DNA from: Klebsormidium nitens
Lineage: Eukaryota > Plantae > Klebsormidiophyceae
Reading direction: 5' to 3'
NCBI GenBank assembly: GCA_000708835.1
Contig: DF237154.1
Coordinates: forward strand, 62,001-126,000
DNA: 64,000 nucleotides
The notes beneath the pieces were generated by a model. That model was not told where the DNA came from and searched no databases. It saw only the letters and a program-made list of their open reading frames with translations. Below, piece by piece: positions 1 through 64,000 of the stretch. The stretch's first letter is position 1. Each line of letters opens with the position of its first letter. The position numbers and the translations under genes are program-made.

Positions 1-117
1 CTGCAATGACCGTGGCGCACGCGCCTCCTGAGAGACCTAAGATGCTTGCTTCTCCTCCAGCATGTGAGCGTGAGCTCCTTGCAGCACCCCAGCTTTCTCC
101 CCCATAGCAGCTTCATT

Positions 118-3100
118 ATGGGGACTGAACTCAAGAAACTGACAATGCTAGATGGATTGGAGCAGCGAGAAACCGAGCTCCTGGCCGATGTAGCCTGTAG
201 TGAGAGCATTGGTCAGCTCAATCACTTGCTCCAAGAACTTTCCAAGCCGCCTTTGAACGGCGTCCATTTGAACGACTCCGGCAATACAGAGCAGCTTGTG
301 ACCATTGCTGTGCTTGGGCCACCGTTGGAATCGATGCCGATCTGCTTGCAGGGTGCACAGCAGAGCAGGTGATTCCTGGTCTGCTGATATCTTTGAGAAG
401 ACCACTGAAACTGCCTTGTGCCTTCTGCCTTGTGCCTTCTGTAATCAACTGATGATGTACCACCTCCTGCAGCCATCAGTCCACCGATGATGTGTCTCCT
501 GCTCGTGTCCAAAGCCAACTATGTCTATGCTGGTAGGAAGAGCTAAACCTGGATAGGGCTAAGTGGTCTTTCAGCGAGCCTCTACCATCGGCCATTTCAT
601 AGAGGAAGGACCTCAGGGTCTGTAGTCAAACCAAGGGCACCCTTGTTTGAGATGCTGAGGCGTCCGTTTGTGCTCAGTGATACTCAATCAAACCGCAATG
701 ACCGTCCAGGTTAATCTGTAAGGTTAGCAGGCCTGTCCGGGCTCCGCACCAATGCAGTCATGCCATTCACTTAGACAGCAAAAGCACACATCAAATCTAT
801 AGCATCTATCAAGTCTGGTCGGTTGGCGGTGCTAACTTCTCATCAACTGATGCAGAGGCAATATCCTCATGGTACTGGAGCCTTCTTGGCTGGAGAGGCG
901 GCAAGTCAACCACAACGAGGAGGGGAATCCAGTTAACACCCAGCGTCTCTTCATCAGGAGAGCAGTCTCCTTCGATGGGGGTGGTGTTGCCCTTTTAGAG
1001 GACTTTGTGCCACCACGAAAGGTCACCTATTTGGCCAAATTATCACATGTTGACAGAGTAGGTCAGTGGTCGAATGCTCTATCTCAGGTTGGCAGCTTGA
1101 ATCGTCACTAGGCTTCGATTCTCAATGTTTATTGCAACCGCAGAGGCACCATCTCCTCGCTTCCTGCTTGAATCGCTGCAGAAACAGTCCAATCTGATGT
1201 TTCATTACCTCTCTCGTCTCTAAAATGTGCAGAGTCAGACTGATTCGCAAGGACCTAGGATGATGCCACCTGAACAATGAAGAGCTTAAGAGAGATAAAA
1301 CCTGCACTTTGCCCCAGCCTCATGTGCATAATCTTCTTCTCGCAGGTTTGGAAAATGCTTATGCCAGCCTTCTGGCCCCTGGGCTTGAGTGCGCGCTTGG
1401 CCCGTGCCATGCCCTCAATAAGCTCACCTCAAATACGCTACACTGGCATTCCTTGTTAACTCGAGACAGCGAGTTGGCGAATCCCCGGAGCATTACGTTC
1501 GCCACTGCACGATGCGCAGAGGCACAAAAGGTTGCTAGTGAGACGTCTGCCCAGGGCTGCCAGAGTGCTTCTTGCACACTGCCGCTTCTGGAACCCAAAG
1601 TGGATTTGAGCCCTATCAATGTTCAACAGTATGTCAGCCCCACCGCCCTTGAGATACTGCGAGCAATAATCTCAATTCGGGTCAATCTTTGACGTCAGTT
1701 ACTTGGCGCCTCGGTTTTTATGGCCGATTTGGGCTAAGGAAGAGGCCCATATTGCTTGTGGAATCTCACAATTTGACGAATCCTTGCCTCAGGAGTTTAC
1801 ACTGCCTGTCCTGTCCCCGTCCACACCCACAGATGAATGCAACACGTTCGAAACATCACCTGCTGACAATTCTGTACTTTAGGTGCTGTTGCGTGCAAGA
1901 AACCAGTTTGAAACCAGCTTGCGACTGATTTCATCTTGTTTGTAACCACTGAGCTCAAATGAAACGGTTGCTTCCATGGTCGGTTATCCTCTCCAGCGTT
2001 TCGTTCCCAGCTCAAAAGCGTGACCTTCACCCTCGTCAGGTCGCGGCAAATGCGGAACAGTAGTCGCCGTAGATACAGAGCAAGAGGAGGACGCGCGCCT
2101 GATCGACAACATCCAAGCTTTCTGCAAACCGCCGAGCGGTGTGCTGGTGGTCAAGAGCAGCGACGGGGCCTCGAGCAGGTAATCCTGCACCGCTTCTCAC
2201 TCCACCTTTGCAGAGCCCCACCTGCATGTGGGAAAACCCCGGACTCAGCCTATTACGGCTGTTCTTGCCGGATTGCAGGCTCTTCGATCGGCTCTTCGTT
2301 GCCAGACTGCGCTTTCTTCTAGCATCTTGAGTCGCACACGACAGCTCAGCAATGGACAAGCCTGGTCCCGGACGTCCGATTGCAGTCGTGCCTCGTTTTG
2401 GGACTCATCCGACGTCCGCGGCGTTGCCACGCATGTGCTAGGGCTGCTACGTGCCTCCGGAGACGAGGCTTTCGTGGTGGAGGAGTTTGTGTCGAGCATT
2501 CAGCCGGTCATTCCGCAACCTAACCAGGTGGGTCAGAAAAGGGGTTGACCGCACATGGTGGCTCCTTTTGATAGAGAACGTCAGCCGATGTCGAACCCAG
2601 CCCGGCCATGTTCGCAGCATTTCGTCGTGCTTGCAAAGAGTTCGATGGTCGGTTTCGACTCGAATCCCAGTCGGCCAATTAGAGACGCTGCCCGATATGA
2701 ATCGTCGACGCCCCAGTTGGCCGATGAGAGGCGCTACAGCCATACGGAATAGTCCTCAGGCGCTGGCTGTCTCAGTGACAAAGCAGATTGACACTGAAAG
2801 GACTCATGTGCTCTCAGACAAAGCCCAACACGCCTAAAGCTTTGGGGGTGCCCCAGGTGCTGAGAAACTTCACCTTCCACTCGAGACAATCATTGCTCAT
2901 CATTTTTGCCGTCTTGAATCAGCGTTCAGCTCATTGAGAAGGAAGGGGTGCAGTGGGCGAAACGCCGGAAACCGAGAATTCTCCATCCTCGTTACACGAT
3001 ATGTCTGGTGCAGATGCCGACGCCGGACTCCGCCTGGCTGGACGCCGCTTCGCGGGCCGGACTGTCTGAAGCTGTGGCGGCACTCCGAGCGGACCGGTTG

Positions 3101-6100
3101 GACGGCTGCTCTCCGTCGGGCCAGGTTGCGGAGGAGCGGTAGGAGCGACGTAGAGAATGCACGTGGTAAGGGTCAGGCGCGGCTTTGTAATCACGGCTTT
3201 TGTTTTTGTTCCTACCCCTGTAGCAAATGTCAAGACGCAAGAGCCTTGATCCGGCCGTTCTCGTGGCTGGTTGAATCAGAGGGCCGCCGGATCCCAGACA
3301 GGCATAGGTGTCTAAGCTGAGTGAAAAGTTTCCTTCTTGGTATCCCAACGCAACCCCTGCGAACGAAATCGGGGTTGCACCACATGAAGAGCTTAACGGA
3401 GATTCCTTTAGACAGAAAAGCTCCGCCAGAACATTATCGATCGGACCTCAGACTCCCGGTTCGGGGTACTGCTTCTTCCGACCTAGCTGCAACGTTCCTT
3501 GAGAAAGATGCTCAAGGGTTGGAAAAGGGTTCAGAGGAGTCACTTTAAGAAGCCAAAACTCGGCAAAATTGTTCAAGAACTGGCCGCCCGGCAGGGATTT
3601 GGCAGCGGGCACCGCGCGTCCTCGCGGCCGCCTTGTCCGGGGCTGAACGGAGAAAATTCGAGTTGGATTCTAAGCTCTTCACTGGGGGGGCATCGCTCGA
3701 GAAGTGGACTTCTCTTAGAAGACTTTCTAGTGTAACCTGAAAAGTTGCTAGTCAGGCCCGGCTTGTCTCTTCAACTGGTGTTGCACCCGACGCATGCTTA
3801 GCAGTCCGCTCGATCCAAGCTTGGCCCAAGCTATTATGGAAACAAACTGCACTCGGTTGGATCATATGGCCCCCCTCCAGGCTGGCCAGCGTTTGGTCGG
3901 TCAGTGGCACAGCTCCTTCCCCCAAGTCTCCCGTCGTTTTGTTGCTTTTGAAAGGCCGTAGTTTGTCTAGGCCGGCCTGTCCGATGACGTGTCTCGTTTT
4001 CCTAGAGCTCCCCGTCGAGCGGCTCGGCTTCAAAGTGCGCGCGCTGGTGGCACGTGCCCCCTGGGGCGAGCCGGAAATCGTCGCGTTACTCGCCGTGAGC
4101 GGGAGCCTCGCCCGTCCGATCCGGTTCCGAGGCAGCAGCGCCGTCGATCTCGATGCCGTGCTCCAGGCCTGGGGAGCATCCGACGCGGCCAGGGAAGACA
4201 TCCGCACTGCGGTCTCCAGCACTGCCGAGAGACTCGCGCGGGTGAGGCGCTGGTGCTCGCGCGCACGTTCTGAGTTTTGGGCTCACTGCAGTAACTGAGA
4301 AGGTCGGCTGCTCTGCCGAGACTTCGTGTCTCTTCCATGGAGCCTCGGAACCTGCGCCGTCGTTCGGACCGCTGCGCTGTCGTTTGGACGCCTGCAAACT
4401 GTGGTGTGGACCTCTGCCCTGTTGAATTGGACTCTGCACTCTTATTCTGGACCTCCGGACTGTCTCATAGACCTCTGCGCTGTCTTTCCTGCTCGCATCC
4501 TGCGGTCATTCTGACATCGGCCATGCTCCATTGTGCAGTTGATCCTGGACTCCGAGACGTCGCTGAAGGACGTCCAAAAGGGAGGCGCTGGCTGCCAGAC
4601 GGACTTCCTCGGCGTCGACATGCTCGTCGCCCCTGCGGCGGCCGCCCACCAGGCCGTCCGTGTATTTGTTATCAAGGTGCGTGTCCCACTTTCTTCAAGC
4701 TGGTCCCATACTACTTGCAACAGGGGTAGACGACACTGTTTCAAAGGAGTCGAATCCGGACAGCCGCAATACAGCAATAACGGCCATCTAAACACCTCGA
4801 CTCGGAAAGTCGGATCGGAAAGGTCTGACCGACGAACCAGAACGTCAAGAAGTTTCGATTGCGATGTTACGCAGGCGGGTACTGGCGTTTGCGCTCCGTC
4901 AAGATACTTACCAGTTCCACCATACTCAGAAAGAGAGTGACCCAGAATCTGGCTGAGGGGTTTGCCCGGGTTCGCAGTTTGGTAATTGCCGGATGAGGTC
5001 TTCTACCAGTACTCAGCACTTCGTGCGGAGCTCAGCTTAGATTTGAGTGACCCCGTTTGGGAGGAGGGTCGCCGTGATCAGCTGCGAGGTCGAGTTGGTG
5101 GGAAAGTTACATGTATGTATCGCTTTTATGCAGAAAGGATGCTCGTAGGCCGTTTATCAGACTCGGAAGCTCGTGTGGCAATTAGACCGCGCCTGAAAGG
5201 AATAAAACGGGGTGTATTTTTGTGCTTGTCTCTTGTCGCCTGGCCTTGATGAGACCCTAACTCTTGTAATGCGATCCATCTATCAATAACGACTTCACTT
5301 GTGAGATTTAGATCTGCACAAGATGCGAAGCTGGCCGGAGGCGAGACTTTGCTGATTGATACAGCTGCTCTGAATCTCTCTAGATTTTACAGTTCGTCAT
5401 GCTCTTAACAGGTCCTGCCGGACTGGAGATGCTGCCGGAACCTGCTGACACCATCCGTGTCACTCTCCAAGAGCGCCAGTCTTTGGGTTGCCAACATGGT
5501 GTCAAGGTCTCAGGATTGCCTCTTGAGAGGAAAGAGGATTCTCATCTTGGGAGCAGGTAAAATGACCTTCGCACCTCAACACGGCAGACCTTCCCGAAAT
5601 CAGTTGCAAAACGGGTCTCATCGGGTTCCGACCTGCTTCAAGGTCGTTGTTGACGGTGGGGTCTGAGCAGGGAACCGCAGCTTCCCCTTTCAATACCCTC
5701 GTAAAGCTGACGTAGTCGATTGGATGTCTTAGACGAATCTTTGATACGCGCCTTCACATCGTAGTAACTTGGGGTGTTTGCTTGCCTTCCCTCTTCCATC
5801 CGAAATGCAACTTTCATTTGCCTTCTCTCTCTTCTGTCCTTAGATCCGTCTTCTCTCCTACATCCAGAGCGCGTTGTTGTTTGCCTTCTTTCTTACAGTC
5901 GGAAGGCGTTCCTATTTGCCAATTACCTTGTCATAAATTTTTCGTTTCCCCTCCCCCAGGTGGCTACACAAAGCGTTTCATCTGGGAGCACACGCGCAAA
6001 CTAGGTTTGCGGGTCGTCCTCGCCCACGAAGACGCAAGTCACTTTGCGCGCGAGCTGGTGGAGACGTTCATCGTCGTCCCTGGCATGGAGTTCCATTCCC

Positions 6101-9100
6101 CCGAGCTCGACCGGCAGCATGCCGCCAGAATCGTGGAGGCCCTCGAGGTGAGCATCGCGTATGCGCCGGCGCTTCATAAGCCTACGATTGGCTGGACTGC
6201 TTTGTTCCCTGGGAAACAGTCCACTCTCGTTTGTTTCTCTCGTAGGTCCAACGGGTAGTGATAACTAGCGATCCTAGATGGTTGGACGAGACGGTTTGCC
6301 CGTAATTGTGGTGGCAATCCCTTTGCGGTGTCAGCTAGGCTTGATAAGAAGGCAATATTAGTGATTCACACAGAAAGGCGGCGAGCAGCCTTTGCTTCAC
6401 CGCAAGACCAGGGTTCTTTATGGCCCTGGTTGACATGAAAAGAGTGGGTTCCCGGGTTTCGGTTTTCTTAACAAAATCGCGACCGCACAACGGTCGGCTC
6501 CTAAGGTCGCACTGTTATAGGCGACCTCAGGGCTTCGATGCGCTCATGAAGCCGCCGAAGTGGTTAAGATAGTAAAAAGCCGGAAACCCAGATGCCAGTA
6601 CGAGACCAGGGACATCCAGGATCAGCGTCCTCAGTCTCCATGTAGTACAAGGGAACACCTGATCGGGGCGTTTGATTGATGCCAATCTCTGAGAAGTTGC
6701 GAGTCGTGCCCTCTCGTCGTGTAGTGCTTTTCCCCAGGTAGTGATCGTCCAGATTGAGCAGTGTAACGTCCAGATTGGTGCGCCCCCCTGCAGTTGCTGC
6801 ACACGTGCAACCCGCGCCTCGAGTGCTCTTCAGGCGGATCGCAGAAGTTCACGACTGTTGGCCAGAATCGTGTCGCAGCCACCCCATCTTCAATATAACA
6901 ACTCCAGTGTGCAAGACTCAGCCATTGGCAGCCCGATTGCAGTAGGAAACGTTCTCGCACCGGGTCTGGCCACACCGGACAATACTTTTCTCAACGATAG
7001 ATCTGGAGCGTCTATCTTTCAGACTAGACGTTAGCGACACGATTTCCTGCTGTTCCCCAGCGAGTCCAAGCCCCTACACTCCGCCTGTCTTCTGCAGGAA
7101 AGGCGGCTCACAGTCGACGGCTGCTTGACGGTTTGGGAGGAGCACGGGCCTCTGGCCGGCCTGGTCAACAACCTCCTTGGGACACGTGGCAACTCGTACG
7201 AGGCCCAAGCCCTGGCCAAGTCGAAGTTTCGGACGCTGGAAGCCCTGATGCGCGCGACCGGGGAGCGTCCGTACGGACCGCCGACGAGTGCGTTCGCGTC
7301 CAAGGTGCAAGGCTCAAGCTGCTTGCTTCCAAGGGTTCCGTTGGGGCTCCGGTGGTCGGAACGAATGGAGATCCAGCTGGAGTGGCTAAAGAATCAGGAG
7401 CTCAAGAGCCGGTGTGAAATGTCTGCGTCACCGAGTCACCTTTGAACCCCGGGCCGGATTTCTGTGGATCACGTCCGGTCCAGCCCCCAGGTCTACGCCA
7501 TTTGAGGTCACAGGAATGTTTGAAGCCAGCAAAACCATTCAAGACAGCGGGTTGTTGGAGCCAGCTGAGTGTTTCAATGTGGCATAATATTCGAAGCCAG
7601 CGGAGTACGACTGACACTAGCAAAGTAGGACTTTGCCCGCTTCGAACGGCGACCCGGTTCGGCCCTTTGCCTTGCAAGGGCACTCGATGCCAGTGCTTGT
7701 GTCAGAATCGCACTATTTTAGCACACATAGAACCCAACGAGTTGCGCGCTCGCTTCGAGGATTTGCTTGGGTGCCTGCACGCAGTCCTCCCTCTCGACTC
7801 TTGACGCGAGGCAGGTCCATACAATCTGCATAGAGTGTTCCCTATTTTAGGCGGACCGCAGAAGAATGCGATGGCCGAAAACGCAGCGCAACCGTCCGAT
7901 TTCGTGACATAAGGACTCCGGTCTGCAAGGTTTAGTCAGGGAGTCGTCAACTTTGACAGAACTAATTCCGATACTATGGGTCAGACAAACCGTGTCTGAC
8001 CAAGCACAAACGAAAGATCTGGAGCGTTCATTTTTCAACGTCAACATCTGGACGGCAGCGCTGCAATTCTTGGTCGTCCCCCAGCCATTTTCTCGTTTTT
8101 GCGGTCCGCCTGATTTTCACCGTCTGCACGGTTTTTGCTCGGGGCAGATCTACCGGCTACCGGACGAAGCGGCTCTGGTCCGCGCCTGGGAGGACCTGGA
8201 AGGGCGACCCGCGATGCTGAAGCCCGAGCATGGGTCCGCCTCCACCGGGGTGTACCTAGCCAAGACCTTGGAGGAGGCGCGGGCGAAGTACAAGGAGATT
8301 CCCCTTTCATTAACGGGCTCGCCAATAGGTCGAGCCTTTGGGTAAGTGGCGAGAACCTTCCGATGGCCACGTGTGCAAGAATTGCTGCTGACGATTCTAT
8401 GGGAGTCGTGCGGGACGGGCCTTGCATGATGGCTCTACGACGACGATCTCTTACGGGTCGAATAGTGGTAACTCCCTTGTCGATCGCCGTTTGTGGGAAC
8501 CAGTTTTGCAAGTTCTGCTCCCAGTAAACACTATCTAGACTATCCCATATGTGTTTTGATAAGATCCATAATCCTGTTATTGTTAACCCGATCCGTAAAC
8601 CCAACGAAAACGCCCTACACAACCGTACCACCCGAAATCCGAGCAAATCCTACCCGTTCACCGGGTGCACAGGGAGCCTTGGATTCATACATTGGGCCGA
8701 ATCGGAGCAATTCGCTCCGGAAAAAATGGCAAATAAACTGGAGGTATGCCCCAGTTCAAGGCCGGTTCATGCAGAAAAGAAACCGTTACAGAAGAAATGG
8801 CTCCGATTTGTGAGAACCGGTTCCTATCCTTCAGAAAGCAGCCATGAACCGGGGCATCGTTCCGGTTCATCCGCCACTATTCCGGAGCGAGATACTCCGC
8901 TTAGGCCCCGGTCTGGATCCTCTTTGAAACCAACGCGCCCTTTGGTTTCGAACTTCACACGAAAGAGGCTCTAGATGAGTCAAGAAAGGTGCCTGAGTCA
9001 ATCTTGAAGCGGACCAACAGTCGATGCAACAGTGTAATTCCAACCGTGTCAGCCCTTCTGAGCAGCTTTGCGATCCGCTTCTTCCCAGGTACACCGCCAG

Positions 9101-11772
9101 CTGTACAAAACGGCTCTTGGCACTTTGGGACCGATTTCAGTCGTATCTGACACAGTTGCCGCCGTGACCATTCCCTTGCAGAAGCGTCCGCCTCGTTATT
9201 TGCAGGTGTGACCTACTGCTGATGGAGTACATCGAGGGGCCCTCCCATGAGGTTGGCATCATCATGTTCGATGGCCAGCTGGTCGCCGCCCTCTTATACG
9301 ACGTCGGGCCTTGCCGGAAGCCTTACTTCAACGAGACATCCGCAGCCTGCCCGAGCGGATTGCAGGAGTGAGCCTCGGGCTGCCTTCAAGCGTTGAGCCG
9401 CTTTTGTCCACCTGCGTGGTTCGGATGTTGCCGGAAGAAGCACGGAGGTCTTGGAAAATGTGTAGACAAGCCTTCTCACACTGCGCTCACATGGTCGATT
9501 CGCCGGAAGGAAATGTTGCTTTGCTTGAGAAGCTACGGTCCTTGGAAAAGGGCTTTCGTGGGCTTTCGTGTGCGTTTCGCAAACGACCAGAGCTCCCGCG
9601 CGTTTGCAGCCCATGCCCCCCCTCCTCTTACAGCGGTGCTCGGGAGCGACTCCTTGTGCCTGTGAACCGTGTGAGTAGTCTGGATTATACGTTGAGTAGC
9701 GGCTATTTGAGTTACGTCATGCCCGGGGGGGGGGTGGGTTTGGTTTTGGGGTTTAGAGTCGGTACGGATGGAGAGCATGTTAAGTCTGGCTTTAGATTTT
9801 TATTTTGTTTGCGCCCGCGGTACTGATCTAACTCAACATAGACCTAACTCAAGATAAAACTGAGACAAATTTAACCGTGCTCACCGTTCCTCCCCTTCCG
9901 CAGTGGCGTTCAGGAGTCGCTCCGCCAGGCTGCCGCCCGGATTTGTCGGGCTCTCGGCTTGAACCACGGTGTCTTCAGCGTGGAGCTGAAATCCACTCGA
10001 ACGGGGTTGAAGCTGATCGAGGTTAACGGGAGGCAAGGGGGCTATTACATCCAGGTGAGGGCAAGCCACCTTGCTCGCCAAGTGTGGGTGATAACGCTGG
10101 TTCAGAAATTACAAGAGCCAGGAATAATAAGCTCCTAATCAGCACTTCAAACCTAACCCAACAATTCACCTGCTCCACACCCATATTCACCTAACCCCCA
10201 AGCTAAAAATACCCGTCCCAGGCTGGCAGGCTTTTATTTTTGCCCCTTATTATTCTGATTTTGACCTTCATGCGCACGTGGGCGGCGGACTCTGGTTGAG
10301 GGTGCGTGGGCGTTTTCGAGATGGCACCCATCGCCGCGTTTGCCGTCGCTTTCAAAGCAGCGCAACATGCTCGCACGCAGCATGGCTGTGAATGCTGGAC
10401 ATTGTAGCAACATTTCGTTTCGTTGAGATACTGATTTCCCGAGCACCTTTAGCCCACCCTTAAACCTGATAAGGACGTTAACCGCAGTCCTCTTCACTGT
10501 AGTCCCCCCCAATGTAACCCCACCCGTTCCCTCGAGGTTTATCCCGATACAAAACGTCGTTGATGAACCTCGGACTTGCCAAAGTGATTGTTGTTGCCGC
10601 GCTGCGGGTCTTTAGCCCAACTATCCTCGGCTGAAGTCGCTCTGTGCTTTCTGTGCGGGGGCGGGCCAAACGACTCTCGGCTCCGACGAACCACGTGAAT
10701 CATAAGTCTTATGCTCTGGCACGTAGGTTGTGAACGCGATTCTAAATCCCAGACTGCCGCTGCTCGCCCGGCAAAAAGAAGTAAGGTAAAAGGAAGCGCA
10801 TTCGGCCCGTGAATGCGCTTCCAAAGTAAGAATTTTTCCGCACCCGGCAAACCCCTAGCATCGATCTCGAAACAAGATGATTAGATCCTACTCGATTGCA
10901 GGATTGGATGCGGCGCGTCTACGGGGTTGACCTGTTGAAAGCGAACATGCTGACGGCGTTTGGCATCAGGCCGCACATTCACACTCTCCCGCAGCCGCGT
11001 ACACACCTAGTGGGCAGAATGATCTATTCAGGGCTACACGGAGTAAGCCCCGCCATTCCAGCACTCCTTTTTTTCTTCTCCTTCGAATGCCGTTTGAGTG
11101 TGCCTCCAAAAAGTTTGCAGAACAAGGGAAGAAACTCCTCGTACGACCAGTCTTTTCACCGCGCTCACTTGTCCGACCTTCTTTCAAAGAAAGACCAGGG
11201 AAAGACCACAAAACCACAAAACAGCGTCTCTCAATACGCGAAGTCTTATCAATCGTGTTTTTCTGTACCCATTTGAGATTCGCATGCGTGGGGATTTAGA
11301 CAGCCCGTCTTATCGTCTTTGTTAGGCGGTTGACGTTTCAATCGGGGACATTCTGATCGCCAATCGGAACCGGTCACTTCGAGTTGAAAACGGCCGCCTG
11401 ACCCCCGAACCGATATGGGGCCTGCGATCTTGCAAGTCCGTGATCCGAGCTTTGTGCGAAGGCCTCTCCCGCCGCTTTTCACCCCCGCTTGCAACAGTAT
11501 CTGTTGATCTTGTTTGTGCGCAGGCCGCGTTTGGAAATGGCAGCTGCTCTGTAGAGCTATTGACGCGGCTGCATCGAGAAGGTGTTGCCGATCTGTTCCA
11601 ACAAGACCCCGACCTAGTCCCGTCCGAGGAGTTCGAAGAGCCGTTTGCAAACATTGCGGTTCCGGGGGCGACAAGGGCGGCCGCAAAAGCCCACATGGAG
11701 GCGCTCTGGAGGATGCTCGGCTTTGAGGCACTCGACTCAAAACCGTGCCCTTACTATCTATCATTATTCTAA
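118..11772 (+). CDS. CARNS1: Carnosine synthase 1-like (ATPGD1) tandem ATP-grasp ligase, ~16 exons, ~965 aa
   Basis: Phase-consistent GT-AG exons: 118-368, 856-1061, 1346-1537, 2040-2178, 2386-2527, 3014-3138 (least certain), 3971-4241, 4539-4676, 5412-5556, 5960-6147, 7098-7304, 8148-8341, 9206-9367, 9904-10054, 10902-11042, 11524-11772. These total 2901 nt, divisible by 3. The peptides are collinear with vertebrate CARNS1 as I recall it: VTIAVLGPP..QSRGNILMVLEPSWL..RAVSFDGGGVALLEDFVPPRKVTY; TDFLGVDMLV; LLRGKRILILGAGGYTKRFIWE; MLKPEHGSASTGV; LLMEYIEG; FSVELK..LIEVNGRQGGYYIQDWMRRVYGVDLL; EEFEEPFANIA..PYYLSLF*. The start codon (ATG 118) is a best guess, and an upstream exon outside the window is possible. 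Confidence 0.88.
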
Positions 11773-12279
11773 GCCTATGCAATGGATGGTGGAGACGATT
11801 CGTTGCGGAGTCATAAGCACTGTGCTACTCGTGCTCTCTTATTGCCTCGAGAAGCGGAGGCTTCTAAGCTATAGCTGTATGTTCAACGTTGACAATCTTT
11901 GATCTGCATTCGTGGCAATCGATTGACGAGTAGGGTGTTTGCTAAGAAATTGCGTGTCTGAACTGCAGATGAATGCGGATATAGGCTCAGGTGGAAACGG
12001 AACATGAATCCCCTTGAACTTTCGAGACAGCCAATGTATAGTATGAGTCTACTCGCTCCTGAATCAGTTGATGTTGCAGGGGCACGTTGATACTGTAAGG
12101 CATATACTGTCACGCTACGTTCCGGCATGTCGCTGGGTCACTGTGTTGCACGATGATGCAATTACTATACCAAATAATGCATGGCCCCAGATACCCTCCT
12201 CCAGACTATTGTCAGCTGGACAATCGCATCTGTTGTGCCTATTGCATTTATGAGTCAACTAGAACCAACTAGCTAATAA

Positions 12280-12682
12280 GCGCCCTGATGCATCGGCGCT
12301 TCAGGCTGGCATATCAGCACGCGCGTTAAAAATCGATTAATCATGCATGTTAAATGCTCATTAGGTGGATGCAAGACCGGTCGATCGACGGTCTTTTCAA
12401 TGAAAATGGCCTCCCTAACCGGGAGGCCTTTTCGGGGTGAAGACGGGGTTTAAAGTTGTTCGGGGTGTCGGGGTTCCGGTTTAGTTTTTGGTTTGGGCAT
12501 GATGGACTTGCCGAGGTTTGTACACGGTGGATGGGCACGGTATACGCCTACCGGGCGAGTCGGCTAAGGTGGCTTGGAGCTTAGGCCGACCCGCCGGGTA
12601 CAATGAGATCATCGCCCGGGGAACCTTTTAAGTGTTTACGTTTAGGGTGGATAGAATTGGGGTTGGACTTGACGAGTCAACC
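12280..12682. repeat. Cluster of short, near-perfect inverted repeats (hairpins) between the convergent 3' ends of the CARNS1-like and SET genes
   Basis: Read directly: agcgcc(ct)gatg/catcggcgct at 12280-12300; aagacc(g)gtcga/tcgacggtctt at 12373-12395; aaaa(t)ggcctccc-taacc-gggaggcctttt at 12403-12432; gtcggctaag..ctta(g)gccgac at ~12559-12590; ggtt(g)gact-tgacg-agtcaacc at 12661-12682. Confidence 0.6.
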
Positions 12683-13462
12683 CAGTCAAGGCCACGTGGT
12701 AAAAACGGTAAGGGTTTAGCCAATAGGATCGCGAATAAAAAGCCTTACCGCGAAAACGTCATGTCAATAAGGGAGGCAATAATGTCCGAAGTTCATGCAG
12801 CCGTTAAGTTCGGGCCCCTTGACACAACCCGCCTTTTGTCCGGCAGCCGGCTAGATGTGTCAAAATCAAAGTTCGGGAACGCGGCCGCCGACGCCCTCAC
12901 TCAAATATTTTCTGGAAACGTCGCCGACGAAGTTTAGGGCTCGCATTTGCGGTTGGCAGAGCGCAACAAATGCTAACCCCATCGGACGGTTCAAAGGCTT
13001 GAAGTTGAGGGCTGCCCCCATCGATCGACGGTTCAGAATTTTTGTTGAAGGGCCCGTGAGCGTGCGTACTGATTGAGAAATTTGACGTGCACGTAATCAC
13101 CAATCATGTAAGTGGTACAAGTATACTCAAAAGATGATCGAGGGCTCCTTCGATCCGTGCACGAAGATTATGCGCCGCAAGACAGTGACCGCCCTGGGGC
13201 TTGAATCACTCTGCACTACGAGATCTACATTTGGCATCTCGCCCAAAATTGTAAATTTTCATCCGGCTAGGACAATTTTAAGTGTCTTCAAAGCTACGAT
13301 GTCGGTCCCGTTAACGCCACCAAATCTGCATTTCCTTAGTACTTTGAAGCCAAACGCAATGCCGTCCAGTCACCGTAACACTGCCCAACCTTCGTGTCAG
13401 TCTTAACCTAGTCTTAACCTGTTCCTCCCTACTCACATCCAACGAGAGCCCAAATACTCCAC

Positions 13463-15878
13463 CTAGTTGGCGCTCCTGACCCCGTGCTTTATCTGACTCT
13501 CAATCGCGTGAGGGGGCCAATTTGTCCCGTAGAACTCTATCAACTTGGGATTCAGGTGATCCCTCCACGTCACGTGCCCGCGGCAAACCATGGCGCCGCA
13601 GCCGCACTGGGTGTCCTTGAACTCCTTGACGGACGTTTCGGAGATCATGTACTGTCCGTAATCGATGGTGATCTCCTCGTCCGGCTGGATGTCACGGCGC
13701 ACCACCATGTCGAAGGAACCGTTGTGGAAGCTGCAACAGAGAACAAGGTGGTAAGTACTTGTTCTCCGAAAGCTTGACCGAATGGAAGCACCACCTCCTT
13801 AGGTTGTTGGGGTCCGGTTGTAGACATCCGTCGGCCTCTTTAAGTAGGTTGCATCCTCCAGTGCTCTACATGACTCCCTCCTTGACCCCTTCCAAAAGTG
13901 AGCACTGATTCGTGAATAGCATTCTACATTCTCCGCGGTACAGACACGCCGAGTATACAGATTTGTGCGTGCAATCTTTGCCTCGAGTCTATTCAAACTG
14001 CTTGCTCGTCATTGCGTGAGAACTCTCTCAGAATGACATGCGAACAAGGCAACTCGCGAAGCATCAACCCAAAGTTTCATTCGTTAGCAGAACCGACCTT
14101 GTCACCGTTCTTCAGTTTCCTAAGCACAGCCGTAACATGCTGAAAGAACCCAAATTTGCAGACGTCTCAAGGTTCGAGTTTGGCCTGCGCATCAGATTTT
14201 GATTGCTCGAGGTCACTCACAGGACGTTCGGGTCGCAGCTATGGTTGACGAAAGCGCCGAAGTCCTCTGGCTGGCCCTGCTCGTCCAAACGGGGCGACAA
14301 AATCTCGGTCGCGCTGATCTGTAGACCGCAGACACAACACGTGAGCATAGTAAAATTGCCGCGAAAATGTTTAGAGCTTATTGTGGGCTTGTTAATCCAA
14401 ATGGTACGTCTTCGTGCCTTACTTCCATGAACGATCCTGTTTCGCGAACTCTAAATTCGCATCGTGTCGCGGAGCCGGGGAGAAAAGAAAATCCCAACCA
14501 TAACGGCCGAAAACGGTAGGTTTGTGAGCGAGGACCTCAAAGCAATTATCGTAATGGGGAAATTGTCGTCAACGAAGAAAGAGGATGGTGCGTTCTGCGC
14601 AAAATTGGAATTGACCCTGGTCAGAAGCGAAGAAGTCCATATGTACGAAGCAGTCGCTCGTGCAGCATCGCGGTCAAGGTCTGGCTTGCGGAAAATGGTG
14701 CCTCAATCTTCCTTTATCGCTTGAAGAAGCAGACACCCTTGCTTGACAACTTTCAAGAAGCCAAGGCTGGCGACTTCGCATTGCTCTGCCACCACAGAAA
14801 CAAGATACGACGCAGTCTACAAGATGCCCTTCTGTCATGCTTGCATTAGCGCAATTTTCAACGCCTAAATTTGTACGGAAAAGAGATTCACCTCTTGCGC
14901 GTGTCAGAACGGCGCTAGTGCAGGGAACGCCCCCTCAAGGAAGCGACCTCTATTCTGATCGAATCGTCGATTGCGGGAGTCAACACTCTGACTCAAGAAA
15001 ATCCGCCAGAAGGCCCAACGCCAGTGCAACAAACGCCAAAACATAAAAGCCATAAGATAGCGTTGATGTGATTGATTGTATCCACCCACCTGCGCACACC
15101 AATGCAGGAAGAGCATCTGCTTGTCAAGGGGCCACGTGTTGAGCGTAGGGATGTCCACGACTTCCCCCATGCCGTCCGCCATGAACTCCCCGTTGAAGTA
15201 CTTCTCGCCCTGCTTGATCAAGCGCGTCGCAAACAGGCCCTTCCCGCCCTTGTACTGCGGCTTGTCGCGCACCTCCGCGGCCGGGTGGATCCACTGGTAC
15301 CGCGGGTCGCGCTGCTTGTTCTGCGAAAATACGGTGACATCGAGGTTACAATACATAATTTTCTTGTTCAGCTTTTGCCTTCTTTCTCGCGCCAAGTCAC
15401 TTGCTTTGCGCAAGCGGGCAATGGACCAAGCGCGATCACACCTTCTGTACTGCTAGCTGTATCGCATTATAGCGCTTCGAATCCAGAATTTTCCTGTGAC
15501 AAAGAGGTTTGTTTTCAAGCTACTGCAGATTCAGCATGCGTCTTTGACCGGAAAAAGTAGAAGACTGAGGACAAGCGGGGTCCTCGAGAGGGATGAAGAC
15601 AGAGTGTCTCAGCAGAACATGCACCTGTGCCACTCAGGTCAGCATCAGCCCCTGGAATGTGAGCGTAGAGATAAGTCGACAACCGATTGGGACACCCCGC
15701 TCAGCACCCCCCTGAAATGCGTCTCATCTTCACCTCCTCAGTCCGTCAGCTAACAAAATGGAAGGCTTTCTGTGCAGCCGGACTTGGCGGTCGGCGCGCT
15801 GCTTCTCACCTCTTCCCAGTAGGAAGGCAGGCCCATCTTCTTGAGCTGCTCGGCATAATCGTCTGGGATCACCGGCAT
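13463..15878 (-). CDS. Stand-alone SET domain + post-SET methyltransferase, 4 exons
   Basis: Exons 15878-15810, 15449-15090, 14318-14221 and 13730-13463 join in phase. Motifs: GKGLFATRLIKQGE (SAM-binding motif I), FVNHSCDPN, EEITIDY and the post-SET CGCGAMVCRG (CxCx4C). No chromatin-reader domain is visible. The start codon is a best guess. Confidence 0.85.
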
Positions 15879-18800
15879 TTTGAACTGCACACAGCATAAG
15901 CGAGAAACGAGTCAGATGTCAGCTGCCCATCAGGGGGCAGCTCCCAACAAAGAACACGAATGATACTAAATAGTCTTAGAGCCCATGAACAGGTGGCCGA
16001 CCTTTAGATATAAAGCAGCCTTTCACCAGATTCGCTGTCGCAGAAGACGCCTGCTGATTGAATACTGAGTCAGGCTAGTTCAATAACAGGGAGCGGGGGA
16101 GGCACCTAGCGAAGGCTTATGTTGTGCATTTTTAGAGGAGGCGAAATGCTTGAGTGGGTCTCACCAAGCGTCTGACAATGCGAAATCAGAAGCTATCTCG
16201 AGACCCTTCTTCTCTTGTGGGCTTCGACGTTCGAAAGAGGTTACAAGCCCGAAATTATGTTTTTCTACGATGGCAACACCTTAGCTACCTGTGCTTTTCA
16301 CCAGCTCCAAGTTCTTCATGTTTTCGTTCACTCACCGAGGCAGTTTCTGCGGAAGCCATGCTTGCTGTTATAGTTCGTTTCAGCTCTGGACGTACACGTG
16401 TCTTTCTCGGCAAGGAAGTGACCTGAGCCTGATTGGCTTGCCGTTTGTGGATGCCTTGGAGAAGAGGACTAGTTGGAAAGCACACAGGCCTGCAGAGCAC
16501 AAACAAACAGCTCAGAAGACGGAGACAACGGGGTTCCTAAGATGACAGGAGCTTGCAAGCCATTTCAATTCGTGAAGAGAAGTTGTAGCGAGATATACAA
16601 TCACTCGTTGTCATTCTCCTTCGAGGTAAGTCTTTTACGACTGGTATGGAAAGCAGGGCAAAGGGCTTGAACTAAGCAGATGTCAATTCCTTCTCCTGGA
16701 CAACCTTCTGCATGTACATATTTAGCATTTTTCCTCCCTGTGAACACTTCGTTTGGCCCCTTCTCTACCAAGATATGTTATCAGTCTGTTTCTACTATAT
16801 TGCCAATACCTTCAAAATTGTCCCTTTTAGCCAGATCTCTGAAACATGGTTCTGGAAAAAGGCTTTCAAAATTCTTGGAAACACGACTGGCTGAGGCATG
16901 CAATTCCATAAGGAAGGCTGCATAACAAAGTCATCATGTAGAGTCTGCTTCACTCAGACCCAGGTCATTGTTAGCTGAAAACCGATTGCAAACAACGACT
17001 CAGGCTTCACATAGCATCGAAATTACCAACTGGACCATGTTAATGTACGGATTCAGACCTTCCGTATTGACAGAAATTCTCAAAAACAAGGGAGCAGAGC
17101 GGGATCCAGAAGGTAGCTCAAATGAAACAAAGGAGCCGCCCGCCTACCACCACCAAGAAGAAAGTTTTGCTCATACGTTGTGCTTGCCATCATGCTCCCC
17201 TAACGCTACCACCCAAAACTTCCACTCTGAGCTCAGATGATGGACGTTAAAACCAATGGGTTGCTGTGCCGGGTCAGAGGTTCTAACATCCGCTCAGCTC
17301 TAGAAACATATGAACTAGATAGAGCTGCTTTGAAACTCACAGCCTGGGGCACCATTGTAAGGCGTGTGCCATTACTTGCGTGTATAGCGCCCTTTATACT
17401 GCCACCACAATCAAAAAGTGCTTTTCAGAACCAAGTCACGGATGGGCCAAGTGCTACAGGCGCTCGAAGACTATGCATAAAAGAACATGAGTGCCTTTGT
17501 GGTTCGGCCGACACACACCGAACTTCAAATGTAAGTTTCCGCCAAACTGATACGAGGTGGCTCTGCGCGCCAATCGTCAGAGTCAAGCACGCTGACGTAC
17601 TCCAACGCAGACGCATCCACCTACGACCGGATGAGTGAGTGCATAGTCTCGCGCTGAGTGATTAGGAGTGAAGAGGTCAACCAACAAAGAGACCTGCCAA
17701 TGCTGATTTAAAAGGTAAGAGATCGGAGCTCACTTGAACCTGTTGAGGTGCTTTGTTGGTGGTGGTGGCCGATCTAGCAGCTGAAAGGCGCTTCTGAATG
17801 TGGACCTGGCATTGTAAGCATGGCATTCATTTAGCTGCTAAGAGAAAGTGCTGAAGGTGGCGGATCAGTCACTCAGTGCTGGACTTTCATACCATGTATG
17901 TCGAGGAAACTCTGGCGGCCTTACTGAGAAGAATGTATGCAATCAGATTGTTGAAAGGCTAGACTGATTCCTGATCCTTCAAAATAAGGAATGGCATTGT
18001 TATCCATTTCGGGGGTGCAGACCACCCAGACCCTTAGTCAAGAAGAAGTTTGGATTACATTGTCAACTGAACAGGAGCTGACCATAGAACGGGACTGGCA
18101 TCCCAAGATTGCCTGAGATGTGCATCAAAGAAGCTTTTGCATTGTAGGACCGACAGGGAATGCTGTAAAGAGAACTTCTAAACGACCCTGTACGAGCAGC
18201 TCACTGTAGGCACCAAGATGCCTTACCTGCAAGAAGCGGCCAGCGAGCTTCGTGCCTCTCGGGTGTCTCTGTCAATGCCACGCAAAGGCTGCTTCACAAT
18301 TTGCTTCCCAGTGCTGAGGCTTCAGGTGATTGAAATGCTACTGCTCCTGCAACTTCAAGGTGAAGTGCAAATTCTGCCAGTGCTGAATAGGAACGCTTCA
18401 ATGCTTCGTTTTGTTGAACGCCCCTTGCATGACAAAGAAAGTTCACTGTTCAGGCCCTTCTTTCTCGGCCAGATTCTGGAATCTGCATTGTCGTCGAGCT
18501 TGTCTGCCGGATGTGACGATCAAGGGGCCGTTCAGTACCCGGTTCCACTTTCTTCCGACAAGCTCCCAACCGGTCAGCGCTCAGCAGCACTCCGGTCGAC
18601 AGCGCGCGCGCGGTCACACGTTGTAGGAGTGGGGGCTACCAGCCTACCGGTAATTGGCTTGCCTTTCTAGGCAACCCGAAGGATTCGTACACGGATTTGC
18701 TCGATTTCGCCGTATGCGGGGCGGCGCGCCCCGGGCGATTTCGGCCGGTTCGACGTCGAAATCCTAGATTCTGCTCCCCGAAATAGGCAAATAGGGCGCA

Positions 18801-20218
18801 AATGGTTTGCAGTCTGGGCCTCGGGAGCAAAGCGGCGTAGCAGGTGGATTATCGAAGTTTTCCGTTTCGATAGTTGCTGTGCCAAACCGTAAGGAAAGGA
18901 AATAGCCCAATTGTCCATGACACTGGGCACCGACGTGGGAACGTTCGATAAGGTGCAACACTCGGTGCTCCGCAAAATTCGGCTAGGCTCCGCGCTTTAC
19001 GGTTCGTGACCCTGGGTTAGCGCCAAGAACTCTTTTTCGGCACAAAAAGACATGCAAGTCCCCTACTCCCAAGTGTTAGTAGTTACGCGATCGCTCACCC
19101 GGTCGGTATCGGATACAAAACCGGCGACCGACTCAGGCAAGCCACGGTCCCCCGCAGGGGGACAGATCGGTTCACCGCTTGTTCCCGCCGCTCCCGGGAT
19201 GATTCTTGTTTCAACCGGGCTGGTGGGCAATGAGCATGTACGTACCCCCGGCAGTCCATTCCGCCCAACGTTACGTTTCATTTATGACGAGTACTGGTTG
19301 TTTGAAGTGGATTATAGCTTATGAACAGGCATTGTCAGGGCCACCATAATGGCCCCATCATTCATGCGAGGCATTGCATATGGCCAGTTGTCTTCGAGGA
19401 GAGTTCTGCTTTGTGCTCTGACGACCTGACTCTGCCCTCGAAAGGATTTATTATGCACAGCTAGAGCGCGAACCTGTAGCAAACGCCTCATGGGCAACTA
19501 GCATCTCAAAGAAAGACAAGGGAAGAAGTGACCAGCTGATGGGCGCGCAGATCTAATTTCTCAGCTCAGTCTGCCAGCACCCTGACAGAACATTTCCCTC
19601 TGGGCGTCACTTCAAACCCTCCTCTTGGTTGGTCACAATACTCCCGCACCTGGGAAAGCAGGTTCGCCAAAATTGCGAGGTCAGTTAATGCATACCTCAT
19701 CTCCACTTTATCATGGCATAGTGCAATGTGGTTGTTGCACCTTCGGTGAACTTTGTGATTCTTTGAAATAATCCCAATCTGAGATTGTTTCCGTTTGCAT
19801 TTGACCGCTGATCGCCAAGTCTTCTGTGCCAGCTGATCAGGCGGCTATGGATTTTCCGACATTGAGAGACTGATTTTTTGGTTTTCTTCCATTCATCCTT
19901 CCGCCTCAAGTGGGGAACTCTGCTGTAAGAAGTTGGAGATGTTTGCTGGCTCCTTTTCAGACAGACTTCATTTTTCACAAAATCGCTGCAAATTGCTAAG
20001 GTCACACGGTGAAAAGTAGCTGGTTACCTGGGTAGTGCCAAGACCCTTCAGCGAGCATATCAGAAGGTCATAGGGCGCAGCATTAGGATCACTTCATCAT
20101 GCTAATTTGATGAGACGGCTTCTCGCTAGATTCAAAGAGCTTGGTTAAATGCTTTTGAATTTAGAGGGTTCTTTAGAAGAGGCTGTGGCCTTTATCTCAT
20201 CTGCGATCGTTCTTGCAG

Positions 20219-23200
20219 ATGGCGGTGTCACAATCCCTTCTCCAGAGCAGAGCAATGTCCTCTGCCTTGGCCAGCATTTCTCCTAGTTTAGCCAGCTCAA
20301 AGCACAGGTGGGCAGGCCAAAGTCAAAACGCAGCCCCTACTGCTGAATGCATGTCAAGCGCTCGTGTTCTAATGTCAAACCTTGGGGTTTTCTTGCCGTC
20401 AAGAGCAAGAGAGACACAAAGGGGGACAGGGAAAGAGAGCGAGTGTGTGTTTGATTTGATCATCCTCGTTTGATGTACCCCTCCTGCCACCACTCAACTC
20501 GTGCTCCGAAGTTTCATAGTTTTCCAGGAAGGACTAGTGCAGATCTTGTTTTGTCTTCAGGGGCGAACCAGGTTATGGAGAGCCACAAAACCAGCTGAGG
20601 ACACTGATTATGAAGAGCTCCACAGGGGTGTTCCAATCAGGTGCTTGGAGTAGGTTCAATCATTCCAGTGCCAGTTACTGTCCTCCTTCGCATCTCAGGC
20701 TCCCCTTAAAAAGCATATCTGGGCGTTTTACAGGTTTGCTTCTTCAGCCTTCGTTGGGGAGGGCTTATCTCACGCAAAGCTTGGCAAAGACGCCTTGCCC
20801 CGGCATGTAGAAGAGGGGCCGGCCAGAATTCAGGCCGTGATGGAATCAACGGAACAACAGGTACGCCTTTGTATATGCTCATGAATAGTGTTAAGCCAGC
20901 AGGGATATAGTATTGAAAAGAAAAGAATGGTGCAAGGATTGTTCTTCTTATCTCGGTTTTGGCTGTCTGCTCTTTGGTATGACCTGCTTCCAAGCTGGTT
21001 TGTAAGTGTCATAGCTTCTTGCTGTTTCTTGTAGATCCAAGGTTGCAGATCTCAGACCTCAGCAAAGCCTCCATGGAAAGACAAAGGAGAATCTTCAAAA
21101 GTCCTTCTGCCTGAGGAAGTCCATATAGGTACTCTAGGAGACTTCTTTCTAAGTGGTGCAGCAATCAGAGCAACGCCTCGCTTAATATCATTTGCGACAG
21201 GAACCTGCGCGCCTGGCTGTCAGGGCAAAGAAGATGTGAGGAGCAGCCTCGAGAACCTTAACGCAGAGGATGAGATATGAAAGCTCTGCCCTATGCGAAT
21301 GCCCACGCATCAGGAGCTGACTCCACCGAGTATCTTGTCACATTCTTGACCTTCCATTAAATCGTTCAAACTTTCTTCCCAGCTCAGGAACCTGGAGCGA
21401 GCGCTCAAGGCCTTCCCGAGCGCCTCATCAGACAAGCCCCCTGTCTCCAGCACGTGGGATCCCAAGCTTCCCCTGGACGAAGGCAGCTGCCCCCCTCGGG
21501 CTTGGTACACCGAGCGAGACGTCTTCGAGCTGGAAAGGAACTCAGTGTTTGCAAACAGGTGGCAGGCAGTGGGTGAGCCATTCCAGGGGCTTGGTGTTTC
21601 GGGCTTCATGCTTAGAAGATTCTACGTGTCTTTCTTGGAAAGGTGTCAGGTTCCTCTGGAGCCAAATTCATGGACATGGAAGCCCGCTTTCGAACTAGAT
21701 TCTTTGTTCGTCGTTATATCATCGAATGCATGACAAAAGCAGGCTGGAATATCCGGAAGTAGCGCTGTCAGAACGCTGTTCTGGTGTACTTGGCCCCAGC
21801 ATCCGTGGTTAAGCTTTATCTTACGTAAGAAGAATTGGCCGAGCTTCAGGCCGCTTTCTGGTATTTCTCCTCTCTGTGAACTGAGACGAATATAAGGCCG
21901 CACGAAAATAAGTATGCCATCAGCAAGAGCAGTCTGTTTTGGTCCTCATAACGCTGTCAAGGAGTCTGGACATCCGCAGTTTAAAGAGGAGGTTGACATC
22001 GGTTACTGGCCCTAGTTCTGTAGACGTTCTGAGAGTCACATGCATCCTGATTCTCTGCTCTTTGAGAACGAACAACGACCGTCTCTCGTGATCAGTCCTC
22101 TATCCTGCTCTCGAATTGAGGTCTATTCTTGCCCGTTCATTGGATGTGTTGCAGCTTGTTTCTGCAACGGCACTGCTCATCCACGTTCGCAGATTCGTCT
22201 GAGCTCAATCGTTCTTCAATGTGCCAGGGCCTTCCGAGAAAGTGAAGGAACCGGGGGCCTTCTTCTCCGGCAGGTGAGAGATCAACCTCGTTTCAAACCC
22301 CCCTGCAATTGGTTTTCAACTGAAGCACCTTGCTTGTCAAACAGTATTCGCTGTGCCTTTTGTGTTCAGTACTGTTGGTCAACTCGTTCTCAGAACCAGG
22401 AACGGAATGTTTCTGAGGTTGTAATCATCAAAACGGGTGCTTCGTAGGCAGCACTTGACTATCGACTTTTGGGACGTCCACGCTTTTAGGCGCCTTTTTC
22501 TGTCACGCTCGACCTTGCCCCCGGTCGCAGCTTGCTTATTTTGAAGGGCATCGACAACTCGACAAGGATTGCAGGGCGGCGACTCTGCATCCACGGTTGC
22601 TATGAGATAGAAGCACGTCGGGGAAAAACGCCGAACTCAAAGGTGGCAAACGTGCTTGAGTCACCTCTAAGGTCCAAAACAGCCCGTCTAAGCAAAGTCT
22701 GTTGGGTGTGCAGTTTCATGGGCCTTCAGTTCTTGGTGTGCCGAACGCTCCAGGGCGAGCTGAAAGCGTTCTCCAACACGTGCCGCCACAAGGGAACCGT
22801 CATCGCACAGGGGGAGGGCACCTGCCGCAACTTCGTCTGCCCCTTCCACGTGAGCCGTCCAATCGGTGGCGCTGTGCATGGAGATCTCACTTCTGATTCA
22901 GAAGCGAAGACCGATCCGGACGAGCTTAGCCGTTGGGGTTTGCTTCTTTCCGTCTCGTAGTCTTGTTGAGGAGCCTCTCAAAAGTGATTTGTGTCTAGCA
23001 TTGTGCCGTCAGTCAAGAGTGGGGTGTAGGTTCGATCGGCTTTTGCAGAGAGACAACCAGAACAGGTCTTGAGTTTAGGTCTTTTAGGTTTTCTTAAAGA
23101 ACCCGACTTTCCAGTCTGCCGCCTTCAGAGAATGACAAGGACATGTGGTTCGGGAGTCGGTGATGCAATAAAGATGGTTTGGAAGGGTCAGCCAAGTCCC

Positions 23201-26200
23201 GTTCAGATTGAGCAAGAGATCGGAACGGGCTTTGCACGGACCAAGATCGAGCCTACTCTTTTCCCGAGTATTTTCTGCCTCAAGCAGAACAAGTTATGAG
23301 GAAGCTATGCCGACCTTCTAGGTTCAACCCTTTCCCTCTCCCGAAAGCCGCTCGCGCAAAAAGACTCCATGCACCCAAAGTGTCGAACTCTATGACGTGC
23401 CAAGGTGACTTCAATACGTCTGGGTAGCTTCACTTATAATCGTATCTAAGAGAAGCCAAAATCTTGACGTCACTGCGTGGCCAGGAATGAATCGTTCTCT
23501 TCGCTCTGTGTTGCTTCAGGCCTGGACGTACAACCTGGACGGCTCTCTCATCGGCTCGAAGCACCACAAGCACATGAAGGACTTCAACCCCGAGGTACGT
23601 TTAGTGCCAGTACTATGGCTAAGCATCGTGCGGTCCTTCATAGTCATGAAGAGCGAGCATGACCTTTTCAACAAAGGGAGCATTCCATAGCTTCTGATGA
23701 GTGGCTTATGTATGCTTAGCTCTCAACTCTTTCGGGCCACATCGACTGACAGAAAGTGCAGATCCGTCCGTTTAGTTTAGGACGTTTCGAGAACTGCCCT
23801 CGAGCCGTTTCTGTGCTGTGAATCGGGCGCAAAAAGATCTTATGCGAGCACAAGAGTCCTATACAGTCTCAGCCGGCCCTCTCTCTGTTTTTCCTGACGA
23901 CGCTGTTCAAGGCTCCGGCCCTCGTTGCAGTGGTTTGGTTCAGCTCACGAATAGTTGCTGTCATCCCATGTATGAGGGCTTTGCAAGAGCACAGGCCTCG
24001 TCCATTTCTGCGGCACGTCAATCAGCTTGTGCCACGTCCCGCAGGAGCACAGCCTCTTACCGCTTGACGTGGCCATCGCGGGACCGTGGATTTTGGTGCG
24101 GATGCCCAACTGGGGGAACAAGGCGCCCGCCAGCCCGGTCTACGTCAACGACGAGATGGCGCAAAATTGGCCCACCTCCAACGGTAAGCCTGTACTGCAG
24201 GAGCTCTCTTAAAGTTCTCCTCTTCTTAATTCCAAAAAAAGTTGTATTGCTATGAGAGTGGGAATCAGTAAGAGGGCGGTACACGTCTGGAGTATCTGTC
24301 CGCTTAGCCGACTATGTCGTGGGGAACAAGTGGAAGCTCCAGTGGCAAAGCTGAAACAGGCCGGTTATGAAGCTGTGTGGCCGAGAGATTTGCAAGGATT
24401 GCCCTTGCGGGGGAAGCGTTGCGGGACGAGTCCATCAGCTAGCAGATATGCTTTTAATAGGAAACAGCATCATCAACTGTACCCTGCCGATTAAGTACCA
24501 GGGCCAACAACAACTGGAGTTGCATATTGAAGGGCGACGTCGGTTCCTGCCGGCCCTGGTTCCTTGCTATACTGGAGGCAGCGACGAACGGCTACTCGAA
24601 CCTTTGGCGACGTCAGTACGTGACGTCAGCCTGACGCCATTGCATCCGTTGGCTCTGGCAGGGACTGCGGACTCGCGGGCGGTGCAGGAGTGGGTTGGGG
24701 AGGCAGCGGGGCTGCTGACGCACCACCGCGTCATCTCGGGCGAGTACAAGTACATGAAGCGCCTCGAGTACGACATCGGATGCAACTGGAAGGTGGGCAT
24801 GCTATCCTTTGGTATTTTGCGGGCAGACCATTCTCGAGCGACACATTTTGATGTGAAGCTACACCCGAGCCCGAAATGTCGTGGAGCCGTCCAAATGCTT
24901 TGTCGTGCGCTGCCTTCAGAAAGCAGAGGATGCATCTGAGCCTTTCAAAGCTAGAAATATTCAACTGGCCCAGCCTTCTCCTTGCACGGAATATTGGACT
25001 TTGAATGCAGGATTGTTTCTTAGAGGCCCCGGCTCAATTAGCGCAAAGAGCACTCGTGACCTTGCTCGTGTCATCTGGAGCTCTAATCTGCTGTGCGCAG
25101 AAATGTTTGGAAGCACCGTTTCAGGGTTTTACGATTTCAGGGCCGCCCAGTGGTTAGTCGTCGTGCTCTTGGCCAATGGGTCAGGAAATGGCCCGAGCTC
25201 TCTGTCACGACTGAATTGTCGACAGTGTGGTTCCCTGTCTTTAGCTTTCGCTTGTTTACTTGGTGCAGGCATACATTGACAACTACCTGGATGGGGGGTA
25301 CCACATACCGTACAACCACAAGGAGCTCGCGGCCTCCGTTGACATTGACACTTACACCACCACGGTAAGGCGGCCAATCTTGCTTAGTTTATCTAATTCC
25401 ATTAGCAGGAGTCACCATTGTGAAATGTGAAGTCGCTGACACGCTTCATCGAGTTTGCTCACAAGCATCATCCGACTCGCATCCCAACCGGACTTTTGTC
25501 TGATGTCTTAATCCATCCGCACAACTAGCGCCGGAGAATGTGTGGACGCCCCTTCGTCGTGATGAGTTAGAGTACCGCCGTATCGATCTCCAAAGAGAGC
25601 TAGGGGTCTGATAATTTCTCTCAAGCGGAAACGTCAATTGCTTTATGCATGACGTCTCTTTGCGGGCCCAATTAAGGTGCCTGATGCTTGAGAACTGAGA
25701 CAGGGCTTCGTAGAGAGTCCTTTGTTGGAAGAGCTCGCGCTTATAGGGCCTAGCTGGTACCCACTCAAAGCAGAAAAGCTGATCCCGTATTGCTGGAAGC
25801 TTCGACCTCGAGTCGGGCTGTTTTCACCTTTGCTCCGATCTTCCAACAGGGACTTGTTCTGCTTTCTCCAAAACAATATCAAACGGTGAACCTCGAGAAG
25901 TCGGATCCATTCTAAGCCAGGGTTATTTCTCGCCACGTGGCGTGCAGTGCTTCTCCAAGGGCACGTTCCAGACGGTGGACGTCCGCAAGGTGGACGAGAT
26001 CCGCGCAGACGCCCCGCAGGAGCTGTACACCCTGGTCTACCCTAACCTCCTCATTAACCGGTGCGCTGACCACTTTCTAAAGTCAATGACATTTGTTACG
26101 AAGTCTACTGGCGTTGTCTTCTTCGGCCTGCAATGAGCAGCGTTGTCGAGTTCGAGCATCAAAATGCTCTTTGGAGGGAATCCGCCGGATGTATTGGAAA

Positions 26201-27430
26201 AAGCTGGTTACACAGCCTTTCACCTTTGAGAAGTATTCGTTTGTTTCTCTGGTCAATATTCTCGTTCCGCTTGATCCTCTGAATTCTTCACACCGTAGAG
26301 CTTACGTGCTGTAAATTCCAGCTGCAGACCTCGCAGGTCCTGTCATCCATCTATAACTTCTTCCTCACATGGTCGGCTGTGCGTGCAGGTACGGCAACTG
26401 GGTTGATTCCTTTTGGGTGATCCCCACTGGGCCCACCAGCTGCCACGTCACCGTCGACTACTGGCTGGCCCCGCAAGATGCCGCCGAGGTGAGCTGGGGA
26501 ATTCAAGTTGCCGTTATATGGCTTCAGGACTTCTGCCCGATTGGCATGGTTTCTGACTGGTTGTCCTTTCAGTCCAAGTGGTTGCGTCGTAAGTTGGGGG
26601 CCAATGCAAGTTGCAAGTGTCCTGGTTTAGTTGTTTTGGAACGCTGCTTGGCGGCTGCTCAACCCGTGCATTGTCTCGGCACCCAGCTTGGTCCTCCCTC
26701 GAAAGATTGTTTCTCCAATGAATTGTCTCAGATGCTCGAACGTTGACAAAGATATGTTCTCCGACCGTATCACGCATGGAGTCGAATGACTTTTCTCTTA
26801 CAGACAGCTGTAAGAGGGAACTCATTCGACTCCATGCGAAGTATGCGGTTCGTAAGCTGTCAGCCCGTTGTCTTGCGTTGTGGTCAGCCCTGTGCCGACA
26901 TGTGCGTGACGATGTGCAGATCAGCGACGAAACCCTGGAGGAGAACTGGGTCCGCACTGATGTCCTACAGGTAAAACATCGGTAATCGATCCTTCAAGAG
27001 TCAGACGGGTTTTGTAAGTAGCATTCTCGGAAAAGAGCTCTCAGAAGGAAGGAAAATGGTGAACAATGTGTCGCCTTTCCGATGAAAAGACATTGGAAAC
27101 TCGACGAGATCAACCCGATAACATGGCACGAGAACCCGTTCCGGTTTGATAACAGCTCGAGTAGAAGCGAACGCCTTTATGACAATGTATTAATGAGCTT
27201 TGACCATCACCATCGCCGGCAACCCTGTAAGCGCCCAATTGATGCGCAAACTCAAACGGTGTCTTTTACTTGCTCAGGACGAAGACGTGTTCCTCTGCGA
27301 GGCGGTGCAAAAGGGCCTCGCCTCTGGCATGTTCGAGTCCGGACGATACGTGGCGCCGCAAGAAGAGGCACCGCACCACTTCCACCGACTGATCCACTCT
27401 GACTTCGTTGCTTATGAAAAGGATCTCTAA
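20219..27430 (+). CDS. CMO: Choline monooxygenase-like Rieske non-heme iron oxygenase
   Basis: Core exons: 21383-21572, 22228-22273, 22714-22849, 23520-23594, 24045-24183, 24662-24792, 25269-25364, 25948-26060, 26389-26488, 26920-26970, 27278-27430. Motifs: WDPKLPLDEGSCPPRAWY..RWQAVG; Rieske ligands NTCRH..CPFH|AWTY; mononuclear-Fe motif NYLDGGYHIPYNH; YPNLLINRYG; EDVFLCEAVQKGL..GRY..HHFHRLIH. The N-terminus is uncertain. ATG 20219 (MAVSQSLLQSRAMSSALAS.., Ser/Ala-rich, transit-peptide-like) is a guess; the core is confident from 21383. Confidence 0.85.
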
Positions 27431-28382
27431 CCAGCTAACTCCCTGCTAATCAGTCTGATACGGCTGGACTGGTCCCCTGATCAAATGACCTGAAGAGGTT
27501 TCCTAGCATGATGAACTTTTGTCTGCTAACGCCGAATTTTTCGAAGTTAAGATAGCGGTCGATTGGGCTGCAGAAAGTTTGGGCTTGGTCAGACAGTCAG
27601 GCCACGGATTGCCTTTCGAACTTTCTCGTAGAGCTCAAGAAATGCTTCAATCGTTGACCAAGTGTAGGTTGAAAGCGATTTTCTGCGAGTATACATAGCG
27701 TCGTTTCTGCGTAGTTCATAAAGCGCGACTCTCGACTCTCTCTCATAATTGTCCTCTGATGCTCGCATATATCAGCCATACTTTGTCTAGGCCTTTGCTC
27801 GGATATCTCATCATGGCATGCTTATCGTCCCTTTTGCTGGTGGAAGATTGAAGAAAATTGGAAACATTCGAGTCAGCCTGGTGTCGAAGTGATTCGTTCC
27901 AGCAACTGCCATGCGCGGTAAGTCCATCATGTCATGGTCGTTGATTAAGCTGGAGGCTGGGTTTTATGCCGGCTAGGCCCTAAAATCATTGGTCAATTAG
28001 AGGGAGAGAAACTAAGCTGCATCAACAAGTCGGCGCTTGGAACAACTGGCAAGTTGCTGAACTGGGTATCTTGAGTATAATAGCTGTCATGACTCATGGG
28101 GCAGGGACGTCCTGACCTTCTGAATTCTTCTCTGATACTAATAACATGCATATTAGACCAAAGATCTGCAGTTCTTCGCCCAATTTACAAGACAGGACTC
28201 GGATTCAGCGCAGTGCAATCATGACACGCTGACACGATGTGACGACAGCTCAAGCATTCAGGACCCGGGCCCCCGCGGCCGGCCTGCTCTAGCCTCTTTA
28301 TCGGAAATTGGAATCCTAGCTGACGGCGTGATTTGGTCGCGAATCGTCACCAAATCTTGAGATTCTGGCGGTCCTTATGCCC

Positions 28383-28521
28383 NNNNNNNNNNNNNNNNNN
28401 NNNNNNNNNNNNNNNNNNNNNNNNNNNNNNNNNNNNNNNNNNNNNNNNNNNNNNNNNNNNNNNNNNNNNNNNNNNNNNNNNNNNNNNNNNNNNNNNNNNN
28501 NNNNNNNNNNNNNNNNNNNNN
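28383..28521. other. Assembly gap (run of N)
   Basis: 139 consecutive N in the sequence. Confidence 1.
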
Positions 28522-28525
28522 AACC

Positions 28526-28580
28526 TTTCCGAATTTCAACTTTCCGAACGGGAAATCCGAATTTCTGACTTTCCGAACGC
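28526..28580. repeat. Short degenerate tandem repeat (TTCCGAA-rich) directly after the gap
   Basis: tccgaatttcaactttccgaacg is followed by tccgaatttctgactttccgaacg, and an inverted ttcggaa lies at ~28598. Confidence 0.6.
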
Positions 28581-29461
28581 AGATAATTATTTAATTATTC
28601 GGAATCATTACCTTGGACTACGGTATTGCGGCCATCCGCTCGCCTGGGCACCAGGCGCAGCCACCGGGCTTGCCTAACTAGGTAGTTGGAACTTGGAAAT
28701 CGGCCATGTGGCAAACAGAACCGTCCACCATTTCTCTGTGGAGCATCGGACGGTTCTCCTCCGCTGGATAAGTAAGGGGGTTCTGCTGCTGCTTTTACTC
28801 GTCTCTAGACTCGTCCGGTGCCCGGAGTCCAAGACCGGGCGGACGCTGGACTCACCTGCGGCAGAAGAGAAGCAAGTTCAAGCAACGACAAGCATCCGTC
28901 AGGATCCATCACAAGGATACGTCTCGTGTACCGGTACCTACCGTACTTCATGTGCTGATTGTGCTGAAGAAGAAAGGAGGAATTCTGAATGCTTCTAGCT
29001 GAGTTCTAGCAGTACAGCTGTTTGCGTCAAACTTGCCATCGGGTTCCAGACTCTCGGAGCGTGGTTCCTGATCTTGAGCCGTCCGATGCCTGCCTTGTCG
29101 TCAATCGAACGGTCCAAGATCAGGAACCATGATCGGAGCATCTGAAACCCGATGGCAGCTTTGACGCAAAGAGCTGTACTATTATAGCTGTCGAAAGATA
29201 CATTCATTCGGCAACAGCGGCCAGCTTGGGAGGCTGCGCAGCAGATAGGTTACCTACATCAAAGGATATGCGAAGACATCTGCGCTGACTAGGAAGTTGG
29301 AGCCAAGCTCAAAATCGTCTCGGGGCGGACCTGCTGCGCCCCGAGGGGAAATTGGCGGTGACTGGGGGCGGCTCCTCTGAGTTCTGGATAAGAGGCTGTG
29401 GTCTTTTGATTGCGCAAGCACTTTGCATCTGCTGAATTATTGAAAAGTTGGTTCTTCAACA

Positions 29462-32400
29462 ATGCTCACCCTAGCAGACATTCATAAGGCCAGGATTGTC
29501 GGCGATGGCGAAGAGATTGTCCTTCTTGGACATGTGAGTGGGCCTGTTCACTGCTTACAACTACACAGCTTTTATCCACAAAATCCAGAATTGGTCGAAT
29601 TTTTCGCAGATACTGAATGTAAGTTGGTGATAGTCAAAGCTAAAGCGAAATATTGTGGAAGTGGAGGAACTATTGCCATCCCAGAGGTTCCTGAGCTGTC
29701 AGCCAGAGTTTTTATTGCACCGTAGCTTGTTTGTTTTAAGCTTTCTTGCAGATCCTGTGGCAGCTCCTCCTACTGCGACTCTATCTCGCTTGTGGGTACT
29801 GAAGGCGCAATTGTGGGTCTTAAGCAGATGCTGGGAGACTTGAACAATCCTGAGTCGCACGCAGTACAGGGTTTGAGCTCAATTTGTAGAGGAGGCGCCT
29901 CAAACGCTGATGGAGCTTCTTTATTGATCTTTCCGGACACCCTCAGCAGTTCCAAGCATTGAGCTTCTCATCTGGTTGAATGTTGTGGTTCATATGAGAC
30001 GATATTTTCGCTTTCATTGGGGCAGTAAGTTTATCCTCTTGGCCACTCCGTGTGAGCTCATCTTTCCGGAGTGGATTTCCTTGACATCTCCAGGTCTTCC
30101 ACACGTTCCGCTGTATCCCATTGGCAGAGACATATAACTCCTATTAATATGTGTGCCCTCATTTAAAAAATAATAACGTGACAGTAAAGTACGCAATGCC
30201 AGTCACTTCACTCTGCCCAATTAACGCCTTGTTCCGCCTGGGTGCTTTCTTTCTGGCTTTTGTGTTTCCCTGCAGGAACCTAGGCAACACGGCGTGGAGA
30301 TTCGAAAGAAATTGCAAGAAATGCGACAATTTCACCTTTCATCTGTCTCGCCTTTCCTTCTTGAATCTGATTTTGACAAGCCCCCATTTCACAGGGCTTT
30401 GGCACAGACCAGACCGTGTGGCACAATCTGGAGCCCCTCCTGCTACGGCGTCGCTTCCGAGTCATGCTCTACAACCTGATGGGCCAGGGGACAGGTGTCC
30501 CCACCGGCTTCTCCAGCACATCTCTCGGCCACTCAGCAAACTCGAGGGTTTCGGTGGACAGCAATGGCTCGGACAGCCCCAAAGCGACGGGCAAGAAAGC
30601 CACCGCAATCGAGCGCGCGACCTCGGACGTGGCGAACGAGGAGTTTGAGCGGGAGCTCAAGGCGTTGCAGCTGTCGCAGCACGGTGGGGCCGGCGAGAGC
30701 CGACGGGGGATGTTTGGGAGGAAGATCAACGAGTCGTTCAGCCGGCTGTTCACACGGAGCAAAAAGAAGAGCAAGGCCGGGGAAACGGCGGTGAGCGAGA
30801 AAACGCATGAGGAGGAACCGGTCGAGTTGCACCCGGAGGAGAGCGCCAACGGGGCAGCGTCCAAAGATCCGGAGTTCTCAGGGAGGCGGGATTTCAAGAT
30901 TGAGGATCTTGACAGGGAGGGAGACGAGCGGCCTGAGCGGATAGACGAGGAGGAAACGGAAGGGATCGTGTCGGCCGAGGACTTCAACCATTCTCGGTAC
31001 ACCACACTGGACGCGTTTGCGGAGGACTTGATTAATCTTATGGACGAGATGGGGGTGAAGCAGTGCATCTATGTGGGGCACTCGGTGTCGGGCATGATTG
31101 GGCTGGTGGCGAGTGTCAGGCGGCCGGACCTATTCAAGAAGCTCGTGCTGCTGACGAGCTCCCCGAGGCAAGCCTCCAAGTTGTCCCCTTTGTTTCCATT
31201 ATCAAAACTCACTAACGTGCTGAGCTGAGCTTGTATGGTTCGTCTTATCCTTCCTCTTGCTATCACTTGTCAAGGACCAGCAATGGGCGACTCGCTTTCA
31301 AGGAGTCTCTTGGGCTTGTCTCTGGTGTAGAGTATGAGGTAAGTGACAAAAGAGGTGTCATGCATGCAAGATCTGAGGAGAGGTCTTGGTCTTGGGCAGT
31401 TCGGAACGTCCTTCATTGTTTGATTGTACTGGACTTCTATAATTCTGAGGAGCAAGGTGCAAGACAGTGGATGGTCTTCTTCCCCCTACTCTGAGACTCG
31501 CAGCATGGTTCTTGTTGCGTCTTCTCTTTACTTACTTGTGAAATAGCTTGCAAGTGCTTGTATTCGACTTGATAAAAATCATTGACTCTGCATTGGGTGA
31601 TGGTGCCAGCCCGTGTTGATTGATTGACTTGCTGCTCTTCTGGTTGAGCCACCCGAATCTACTTTTCCAAAGATTGCTTAGCTACTTCCAAGGTACTGAG
31701 GTTGATTTCAAGTGCTTACTGACATACAGATTCGATGAGTGCTTCTTTGATTCATTGAAGTATTGCAGCTGCTGCGAGCTGGCAATCAGAAGACAGCACT
31801 AGTCTAAGGGTCAAAGTAAGGAATGTTATCCCCTTAAGAATCAAAGTCGCTGGCTGCCTTGAAAAGAGCAATTGTCTTGTGTCTTACTCTCTGCTTTACA
31901 CTACAGTCACTGCAGCCGCTGTCTCCAGTGTGCATGAGTGTTGAGAGAGCTCCACAACTCGTTCTCTGTTCCCTGTCAAACCTCCTCTCATAAGCAGTCC
32001 CGCTCGGGAGAAGGTTCGCGTCCCCTTGATCTTGAGGTCCGCGCCCCCATTGTCTTTGCAATTTGTTTGTAACAAAACTTGCTTACGAATCTGGCTGGGG
32101 TCCCTCCTTTCCATGGTTCACGTATGGCTCACGTATGTGCACCTGCGCTGAGAAGTGTCCTTGTACTCTTCCTCCTCACGAGCGGCTACGGTTGTCATCT
32201 CCTTCCTCTTCTTAGCCGCCTCAGCTTCGACCTGTGGGTCCCGCTGTCTGCAGCCGTCGTTTTCCACTGCTTTTGCGTGTCTGTCGTGTCATCTTTGTGG
32301 CCTTGTCATTTGTTGTCCCGGGAGAAACACCCTTCTTCATCGTCCCTTAAAGTATTGCCAATTGTTTCCTTGTAGTGCAAGGGCGTGAGCCAGCTAGCCC

Positions 32401-33669
32401 TTCTTCCTTTTTCGCAGTGACACCTCTTTTTTTTCTCCAGGGTAAAGCTCAACCTCCTCTCCTTCTCTTCTAGTTGAGCGCCGATACTAACCCAGTCTTT
32501 CTCTTGATTTCGTGCTAACCCTACTTTCATTCTCCATCCGCAGATATCTCAACGACGGCGACTACGTGGGTGGATTCCAGGACGAGGACATCGATAACCT
32601 GCTGGCGTCGATCAAGACCAACTACAAGGCGTGGGTCCAGGGTTTTGCACCGGTGGCCATTCACACTCCCGACAACGAGGCGGTGGCGGATTACGCGGCG
32701 GGGCTACTGGACGTGCGGCCCGATGTGGCGTACTGCATACTGAGTACCATCTTCCGGTCGGACTACCGGCACCTCCTGCCCGAGGTGAGGCCACTTGCGC
32801 ATATGCTGCTTATCTTCTCAGGCCTTTGCTTGTCTTACCTTGCATGGTCTGCTGTTGCCGTTCAAAGGGACTCGTCGGTGGGAGCAGAGGACTATTCTAA
32901 CGCGGGCAGAAAAGGTGGGGAGCGAAGGGGATGGGAAGAGTGCAGAAGAAGAGAGAACTGGCGGAGGCTACGCATTCTCTTATTGGCCGGGTTGTCGAAT
33001 TGTAGCTCAATGAGCTATCTCGTTGCTATAGCATAGAGAGCCAAGCCAACCTACGTAATTGATGCGTTGGCCGTATTCGTTCCATGTTATACTTCCACTT
33101 CTGCTTTGAACGTGGAGTCGTCAGTGTCAGCGGTCTGCTTTTTGAGGAGGTCGTGTGCGTCTTGGCATGCCTTAGCTGGTTTTCATCGACACTCTGGAGC
33201 TCTTGGCTGGGATTCGCTTGCGCTTGCAAGGGCCCTCCGAAAGTCGAAGGAAGCGTCCAGAAGCTTGAGAACCTCCAATAGACGCTCTCGATGGGATTCA
33301 GCTTCTAGGTTTCTTGCTGGTGCTGGCACGTACATCCTGTTGATAGCGCGGCCATTGTTAGACTGACCCTCTTCATCCTGGTCGCTGTCAATAGATCGAC
33401 ATTCAAGTCGTCTTGCTTTGCCTGTGGACAAACAGGAGGGAACCCTGTGCTAAGCAGCGGGTCTTGCCCATGTGTAGGTGTCGGTACCGTGCCACGTGTT
33501 GGTGAGCAACAACGACGTGGCGGTCCCGCTCGGTGTGGGCGAATACATGCACAAGCACCTGCCCAACAGCGCTCTGGAGGTCCTGTCTACCCACGGGCAT
33601 CTGCCGCACCTGAGCTCCCCCATGCTTGTGAACGCGGCCCTCATCAAGCATATCGAGCAATTACCTTAG
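29462..33669 (+). CDS. KAI2: KAI2/D14-like (RsbQ-family) alpha/beta-hydrolase with a large internal insertion, 4 exons
   Basis: Exons 29462-29533 (MLTLADIHKARIVGDGEEIVLLGH), 30395-31167 (GFGTDQTVWHNL..LYNLMGQG..[insert]..RYTTLDAF..YVGHSVSGMIG..SSPR), 32544-32784 (YLNDGDYVGGF..NYKAWVQGFAP..RPDVA..TIFRSDYRHLLP) and 33478-33669 (VSVPCHVL..NDVAVP..GHLPHLSSP). The Ser (GHSVS), Asp (NDVAVP) and His (GHLPH) triad is intact. KAI2 versus D14 sub-clade cannot be settled without a tree. Confidence 0.92.
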
Positions 33670-35402
33670 GAGGGCGCACAGTCTGTTGAGCTCGACGGTC
33701 AAGCCCCGACAGCTACTCCAGAGCAGTTTTGCATCCAAAGTGCTGCCAGAAATGGCCGTGCATGCTGTACGAGGCCGTTGAATGGACAGGTCTTTGGCCA
33801 TGGAGTTCTTACTAAATTGATAGCTTGACATCAAGCAGCGAAGGCACTAAAATTGCGGGAGATTGTGAGCTGTCAGTATACCCTGCTGTAATCGCTGAAT
33901 GGAAGGAAGCGTTTGAGTATTTGTAAGCTATAGGTCGCGGTTTCCAATAATGTTGTTGAGGGATGTACTAACGTCTAGACTTGTCAGTCTCAGGAATAGG
34001 CATGATCTACCTGCGAGCGAGCGCCGCAAGACCCATTAGCCAACCATTAGAACGAAAACAGTTTGAAACCGCTAAAAAGCAGTAAGTTCTGAATAGTTGA
34101 GACGACGATGGCCGGCATCCACACACAGACACGTAGACAGTGTGACTATTTATCCATTATTATGAAGCCGCTGGACCGGCATATAAAATTGTTTGTTAGT
34201 TTATTTGACTGTGCATTTGCAAAGTATGAGGACATTGCACTCGAAGACTCACACGGCCGGCGCTTGTTGCTTTTGTATGAGAACTGATGAGCCGCGTGTG
34301 CTTAACTAGTTACTAGTTGCCGAATTGGCATGGCGCGCCCCATGGAATGATTGTAGCAAAGTCGCGAGACCGTCTTGAAATTTCTGCACTTGATTCATAT
34401 CAAGTTCGGATCGATTTCCATGGATATTTTCAGAAGCGTTGCATGTATACCAAGCTAAAATGTGTACATATGTGGCTAGCTGTCCGCGATCCGATGATCA
34501 GGTCAGATTTCATATTTGGTGCGCGCACATGGCCAGACGCTTGGGTCGGTGCACGACCGTTTTCTTATAATCCATGCTATCGACTCGAATGCGTGTTTTG
34601 CAAAAGCGGCAGCGCGCCCGGTGCTGTGCTGCATGCACGCAACTCGCTCATCATGAGGGTCGGACTGCGGCCCTCCCACTAGAGACGACGAGCATAGCAC
34701 ACCATCTTCAAGATATGTACCTAGGTCGTCTGAACAACTGGCCCATCCTCACTACGCGCTTTATTGGTCAACTGTGTGTTTGGCAGAGGATAGAAATGCA
34801 GTGAGAATGTTTGCCACCTATATGTACATTGCCTGCTCTTTGTTCCTTGGTTCAACTGTCGGTAAGTACGTTCGAGTCTTCTTTCGTATGTAAGTAGCAT
34901 TCTGTACTGTTCGATCTACTATGTAGTCGCTGCACATTTAAGGATCTCGTTGAGTTTCTTTCCTTGAATGACTGACGGCACGTAATGCTGTGTGTTTGAA
35001 TGTTGCTGTCTTCTGCGTGCAATGTGTCAGGAGCTGTGTCTGCACCGAAATGGATCCGTGAACTGCATCTGATCCTTGATGATGCACCCCGTGACGTCCT
35101 ACTTTTGACTATGCTATTGGGGGATCCCCCTTGGAAAGATTGCGGTGTTACCTTGACTACCTGCGATGCAATACCTGAGCGGATCGATGCACATGTGACG
35201 ACCAATCAAGTGCCAACCCCTACTATGTCAATCCCCACCCTTGACTAAATACACCCACCATTCTTCGTTACCGCATTGCTAAACAACCTTCCTTGGAGAG
35301 TCAGCCACGTTGAAATTGCCTTCTAGCTTTCTCATCGTAAGCATTAAATGGACTCCGCCTCATGACCTCAACTCGAGATTTCAACGATGGGCATCAGTGA
35401 CG

Positions 35403-38400
35403 TCACGATGGCATCGAGCGTGGTTTCGGCGGGCAGCCCCCCATCTCGAGATCCGCCATTTCGGAGATCGCTGGTGCCCCCGGTTCGCTTCGTCGTTGCC
35501 GGCTTAGCAGCTTTTCGTCCAGGGAACTCTTCCGCAATTTGCGGACCATGTCCCGGGGGCTGACCCGGCTTCTCGGCGGGCCCGGCGACTGCGAGCGGCG
35601 GGTGCGGGTCGCCTCCTTCTGGAGGAGCGCGGTCGGGGTAAGCAGCGCAACCGGCGACACGAGCGCGGCCGCCTCCGCCTGGTCCAGGCGCGCGCGTGCC
35701 ATTTCTTTGATCATCGAGTGCAGCTTCTCCGCGTTCAGGGGCTTACTGGAGGGGGGTGGAAGCGAACAGCCGTTGGATCTCTTTTCTCGAAGGGACGTTT
35801 GTAAACGAAGCCGTCAGCCTTTCAACCCTGTTCGTAAGTTGTGCAGCTTGCGATTGGATGACAAAACACATCAGATCGGCGCTTCCATCACACAAGATCC
35901 AAGTTGCGTTACATAAAGCGTCCCTTTCATTTGAATTGGAGCCCGGGTTCTCTAACCCCTCGTTTGAGGCCCCTTGTGTGTTGCATTCTTCCGTGGCAGA
36001 GAGGCTCTCTTGTGGCACAGCAGGGTGACGTAAGCCCATCTTGACCTCCTCCGGCTGTGGCTTACCACTCTCGTGGCCATTACATACCGCTGTCTAGAGA
36101 AACCCCTTTTCAACCACAAGTCTTGACAGCTCGGCCCCCTCAATTCCTGACACCCTCGCACCCACCTGATGTAGGCGTCCATCCCCAGCGCGAGGCAGCG
36201 CTCCGCGTCGCCGGACATGGCGTGTGCCGTCATGGCCACGATCGGCGTCGGCCGGCGCTGCAGTCGCAGCTCCCACGCACGGATGGCGGCGGTCGCGGCA
36301 AACCCGTCCATGACCGGCATTTGGACCTGGGGGTTAAGCGAACCGATTAAGCCATTTGTATTTGGGCCAGAAGCAAGAACGAAAAACAAAGTCCAACCGG
36401 AGAAGTAACAGGACGAGTACCTTTCAATGAAAGACTGACGTGATTCACTAATCCCAACCGACCGGGTTCCGAGCAGCACATCTGACGGGGAGAGAAAGCG
36501 AGACTGTGAATGCAGGCCGGATTAGCTACCAGCGAGGAAATCGATCCGACGGCTTACGTCCATGAGAATGAGATCGAACGGCTCCTTTTCGACCATATCG
36601 ACGGCTTCCCGCCCATTTCCCGCCAGCTTCAACGTATGGCCCCACTTCGTAAGTAGCGCGGTCGCCACTTTCTGGTTCACCGCATTGTCTTCGGTGACCA
36701 ACACGTGCAGGCTGCCCCGCAAGGGGGATCCCCGGGGCGCTTTTCGCGCCGGGGGGGTGAGCCCCGTGGAACCGGTTTGCCCGATCGCGGCGTGCACCGC
36801 GCGCAACAAGCTGTCCTCTTTGATGGGCTTCGCGCAGTGGCCCTGCGCGAGCGGCGTTAGAAAGCTTCAAACAGCCAGGACAAAGGAGTCTCGCTTCTGC
36901 TTTCTTTTCCATCAGCAGTTTGCATTCTCTCGACTGTACGCTTGACAGGCTAAGATTGTGCGCGAGCGAAGTGCCCACCTGCACCTGCAGCTCGCGCATC
37001 CTTTCCGCGTGCTCGGCGGCGGACAGCGCTAAGGTCAGCGCCACGACCGCCGTCTTCGCCAACAACACCGGCGCCTTCTCCCTGACGTCAGCAACCATGT
37101 CGAGGCCCCCCATCCCAGGCATGCAGACGTCAGCCAGCACAAGCCGGAAGGCCCTCCCCCCTTTGGCGGCGGAGTGTAACGCTTCTATGCCGGCGGGGCC
37201 GGACGTTACGACCGTGGGTGACATGCCCCAGGATGCGGTCATACCGCCCAAGATGCGACCGCTCGTGACGTTGTCGTCCACGATCAAAACCGGCAGTTTC
37301 TGCGGGGATAGATTTCCTGAATCAGTAATTGACGTACTCAAATCCGCGTTGCAACCACAGCTCTTGTGCTGTCCAAACATATAGGCGGAAGTCTGGTCTA
37401 GCTCTTACATTGGTCATGTGCGGTTTTCTGTGCTCTGGGTCTTCGGGCCAGCAGTCTTCAGAATGTTTCTCCTTCCAATCTGACCCTTTCTGTAGATGGG
37501 AGCGGTTATAGATTTGATAAAGCTTGCAAATTTCGGATCTGACTGAGTACAGCTAGCTGCGTGATCTTCCCATCTCGCACAAAGCCACCGAGATAGGAGG
37601 CTGTTTGCTGTTTCCAGCTCACACCACGGTTTCTCGCACCTTACCTCTCTTCTGAAAGACAAAAGCTAACAGTTACAGAGTGTCCTGGACGCTCAACTTC
37701 GAACTTCGAGTTCAACCTCAAATCTGAAACCTCAGAATTTCGTTGCAGATCGCCGACTCGATCCTCTCGGAAGGATTTTTTCAGACCTCCCACCTCAGCG
37801 TTCTAAGATTCAACAAAAAAGAGTCAATCACTGCAGGTATGAAGCCGACCGACATTCAGCGACTTCTGCGCGCGCGCGCACCTGGAGCGCCTCGAGCATT
37901 GCCGCGGATCGCTTAGCTGGCGGCGTATCGCTGAGCTGGAAGACGGCGGTGAACAGAAAGTTGCTGCCCTGCCCCTCGTGCGATTCCACCCACATGGACC
38001 CCGCCATTGAGGCGGCCAGCTTGGCGCTGATAACTAGACCGAGCCCGGTTCCGCCGTACACGCGGGTGGTGGACGAGTCCACCTGGGAGAACGGACGGAA
38101 CAGCAGCGACTGCTTCTCCAGCGGAATGCCAATGCCTGGACGGAAAGAAAAGGGGCGCGTTCAAACATAAATCAAGTCACAGAGAATAGGTAAGATCTGG
38201 ATGAGCGGAAGCCCTCGAGGGCTTGGGGCGCCTGTACACATTGAGCCGTTTCAACTTACGCCGTGTAGTTTGAAATGCTCTAGCAGATGTCGTAAGAAGC
38301 CTTTCCAGCCTGTTGTTGAACATGAAACAAACCCACAGTGCGACAAGCTCTTCGGGAAGAGTTCTCTTTGAGACCGTACAAAGTGATCAACTTTATCTTG

Positions 38401-41400
38401 CATCGACTGTCTCCGAGCCGAATGGAAAACTGTGAGACCTGAACTGCCCACCATGCTTTTGCTAGGCATCCCTGGCGAAGCTTTCAGGAAACAACGCGTA
38501 AGACTTTCATCCGAGATGACAACGGACGTTTTCAACATTTTTGTCGCTCTTCATGAAGCGAAAAGCATGTTTCTAAAAGTACTGATCGTGGGCGCGCGCA
38601 CCTGTGTCTTTGACGGAAAACTTGAGGCCGATCTGTTGCCCGTCTCCGGAGATACTATCCAAGATAATGCTCACGAGCACCTCGCCGTGGTCCACGCCAG
38701 GGGCCGGGGTGAACTTGATCGCGTTGCCTGTTCATGAATAAGGTGTTATATCATTGCCTTTTCCCTTCATCCAAGGTCAAACCCGTATGATCGGATTCTA
38801 TTCCCCGACCAGACCTTAGACTGTATTGCATCGGGGCCTCGAAAAAGGGTGTTGTCTGCTTAGACGCATAAGTCATCTTACGTGAGACACCTGTCCGACC
38901 TTCTGGACACTCACAGACAAGACCAAGATCCGAAACAGCCGCCACGTGTCGGCTTAACGACCGGGTCGAATTGACAAACTACTCAAAGGTCTACCGATGA
39001 CATGTCCTAAAACAGCCGCCCCGGGTCGCCCACAAGAACCGGTTGACGAGATAACCCCACTCACCGATCAGGTTGACGAGGATCTGAAAGAGCCGCCCCG
39101 GGTCGCCCATGAGGTTGTCCGGCACGTCTGGCGGCACGTCGACGATGATCTCCACGTTGCGCCGGCACGCGCGCACAGCCAGCACGGTGGTCGCCGCCTC
39201 TAGTTGGTCGCGCAGGCTGAAGCCGACGCGCTCCAGCTCCAGCTTCTCCGCCTCGATCTTGCTGAAGTCAAGGATGTCCTGCGGAACGGCGGAATGGCGG
39301 ACGGAGTGGTTTGGAGTGATAAAACATCTCGAAGTTTTGGTGCTCCTTCAAAGAAAAGTTACAAAACTCGAAGTTCATTCATGCAAGGTGGGGGACGTGT
39401 TGAAGGGTGAAACGGATTTCTGAAACAAGCAGATTGCTGCTATTTTACAACAGTTTCTGAAGGCCTTGTGAAAAAGCTGAACGTCGATGGGGACGTGTGC
39501 TTCTATTACAGATTATTTAGTTCAAGTGGCTTGCATCTCGGAGGATGATGCAAACGAGAGCGAACAAAAAACCAAGGTCTCCTCTCAACAATTTGACGAG
39601 CCAATTACCATTTTTAATGTAATTATCTAATTCTATTGAGCATCTCTAAACCGTCGTTGACCACATCGTTTGGAAAATTGATGCAACCCCAACAGGTGCT
39701 CTTCTGTTGAAGACCAGCGCTGGTCGTAACATGGTAAGCAGGTTGCATTGGCCTTACGTTGATGACGTTGAGAAGGTGCTCCGCGGAGAATTTGACGAGC
39801 TCCAGGTACTCTTGCTGCTCCGCGTCGACGTGGGTCTCCAAACACAGCTCTGAGATGCGAGAGAAACGCCGGCAATCAGGCTGCTGAGCATGCTTTTTGG
39901 AAGTAGCTATCCAGTAACAAGCGTCTTGGAACACGCTCCAAGTAAGAACAGCGCATCTTCTCAGTTTCCAATTCAAAGTTTCTGCCTCCGCCGGCCATGG
40001 CAGGAATCTGGTGAGTCCCCAGTCCCCTATACAATCTGACCCGAAACGACGAAACGCCCGAGGATCAATCCAACATAACAAACATAAAGGCCGCCGGGCA
40101 TTGCCAACGTCATTCGCCTGAGATGATCTGAAGCCTGGCTGCTCTTTTCCAGAGGAGAAGAAGGCTTACCGGTGCAATTGATGATCCCATTTAGAGGTGT
40201 CTGCAAAACAAGAAGAAGTCTGTCAAATCTTTCTCGAGATCTGGGCTTGCGTTTTGAAGACCCTCAGAGGAGGATCTTACTTACCACAAACACGCGCTTG
40301 TGAAATACGGACACATTTGTCAAAGCGGCCGGACCTCTGTCTTCCTCCTTTGAATCTATCCCAAAAGGCCGGGCTTGCGGCCCAGTAGCGGCCCGCTCGC
40401 GCGCGCGCGCGCGCTCACCCGTATTTCGTGGCTCATGTTGGCGAGGAAGTTGGACTTGATCTTGTTCGCGGACACGGCCTCGTCTTTCGCATTCACCAGC
40501 TCCGCCTGCGCGCTCTGCCGCGACTCGATCTCCGCGGCCAGGTCCGCGTTCGCCCACATCAGGTCGCGCGTGCGCTCCTCGATCCTGCGCGGAACGACGC
40601 CGTCGGTCTAACTTAAAAGAAACAACCAAGCTCGGACTTTGGAGCAGAAAGAGAGATAACGGAGAGTTGCTTCAATCTTCTTTGGCCTTCGATGCCTGGA
40701 TGATCAGCATCCAAACCCAAAGAAGCTCTAGTTACTCTTATTTTTCATCACTTCACCTCTAAAGAGAGACTGTGTGGACAGATGCGGAATTATGTCACTC
40801 ACACACGTTGTGCAGATTTGAAAGTGCACGTACTGGAGCTGACCCTCTGCATTTGTTGCAGCTAGTCTGGAAAGATGAGCAATCTACTTAGCCGATGGTC
40901 CCATCAACTCAATGCCAATGCTAACAGCAGGTTTTCTTCTGCAAGATTCAGAGCGCGCGTGTTCTTACCTGGACTCGAGCGTACTGTACAGCTTAGCCAT
41001 TTGCTCCGCCATCTCGTTAAACGTGTTCCTCAGGCCCCCGATCTCGTCGTGCATCTCCCAGCTCGCGCCCTTAGCGCGCGCGGACAGGTCCCCGTCCGCG
41101 AGCGCGCGCGCCACCTTGTCGAGCTTGGTGATGGGCGCCGTGAAAATGCGCGAGAGGAGGTACGACGCGCAGATCCCGAGCGCGAGCACGCAGGGGACCG
41201 TCGCGAGGATGATGGTGCGCATGTGGTGGATCGCGCCGTAGGCCTCGCTCGCGTCGATCTTAGCAACGATGCCTGCGGGAAAAGGGCAATGAAGTCTGAA
41301 TACAAGGGCCGCGCCGGCCGAAACTTGCGACCGGAAGCAATAGACTGTAAGCTCAACCATCTCTGGGTGCTGAAATGCTCATTGCAGCGACCCAATGCGG

Positions 41401-44181
41401 CCTCGAGAACCGCGGTGACTGAACTTTTTGTAAAAAGCCTTTTGCGTCAGGACAGACGTGGGTTTAGTAAAGATCAGAAAAGATGTACTTTCGCGGGAAA
41501 GGTTCCTCACCCCACTCGAGGATCCCAAGCGGCGCATATGCTGCCGCGACGACCTTGCCCCGGTAGTCCTTCTCGTTCTGGAAGCCAGTCTTGTTCAAGA
41601 TAGCCTGCACGAGTCCAAGTTCTCTGTCATCAGTCTGCAAGCCCTCATTCTCGTTTGAGCAGGTTGCCATGAAAAGGCGCGCAGAATTGGCCCACAGCGG
41701 AGCGTTGAAAAGTCTCTTCACAGTGGGTTTTCGATGTTGTAAACCTCCAATCTCGTTTCTGTGTGGCCGCTGATGTCTGCTAGCTTTCCGTTGCCCATTC
41801 CACAATTCCTGGTGCACACAAATCCTTGCATCATCAGTCGAATCCGGAGCACCCGCTTCTGCACCAAGCGTCAACCCCGCAAGCACAGCAATCTTGAAAC
41901 TTGACAACAACGATCATGCGTTGAACTGCTCAAAAGGCGCTGCGGAAATGTAGATCATGTATTCCCGAACGTACTAAACAAACTGCTTTGCCGCGGACTC
42001 GTTTCGCCCTAGCTCGCCCACCTTTTCCAGCGCCCGATCGGACTGCCACGGCTGCACGTGCGGCGCGAGCGGGTCCCGGCTGGGGGGCAGCACGAGGCGC
42101 AGCGCCCCGGTGCCCGGGTCGACCACCCCGAGCAAAACCTCCCCCGTCGACTGCAGCCCCACCCCGTCCAGAACTAGATCGTGGAACTTTTTCGCGTCCA
42201 GCGTCACGTGCACGTACCCGATCACGACGCCGCTCCCGACCGGGAAGATGATGGGCGCGCTGGCGGTCAGGACGAGCCCCCGGGACGAGTTCACCGGGAG
42301 CGAGAACGGGGTGACGTCATCAAGGATGGCGTCAGCGGCAGTGGCGTTGGACGTCCTGAGCAGGGCCGTGCGGTTGGCGTCGTAGATGACGATCGAGCGG
42401 ACGTCCGGGAGGACCGACGCGGCGGTCCGTAAGTCGTTGACGCCCACCTGGGGCGGGGCGAAGCCATGTCGGAGGAAGAAGAAAGACTCCAGCTCCGTAC
42501 AAACCTTATCGGATGGGTTCGATTGGCCCCTGTTTGCAAAAGGCCTTGAAGCTTGCGTTTTGCAGGTAAGCTCCAAACTGAGTGACCAAGACGACGAAGT
42601 GGGAGGCTGGTCCTTCACCCTCGCACTTCCTCCGGTACAACTTGACCTGCAAAGTGGAACAACGGAAAAGCATAGGTCGCGTCTTATCCAAGTATCAGGA
42701 AGCGGTCTGCCCATCGAGGAAGTTGCCCGCGCGTATCGGACGCTGACCTGGACGTCCGAGGAGCCGAGGGTATCCCCCGAGTTGTGCCGCAGGAGCAGCG
42801 CGTTTATAAGCACGCGCGTCGCGATGAGGTTTAGGTTGTCGGCTTCGCTGGCGAAGTAGTGCAGCACCTCCTGCTGACGCAGCGTGACGACCGTCGTCAG
42901 CCGCCGCTCGATCTCGCTGTCAATCACCTTCTGGCTGTTGAGCCTGCGGGAAAAAAGGAACAGCGGTGATCAAATTTCATTCTTTTGGAGAATGAGGGTC
43001 TGCTCCTTAGCGCCAGGAGAAATATCCGCCGACAATGGTGGCTGACGTAGCGGTGTGCTTTTGGGGTATTGCAAATGGAGAATGGAAAATGGGGTAGCTA
43101 GCACAAAAGCTGGGTAAATCACAAAGGGCCCTCGTCTAGGGCCTTTGATTTTAAAAGGGTGAAAGTAAGCAACAACAATAGTGCTTCTCAAGGGGAGGTT
43201 GAGTCCAGCAATAATTATCTTCCCATCACACAAGGAACCCTGCCGGAGTAGGGCGGTGGTATGCTGTTCTCAGGATGGCTTGGTTGCTTGGAACAGTCAC
43301 CCTTCGGAGCGCCTACTAAGTGCCCCTTACAAGCGCCATCCAGCAGCGGCTGAGCTCTGTCGCTTGTCCTCTTTGAAAAGGTATCCATCTCACAGATGAT
43401 TTCTTGGACCCAAGACACGCAACGTGAACCACCAATTCGGAAAGAAGAGCTCGATGTAACTCTCGCGAACCTGACAAAGTTTGAATGAACCCCACCCATC
43501 ACCAATGGACCAGACCTCAAGGAGTGCAAAACATTGGTCCTCATGACACCCGTCGAACAGATGCTCCATAAAGGTCGCACCCGCTGATGGGCGGACGCGC
43601 TTGTGCACTCACCAGAGGACGAGCGCCATGGACCCGGACGAGACCACCACGAGCACCGCGACGAACAGCGTCAGCTGCAGCGCGATCGAGAACGGCACGC
43701 GCTTCTTCCGTTTCGTGCCCAGGTCCAGCGATACCCCCGGCGCGGCCGTCGACATCGCGCCTCCCCGCGTCCAGCTACGCCGAGCCCGGGTCCCGCGCTC
43801 CGACTCGGGTGCGCTCGCGCGCGGGCTGCGCGACTCCTGATGCCAGCTGCCGCGCGCTTGAGGATCATCGGAGGGGTGCTCTTCGTCGCTGGCCGGGGAG
43901 GCGGGTGTCTCGCGGGACAAACGGCTCGGGAAGAGAGCAAGCCGGGGGCGGGGCCGCACGGGGAAGGAGTGCGCTTCCGCGTCGGCACCGGAACGAGCGC
44001 CAGCTGGTTGCGCACTGCTCATTTCCTTCGGAGTTGTAGCTGAGGTCCTCTGACCTCTCCTAAGATTCGGCATCTCCAGCTGTACGTCCGTTTGCATAAC
44101 AAAGGTCTGCCCGCTTTCCAGGTTGACAGACGGCTCCGTGGGACTTCCCGCGGAGTCTGCGGTAGCTTCTTCTAGGGCCAT
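35403..44181 (-). CDS. Membrane hybrid sensor histidine kinase: TM, extracellular Cache-like region, TM, HAMP, HisKA, HATPase, REC, REC
   Basis: Multi-exon gene. TM1 [27 protein letters not shown]; extracellular region ending [23 protein letters not shown] (Cache-like); TM2 [20 protein letters not shown]; [41 protein letters not shown]; H-box [10 protein letters not shown]|TPLNGII; ILDFSKIEA; [21 protein letters not shown]; DTGIGI; [11 protein letters not shown]; REC1 [20 protein letters not shown]; REC2 [36 protein letters not shown]. Stop at 35403; the start (ATG 44181) is uncertain. Confidence 0.92.
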
Positions 44182-45662
44182 CGCGGGCAGTCAGCGGTCC
44201 TCCCCAACTATAGTGTGCAACCCTCGTCCGAGGACATTATCCACACCATCGGCAGGTATGTCCTTGTGGACGTTTGGGGCTTTCGAAAAGCAACTCAATG
44301 TTTTGGTACGGGCCCTGCTTCCCAGTTGTAGATTGGTATTCCTGGGCCTTGGACCTTACGAGTCTCACCCCGCTTTACTCACAAGGGCCGAAGTGCTCTG
44401 CAGGAGGCACAAGAAGACAGGCTTGCCCGTCAACCCGTCTTCAAGCTCTGATTCGATGTCTTTTCGTGAAGATGCGAAGATTGGTTTAAGAGGTGGTGAG
44501 TCTCATTGTCTCAGTTTTGCAAAGGCAGTGCAGCATCCTTTTGGTTTCGCCACAATGACTTCTGGCTTTGCTTTGTCTACGGCCCGGCTATGGAAGGACG
44601 CGCTGAGTCAGCCCAGGTGGCATTCTTCCAAGGTGCCTCCACACAGTGCCAAAGTGGACGATACCCCTGATTCTTAGGAATCAAACAAAAGCAGTGCCCA
44701 TTTATAACGCGTTTGCAGCCCCGAAGTTAAGTCAACATGTTTATGTCTGAGACCGCGCAAGTGGGCAAGTAGCTTGCTCACCTTTACTGAAGGATTGAGT
44801 GTAAGGCAGAGCCTCTGTGCAAAAGCAACTCGGTTTCACACTGATGCCCCCATCCTTACTACGAAGTGGACGTCAGCAAAGACTCAATCTGCCGACTCGT
44901 TCTGCACGCTTGCATATGCGAATGTGTGGCTGCGTCCCATGCCTGTTTAAACCAACCACCGAAAACAGCTTAAACGTCTTTGATCAGTCTAACTGACCAT
45001 TGGCCTGTATGAAGGAGGCTGCTCTGCTCTGCAGGCTGTAGGTTCAGGAACTGTGACGCTTCCTTGGACAGTATTCATGATCGATCCTATGAGGAAGATT
45101 GAGGGCCAGGAAGTCAACCTCGCCTTGCCTGGGAAGTTCTGCGAGGTAATCTTGGAAACCCCTAGACTGCGCCACAACTATATTGAAATGGATATCAGAA
45201 TCTGAGAATCTGATACACTAGACTTTGATTCCCTTCCCAAGCTGATACTAGGTGTTCGCATCACTCTAGTTCGCAAGATCTTAAGCACCCAGATGCGCCA
45301 GGTTAATTCTTTAACTGAAACTGAAGGGGACTATCGCATCATCTGACATGGGCCAGGCTTCCTGGCCACTCATATTGCAGCCTCGTCGTAATCGGAGGAT
45401 TGTCAGATGCAATGATCACTGAGCACGTGTCTTCAAGCTACCTCGATTAGCCCATTGAGCAGCTATCATTGCGTCAGCATGTCGCGAGACCATGGCTTAC
45501 GGTAAAGCTGGCACTGATCCAGCATTGCTCTTGCTGATAAACTGGTAAAGTAGGCAGCTATGCTTTCAACCCGTGGCAACATATGGCCGCGGGGCGCCAC
45601 CGGAAGCAAATCAGTTAGGCAGCGATGCGCGCGCGATTCAGAGGTAACCCGCAACCACTGCG

Positions 45663-46125
45663 GTACGGTACCCCGTTGCTGATGGGCTCTCCTCCGGACC
45701 CTTCGGTTGGCGCCTGCCTGCCGGCCGGCAGCTCTGAACTGTTCAGGCTCAGCTTTCATCGAAATGAACCGCCATTTTGCCCTTAACTTCGATATAAGGT
45801 AGGTACCGGTAACCGCAGTCCGGACCCACCGATGCCGTGACCAGTCCCGAGTTGGTACCAGAGTAACCAGACCTTGGAACCGTACGGTATTAAATAGCGG
45901 AAGTACCTACGGCCGCGGTACCGGGTATCATCACGTGCGATGGTACTTGGTACTCCCAGCACTTACCTACATACCTACCGTAGTATGTACCAACCGGGAG
46001 CGAGGTCGCCACGTGGACCAAGTTTACTGTACCACTTTCTGTGACCCCTTGGCTGCAAAACTGGTACCGTGTGAAGGCCAGTACGGTACCTAGGTACACA
46101 TTAGCCTTAGGTCCACTTAGTGTAC
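45663..46125. promoter_or_regulatory. Dense GTAC/GGTACC motif cluster in the divergent intergenic region between the histidine kinase and RWA genes
   Basis: I count 14 GTAC in 45803-46125 plus 2 at 45663-45671, against roughly 1 per 256 bp expected at random. A regulatory role is only a hypothesis; this could be a simple-repeat or TE remnant. Confidence 0.35.
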
Positions 46126-46640
46126 AGGAGTCTCTGAGTCTGAGGTGGCTAGGTCCAAGGCTCCAAGCTCGCATTTTCCCATTCTCAGGGAAGCATTGTT
46201 GATCTGACCCGCATTCAAGCTGTCTACCTGGCCTGGCCTGGATGAGCTGAGGACGCCGCCTCTCTCTGCTGGCGAGCGCTTGCAGCCCTCTAGTTGGGGC
46301 CAGAATATAGGTAGCTTCAACTCTTTGCATCCCACTGCTGAAGAAAGGAGTCCAATCAGACTGTTCCTGCTTTGGTGAGAGGCCCTTTTAAATGCTCCAA
46401 GAAACTGACTGACCTCTGAAGATGTCAAACGGAGCTGGTTGCTTACAGCGCTGAAGGGCACCTTGACTAGGATGAGAGGGTGATTCAATCAAGAGTCTGT
46501 CAAAACAATCAAAGGCGGGATCTCAGGCGAGGGTGGAAGCATGGCTGCTACAGACATGACAACTTCCCAGGTAATGTGCTCAGTCTTGTAGATCTGTTGG
46601 AAGTCTTCTGTAAGAATGCTCTTTCTTTTGTGTCGCAACC

Positions 46641-46728
46641 TCCCTGTGACTTTTTGGAGCTGATTAGACATGACATACGACATACGAAGGTCCCTGTGAC
46701 TTTTTGGAGCTGATTAGACATGACATAC
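46641..46728. repeat. Exact 38-bp direct duplication, period 50 bp
   Basis: tccctgtgactttttggagctgattagacatgacatac occurs at 46641-46678 and 46691-46728. Confidence 0.95.
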
Positions 46729-47124
46729 AAGAGACGAGACAGACCAAGCGTTTGAGCTTCCATCTTACATGGTGTGCCTGGTGCCTGGTGCAAGCTGCAA
46801 TGTGAATCTTATGCTACAGGTGCCAACCAATGATTGCAGCTTCTGAATCACAAGCTGCCAGAACCTTTCCAACATGGCTGATCATGCTTCGCTGCCTCCT
46901 TTTGTTTCTTGAGATCCTAGGGTTTGTGTTGAGGCAATTAATATCTTTGATGCACCGAGAGCTCTAGGAGTCTCAGCATTGCTATCTTGCTTGATTGCCA
47001 TGCTTGGTATGCCCTCCATCAGCCCAATCATAGTGTCTCACCATTGCCCGTTCACAAATATAAACCCAGCATTCACTCACAATAGTCAACCAATCATGTA
47101 ACACAATGTGCTCAATCCGTGCAG

Positions 47125-50100
47125 CTTGCTTTCCTTACGGGCCTGCTGTATGCCACCATAGCCTGGGTGTATGCAGAGTGGTTGGAATGGAAAGGGGACG
47201 GCAAGCGGGAGGTTAAAGCGGACGAGGAGTAAGCGATCCGCACCGTGTGTGACCCTTAAACTGTGGTTTCATGTGCTGGTTTCACCTCAGAACAGCAGGA
47301 TGCAGCTTGCGAATCACTTCCCATCTGTCGAGCTTGCATCGGAGCTAATGTACTTGAAAGCTGATAGCAGCCATGTTTTTATTGCTTTCTGCAACAACCA
47401 CTGATGGGATGCAGCTCGAAAAGGCTTTCTCTGCATCTGTTTCCCCGGGCTACGGGTCATCCTTCTTGCCGTTCTTCCTAGATTTCTCACTTCTCACGTC
47501 ACTTGAACACCCAGTTTGAAGAGCCCTGAGTTGTGGCATTGCTTTCTGAGTCTAAATGTGTCCCCTGAGAGCCTTCTTCATGTACGATCACAGGAGCTTA
47601 CCGCTACACACGACCAAGTCGCATGGGGGGGAGCATGACAGCTTGGTGAGCAAGGATGTGGTGCCGGCGTCCGCAGTAGAGATGGGCGCCACCGGACACT
47701 TGTACAGGTGGGGCATTCGAACCTAGCTGCATGGCGATGGGAATGACGGATGTGCTGAGGGAAGATGCTGCTTGCGCTGATTGTTTGCCCGGCAATGAGC
47801 TGAAGAGAGGGCGTGCTGTCGCCCACTCTTGGCATGTTGCTTGATAGGTGCTTGTATCCATCTCTGCAAGGAAACAGCGATGTGCATCTGATCAGATGAC
47901 AAAGGGGGAGAATCAAGTTTAAGCACACATCAGCTACAGAAGGCTCCCTTCCACTGGTGCACAGCCTTCCAGAGTGCCGCACAGAAGAGGGGGAGCCGGT
48001 ACTGTCTTGTCGCGGAGTTCGCACTTCCATCTCTACTCATTCTGTGCCTTTGACGTGGTTACAGAGAGTACAGGGAGACAGCTTGAATCCTCATGAGAGA
48101 CGCTGCACACCACGGTATGCATTAATGCCCGCGACATTCCATTGCGCATGCAGATTTGCTACTCTCGATGGGGCATACCTGCTGGAGCATCGGCTCACTC
48201 TGCGCGCCATGTGAGTACTCCGCTTATAACGCTGTCCATTTGTCGTCCTTCTCGAACTATCTCAACCTTAATGACAACCTTATTGACCTTCGTTCGATTA
48301 CGAATACCTGACCACCATACGCAGGTGCTGAAACCTTGAAATTGCCCCCTGTTATTACTGTATGACGCGAGACTCTCAGCGGGAAGCGACGTGCTGATGC
48401 CCATCCTTGTACCTGCAGTGTCGAGTTTGGTGGTCTGCTTGTCTACATGATGCTGTGCGACCGAACGAGCCTCTTCCCTGAAGCACAGCGGGTGAGACCC
48501 CTGCAGAATCATAACGCTTACACATCCCCTCGCTGATCTGCATCAGTTCGGACCAGGTCGTACATTTCACTTTATTGCATTCCGTGTCTTGTAATGACTT
48601 GCAAAACCTGCGGCCTTTGCCCACGGTGAGTGGGGGCAGGTAACATGGTGTTGATCAGGCAGAAGCACACTGCTGGGAAGAGCAGCGGAAATGCAGGACG
48701 ATAGCGGACTTCTCCTGTGGGGTCACATGCTCCAAGGCCTTTGATCCATTGCACCCTTGAATGCACGAGCAGTCAGTGAGTAGTTGGAACTTCTTCGAAC
48801 CCCTTGTCATTTGAAACGCAAGAACCTCAAAAGGCATCCCTTTTGGTCTTTCCTCTGACGCTGCTGCGCGGGTGCCCAGTCGTACAGCCGGGACCTGTTC
48901 ATGTTCATCTACCTACTCCTCTGCCTGGCGGCGGCCTTCACGTCCCTCAAGAAGCACGCGGGCAGCAGCCCCAGCGTGGACTACTTGAACCGCCACCAGA
49001 CCGAGGAGTGGAAGGGCTGGATGCAGGTGGGCCGTTCTTAGTCTTGACAGATGCCAGATTATGTCGACCAGGGAAGGATCGAATAGCGCATGTGTATGCT
49101 GCAGGGGCAGCGAAACTGGGGGATCCCTGGTGTCTTGGCCTTCGATTTCTGGTGGGGTTGGTTGGGTTACCAAGCTGTAGACATTCCAACAGCTGTTCAC
49201 TGAGTCAAAAGAGGAGGAGACACGCATGTCCGAGTTTCAGATCAGTGCCCACAGGGGCTGCCGTTCTTAGATCAGCGGGTCCACTGATTGACTGGAATGA
49301 TTGCCATCAACGGTCGAGGCAGCTTGGGATGATACAATGAGGCAGGTGCAGATGGAAAGGTGGAAGTTGAAGACCTTCTTCCTCGGCCCTTTGTCATCAA
49401 GCACACGTTCTGCAATAACTGGCGACCTTAAGTCATGGATGGAAGCATCACCGACATCTGTGAAAGATACCACGGCGTGAAGCGAGCCAACTCTTGTCGC
49501 TGAGGAGGTAATTCCGAACAGCGATTCAGTACCGCATCTCACTCCTCCAAAGGTCTACTTTCAGTTGAACCCTTGCGCCTCCCTCACTTTGTCGTGCAGA
49601 TCTTGTTTCTGCTTTACCACTACTTCGTGGCCAAGGAGATGTACAACGCGATCCGCGTGTTCATCGCGGCGTATGTCTGGATGACCGGCTTTGGCAACTT
49701 TTCGTACTACTACGTGCGCAAGGACTTCAGCATCGGCCGCTTCTGCCAGGTCAGTCAGCATCTGATTGCAGCATATGAGGCAAAGGACACGGTTGTCCAA
49801 ATCTAATCACTCGAACGGTTGTTGCCTCCGTTGATATCCTGTTAGACAGCCCCAGCCAACAAACAAAACGAGACTGACAGCTGCCTCGTTTCAGTTCGGG
49901 GCATCAACAGCTTGTGTACGAACGCGAATATGCTCACTCATGTGGCTCGGTAAGTCGAGCGGTAGCCGTTGCAGCAACCGTAGTTGTAACTCTTTGGGGA
50001 TAAGGTGGTGAAGTCAGGCCAGAAAAAAGATGGAGAAAGCAGAACGGTACTATGGCTGGCTTGTGCATAGCCAGTCGGACAGAGGAGGACAGGAGCTCCT

Positions 50101-53100
50101 CGCAACAAAAGAGAGGCAAATAATGTCAGCAACTTAATGTCAAGCATCCCACACTGTCTTCCTGGTTTTTGGAAGGTTGGAAAACTTCGTAGGTTGAAGC
50201 TCTTAATCATTCACCCGGATCAGCACAAGGCTTGCAATTGGAGAAATCTGGGGACTCGGGACTCGTGCGCCCTCGATTCCGCGGTACTTCAAAGCGGGTG
50301 GGGGTTCATCGAAACGTGAGTGATCACGTCAACCGTCACTCTCCTAACGACCCCTGGCTACTCCTGTGCGCGCAGATGATGTGGCGGCTCAACTTCCTGG
50401 TCTTCTTCTGCTGCGTGACGTTGAACAACGACTACATGCTGTACTACATCTGCCCCATGCACACGCTCTTCACGCTCATGGTCTTCGGCATCTGCGCCAT
50501 CGGGGCAAAGTACAACGAGAACAACCTCGTAATCTACCTCAAATTTGCAGGTAGGGCTCGCTCCCTTCGCAATTCAGAGACATTTCCGCATGATCTGAAT
50601 TCCGTTTATTACACACTGGAGGCGTAGCAGTAGCTGTATTTCTCGGTCTTCTCACTGGTCCCGTTCCGGCAACGCACTTGGTCGAACTCTGAGACTTGCC
50701 AAATGAATTCCCGTTCCTCGGGAAGAATCTGAATCGAGGCTGGCCAGCATTACTTGGCGGCTAGCCGCTTGTTGGTTGAGAAAGACTGTCGCATACGAGC
50801 ACGTCTTTGTCCCCAGAAAGGGGTTCGTTTACAGTGCTGATTCTGGTTCCTGGTATCCGCACGTGAGCTCCGCTTCGATCAACAATATCAGCGCGAGATT
50901 CTGCAGGGCCGTGCAAGATGTTACTCCCAACCGAATGGATTCTCCCTCAGACCACTCTCTCAGAATCATCCGCTCCCCCTGTGCAGTGGCGGTCGCCGTC
51001 GTAATCGGTGTGTGGGAGATCCCCGGCATGTTCGACCTGCTTTGGAGCCCCTTCACGTTCCTGGTCGCATACAACGACCCGCGTCGCCCTAGTGATGACA
51101 TCATGCACGAGTGGCGCTTCCGCTCCGGCCTGGACCGCTACATCTGGATCATCGGCATGATGTATGCCTTCGGACACCCCGTGGTAAGGGCGCGATTCTG
51201 GAGTGGTAGGATTTAAGAGCCTGGAGGTTGAGGACTAGAGTGGGCGATTTGCCTGTGCGTTATCTGTATTTCCGCAGTTGCTACGATTAGTGGGAAAGTG
51301 GGGTGTTTTCTGCCTAGCATGGCCGTTTGTTTCTTGACTGCGAAGCCGATTGACGTGAAACATACTACACGGCAGAGAAAATGCTGCTTCAGAAGCTAGA
51401 ATGTCCACGCCGTACGATCAGCATTTCACTGCTCTCTGGGAAAGCGAAGCCTTTCTGTTGGCGGAGTGCTGGCTTGAGTAGCTCAAGAGTGTCTGAGACA
51501 AGCCGTACTGCGGGTATTTTTAAGTTGTTAGTGACTTTGTCGACTGGGCAGAGCATGTGGTCCGCAGCGGGCATGCTTTGAGGTTGTCGACGTTGCGTTC
51601 CGTGGGTTGCGAGTCAGCACCGGCGGAGCTCAAGCCTGGTCCCCTCTCCTGAGAAACACGTTCCGCTGTTTCGCCCTGCCAGCAGTCTTCTTTCCACTCA
51701 GCAGGATCGAGGGCAAGCTGCAAGAAGCAATTGACGAGCTGCAACGCGCCGGTTCGTTCTCAGGAGAGAATGTTTCGGCGATCCATGCTCAGCTGTATGC
51801 CTGACGGGTGCGGCGTGTTGGTGCGCAGGTGGAGCGGTGGCTGGAGCGATTAGAAGACCTCAAGAGCACCACCCGCCAAACAGTGCGGGCCGGCCTCACG
51901 ATATCAGCTCTTGCGGTGAGCGATCACGGTTTCGATTCTCCTTAGGACATTCCCACCACTTGTGCTGCTATATGAAACTAAAACCTGGTTGTGATGACAG
52001 CGTATTTGAGGGTTTGAGTTCAATTCAAGTCGCACTTGCTCTAAGTAGTTCATCTTTCAGTACGCCGCACTACCAAAGAGTCGCACCTTGCTTGGAACGC
52101 TCTCTCAACAAGCTCCTCGTGTCTAGTCGCTTCCAGGCTCCAGAATCGCCGGAGACATTTCTTACCTCGTGCTTCCAAACATTGCCTGTTTGCAGCCACA
52201 CCTAACACCCCACCAATTCACTGAATCCTTCAACCGAAAAACCTTTCTTCAACCTTTGACATATGGAAGTGCAAGTGCTCTTCTCCTCCAAATTGTTTGC
52301 GGCTTGTCACAGTCACCCTGCCTGACTCGCCTTCTAATACAGATTCCCTGGATCTTAAAACCTCTGGCTTGCTGGTCCGCAGGTCGGATACTACTGGTAC
52401 GTCGCGTTCTATTCTTTGGGCAAGCTGGAGTACAACAAGGTCCACCCTTACACCTCCTGGATTCCCATCACGTAAGTACGGCGCACACCCTCCGAAATTC
52501 TTCGGCCTTGCACCATCTTTTGCTTGAAAGACACCTGTCCAGATGTTCCTACCGTCTATTCAGTGATTCGACGCATTTCCCGGAGGCTTAGGCTTCGCAT
52601 CATTCTTGGGTTACAAGACGCCGAAGCAGATGGCGTTCAATCTATGTTCGGTGGACTGGCTCGCGCCGTCACTTATTTCGTATGGTGCATTCATACGAGC
52701 ATGGGAGCAATCCGCGGACACCCTTGGCATGACGAGGGTTTCCAATCGTATCTTGATCGTTTGGCCGGTCCTAGTAAGCCTGAGACTCCGACCGTAGGTA
52801 GTGTCCAGATGCCACACCGCGGTTTGATCGGTTTAGTACTTTGGGCGCTGCCCTCGGTCTGCCTCCCAGCTCGGATCTAGTGCGTTTTTGTCTTGCTATC
52901 ATAAATAGCTGGGCTTGCAGACATTTTAGGGCTCAGCTAATAGCCACTTTGCCTGCCTGAATGCGTTTCGCCGCAGATAAAGTCTTGTCGGAAACGTTCA
53001 GCTTTTCCAAACCACGTTTTGCTTTTGGCAATGCAGAGTGTACATAGTCCTGCGCAACCTGCACCCGACGCTGCGCCACTGGAGCATGACGCTGTTTGCA

Positions 53101-54371
53101 TGGTGCGGCAAGATCACGCTCGAGACCTACATTTGCCAGTTCCACATCTGGCTGCGGTGAGGGGCCCATTCGCGCGCCACATCTCAATTCTGATGTTTCT
53201 CAGCACGCTCAGCACGAGAGTTGACGCAGCTTACGTCCGTCTTGTGAAAGAGGAAAGCGATTGGGAAAGAAGCCGGATGACCAAGGGCGTATGGTTCTTG
53301 AGCCAACGCTCAGGTTAGCCAATCATGCGTTCATACGTTAAGGAAACACTCCTGTCCAGACGACTGGAGATTATGGATCGTGCGCGCACAAAGTTGGCGC
53401 CCAATCGCCCGCCATTCGCCTTTATCGGCAGTCCCAGTTCCCATTCGGTTTGCTGCTTACTTCGACGCGATGATTCGATTGATCCCATTTGCCGGATCGA
53501 ATCTCCTTCCAGTTCCCCCTGATGCGGCAGCCGTGCTTACCGGATCGTTTGACCACCAGCTTTCGAATCGGGAGTTTAATTGATGGGCACGCTCTCCGGT
53601 CGACGCCCGACGCCCTGTGAGACAAATACTGGAGGGTGAAGAGCTGCGGCGTTGCTGCTGGAGTCGTCGATCTCATTGTCTGGCAGCGGCTGGAAGAAGC
53701 GCGCACACCCCGTTGGTGGCTGACGCTACTGCGCGCGTTGCAATTGCAGGACGAGCATTCCCAATGGGCAGCCGGTGGCCATCCTGTCGCTGCTGCCGGA
53801 GGAGTACCCGCTCCTCAACTTCCTCTTCGTGTCCGCCATCTACATCTTCGTGAGAGCCCAACTCTTATGCCTTCATTCTCCAAGACTTCTTTCCCAAAAC
53901 TGAACGTAGGAGTCACATTCGCGGGGTAGGAGAAACCCTTAAGGGGCTCAAGTTGGCTCGTCTCTAGTGGGGTTCTTGTAGATACGAAGTGTGTGCACTT
54001 GCGAGCAACAAGGCTTGGCGACCAGAGTCGCCGAGCAAGCAGCACAAGATGGGTCAGTTGTATTACGTCTGTCTCTTTCAGCAGACTGCGCGGCTGGATA
54101 GTGCTTGTGCAGAGACCATCCTGTAATATAGTAGTGAGGAGGCTCATGGCCCGTTATGGGTGTTTACACGCCTGCTCTTCGCTGATTCCGGCTCTCAATC
54201 TTGCTGCAGGTATCGAACCGGTTGTTCCATCTGGTAAACACGTTAAAGACTGCGTTCGTCCCCGCCAAGAACAATGCGGTTCTGGCACAGACAGGGATAG
54301 GAATGCTCATATCGGGGATTGTTCTATACGGGCTCACCTTCGTCTTCATCAAGTTGCCCTTGAGCCTGTAG
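47125..54371 (+). CDS. RWA: REDUCED WALL ACETYLATION / CAS1-domain O-acetyltransferase (5' end not located)
   Basis: Exons ~47125-47228, 48154-48210, 48419-48491, 48880-49026, 49600-49749, 50376-50550, 50987-51183, 51829-51915, 52383-52471, 53037-53156, 53750-53849, 54210-54371. Peptides match plant RWA: [117 protein letters not shown]. The first exon and probably one exon between 47228 and 48154 were not identified. Confidence 0.93.
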
Positions 54372-55595
54372 ACGGGGTTGCGGACGGCATTCTAATCAGC
54401 AGATTCATAGGTCAAGCTTTATCTGTCAAATGGAAGTTTGACGACACGGAAAGTAAGCAACGGTGGGTGTATAGTACACAGGTTGATTGCGTGATGGCGC
54501 CTTTATTTATGAAGCGCACTGGTTGCCTGAACCAGTCAAACAAAAAGGAACAGCTCTTTCAGTACCAAGCATTATGATGACCCGCATTACAGATATGGCG
54601 TTCGCATCCATAAAACATTCGTGCATCACTGTTAGTTCTCGATTTCTTTGCTGAATTGCTGCTGCGTTATGTGCTAAAAGCCGGCCGGAAGGTCCGGCCC
54701 CGTGTGTTTGCTATGGTATCATGTGTCTCGAGACTACATACCATATCCATACCATATTTACACACCATACCTTTCATGATCATGAAAAATCTTATGATGG
54801 AATATCTCGCTGGGCTGGGCGGCGGCCGCGCTTGTCACGGCCTTGCCAGTGTGCCGAGACGTTCTTCCTCTAGATCGCGCACTTTTCCGACCAGTACGTA
54901 GTGAGCTGCAATCTCCTTCCAAAACAGATCGACGCGTCGTCTGGTGCAACGATTTTTGGCTCGATCTATGATCTTAAAACATACGCATGCTTTAGCCCGT
55001 TGCTAGTCATGGACCCATGTAAGGGACTAGGCAGCCTCAGTTTCCAATTTAAGTACACCGTCTGTGCTGCCAAGATGGTCCTGCGGTCAGTATTCTGGCT
55101 TTTCAACGGCTTCCGCACAGCTTCATGTATGATGTACGTAGGATGTTGGGCAGGAGACTATAATCAAGTGAAAGCATGCCATGTGGAACTTCGGAAAATG
55201 ACAGGTCTATCTCATAAGCTTAGCTTGTGTCGTCGTTTGACTTCGAACCTTTAACAGGGTTGCTTCTAGCAGGGCTCGCAAAACCCTAAGTACATAATAA
55301 ATCATGTACCCATACCGGTAAAACGGTCGGCTGTGTAATGAAACCATTTGGACGGTTCGATCACGGCTGCCTCGACTTCAAACTCTTACAGGCGGCCATG
55401 GACGCGGCTTGCAACGTTTACAAGATATCAACACCAAGACGTACAACAGCTAAGGCCTGCACGGTTACCGTGTGCCGTGTACTTGAGATGAAACCTAGCT
55501 TCGGACTCATCATTCCTATGAACTCGGCACAAGCACACGTACGGACTGACGACTTCCTTATGCCAATGATCCTCCGTATCGGCGCTCCCGCGCGG

Positions 55596-58500
55596 CTACA
55601 CGCCCGTGAGTGCCTCGCTCTCGATAGCAGCCTCTAGCTCGCGTCTCCGCCGGTCCGCGAGCCGCGCCTCGACGCGCGGCCGCACCGTCTCCGCCAGCCG
55701 CGCCACGCTCTCGGCTTTGCTCTCGATCTGATCGAACGGCTGGAAGCCGTCGTTGCGCTCGGAGCCGAACTTGTCCGTGTCGGAGATGCGGTGCAGCGGG
55801 CGCCAGTAGTGGTTCACGCGCGCGTCTAGCAGGCTCAGCGGCTGCACCGCGTACTCCAGCGGACCCTCTGCACCGGAACCGGAAGTCAGTGGAATTAAGG
55901 ATTCAGCGGAATTTGGGGTGTGCTAGTTTGAACGAGCATAGACACTGTCGATTGGAACGCCTCCGACAGGCAAACGAAGGAACCGGCGCCTTTAGTGGCA
56001 CCCGAGGATCAATCGGATACTCCGTGAGAAGTATCCAAAACGGACGAGACCTGCAGATGAGAGCTTGTGAAAGGGTTTGGTTCTGCTCGCAAGTGGCACC
56101 GGCTTCCTTCCAGTTTGGGCCCCAGAAGGCAATCCGCTTGGCCCAGAATTTGTGACACGTTGTGTAGAAATCTGCTCGCACTAGTGATCTGGAGGAAACA
56201 TATAACAGCGAGGATGGTCCCACTTCCATTCCAACGGTCACACGTCACGGGGCTTCCACACGCCAGAGAGCGAGAGCCCAGAGATGTTTTTACGTTGACT
56301 ACGGCTATGTTGAGTTAGGTCACTGTCCGGCGAACGGTCGGGGTTGGCTTGGGGTTAAGGGTTGCATACGAGTGCGGAGGATCTTAACCTTTGGGTTTAA
56401 GATTTTCTTGTCTTCAAGCCCGGGAGACTGATCTGACTCAACTGAGACCTGAATCGATCAACGCAATTGAAAAATCGGGAGGCCCTTTCTCACCCGACTC
56501 CTCGAGCACGTCCACGTAGTGCACGCCGTTGGCGACCACCTTCTCGGGCCGCATGAACGTCTTGTCGCCGTGCTCGTGCTTGCGGCTGTGCCGCACGTAC
56601 TTCTGCACCAGCGTCAGCCCCGCCTCCTCCACCTGCGCGCGCGCACCCGCTACGTCACTCCGCGGCTGACCCCGCGGTTAAGCGAACTACCGTCAACCAG
56701 TCTCCTTCACTTGAATGTCCAGCAAGAGGTGTGGTCTGAGGGCACTCTTTCGATTTTGCGTAAGGCGCGAAAGTAAAATCCAATTGCGCTTGCGAAGTTT
56801 CAGCAACAGGAAGAACTAGGTCATGGGCAGATTTTAAAGATGCAGAGGAAGAGTGTTGAATATACTCCCAAGCAAAGATTCCGAACGGCCTGTTATCAAG
56901 GGCCTTCTGGGATTATCAGCGTGCGCCTTATCGGGTGAAAATGCCCCCAGAATGCTCGAAACGCATCAGCGCGAAACACTTCGTGGAACATTTGACCAAG
57001 GCCTGGAAATGCATCGCTACCGCCGACAGACATTCTCCAGCGCGCGCACCTGGGGCGCGACGAGGTAGCGGATGCGCTTGACGCGCAGCGCGGCCCAGTG
57101 GTCGGGGAAGTTGGCGAGCATGGCGCGCGCGCTGTAGCTGAAACGGCTGCTGATCTGGACGTACTCGTCCAGGTCCACGAACATGAGCCAGCGGCTGCGG
57201 TGCCGGTTGCGCAGCAAACAGTCCACGTTCAGCACCGTCTGGTCGTAGTATCTGCGAAGCAACGAATCGGTGAATGCATAAGAGATTGGAAATCACTGTT
57301 TTGAGATGGAAATATATAGTTCAAGATGTAGCAGCGTCGGGTCGTTGTACCGGCGCGCAAGGCTTAGGTAAGTGCTTGGCGCTTTTGGAGGATGAAGGGA
57401 GGGCGTCTACGCAACGTCATTATCCGATTTTAGCAGGGCCTAGTGCTCGGGGCACAAACCGTGAAACCAACTTTTCGGCGACAGGATAGCCGAAAGCCGT
57501 GCCTCGAGGTCGCTACGTGACGTCAGGCGTTCCGGGTCCCAGGACGCCCACTTCAAGGTAATCAAGGTTTTCAGATACTGTACCGTCTGGTCGTCGTACT
57601 ATATCTGCGCGCGGGTTTGGGAGTGCATGGGGTTCGGAGGACTATGGCTTCGAAAACAATTGGTCAAGCTTCGCAGAACGTCTTGTCAAACTAAAACTGC
57701 GTACGAACCTTTAAGTTGGCGGAATTGGAGGCCGATCACTCCTCTGCGCGAACCTCCTGTAAGAACCAGGTTCCCCGCCTTGATCCAAGCAATGAGTGCC
57801 AACGGCAATATGCAGAGGAGACAGAAAAGAAGGCCACCGACTGTGCGATCCTTGGAAATCACCAAGAGGAGTGAACATCCCGGCAGGTTGCGCTTCAGTA
57901 TCGCGACAACCACGACAACCACGACAACCCTTTTCCTCATACAGCCCCCCTCACTTGTGCGCCTTGTCCAGGACGTCCGGCGTTGTGCCGATGCAACTGA
58001 AGCAGGGCCGCCGGCTGGAAAATTTTTGCAGGTCATAAGTGGAAATCGAGGTCCAGCAGAACGTTCTTCTAAACCCACTGAAAACCGAAGTCCGTTTTCA
58101 AAATGCTTCATGAGCTCTCGAAAAGCTGAGAAGTCGACGGTCCTCACTTGTGCGCCTTTTCGAGGACGTCCGGCGGCGCGGTGGGTTGCCAGTGGCGGAA
58201 GGTGAGCGTGCCGTCGTCGATGTACGGCTGCAGCGCCGCGCGCGCGCCGGGGTCGTGCGCGTACACGATCAGGTGGTCCAGCCCCGTCACGCCGCGGTGG
58301 TACTCGATCCACTCCACCCACGGCCGCTCGTCGACAGCGCCGAAAATGGGGCCCATGCACCCAGTCAGGAAGCGGTCCGTCTCGCCGGGCCTTGTGTCGA
58401 GCGTCGCCGGATCGAGCACCAGGCGCATGTCGAGCGTCGGGGGGGGGGGCGCCGTCGCCTCCCGCGGGACCGATGCGGAGCTGCGTGGCGATCATGTGGT

Positions 58501-61288
58501 CTCCCCCCATGGATTCCAGAAACGTCCCCAGTTCGGGGGGCAGCTTGCACTCGAGGAACATCGAGTACGCCGCGTTCACGTGCCCGCTGCGCGTCGCGAT
58601 CGCGTCGTAGTTCACGCGCACCACCGCCGGGACGTCGAACTCGCCCGTCACCGGCAACACGCTCGCGTCGCGCGGGGCGCTCTCTGCGTCTGGGGCCGGC
58701 GGCGTCCGGCGCGCGTCCCCCGTTCGTTTCGTCAGCCGCTCCGCGTTCTGGCGGTCCCCGCCCCACCACACCCCTCCCACGCTCACCCGCCCCTCCGCCG
58801 CGTTCTTGTTCCACTGTGCGTGGTGCAGCGATGCTGCCCCCGCGCCGCTCCCCCGCCCCTCCCGCGCACCGAGCAGGCTCCGTGCTGCGCCCTCCTCTCT
58901 GAAGCCTGCCGTTTCGGTAGCGCCCAAGTCCGACAGACTCGACTTTTCATCCTCGCGCGCGTCTTGCTCTTCTGTTCCTAGCAGAGCTCTCGCGCCCGCC
59001 TGCGTCGTAGGGCTTGCTTTGGCCGCCTTACCGAGCCCCCAGCCCGAGAGGAGGTCGCTCAAGCCCCCAAACGGGACCTGGTCGGGAGGTGCTGCCGGAG
59101 GGGGAGCGCGCTCTTTGACGAATCCCTGGAAGTGGCACGTGACCTGCAGGTCCGTCGCCTTGATGCTGTTGCCGCCCTGCGAGCCCCACCAAATCTTGGG
59201 GGAGGGGTCCTGCGTGAACGACAAAAACCTGCGGCCAAGACAGGAAGTCTTAGCGCTGCCCTCCGGGCAAGTGCCATCCATTCATTCGTTCCGACTCAAA
59301 CCCTTGGTGCAGGGAATGCCTTTAAGAGTGACAGTCGGGCTTTGCAGGCGACTCCCACAAGTGCGGGCTAACTGAAAGCTCTTTTAGAGGGACACTCGAT
59401 CATGCAGTTCTTAGTCATGCAGCAGCAGTCACACTTTTACTGCAGCCACTTGTAACTTCCGGTTCCACACAGTCTAGGCCGAGAGAGCGTGTCGGCACCG
59501 CCAAAGTGCCCACAGGTTGGTGCGCCTTGGATCTCGTTCGCTTAGAGCCGTTTCGCTCTCGGTCCAACCAGCCAACTGCTTAAGTCCTGGATCCGAGATC
59601 GGCAGCAAGCTTCTCTCAGTTCGGATGTTTGGGAGTTCATTAAGGTTAGGCAAGCGCTCAGACTGCTAAAGCAGTCGCCCCGCCCCGTTCTTCCTCACCC
59701 TCACCTGAGCACCCACTCCCCTTTGGTGCGCACCGCCGCAACTCGATACACAAACAGGTCCACCCCCAGCGTCGGTACCGCCACTTTCAAATGCGACGGC
59801 CCCAGATCGTCCAGCGTCTCGGCAATCGCCAAGCCCCGCTCTGCCGCCTTTCCCGGCTCCTCCGCTCGCTCGTTGCCGTCCGCAGACGCGTTTGCACTGG
59901 ACGACGCACCTCGCCGTCTGTGTGCCGCTATAACAGGGGCCAAGAGTGCATCCGGGAAGAGCGGCAGCGGGCGCGGCTCGGGGCGTAAGCGCCGCTTGGC
60001 CGCCTGCACCACTAAATTGGGGTCGACCCCCTGGGGCATTGTTTCCTGCTCTGTCAAAGCGGCCTTCTCCTCGTCCAATATTTTGTTCTCTTCTGAGTGC
60101 TCATCAGCAGAATCAATCTCGCCAATGTCCTGATCCTCCTGCTCTGATTGTGCGTCCTCCCCAAACACGTTCAGGCCCGCCCGCGCCAGCCTGGCCCCGC
60201 GCGGCTTCACCACGCTGGCCGCTCTCACTGTCACCGTCTTCTCCAAGGGGTCCTCTTTTCTCTCATGAGAATCTATGTTTAACCCCAGCTGCGCTTGACT
60301 GTGCATTGAGCCGTGCATGATTTCTTTCTGGGGGTTCACTTCCCTAGCTGCTGCAGCCCCCCGCTCCATGCCGTCCAGCAGGCCCAGCTGCGCGGGGTCG
60401 TGCATCCGGAAGAAGCCCCTCCGGTTCCCGTCAGCGTCTTGGCGGTGCTCGCGCGATATATAGGCCGCCATGTGCTGTCGGCTGCGCAGCGACTGGGTGC
60501 GCTCCCCCCCCTCAAGCAGCGCCCACTGGTGGGACCCTTCCAGGGGGTGCGCAGACCTGTCTTCTGAACCCCCCGCCGAGCTCTCAGCTCCTGTCCGCTC
60601 CCATGTTTCTTTCGCACCCTCCAAACTCTTGAGACTGCTTTCCTCGAGAGCCACTGGAAGCTCGCTGACGCCCGCACATGTAGGGCTGTCACCGGATGCT
60701 GGCTGCTGCACACAGCGGCTGTCTCCTCCCACCGCTGGCCACTGCAAAGAGAAGAGGCTGGGCCTGAGGCACCCTTGGTACAGGCAGCAAACGTGACTTG
60801 AACTTAACAACAGCGTTTGATGTAGGTGAAGAAGAGGGATGATCAGGAGCCATTGAGCTTCTCATGTGAAATGAGCAATGGATGCATTTTTGGTGGAAAA
60901 TCATCGAGTGGTGCGAGAGGGTTGACTTCACGGCAACATTCAAAATGACTCCTTAAGTTTAAAGTGTCTATTGCAACTTCATTGATGCTGCCAATTGTCG
61001 TATGCCCCTCCCAGGTTTCTGCAACCACAGCGGGAACGCGTGTTCTCTTGCTGTCAGACCAATGCCGTCAGGTGCAAACCTCACCTCTGTGCTTTCCCGC
61101 CAGCTGTGGCCTCCTCTGTGCACATCCCTTCGCTGAAGCTCCCCCTCCAGCTGCGCTGTGCACAGAGTCGCTGCCGCAACTAGAATGAGCAGCAGCACTC
61201 TGAGCAGGGCACTCCTACCGAAGCAGTGGAAGGAGGGGCGTGGCATCCTGGACAGATGCACAGCCCCCAAACTTGGATTTCCTTTCAT
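55596..61288 (-). CDS. Glycosyltransferase family 92 / DUF23 type II membrane protein, with an apparent 1-nt frameshift at 58439-58449
   Basis: Exons 61288-61085 (TM: LLRVLLLILVAAATLC), 60741-59705, 59228-58148, 57251-57050, 56632-56494, 55867-55596. Catalytic-region peptides: GCMGPIF..WVEWIEYHRGVTGLDHLIVY; YYDQTVLNVDCL..SRWLMFVDLDEY (DxD); KTFMRPEKV..GVHY; RVNHY. The third exon changes frame at a G11 homopolymer. Confidence 0.78.
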
Positions 61289-62241
61289 GAGAGCTGCCAA
61301 ACTCCGAGCGGCCAAGCAGGTGGCTGCCCTGTCCAGCTGTCTGTGTTCACCTCCATGCAGCGATGTCCGGCAGAGGGGGGGCCCCGCCCAAAGTGCAACA
61401 AGGCATCGTTGTGCTCAAGCTTGGCCTGTCCTGGGAGAAAGCACACACTCCCAGCAAGAAAGCCTGTGCCACCTCAACAAGATTCACAACCCAGTTTGCC
61501 TTTCAAAAGCGAGGTCACTTTTCATGCCCGGGACTATTGGAGCTCTTGCAAGGGGTATCTAGGAACCCACATCTGCTTGCAAGGTTGTTCTTGGACCAGC
61601 TACATCAGGAGGTCGAAGTCGCCAATATTGTTGCTAGCTGTACCGATCAAAAGTACCCGACGATTTAAAAGTAGCCGTCGATCGTCATCTTTATGCTATC
61701 GAAACCGTCCATTGTAGTCTACGCGCGCAGCAGCATTTCATAGGGCCGTCCTCGTTTCTGACGGAACTCAGTTTGATAGGTAACCTAATTGAGGATCGGC
61801 ATGCATACGCCAGTGACGGTCGGATGGCCAGTATGTAGCACAAGCCGGCTGAATCTGAAAGTACCGGTTTGCTAGGGCCCCATTGCCGGATAAGTACGGC
61901 CAGTGTATCTACTGCTCTAGATCTGCAAAAGATGGTCCATCAAAATCTGAGTCTGCTCGTATGATCAGGCTCATGAGTGCTTCCGCAAGCCACAATGACA
62001 CTGTGAGTCACATGCTCCGTCCTTCACCATTGCGAGTTCCCTGAAAGTCCACAGCAAGACAGGCAAACGTCACAAGACTAAACAAGTGCCGCGTTGGACT
62101 GTCTGGCTCCCCATTCTTGTTCAGATGCAAGAATGTGAGTCTTAGCATGCACAATAGCAGGGGATAGTCCAGCAGGACGCTCATGCCTCACTGAGTCTCT
62201 CGTCCATTTCTGCACGTCGTAAACACACCCCGCGGCGCGGC

Positions 62242-63879
62242 ATGGCTGCTGTGAGCAGCATGGGGACGCGGCGCGTGCCGGGCGCACTCCCTCGCAACGT
62301 GGAGCGCCACTTCACGGTGCCCGGTATGCTGGAGGAGCGGACCGCCACGCTGCGCATGACAGAAGGGGGATCCCTCGAGGGCTTCCAGTCGCGGCTGGGC
62401 CTGGCAGACGGGCCGGCTTCTCCGGAGGCGACGGAATTGGGGGGATCCCTCAACCGGGGCACGTACAAGACCACGAACTCGGTATATGGGGAGACGTGGC
62501 GGGCGGGGAGTGGAGGAGCAGCGGAGATGGCGCCGCAGGTGAGCCTTAACAGGTGGACGGACTGATGGCAAAGTCAAGGAACCGTAACATGCAATGCGAG
62601 CAGTAAAGTCGGGGCTTGTTGCGAGATTGCGAGATGTCATGGAAAGTGCCCCGATGACAAGGTCGGGTAATGCTTGCTCACGGTGCTTGGTTTGCAGCAT
62701 CCGCAGTTGCAACAGCTTAGTCTCAGAGGAGTCCAGACAAAACGATGACGATGGCAAATTCCGTTGACATACACAGTCACCACTTAAAAGCTCTTGACAT
62801 TCACATCCTTGCATATTGAACGTAAATAGCGTCAGATTTTCCACGCTCGTCCATGCAACCAATATCCAATCAGGGCACAAAGCTGTTTCCAGGGGCGCAA
62901 CTCCTGAGGTCTCGTTTCACCTTGACAGACAATGTCTTTGGCAACCAGGCCAGGAGAGATTGTAGCAGCAGATCAAGGCACAGACGCGAATGATGGCAGG
63001 AGCATTGGCAAGCGACTCGTTGCGGACAAACAGTCGTGCTTTCTGCATCAGAGCTGCCCATCCAAGACGAAGCACTGCTGGCCAACGTGAGAAGCCCGCA
63101 TCTGGCTCAGGAACAAGAGTTCATCCCACCCAACCAACTTGCTGAAGTATCTTTTCTGCAGAGCGGCAAGGAGAACCTGGCTGGCGCCACCATTGGCCGC
63201 CCCATCACGGGGCGGGACGCCATCGAGCTCCCCCCCTCCAAGTACCCCCCCCCAACCTCGTTCCCTGCCTTCCCCAACAGCCCCACGAAGGCCCTGTCCG
63301 GCCAACTGTCACCGCAGGCCAGCAATGCGGGCAGGCCCGCGCAGCAGGGGCACACGACGCAGGGCAGCACGGACAAGGCCTCCAAGCGCTACGCACAGGT
63401 GGGCAGCGGGGGAGGTGCTCTTAATTGTTGCGGGACAGCTGGCCTTAACGACGGCTGCCCTGCATCTCTCATAGTCGCTCGACAAGAGTCGGACAGCTGC
63501 CCACTCAATTTCTGGATGGCCATTGACGTCTGAGGAATGCCGTGATCTACACCGGCACTTGTGAAACGGCAGGCACTCAAAGCTCACCTTGACTGGACTC
63601 TGTGTGAATCCAGAATCTTCGTGCGTTCTGAACGGAGTTGCGGCCTCCGGTAGGCAATCCTGTCTTTGCTTCTTTGGCGCAATTCTGTCATCCGACTCGA
63701 GTGCGCCAGCTGGCCGGGAGCCTGCCTGTGTGCGGCAGGTTAACTCAACGCTGACGGTGACGTGTGTGGTGCAGCCGCCTGTGCGCGAGTGGGAGGCGGC
63801 CCTGGAGCAGACGCTGGACGGGCTGGCGCCGCCGACGCGGTGCAACGGCTACGGCCAGGCACTCTCCAACAGAGCCAAG
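62242..63879 (+). CDS. Hypothetical protein, 5' portion (continues beyond the window)
   Basis: Exon-like ORF segments with GT donors: 62242-62538 (MAAVSSMGTRR..EMAPQ|gtgagc), about 63050-63399 (..DKASKRYAQ|gtgggc; possibly with a small internal intron) and 63739-63879 (VNSTLTVTCVVQPPVREWEAALEQTLDGL..NRAK|gtgggc). I recognise no domain. Confidence 0.55.
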
Positions 63880-64000
63880 GTGGGCCCGCCAGGGATCCCT
63901 CGCTCCTGTACATCCCCCTGCTTCACCCGGATGCAATTTTTACACGGAACAGAAGTCGAGCGCTTCCATCGCGCAGTTTGAACATGAGTCTGCAAGTGTC

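Follow-up and report, generated by a model that had tools for sequence, protein, structure and literature searches.

The gene of Klebsormidium nitens at positions 118-11772 on the plus strand of the window (the whole 64,000-nt stretch of DNA that was analysed) is probably a vertically inherited, fast-evolving CARNS1/ATPGD1 gene with a degenerate N-terminal domain, whose assembled mRNAs are out of frame and whose product, if made, would have only its C-terminal domain in workable form. The locus itself is a real nuclear gene that belongs to the CARNS1/ATPGD1 family (KEGG K14755); it is expressed, integrated and rich in introns.

Identification of the K. nitens gene

The multi-exon gene is collinear with CARNS1 proteins from the N- to the C-terminus. 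Matches of a profile made from five animal CARNS1-like proteins follow the exon order strictly, from profile position 49 to 934, and tblastn searches with four of these five proteins were also collinear along the locus. The place and the motifs given in the earlier note were all found on the plus strand: MGTELKK at 118, AVSFDG at 962, TDFLGVD at 4599, LILGAG/GGYTKRF at 5541/5959, LIEVNGRQGG at 10013 and YYLSLF with the stop codon at 11752-11772. Its estimate of about 16 exons agrees with the public model on scaffold DF237154.1, which has 16; the proposed length of about 965 aa was not reproduced, as the public product has 975 aa and an ancestral-like assembly 935 aa. That the gene is a genuinely integrated part of a streptophyte alga was supported; it is intron-rich, its introns are spliced out in RNA contigs, and it lies on a 143.8-kb K. 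nitens scaffold (NIES-2285 assembly). The suggestion of an undescribed system did not hold: NCBI and UniRef already list the protein as "carnosine synthase [Klebsormidium nitens]", and two-domain relatives occur in other algae and protists. A carnosine synthase homologue in an alga is thus already on public record and opens no new system.

Phylogeny and origin

Full-length two-domain relatives were found in Chlorokybus, the euglenids Euglena and Petalomonas, Hemistasia (diplonemid), Clydonella (amoebozoan) and Elusimicrobia. In line with the earlier note, no land-plant protein was among the best 120 of 181 family matches. The trees joined the K. nitens gene with L001, an intron-rich metagenomic sequence from an uncultured organism (100/99), and this pair with Chlorokybus (100/99). 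The resulting streptophyte subclade lies outside Metazoa, and the animals form a clade of their own. All of these fall into a eukaryotic two-domain clade (100/100) that includes the clade of the characterised animal enzymes, and in both trees the two-domain proteins of Elusimicrobia branch next to the eukaryotic family as its sister. The gene is a member of the eukaryotic CARNS1 family; a specifically "animal-type" nature was not supported.

The grouping with Chlorokybus and L001 outside the animals, together with at least 10 introns common to the K. nitens gene and L001 in position and phase, supports vertical inheritance, with no transfer from animals. Of the two origins proposed earlier, ancient retention is favoured by these trees and introns, and horizontal transfer from animals is contradicted by the trees and by the gene structure. 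That an animal CARNS1 was transferred to the alga, or that animal DNA contaminated the assembly, is extremely improbable and already contradicted. The first named database matches were mollusc and fish proteins, but this pattern reflects sampling: once algae and protists are included, the gene joins Chlorokybus and L001, with the animals apart. The gene has 15-16 exons versus 6 in a scallop, and no more than one or two intron sites of the two genes lie close to each other; both its scaffold and its expression in runs from four studies argue against contamination.

The result fits the rejection of horizontal transfer for human CARNS1 by Salzberg 2017 (PMC5422933). CARNS1 is an old eukaryotic family that was retained patchily, in streptophyte algae, euglenozoans, an amoebozoan and animals; its sister group is Elusimicrobia. 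This pattern settles the question of an animal-type or horizontally transferred gene in K. nitens.

Domain architecture and catalytic residues

The K. nitens DNA has the CARNS1/ATPGD1 layout, in which about 480 aa form an N-terminal ATP-grasp-like domain and about 450 aa a C-terminal ATP-grasp. The two ATP-grasp domains of the earlier note were borne out by a match of the C-domain to Pfam ATP-grasp_4 (E 2.8e-9) and, for the N-domain, by a confident model of a relative (not of the K. nitens copy) that matches the folds of D-Ala:D-Ala ligase, RimK and TTL. The C-domain keeps the ATP-binding Lys K702, the Mg-binding E835 and N837 and the catalytic Arg R839 (P0001 numbering). These residues are invariant in alignment A1; in A3 the Lys is invariant and the other three nearly so. 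A model of the C-domain (pLDDT 88) matched 3VMM (BacD) and 3VOT (BL00235) in Foldseek (E ~1e-22, TM 0.72-0.78), and phmmer detected 3VOT with E 1.6e-7; Pfam LAL_C2 was not detected in P0001, the K. nitens protein. Judged by its predicted model and its sequence, the C-terminal domain is an ATP-grasp of L-amino-acid-ligase type with a three-subdomain fold.

Divergence of the K. nitens copy

The branch of the K. nitens gene (0.75-1.14) is 3.6-7 times longer than that of its sister L001 (0.16-0.21). Between K. nitens and L001 the identity is 35% for the N-domain and 54% for the C-domain, versus 61% and 59% between L001 and Chlorokybus. Family-conserved positions are kept at 15 of 22 sites in the N-domain and 50 of 58 in the C-domain; in the same check, 13 other family members mostly kept 90-100%. 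P169A, K183T, T186W and R187H replace N-domain residues that at least 85% of relatives share. The N-domain has lost its E-x-N motif (IKV|LPDW versus IEV|NDHD in relatives), together with about 25-30 residues around it. Eight conserved C-domain positions are changed; the changes at family-conserved sites include EHDVD to SHEVG, DNGPT to DVGPC and FNVE to FSVE. By these sequence comparisons the copy is fast-evolving and unusually divergent, and its N-domain is degenerate.

Transcripts and reading frames

RNA evidence came from Logan contigs, which drop rare variants, of four public runs from four studies (X1, X5, X8 and X11). The gene is expressed in every run examined. GT..AG junctions in the contigs were 368|856, 1061|1346, 1537|2040, 2178|2442, 2527|3014, 3165|4006, 4241|4539, 4676|5412 and 5556|5960, and the alternative 1628|2040 was found in runs X1 and X11 only; donor 1537 was the sole exon-3 donor in X5 and X8. 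A loose contig end at 6148 matches the start of the exon at 7098 in all four runs. For the six junctions downstream of 7304 the basis is homology, GT-AG sites and introns that match those of a relative. Contigs with intron retention were also present. The exons and related features are listed in Table 1.

Table 1. Exons and alternative segments of the K. nitens CARNS1-family gene (positions in the window)
Feature	Position	Strand	Evidence and remarks
Exon 1	118..368	+	ATG at 118, in-frame stop upstream; 368|856 in 4 runs; profile 49-104
Exon 2 (RGNILMVLEPSWLE...AVSFDGG...FVPPRKVTYL)	856..1061	+	368|856, 1061|1346 in 4 runs; profile 104-162, E 5e-13
Exon 3, main donor 1537	1346..1537	+	1537|2040 in 4 runs; donor places exon 4 in ancestral frame
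Exon 3, alternative 91-nt extension, donor 1628	1538..1628	+	Used by 975-aa model; X1/X11 only; log-odds -0.6, without coding signature
Exon 4 (ancestral frame 2: ...GVLVVKSSDGASS, Lys strand of N-terminal ATP-grasp)	2040..2178	+	Frame 2 aligns with relatives
144-nt insert relative to L001 (exons 4 and 5 are one exon there)	2179..2322	+	In-frame TAA at 2180
Exon 5, ancestral-frame long form (GQAWSRTSDC...FWDSSDVRGV...EEFVSSIQPVI)	2323..2531	+	Profile 274-324; tblastn E 0.001
Exon 5, observed short form	2442..2527	+	2178|2442, 2527|3014 in 4 runs; begins inside ancestral exon, shifts frame
Exon 6, observed, without counterpart in relatives	3014..3165	+	2527|3014, 3165|4006 in 4 runs
Exon 7 (RLGFKVRALVARAPWGEPEI...)	4006..4241	+	Joints seen in RNA; profile 337-411
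Exon 8 (..GGAGCQTDFLGVDMLV..VFVIKV)	4539..4676	+	Joints seen in RNA; N-domain E-x-N lost
Exon 9, linker to C-domain (WVANMVSRSQDCLLRGKRILILGAG)	5412..5556	+	Joints seen in RNA; profile 479-510
Exon 10, C-terminal ATP-grasp start (GYTKRFIWE...)	5960..6147	+	5556|5960 seen; loose end 6148 = exon 11 start
Exon 11	7098..7304	+	Profile 565-636, E 1e-16; intron position and phase same in L001
Exon 12 (PAMLKPEHGSASTGV, ATP-binding Lys strand)	8148..8341	+	Public model, profile, alignment, L001 introns
Exon 13 (LLMEYIEGPSHEVG...DVGPCRKPYFNETSAACPSGLQ)	9206..9367	+	Holds six of the eight conserved C-domain site changes
Exon 14 (..GVFSVELK..LIEVNGRQGGYYIQ)	9904..10054	+	Mg-binding E-x-N and Arg motif; profile, alignment
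Exon 15	10902..11042	+	Profile; isoform translation; L001 introns
Exon 16	11524..11772	+	Stop TAA at 11770-11772; profile; public model

The joint between exons 4 and 5 breaks the ancestral frame: 2178|2442 was the sole exon 4-5 junction in the contigs. On translation, the main splice form, in which donor 1537 is combined with 2178|2442, stops at codon 290. Donor 1628, the minor form, opens the 975-aa frame, which reads exons 4-6 out of frame. For about 156 residues of this annotated protein, the frames or segments read have no match in any relative. The public model calls for caution when it is used to express the enzyme or to reconstruct metabolism. That the 975-aa frame is open across three out-of-frame exons is somewhat unlikely by chance.

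Codon usage favours the ancestral frames. The log-odds for exon 4 are +11.6 in frame 2 versus -12.0 in frame 1, the frame of the public model, and those for exon 5 are +9.6 in the ancestral versus -5.7 in the annotated frame; exon 6 has a coding signature in no frame and matched no profile positions (gap from 324 to 337). Read in the ancestral frames, exons 4 and 5 keep a coding signature and contain no stops; these frames are either still in use or were lost recently. An intact 935-aa ancestral-frame ORF can be assembled from the DNA with canonical GT-AG sites through junctions 2178|2323 and 2531|4006, and a polypyrimidine tract followed by AG forms a candidate acceptor before 2323. This assembly aligned with the relative P0007 across residues 15-932 (453 bits), versus 406 bits and an alignment from residue 375 onward for the public model. 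Neither junction was seen in the contigs of the four runs, and contig depth was 0 in the bin 2200-2399 in runs X1 and X5. No mRNA encoding both domains in the ancestral frame was present among these contigs, in which rare isoforms can be missed. Since Logan contigs drop rare variants, a low level of the 935-aa mRNA may exist. The gene is full-length, as claimed before, at the DNA level, but not in the transcripts seen.

Functional interpretation

In the reading that we consider probable, an insert with a stop codon lies within the ancestral exon 4/5, and splicing removes it from all assembled mRNAs in a way that breaks the frame. As a result, the major mRNA ends at codon 290, and only the minor mRNA from donor 1628 keeps the 975-aa frame. 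If this protein is made, only its C-terminal domain could presumably work. It would act as an ATP-dependent amide ligase: a small amino acid, with its carboxylate activated as an acyl-phosphate, would be joined to an amine acceptor, and ADP and phosphate would be released. Beta-alanine and histidine may no longer be the substrates. The degenerate N-domain, the eight conserved-site substitutions in the C-domain and the frame-breaking splicing make the production of imidazole dipeptides by this copy less likely.

An intact carnosine synthase of about 935-965 aa, with both domains functional and making carnosine, homocarnosine or related dipeptides, is unlikely. Such an enzyme would fit the canonical splice sites and better alignment of the 935-aa form, the codon usage and the intact catalytic motifs of the C-domain, but the contigs of the four runs lack both junctions that it needs (2178|2323 and 2531|4006), the four N-domain replacements and the loss of E-x-N speak against it, and so do the eight changed C-domain positions. 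Rather unlikely, too, is a transcribed decaying duplicate (a unitary or processed-by-splicing pseudogene) without functional protein, whose annotated frame would be an artefact, chosen because it is the one path that stays open. The stop at codon 290 from the main donor, the intron retention, the long branch and the loss of conserved residues in both domains agree with decay. Against it, nine C-domain exons have open frames with a strong coding signature and keep 86% of the family-conserved sites, every run examined shows expression, and two runs contain the open 975-aa path. It is also improbable that the gene is a neofunctionalised duplicate, in which re-wired splicing would discard the N-terminal ATP-grasp and the C-terminal ligase with its eight substitutions would make a non-carnosine amide, or that the alga uses regulated splicing to switch between a 935-aa form with intact N-domain and a scrambled 975-aa form.

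Comparison with known enzymes

With the animal carnosine synthase CARNS1/ATPGD1 (Drozak et al. 2010, J Biol Chem 285:9346, cited in PMC3660329) the K. nitens gene shares the two-domain layout, collinearity over the whole length, 36-41% identity in the C-domain and the ATP-grasp motifs GxGG..K, KPxxG, MEYxxG and E-x-N-x-R-x-GG; as in vertebrate CARNS1, its N-domain E-x-N motif has Lys for Glu. It differs from the animal genes in its position in the trees and its exon number, in the conserved residues lost from the N-domain and changed in the C-domain, and in the broken ancestral frame of the observed mRNAs.

Family and architecture are common to the proteins of Chlorokybus atmophyticus (Chrsp10S00051), Euglena, Petalomonas, Hemistasia and Clydonella, with Chlorokybus and L001 being closest. 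These algal and protist relatives mostly keep the N-domain motifs VVVKPSGPxW, PINGxNT and IEVNDHDC, whereas the K. nitens copy does not have this set intact. A carnosine-synthase-like gene of the green alga Monoraphidium braunii (Fakhri et al. 2024, Algal Res 78:103387, cited in PMC12916786) is grouped here by the title of that article.

The C-domain model resembles bacterial L-amino acid ligases (BacD/YwfE 3VMM, BL00235 3VOT, RizA 4WD3; TM 0.62-0.78), and by analogy both groups would use ATP-grasp dipeptide-forming chemistry. The bacterial ligases differ in being single-domain proteins of about 400-470 aa with 15-18% identity and no N-terminal ATP-grasp-like domain. The Elusimicrobia proteins P0086, P0088, P0096 and P0097 are 32-35% identical to the algal-type P0007 over 84-97% of its residues 340-946, but are bacterial, longer (963-1615 aa) and carry LAL_C2 (PF18603).

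Gene identity and public record

The gene at 118-11772 (+ strand) is real and is a member of the CARNS1 family; all motifs quoted for it in the earlier note are present there, in order. Comparison of a 63-residue exon (5959-6147) with 1.84 billion representative proteins retrieved a public K. nitens protein of 975 aa (P0001), which is identical across the exon and whose translation corresponds to a 16-exon path through the window. CARNS1-like protein queries from molluscs and fish, and unnamed ones, gave tblastn matches collinear with the gene. A profile derived from five such proteins (three from molluscs, one from a fish and one an unnamed transcript) matched its exons in order from profile positions 49 to 934. 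P0001 is named 'carnosine synthase [Klebsormidium nitens]' in NCBI and UniRef, and the gene lies at 62118-73772 of scaffold DF237154.1 (143,752 bp; assembly GCA_000708835.1), so organism and protein name are already public. With the protein annotated and the family known outside animals, the gene is not the undescribed candidate it was taken for. What the analysis adds is evidence for degeneration or re-purposing of the K. nitens copy, and for a public protein model that is read out of frame in part.

A literature search revealed no paper linking Klebsormidium or streptophytes with carnosine synthase. One paper reports carnosine in a diatom under high light and cites Fakhri et al. (PMC12916786), and a metabolic-reconstruction paper mentions that carnosine has been proposed to act as an antioxidant in red algae (PMC10629481).

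Transcription and splicing

Up to 46% of sampled words from 5400-11800 were present in RNA runs. Logan contigs from four runs, which come from four studies and bear two organism labels, were aligned to 200-6199 and showed zero differences from the genome over this interval. The earlier note had proposed RNA mapping to confirm the junctions: those within 200-6199 were observed in contigs, whereas the six junctions downstream were placed from canonical splice sites, from homology and from a relative whose introns occupy identical positions. The loose contig end after 6147 matches the sequence with which the exon at 7098 begins.

The exon 1 RNA contig continues beyond position 200 for about 500 nt on the upstream side, so the start of the 5' UTR, or of an upstream exon, lies outside the window. 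Genome-collinear RNA contigs at 3136-4034, covering intron 6, were found in each of the four runs; their depth was roughly 10-15% that of exon 7, reflecting either intron retention or another transcript.

Features of the gene and of the rest of the window. Splice junctions (all GT..AG) are written as last/first exon nucleotides.
Feature	Position	Strand	Basis
Junction	368/856	+	RNA contigs
Junction	1061/1346	+	RNA contigs
Junction	1537/2040	+	RNA contigs
Junction	1628/2040	+	RNA contigs of runs X1 and X11 only
Junction	2178/2442	+	RNA contigs
Junction	2527/3014	+	RNA contigs
Junction	3165/4006	+	RNA contigs
Junction	4241/4539	+	RNA contigs
Junction	4676/5412	+	RNA contigs
Junction	5556/5960	+	RNA contigs
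ORF, 156 aa	3752-4222	-	
Assembly gap	28383-28521		139 N
Long ORF	30416-31228	+	Pfam Abhydrolase_1, E 7e-11
Long ORF	36526-37380	-	Pfam Response_reg, E 1.5e-8

A reading-frame break in exons 4 to 6

The public model P0001 uses the minor donor 1628 and translates exons 4 (2040-2178), 5 (2442-2527) and 6 (3014-3165) into Arg/Trp/Cys-rich sequence without homology. The frame that aligns with relatives, here called ancestral, is a different one. Homology of exon 4 lies in frame 2 (..GVLVVKSSDGASS), with predicted tryptic peptides such as LIDNIQAFCKPPSGVLVVK, and that of exon 5 in frame 2 of 2323-2531 (GQAW..FWDSSDVRGV..EEFVSSIQPVI). With the gene's remaining exons as training set, codon-usage log-odds were +11.6 in the ancestral versus -12.0 in the annotated frame for exon 4, and +9.6 versus -5.7 for exon 5; no frame of exon 6, or of the 91-nt stretch that extends exon 3, showed a coding signal.

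Translation from the major donor 1537 through the observed junctions ends at a stop at codon 290, and donor 1628 yields the 975-aa public protein. A hypothetical 15-exon path (1537/2040, 2178/2323, 2531/4006) gives an intact protein of 935 aa in the ancestral frame throughout. This protein aligned with the transcript-derived relative P0007 over residues 15-932 (453 bits); the alignment of P0001 with P0007 starts only at residue 375 (406 bits). The junctions 2178/2323 and 2531/4006, which the 935-aa path needs, occurred in no contig of the four RNA runs; contig depth over 2200-2399 was zero in two runs and derived from intron-retaining contigs in the other two. The ancestral-frame isoform was thus unobserved; since Logan contigs drop rare variants, it may still occur at a low level. 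Rescue of the frame by keeping exon 6 was rejected (stop at codon 374), as was rescue by alternative donors inside exon 6, none of which was in phase when the sequence was checked by hand.

In L001, a metagenomic intron-rich relative, the counterparts of exons 4 and 5 form a single exon. At this spot K. nitens carries a 144-nt insert (2179-2322) with an in-frame TAA, and relatives have nothing equivalent to exon 6. The simplest reading is an insertion into the ancestral exon, followed by splicing around the insert at frame-breaking sites.

Family distribution and origin

An initial homologue search limited to the C-terminal half detected three molluscs only, a search from a six-protein alignment returned nothing beyond the query's own protein, and a metagenome search for loci related to P0001 gave no close relative. 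A search with P0007 revealed 181 family members. By source name, these comprise animal CARNS1 from vertebrates, molluscs and a brittle star, full-length two-domain proteins from Chlorokybus atmophyticus, Euglena longa, Euglena gracilis, Petalomonas, Hemistasia and Clydonella, single-domain versions (about 600 aa) from dinoflagellates, and proteins of 963-1615 aa from Elusimicrobia. None of the 120 members listed, out of the 181, is a land-plant protein. P0086, P0088, P0096 and P0097 are two-domain bacterial proteins from Elusimicrobia metagenome-assembled genomes. In the public model of the Chlorokybus protein (P0019, Chrsp10S00051, 1422 aa), about 480 aa are added at the N-terminus and the C-domain E-x-N segment is missing, probably through a gene-model error.

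L001, a 119-kb JGI contig (metagenome 3300060284), was reached from a metagenome fragment of 61 aa; its intron-rich family gene (3031-14053) is a slowly evolving orthologue from an uncultured eukaryote with all N-domain motifs intact. A 2.1-kb SRA contig (L005, Logan SRR14092359) is 95-97% identical to this gene, with one intron removed.

In a quick tree of 63 full-length rows and a careful tree of 43 C-domain rows, K. nitens grouped with L001 (support 99 and 100/99, respectively) and this pair was joined by Chlorokybus (99 and 100/99), while animals formed their own clade (100 and 93/98). The eukaryotic family was monophyletic (100/100), with Elusimicrobia as sister group in both trees. At least 10 introns share position and phase between K. 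nitens and L001; in contrast, the scallop gene has five introns only, at most one or two of them near an algal site. The tree placement and the introns shared with L001 therefore show that the gene originated by vertical descent in streptophyte algae and not by transfer from animals. As for horizontal transfer, the other origin considered in the earlier note, an animal source is contradicted by the separate animal clade and the different scallop introns. A re-analysis of human CARNS1 by Salzberg agrees with vertical descent (PMC5422933).

Domain folds

Single-exon translations gave weak ATP-grasp hints against PDB and Pfam, and generic ATP-grasp clusters in an Atlas search. The C-terminal part of P0001 matched Pfam ATP-grasp_4 (E 2.8e-9). 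No CARNS1 structure has been solved; the closest sequences with a structure belong to the bacterial L-amino acid ligases BL00235 and BacD. The AlphaFold-predicted K. nitens C-domain (pLDDT 88, pTM 0.89) resembled BacD and BL00235 with TM 0.72-0.78.

The N-terminal half matched no Pfam family above threshold, an N-domain profile had no match among PDB sequences, and profile-profile comparison of N- and C-domain alignments detected no similarity (probability 0.5%). Assignment of the N-domain to ATP-grasp therefore rests on faint Pfam hits and the predicted fold: the N-domain of a relative (P0007:1-490), modelled with confidence (pLDDT 82.6), resembles D-Ala:D-Ala ligases, DcsG, RimK and tubulin-tyrosine ligase (E about 1e-8). 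By this modelled fold, the description as a two-ATP-grasp protein holds for the family. Judged from sequence, both ATP-grasp sites may have been active in the ancestral enzyme.

Divergence of the K. nitens copy

The terminal branch of K. nitens measured 0.75-1.14 versus 0.16-0.21 for L001 in the two trees. N-domain identity is 35% between K. nitens and L001 and 61% between L001 and Chlorokybus; for the C-domain the values are 54% and 59%, respectively. At sites conserved across the other eukaryotic members (at least 85% of 42), K. nitens keeps the residue in 15 of 22 N-domain and 50 of 58 C-domain cases, where most others keep 90-100%. Losses in the N-domain include CPMSSS to CALGPC, DKLHTR to NTLHWH and PINGDNT to PIRFRGS, as well as the E-x-N motif (IEV/NDHD to IKV/LPDW). 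The changes in the C-domain are clustered (EHDVD to SHEVG, DNGPT to DVGPC, FNVE to FSVE), and its Lys, E-x-N and Arg motifs are kept. This evidence points to an aberrant copy, degenerate or re-purposed. Its product, if any, may be carnosine or another amide.

In an alignment (A2) including P0007, the further transcript-derived relatives P0018 and P0020, and P0019, most non-vertebrate N-domains keep VVVKPSGPxW, PINGDNT and IEVNDHDC. The Glu of the N-domain motif is replaced by Lys in the vertebrates checked and in the K. nitens copy.
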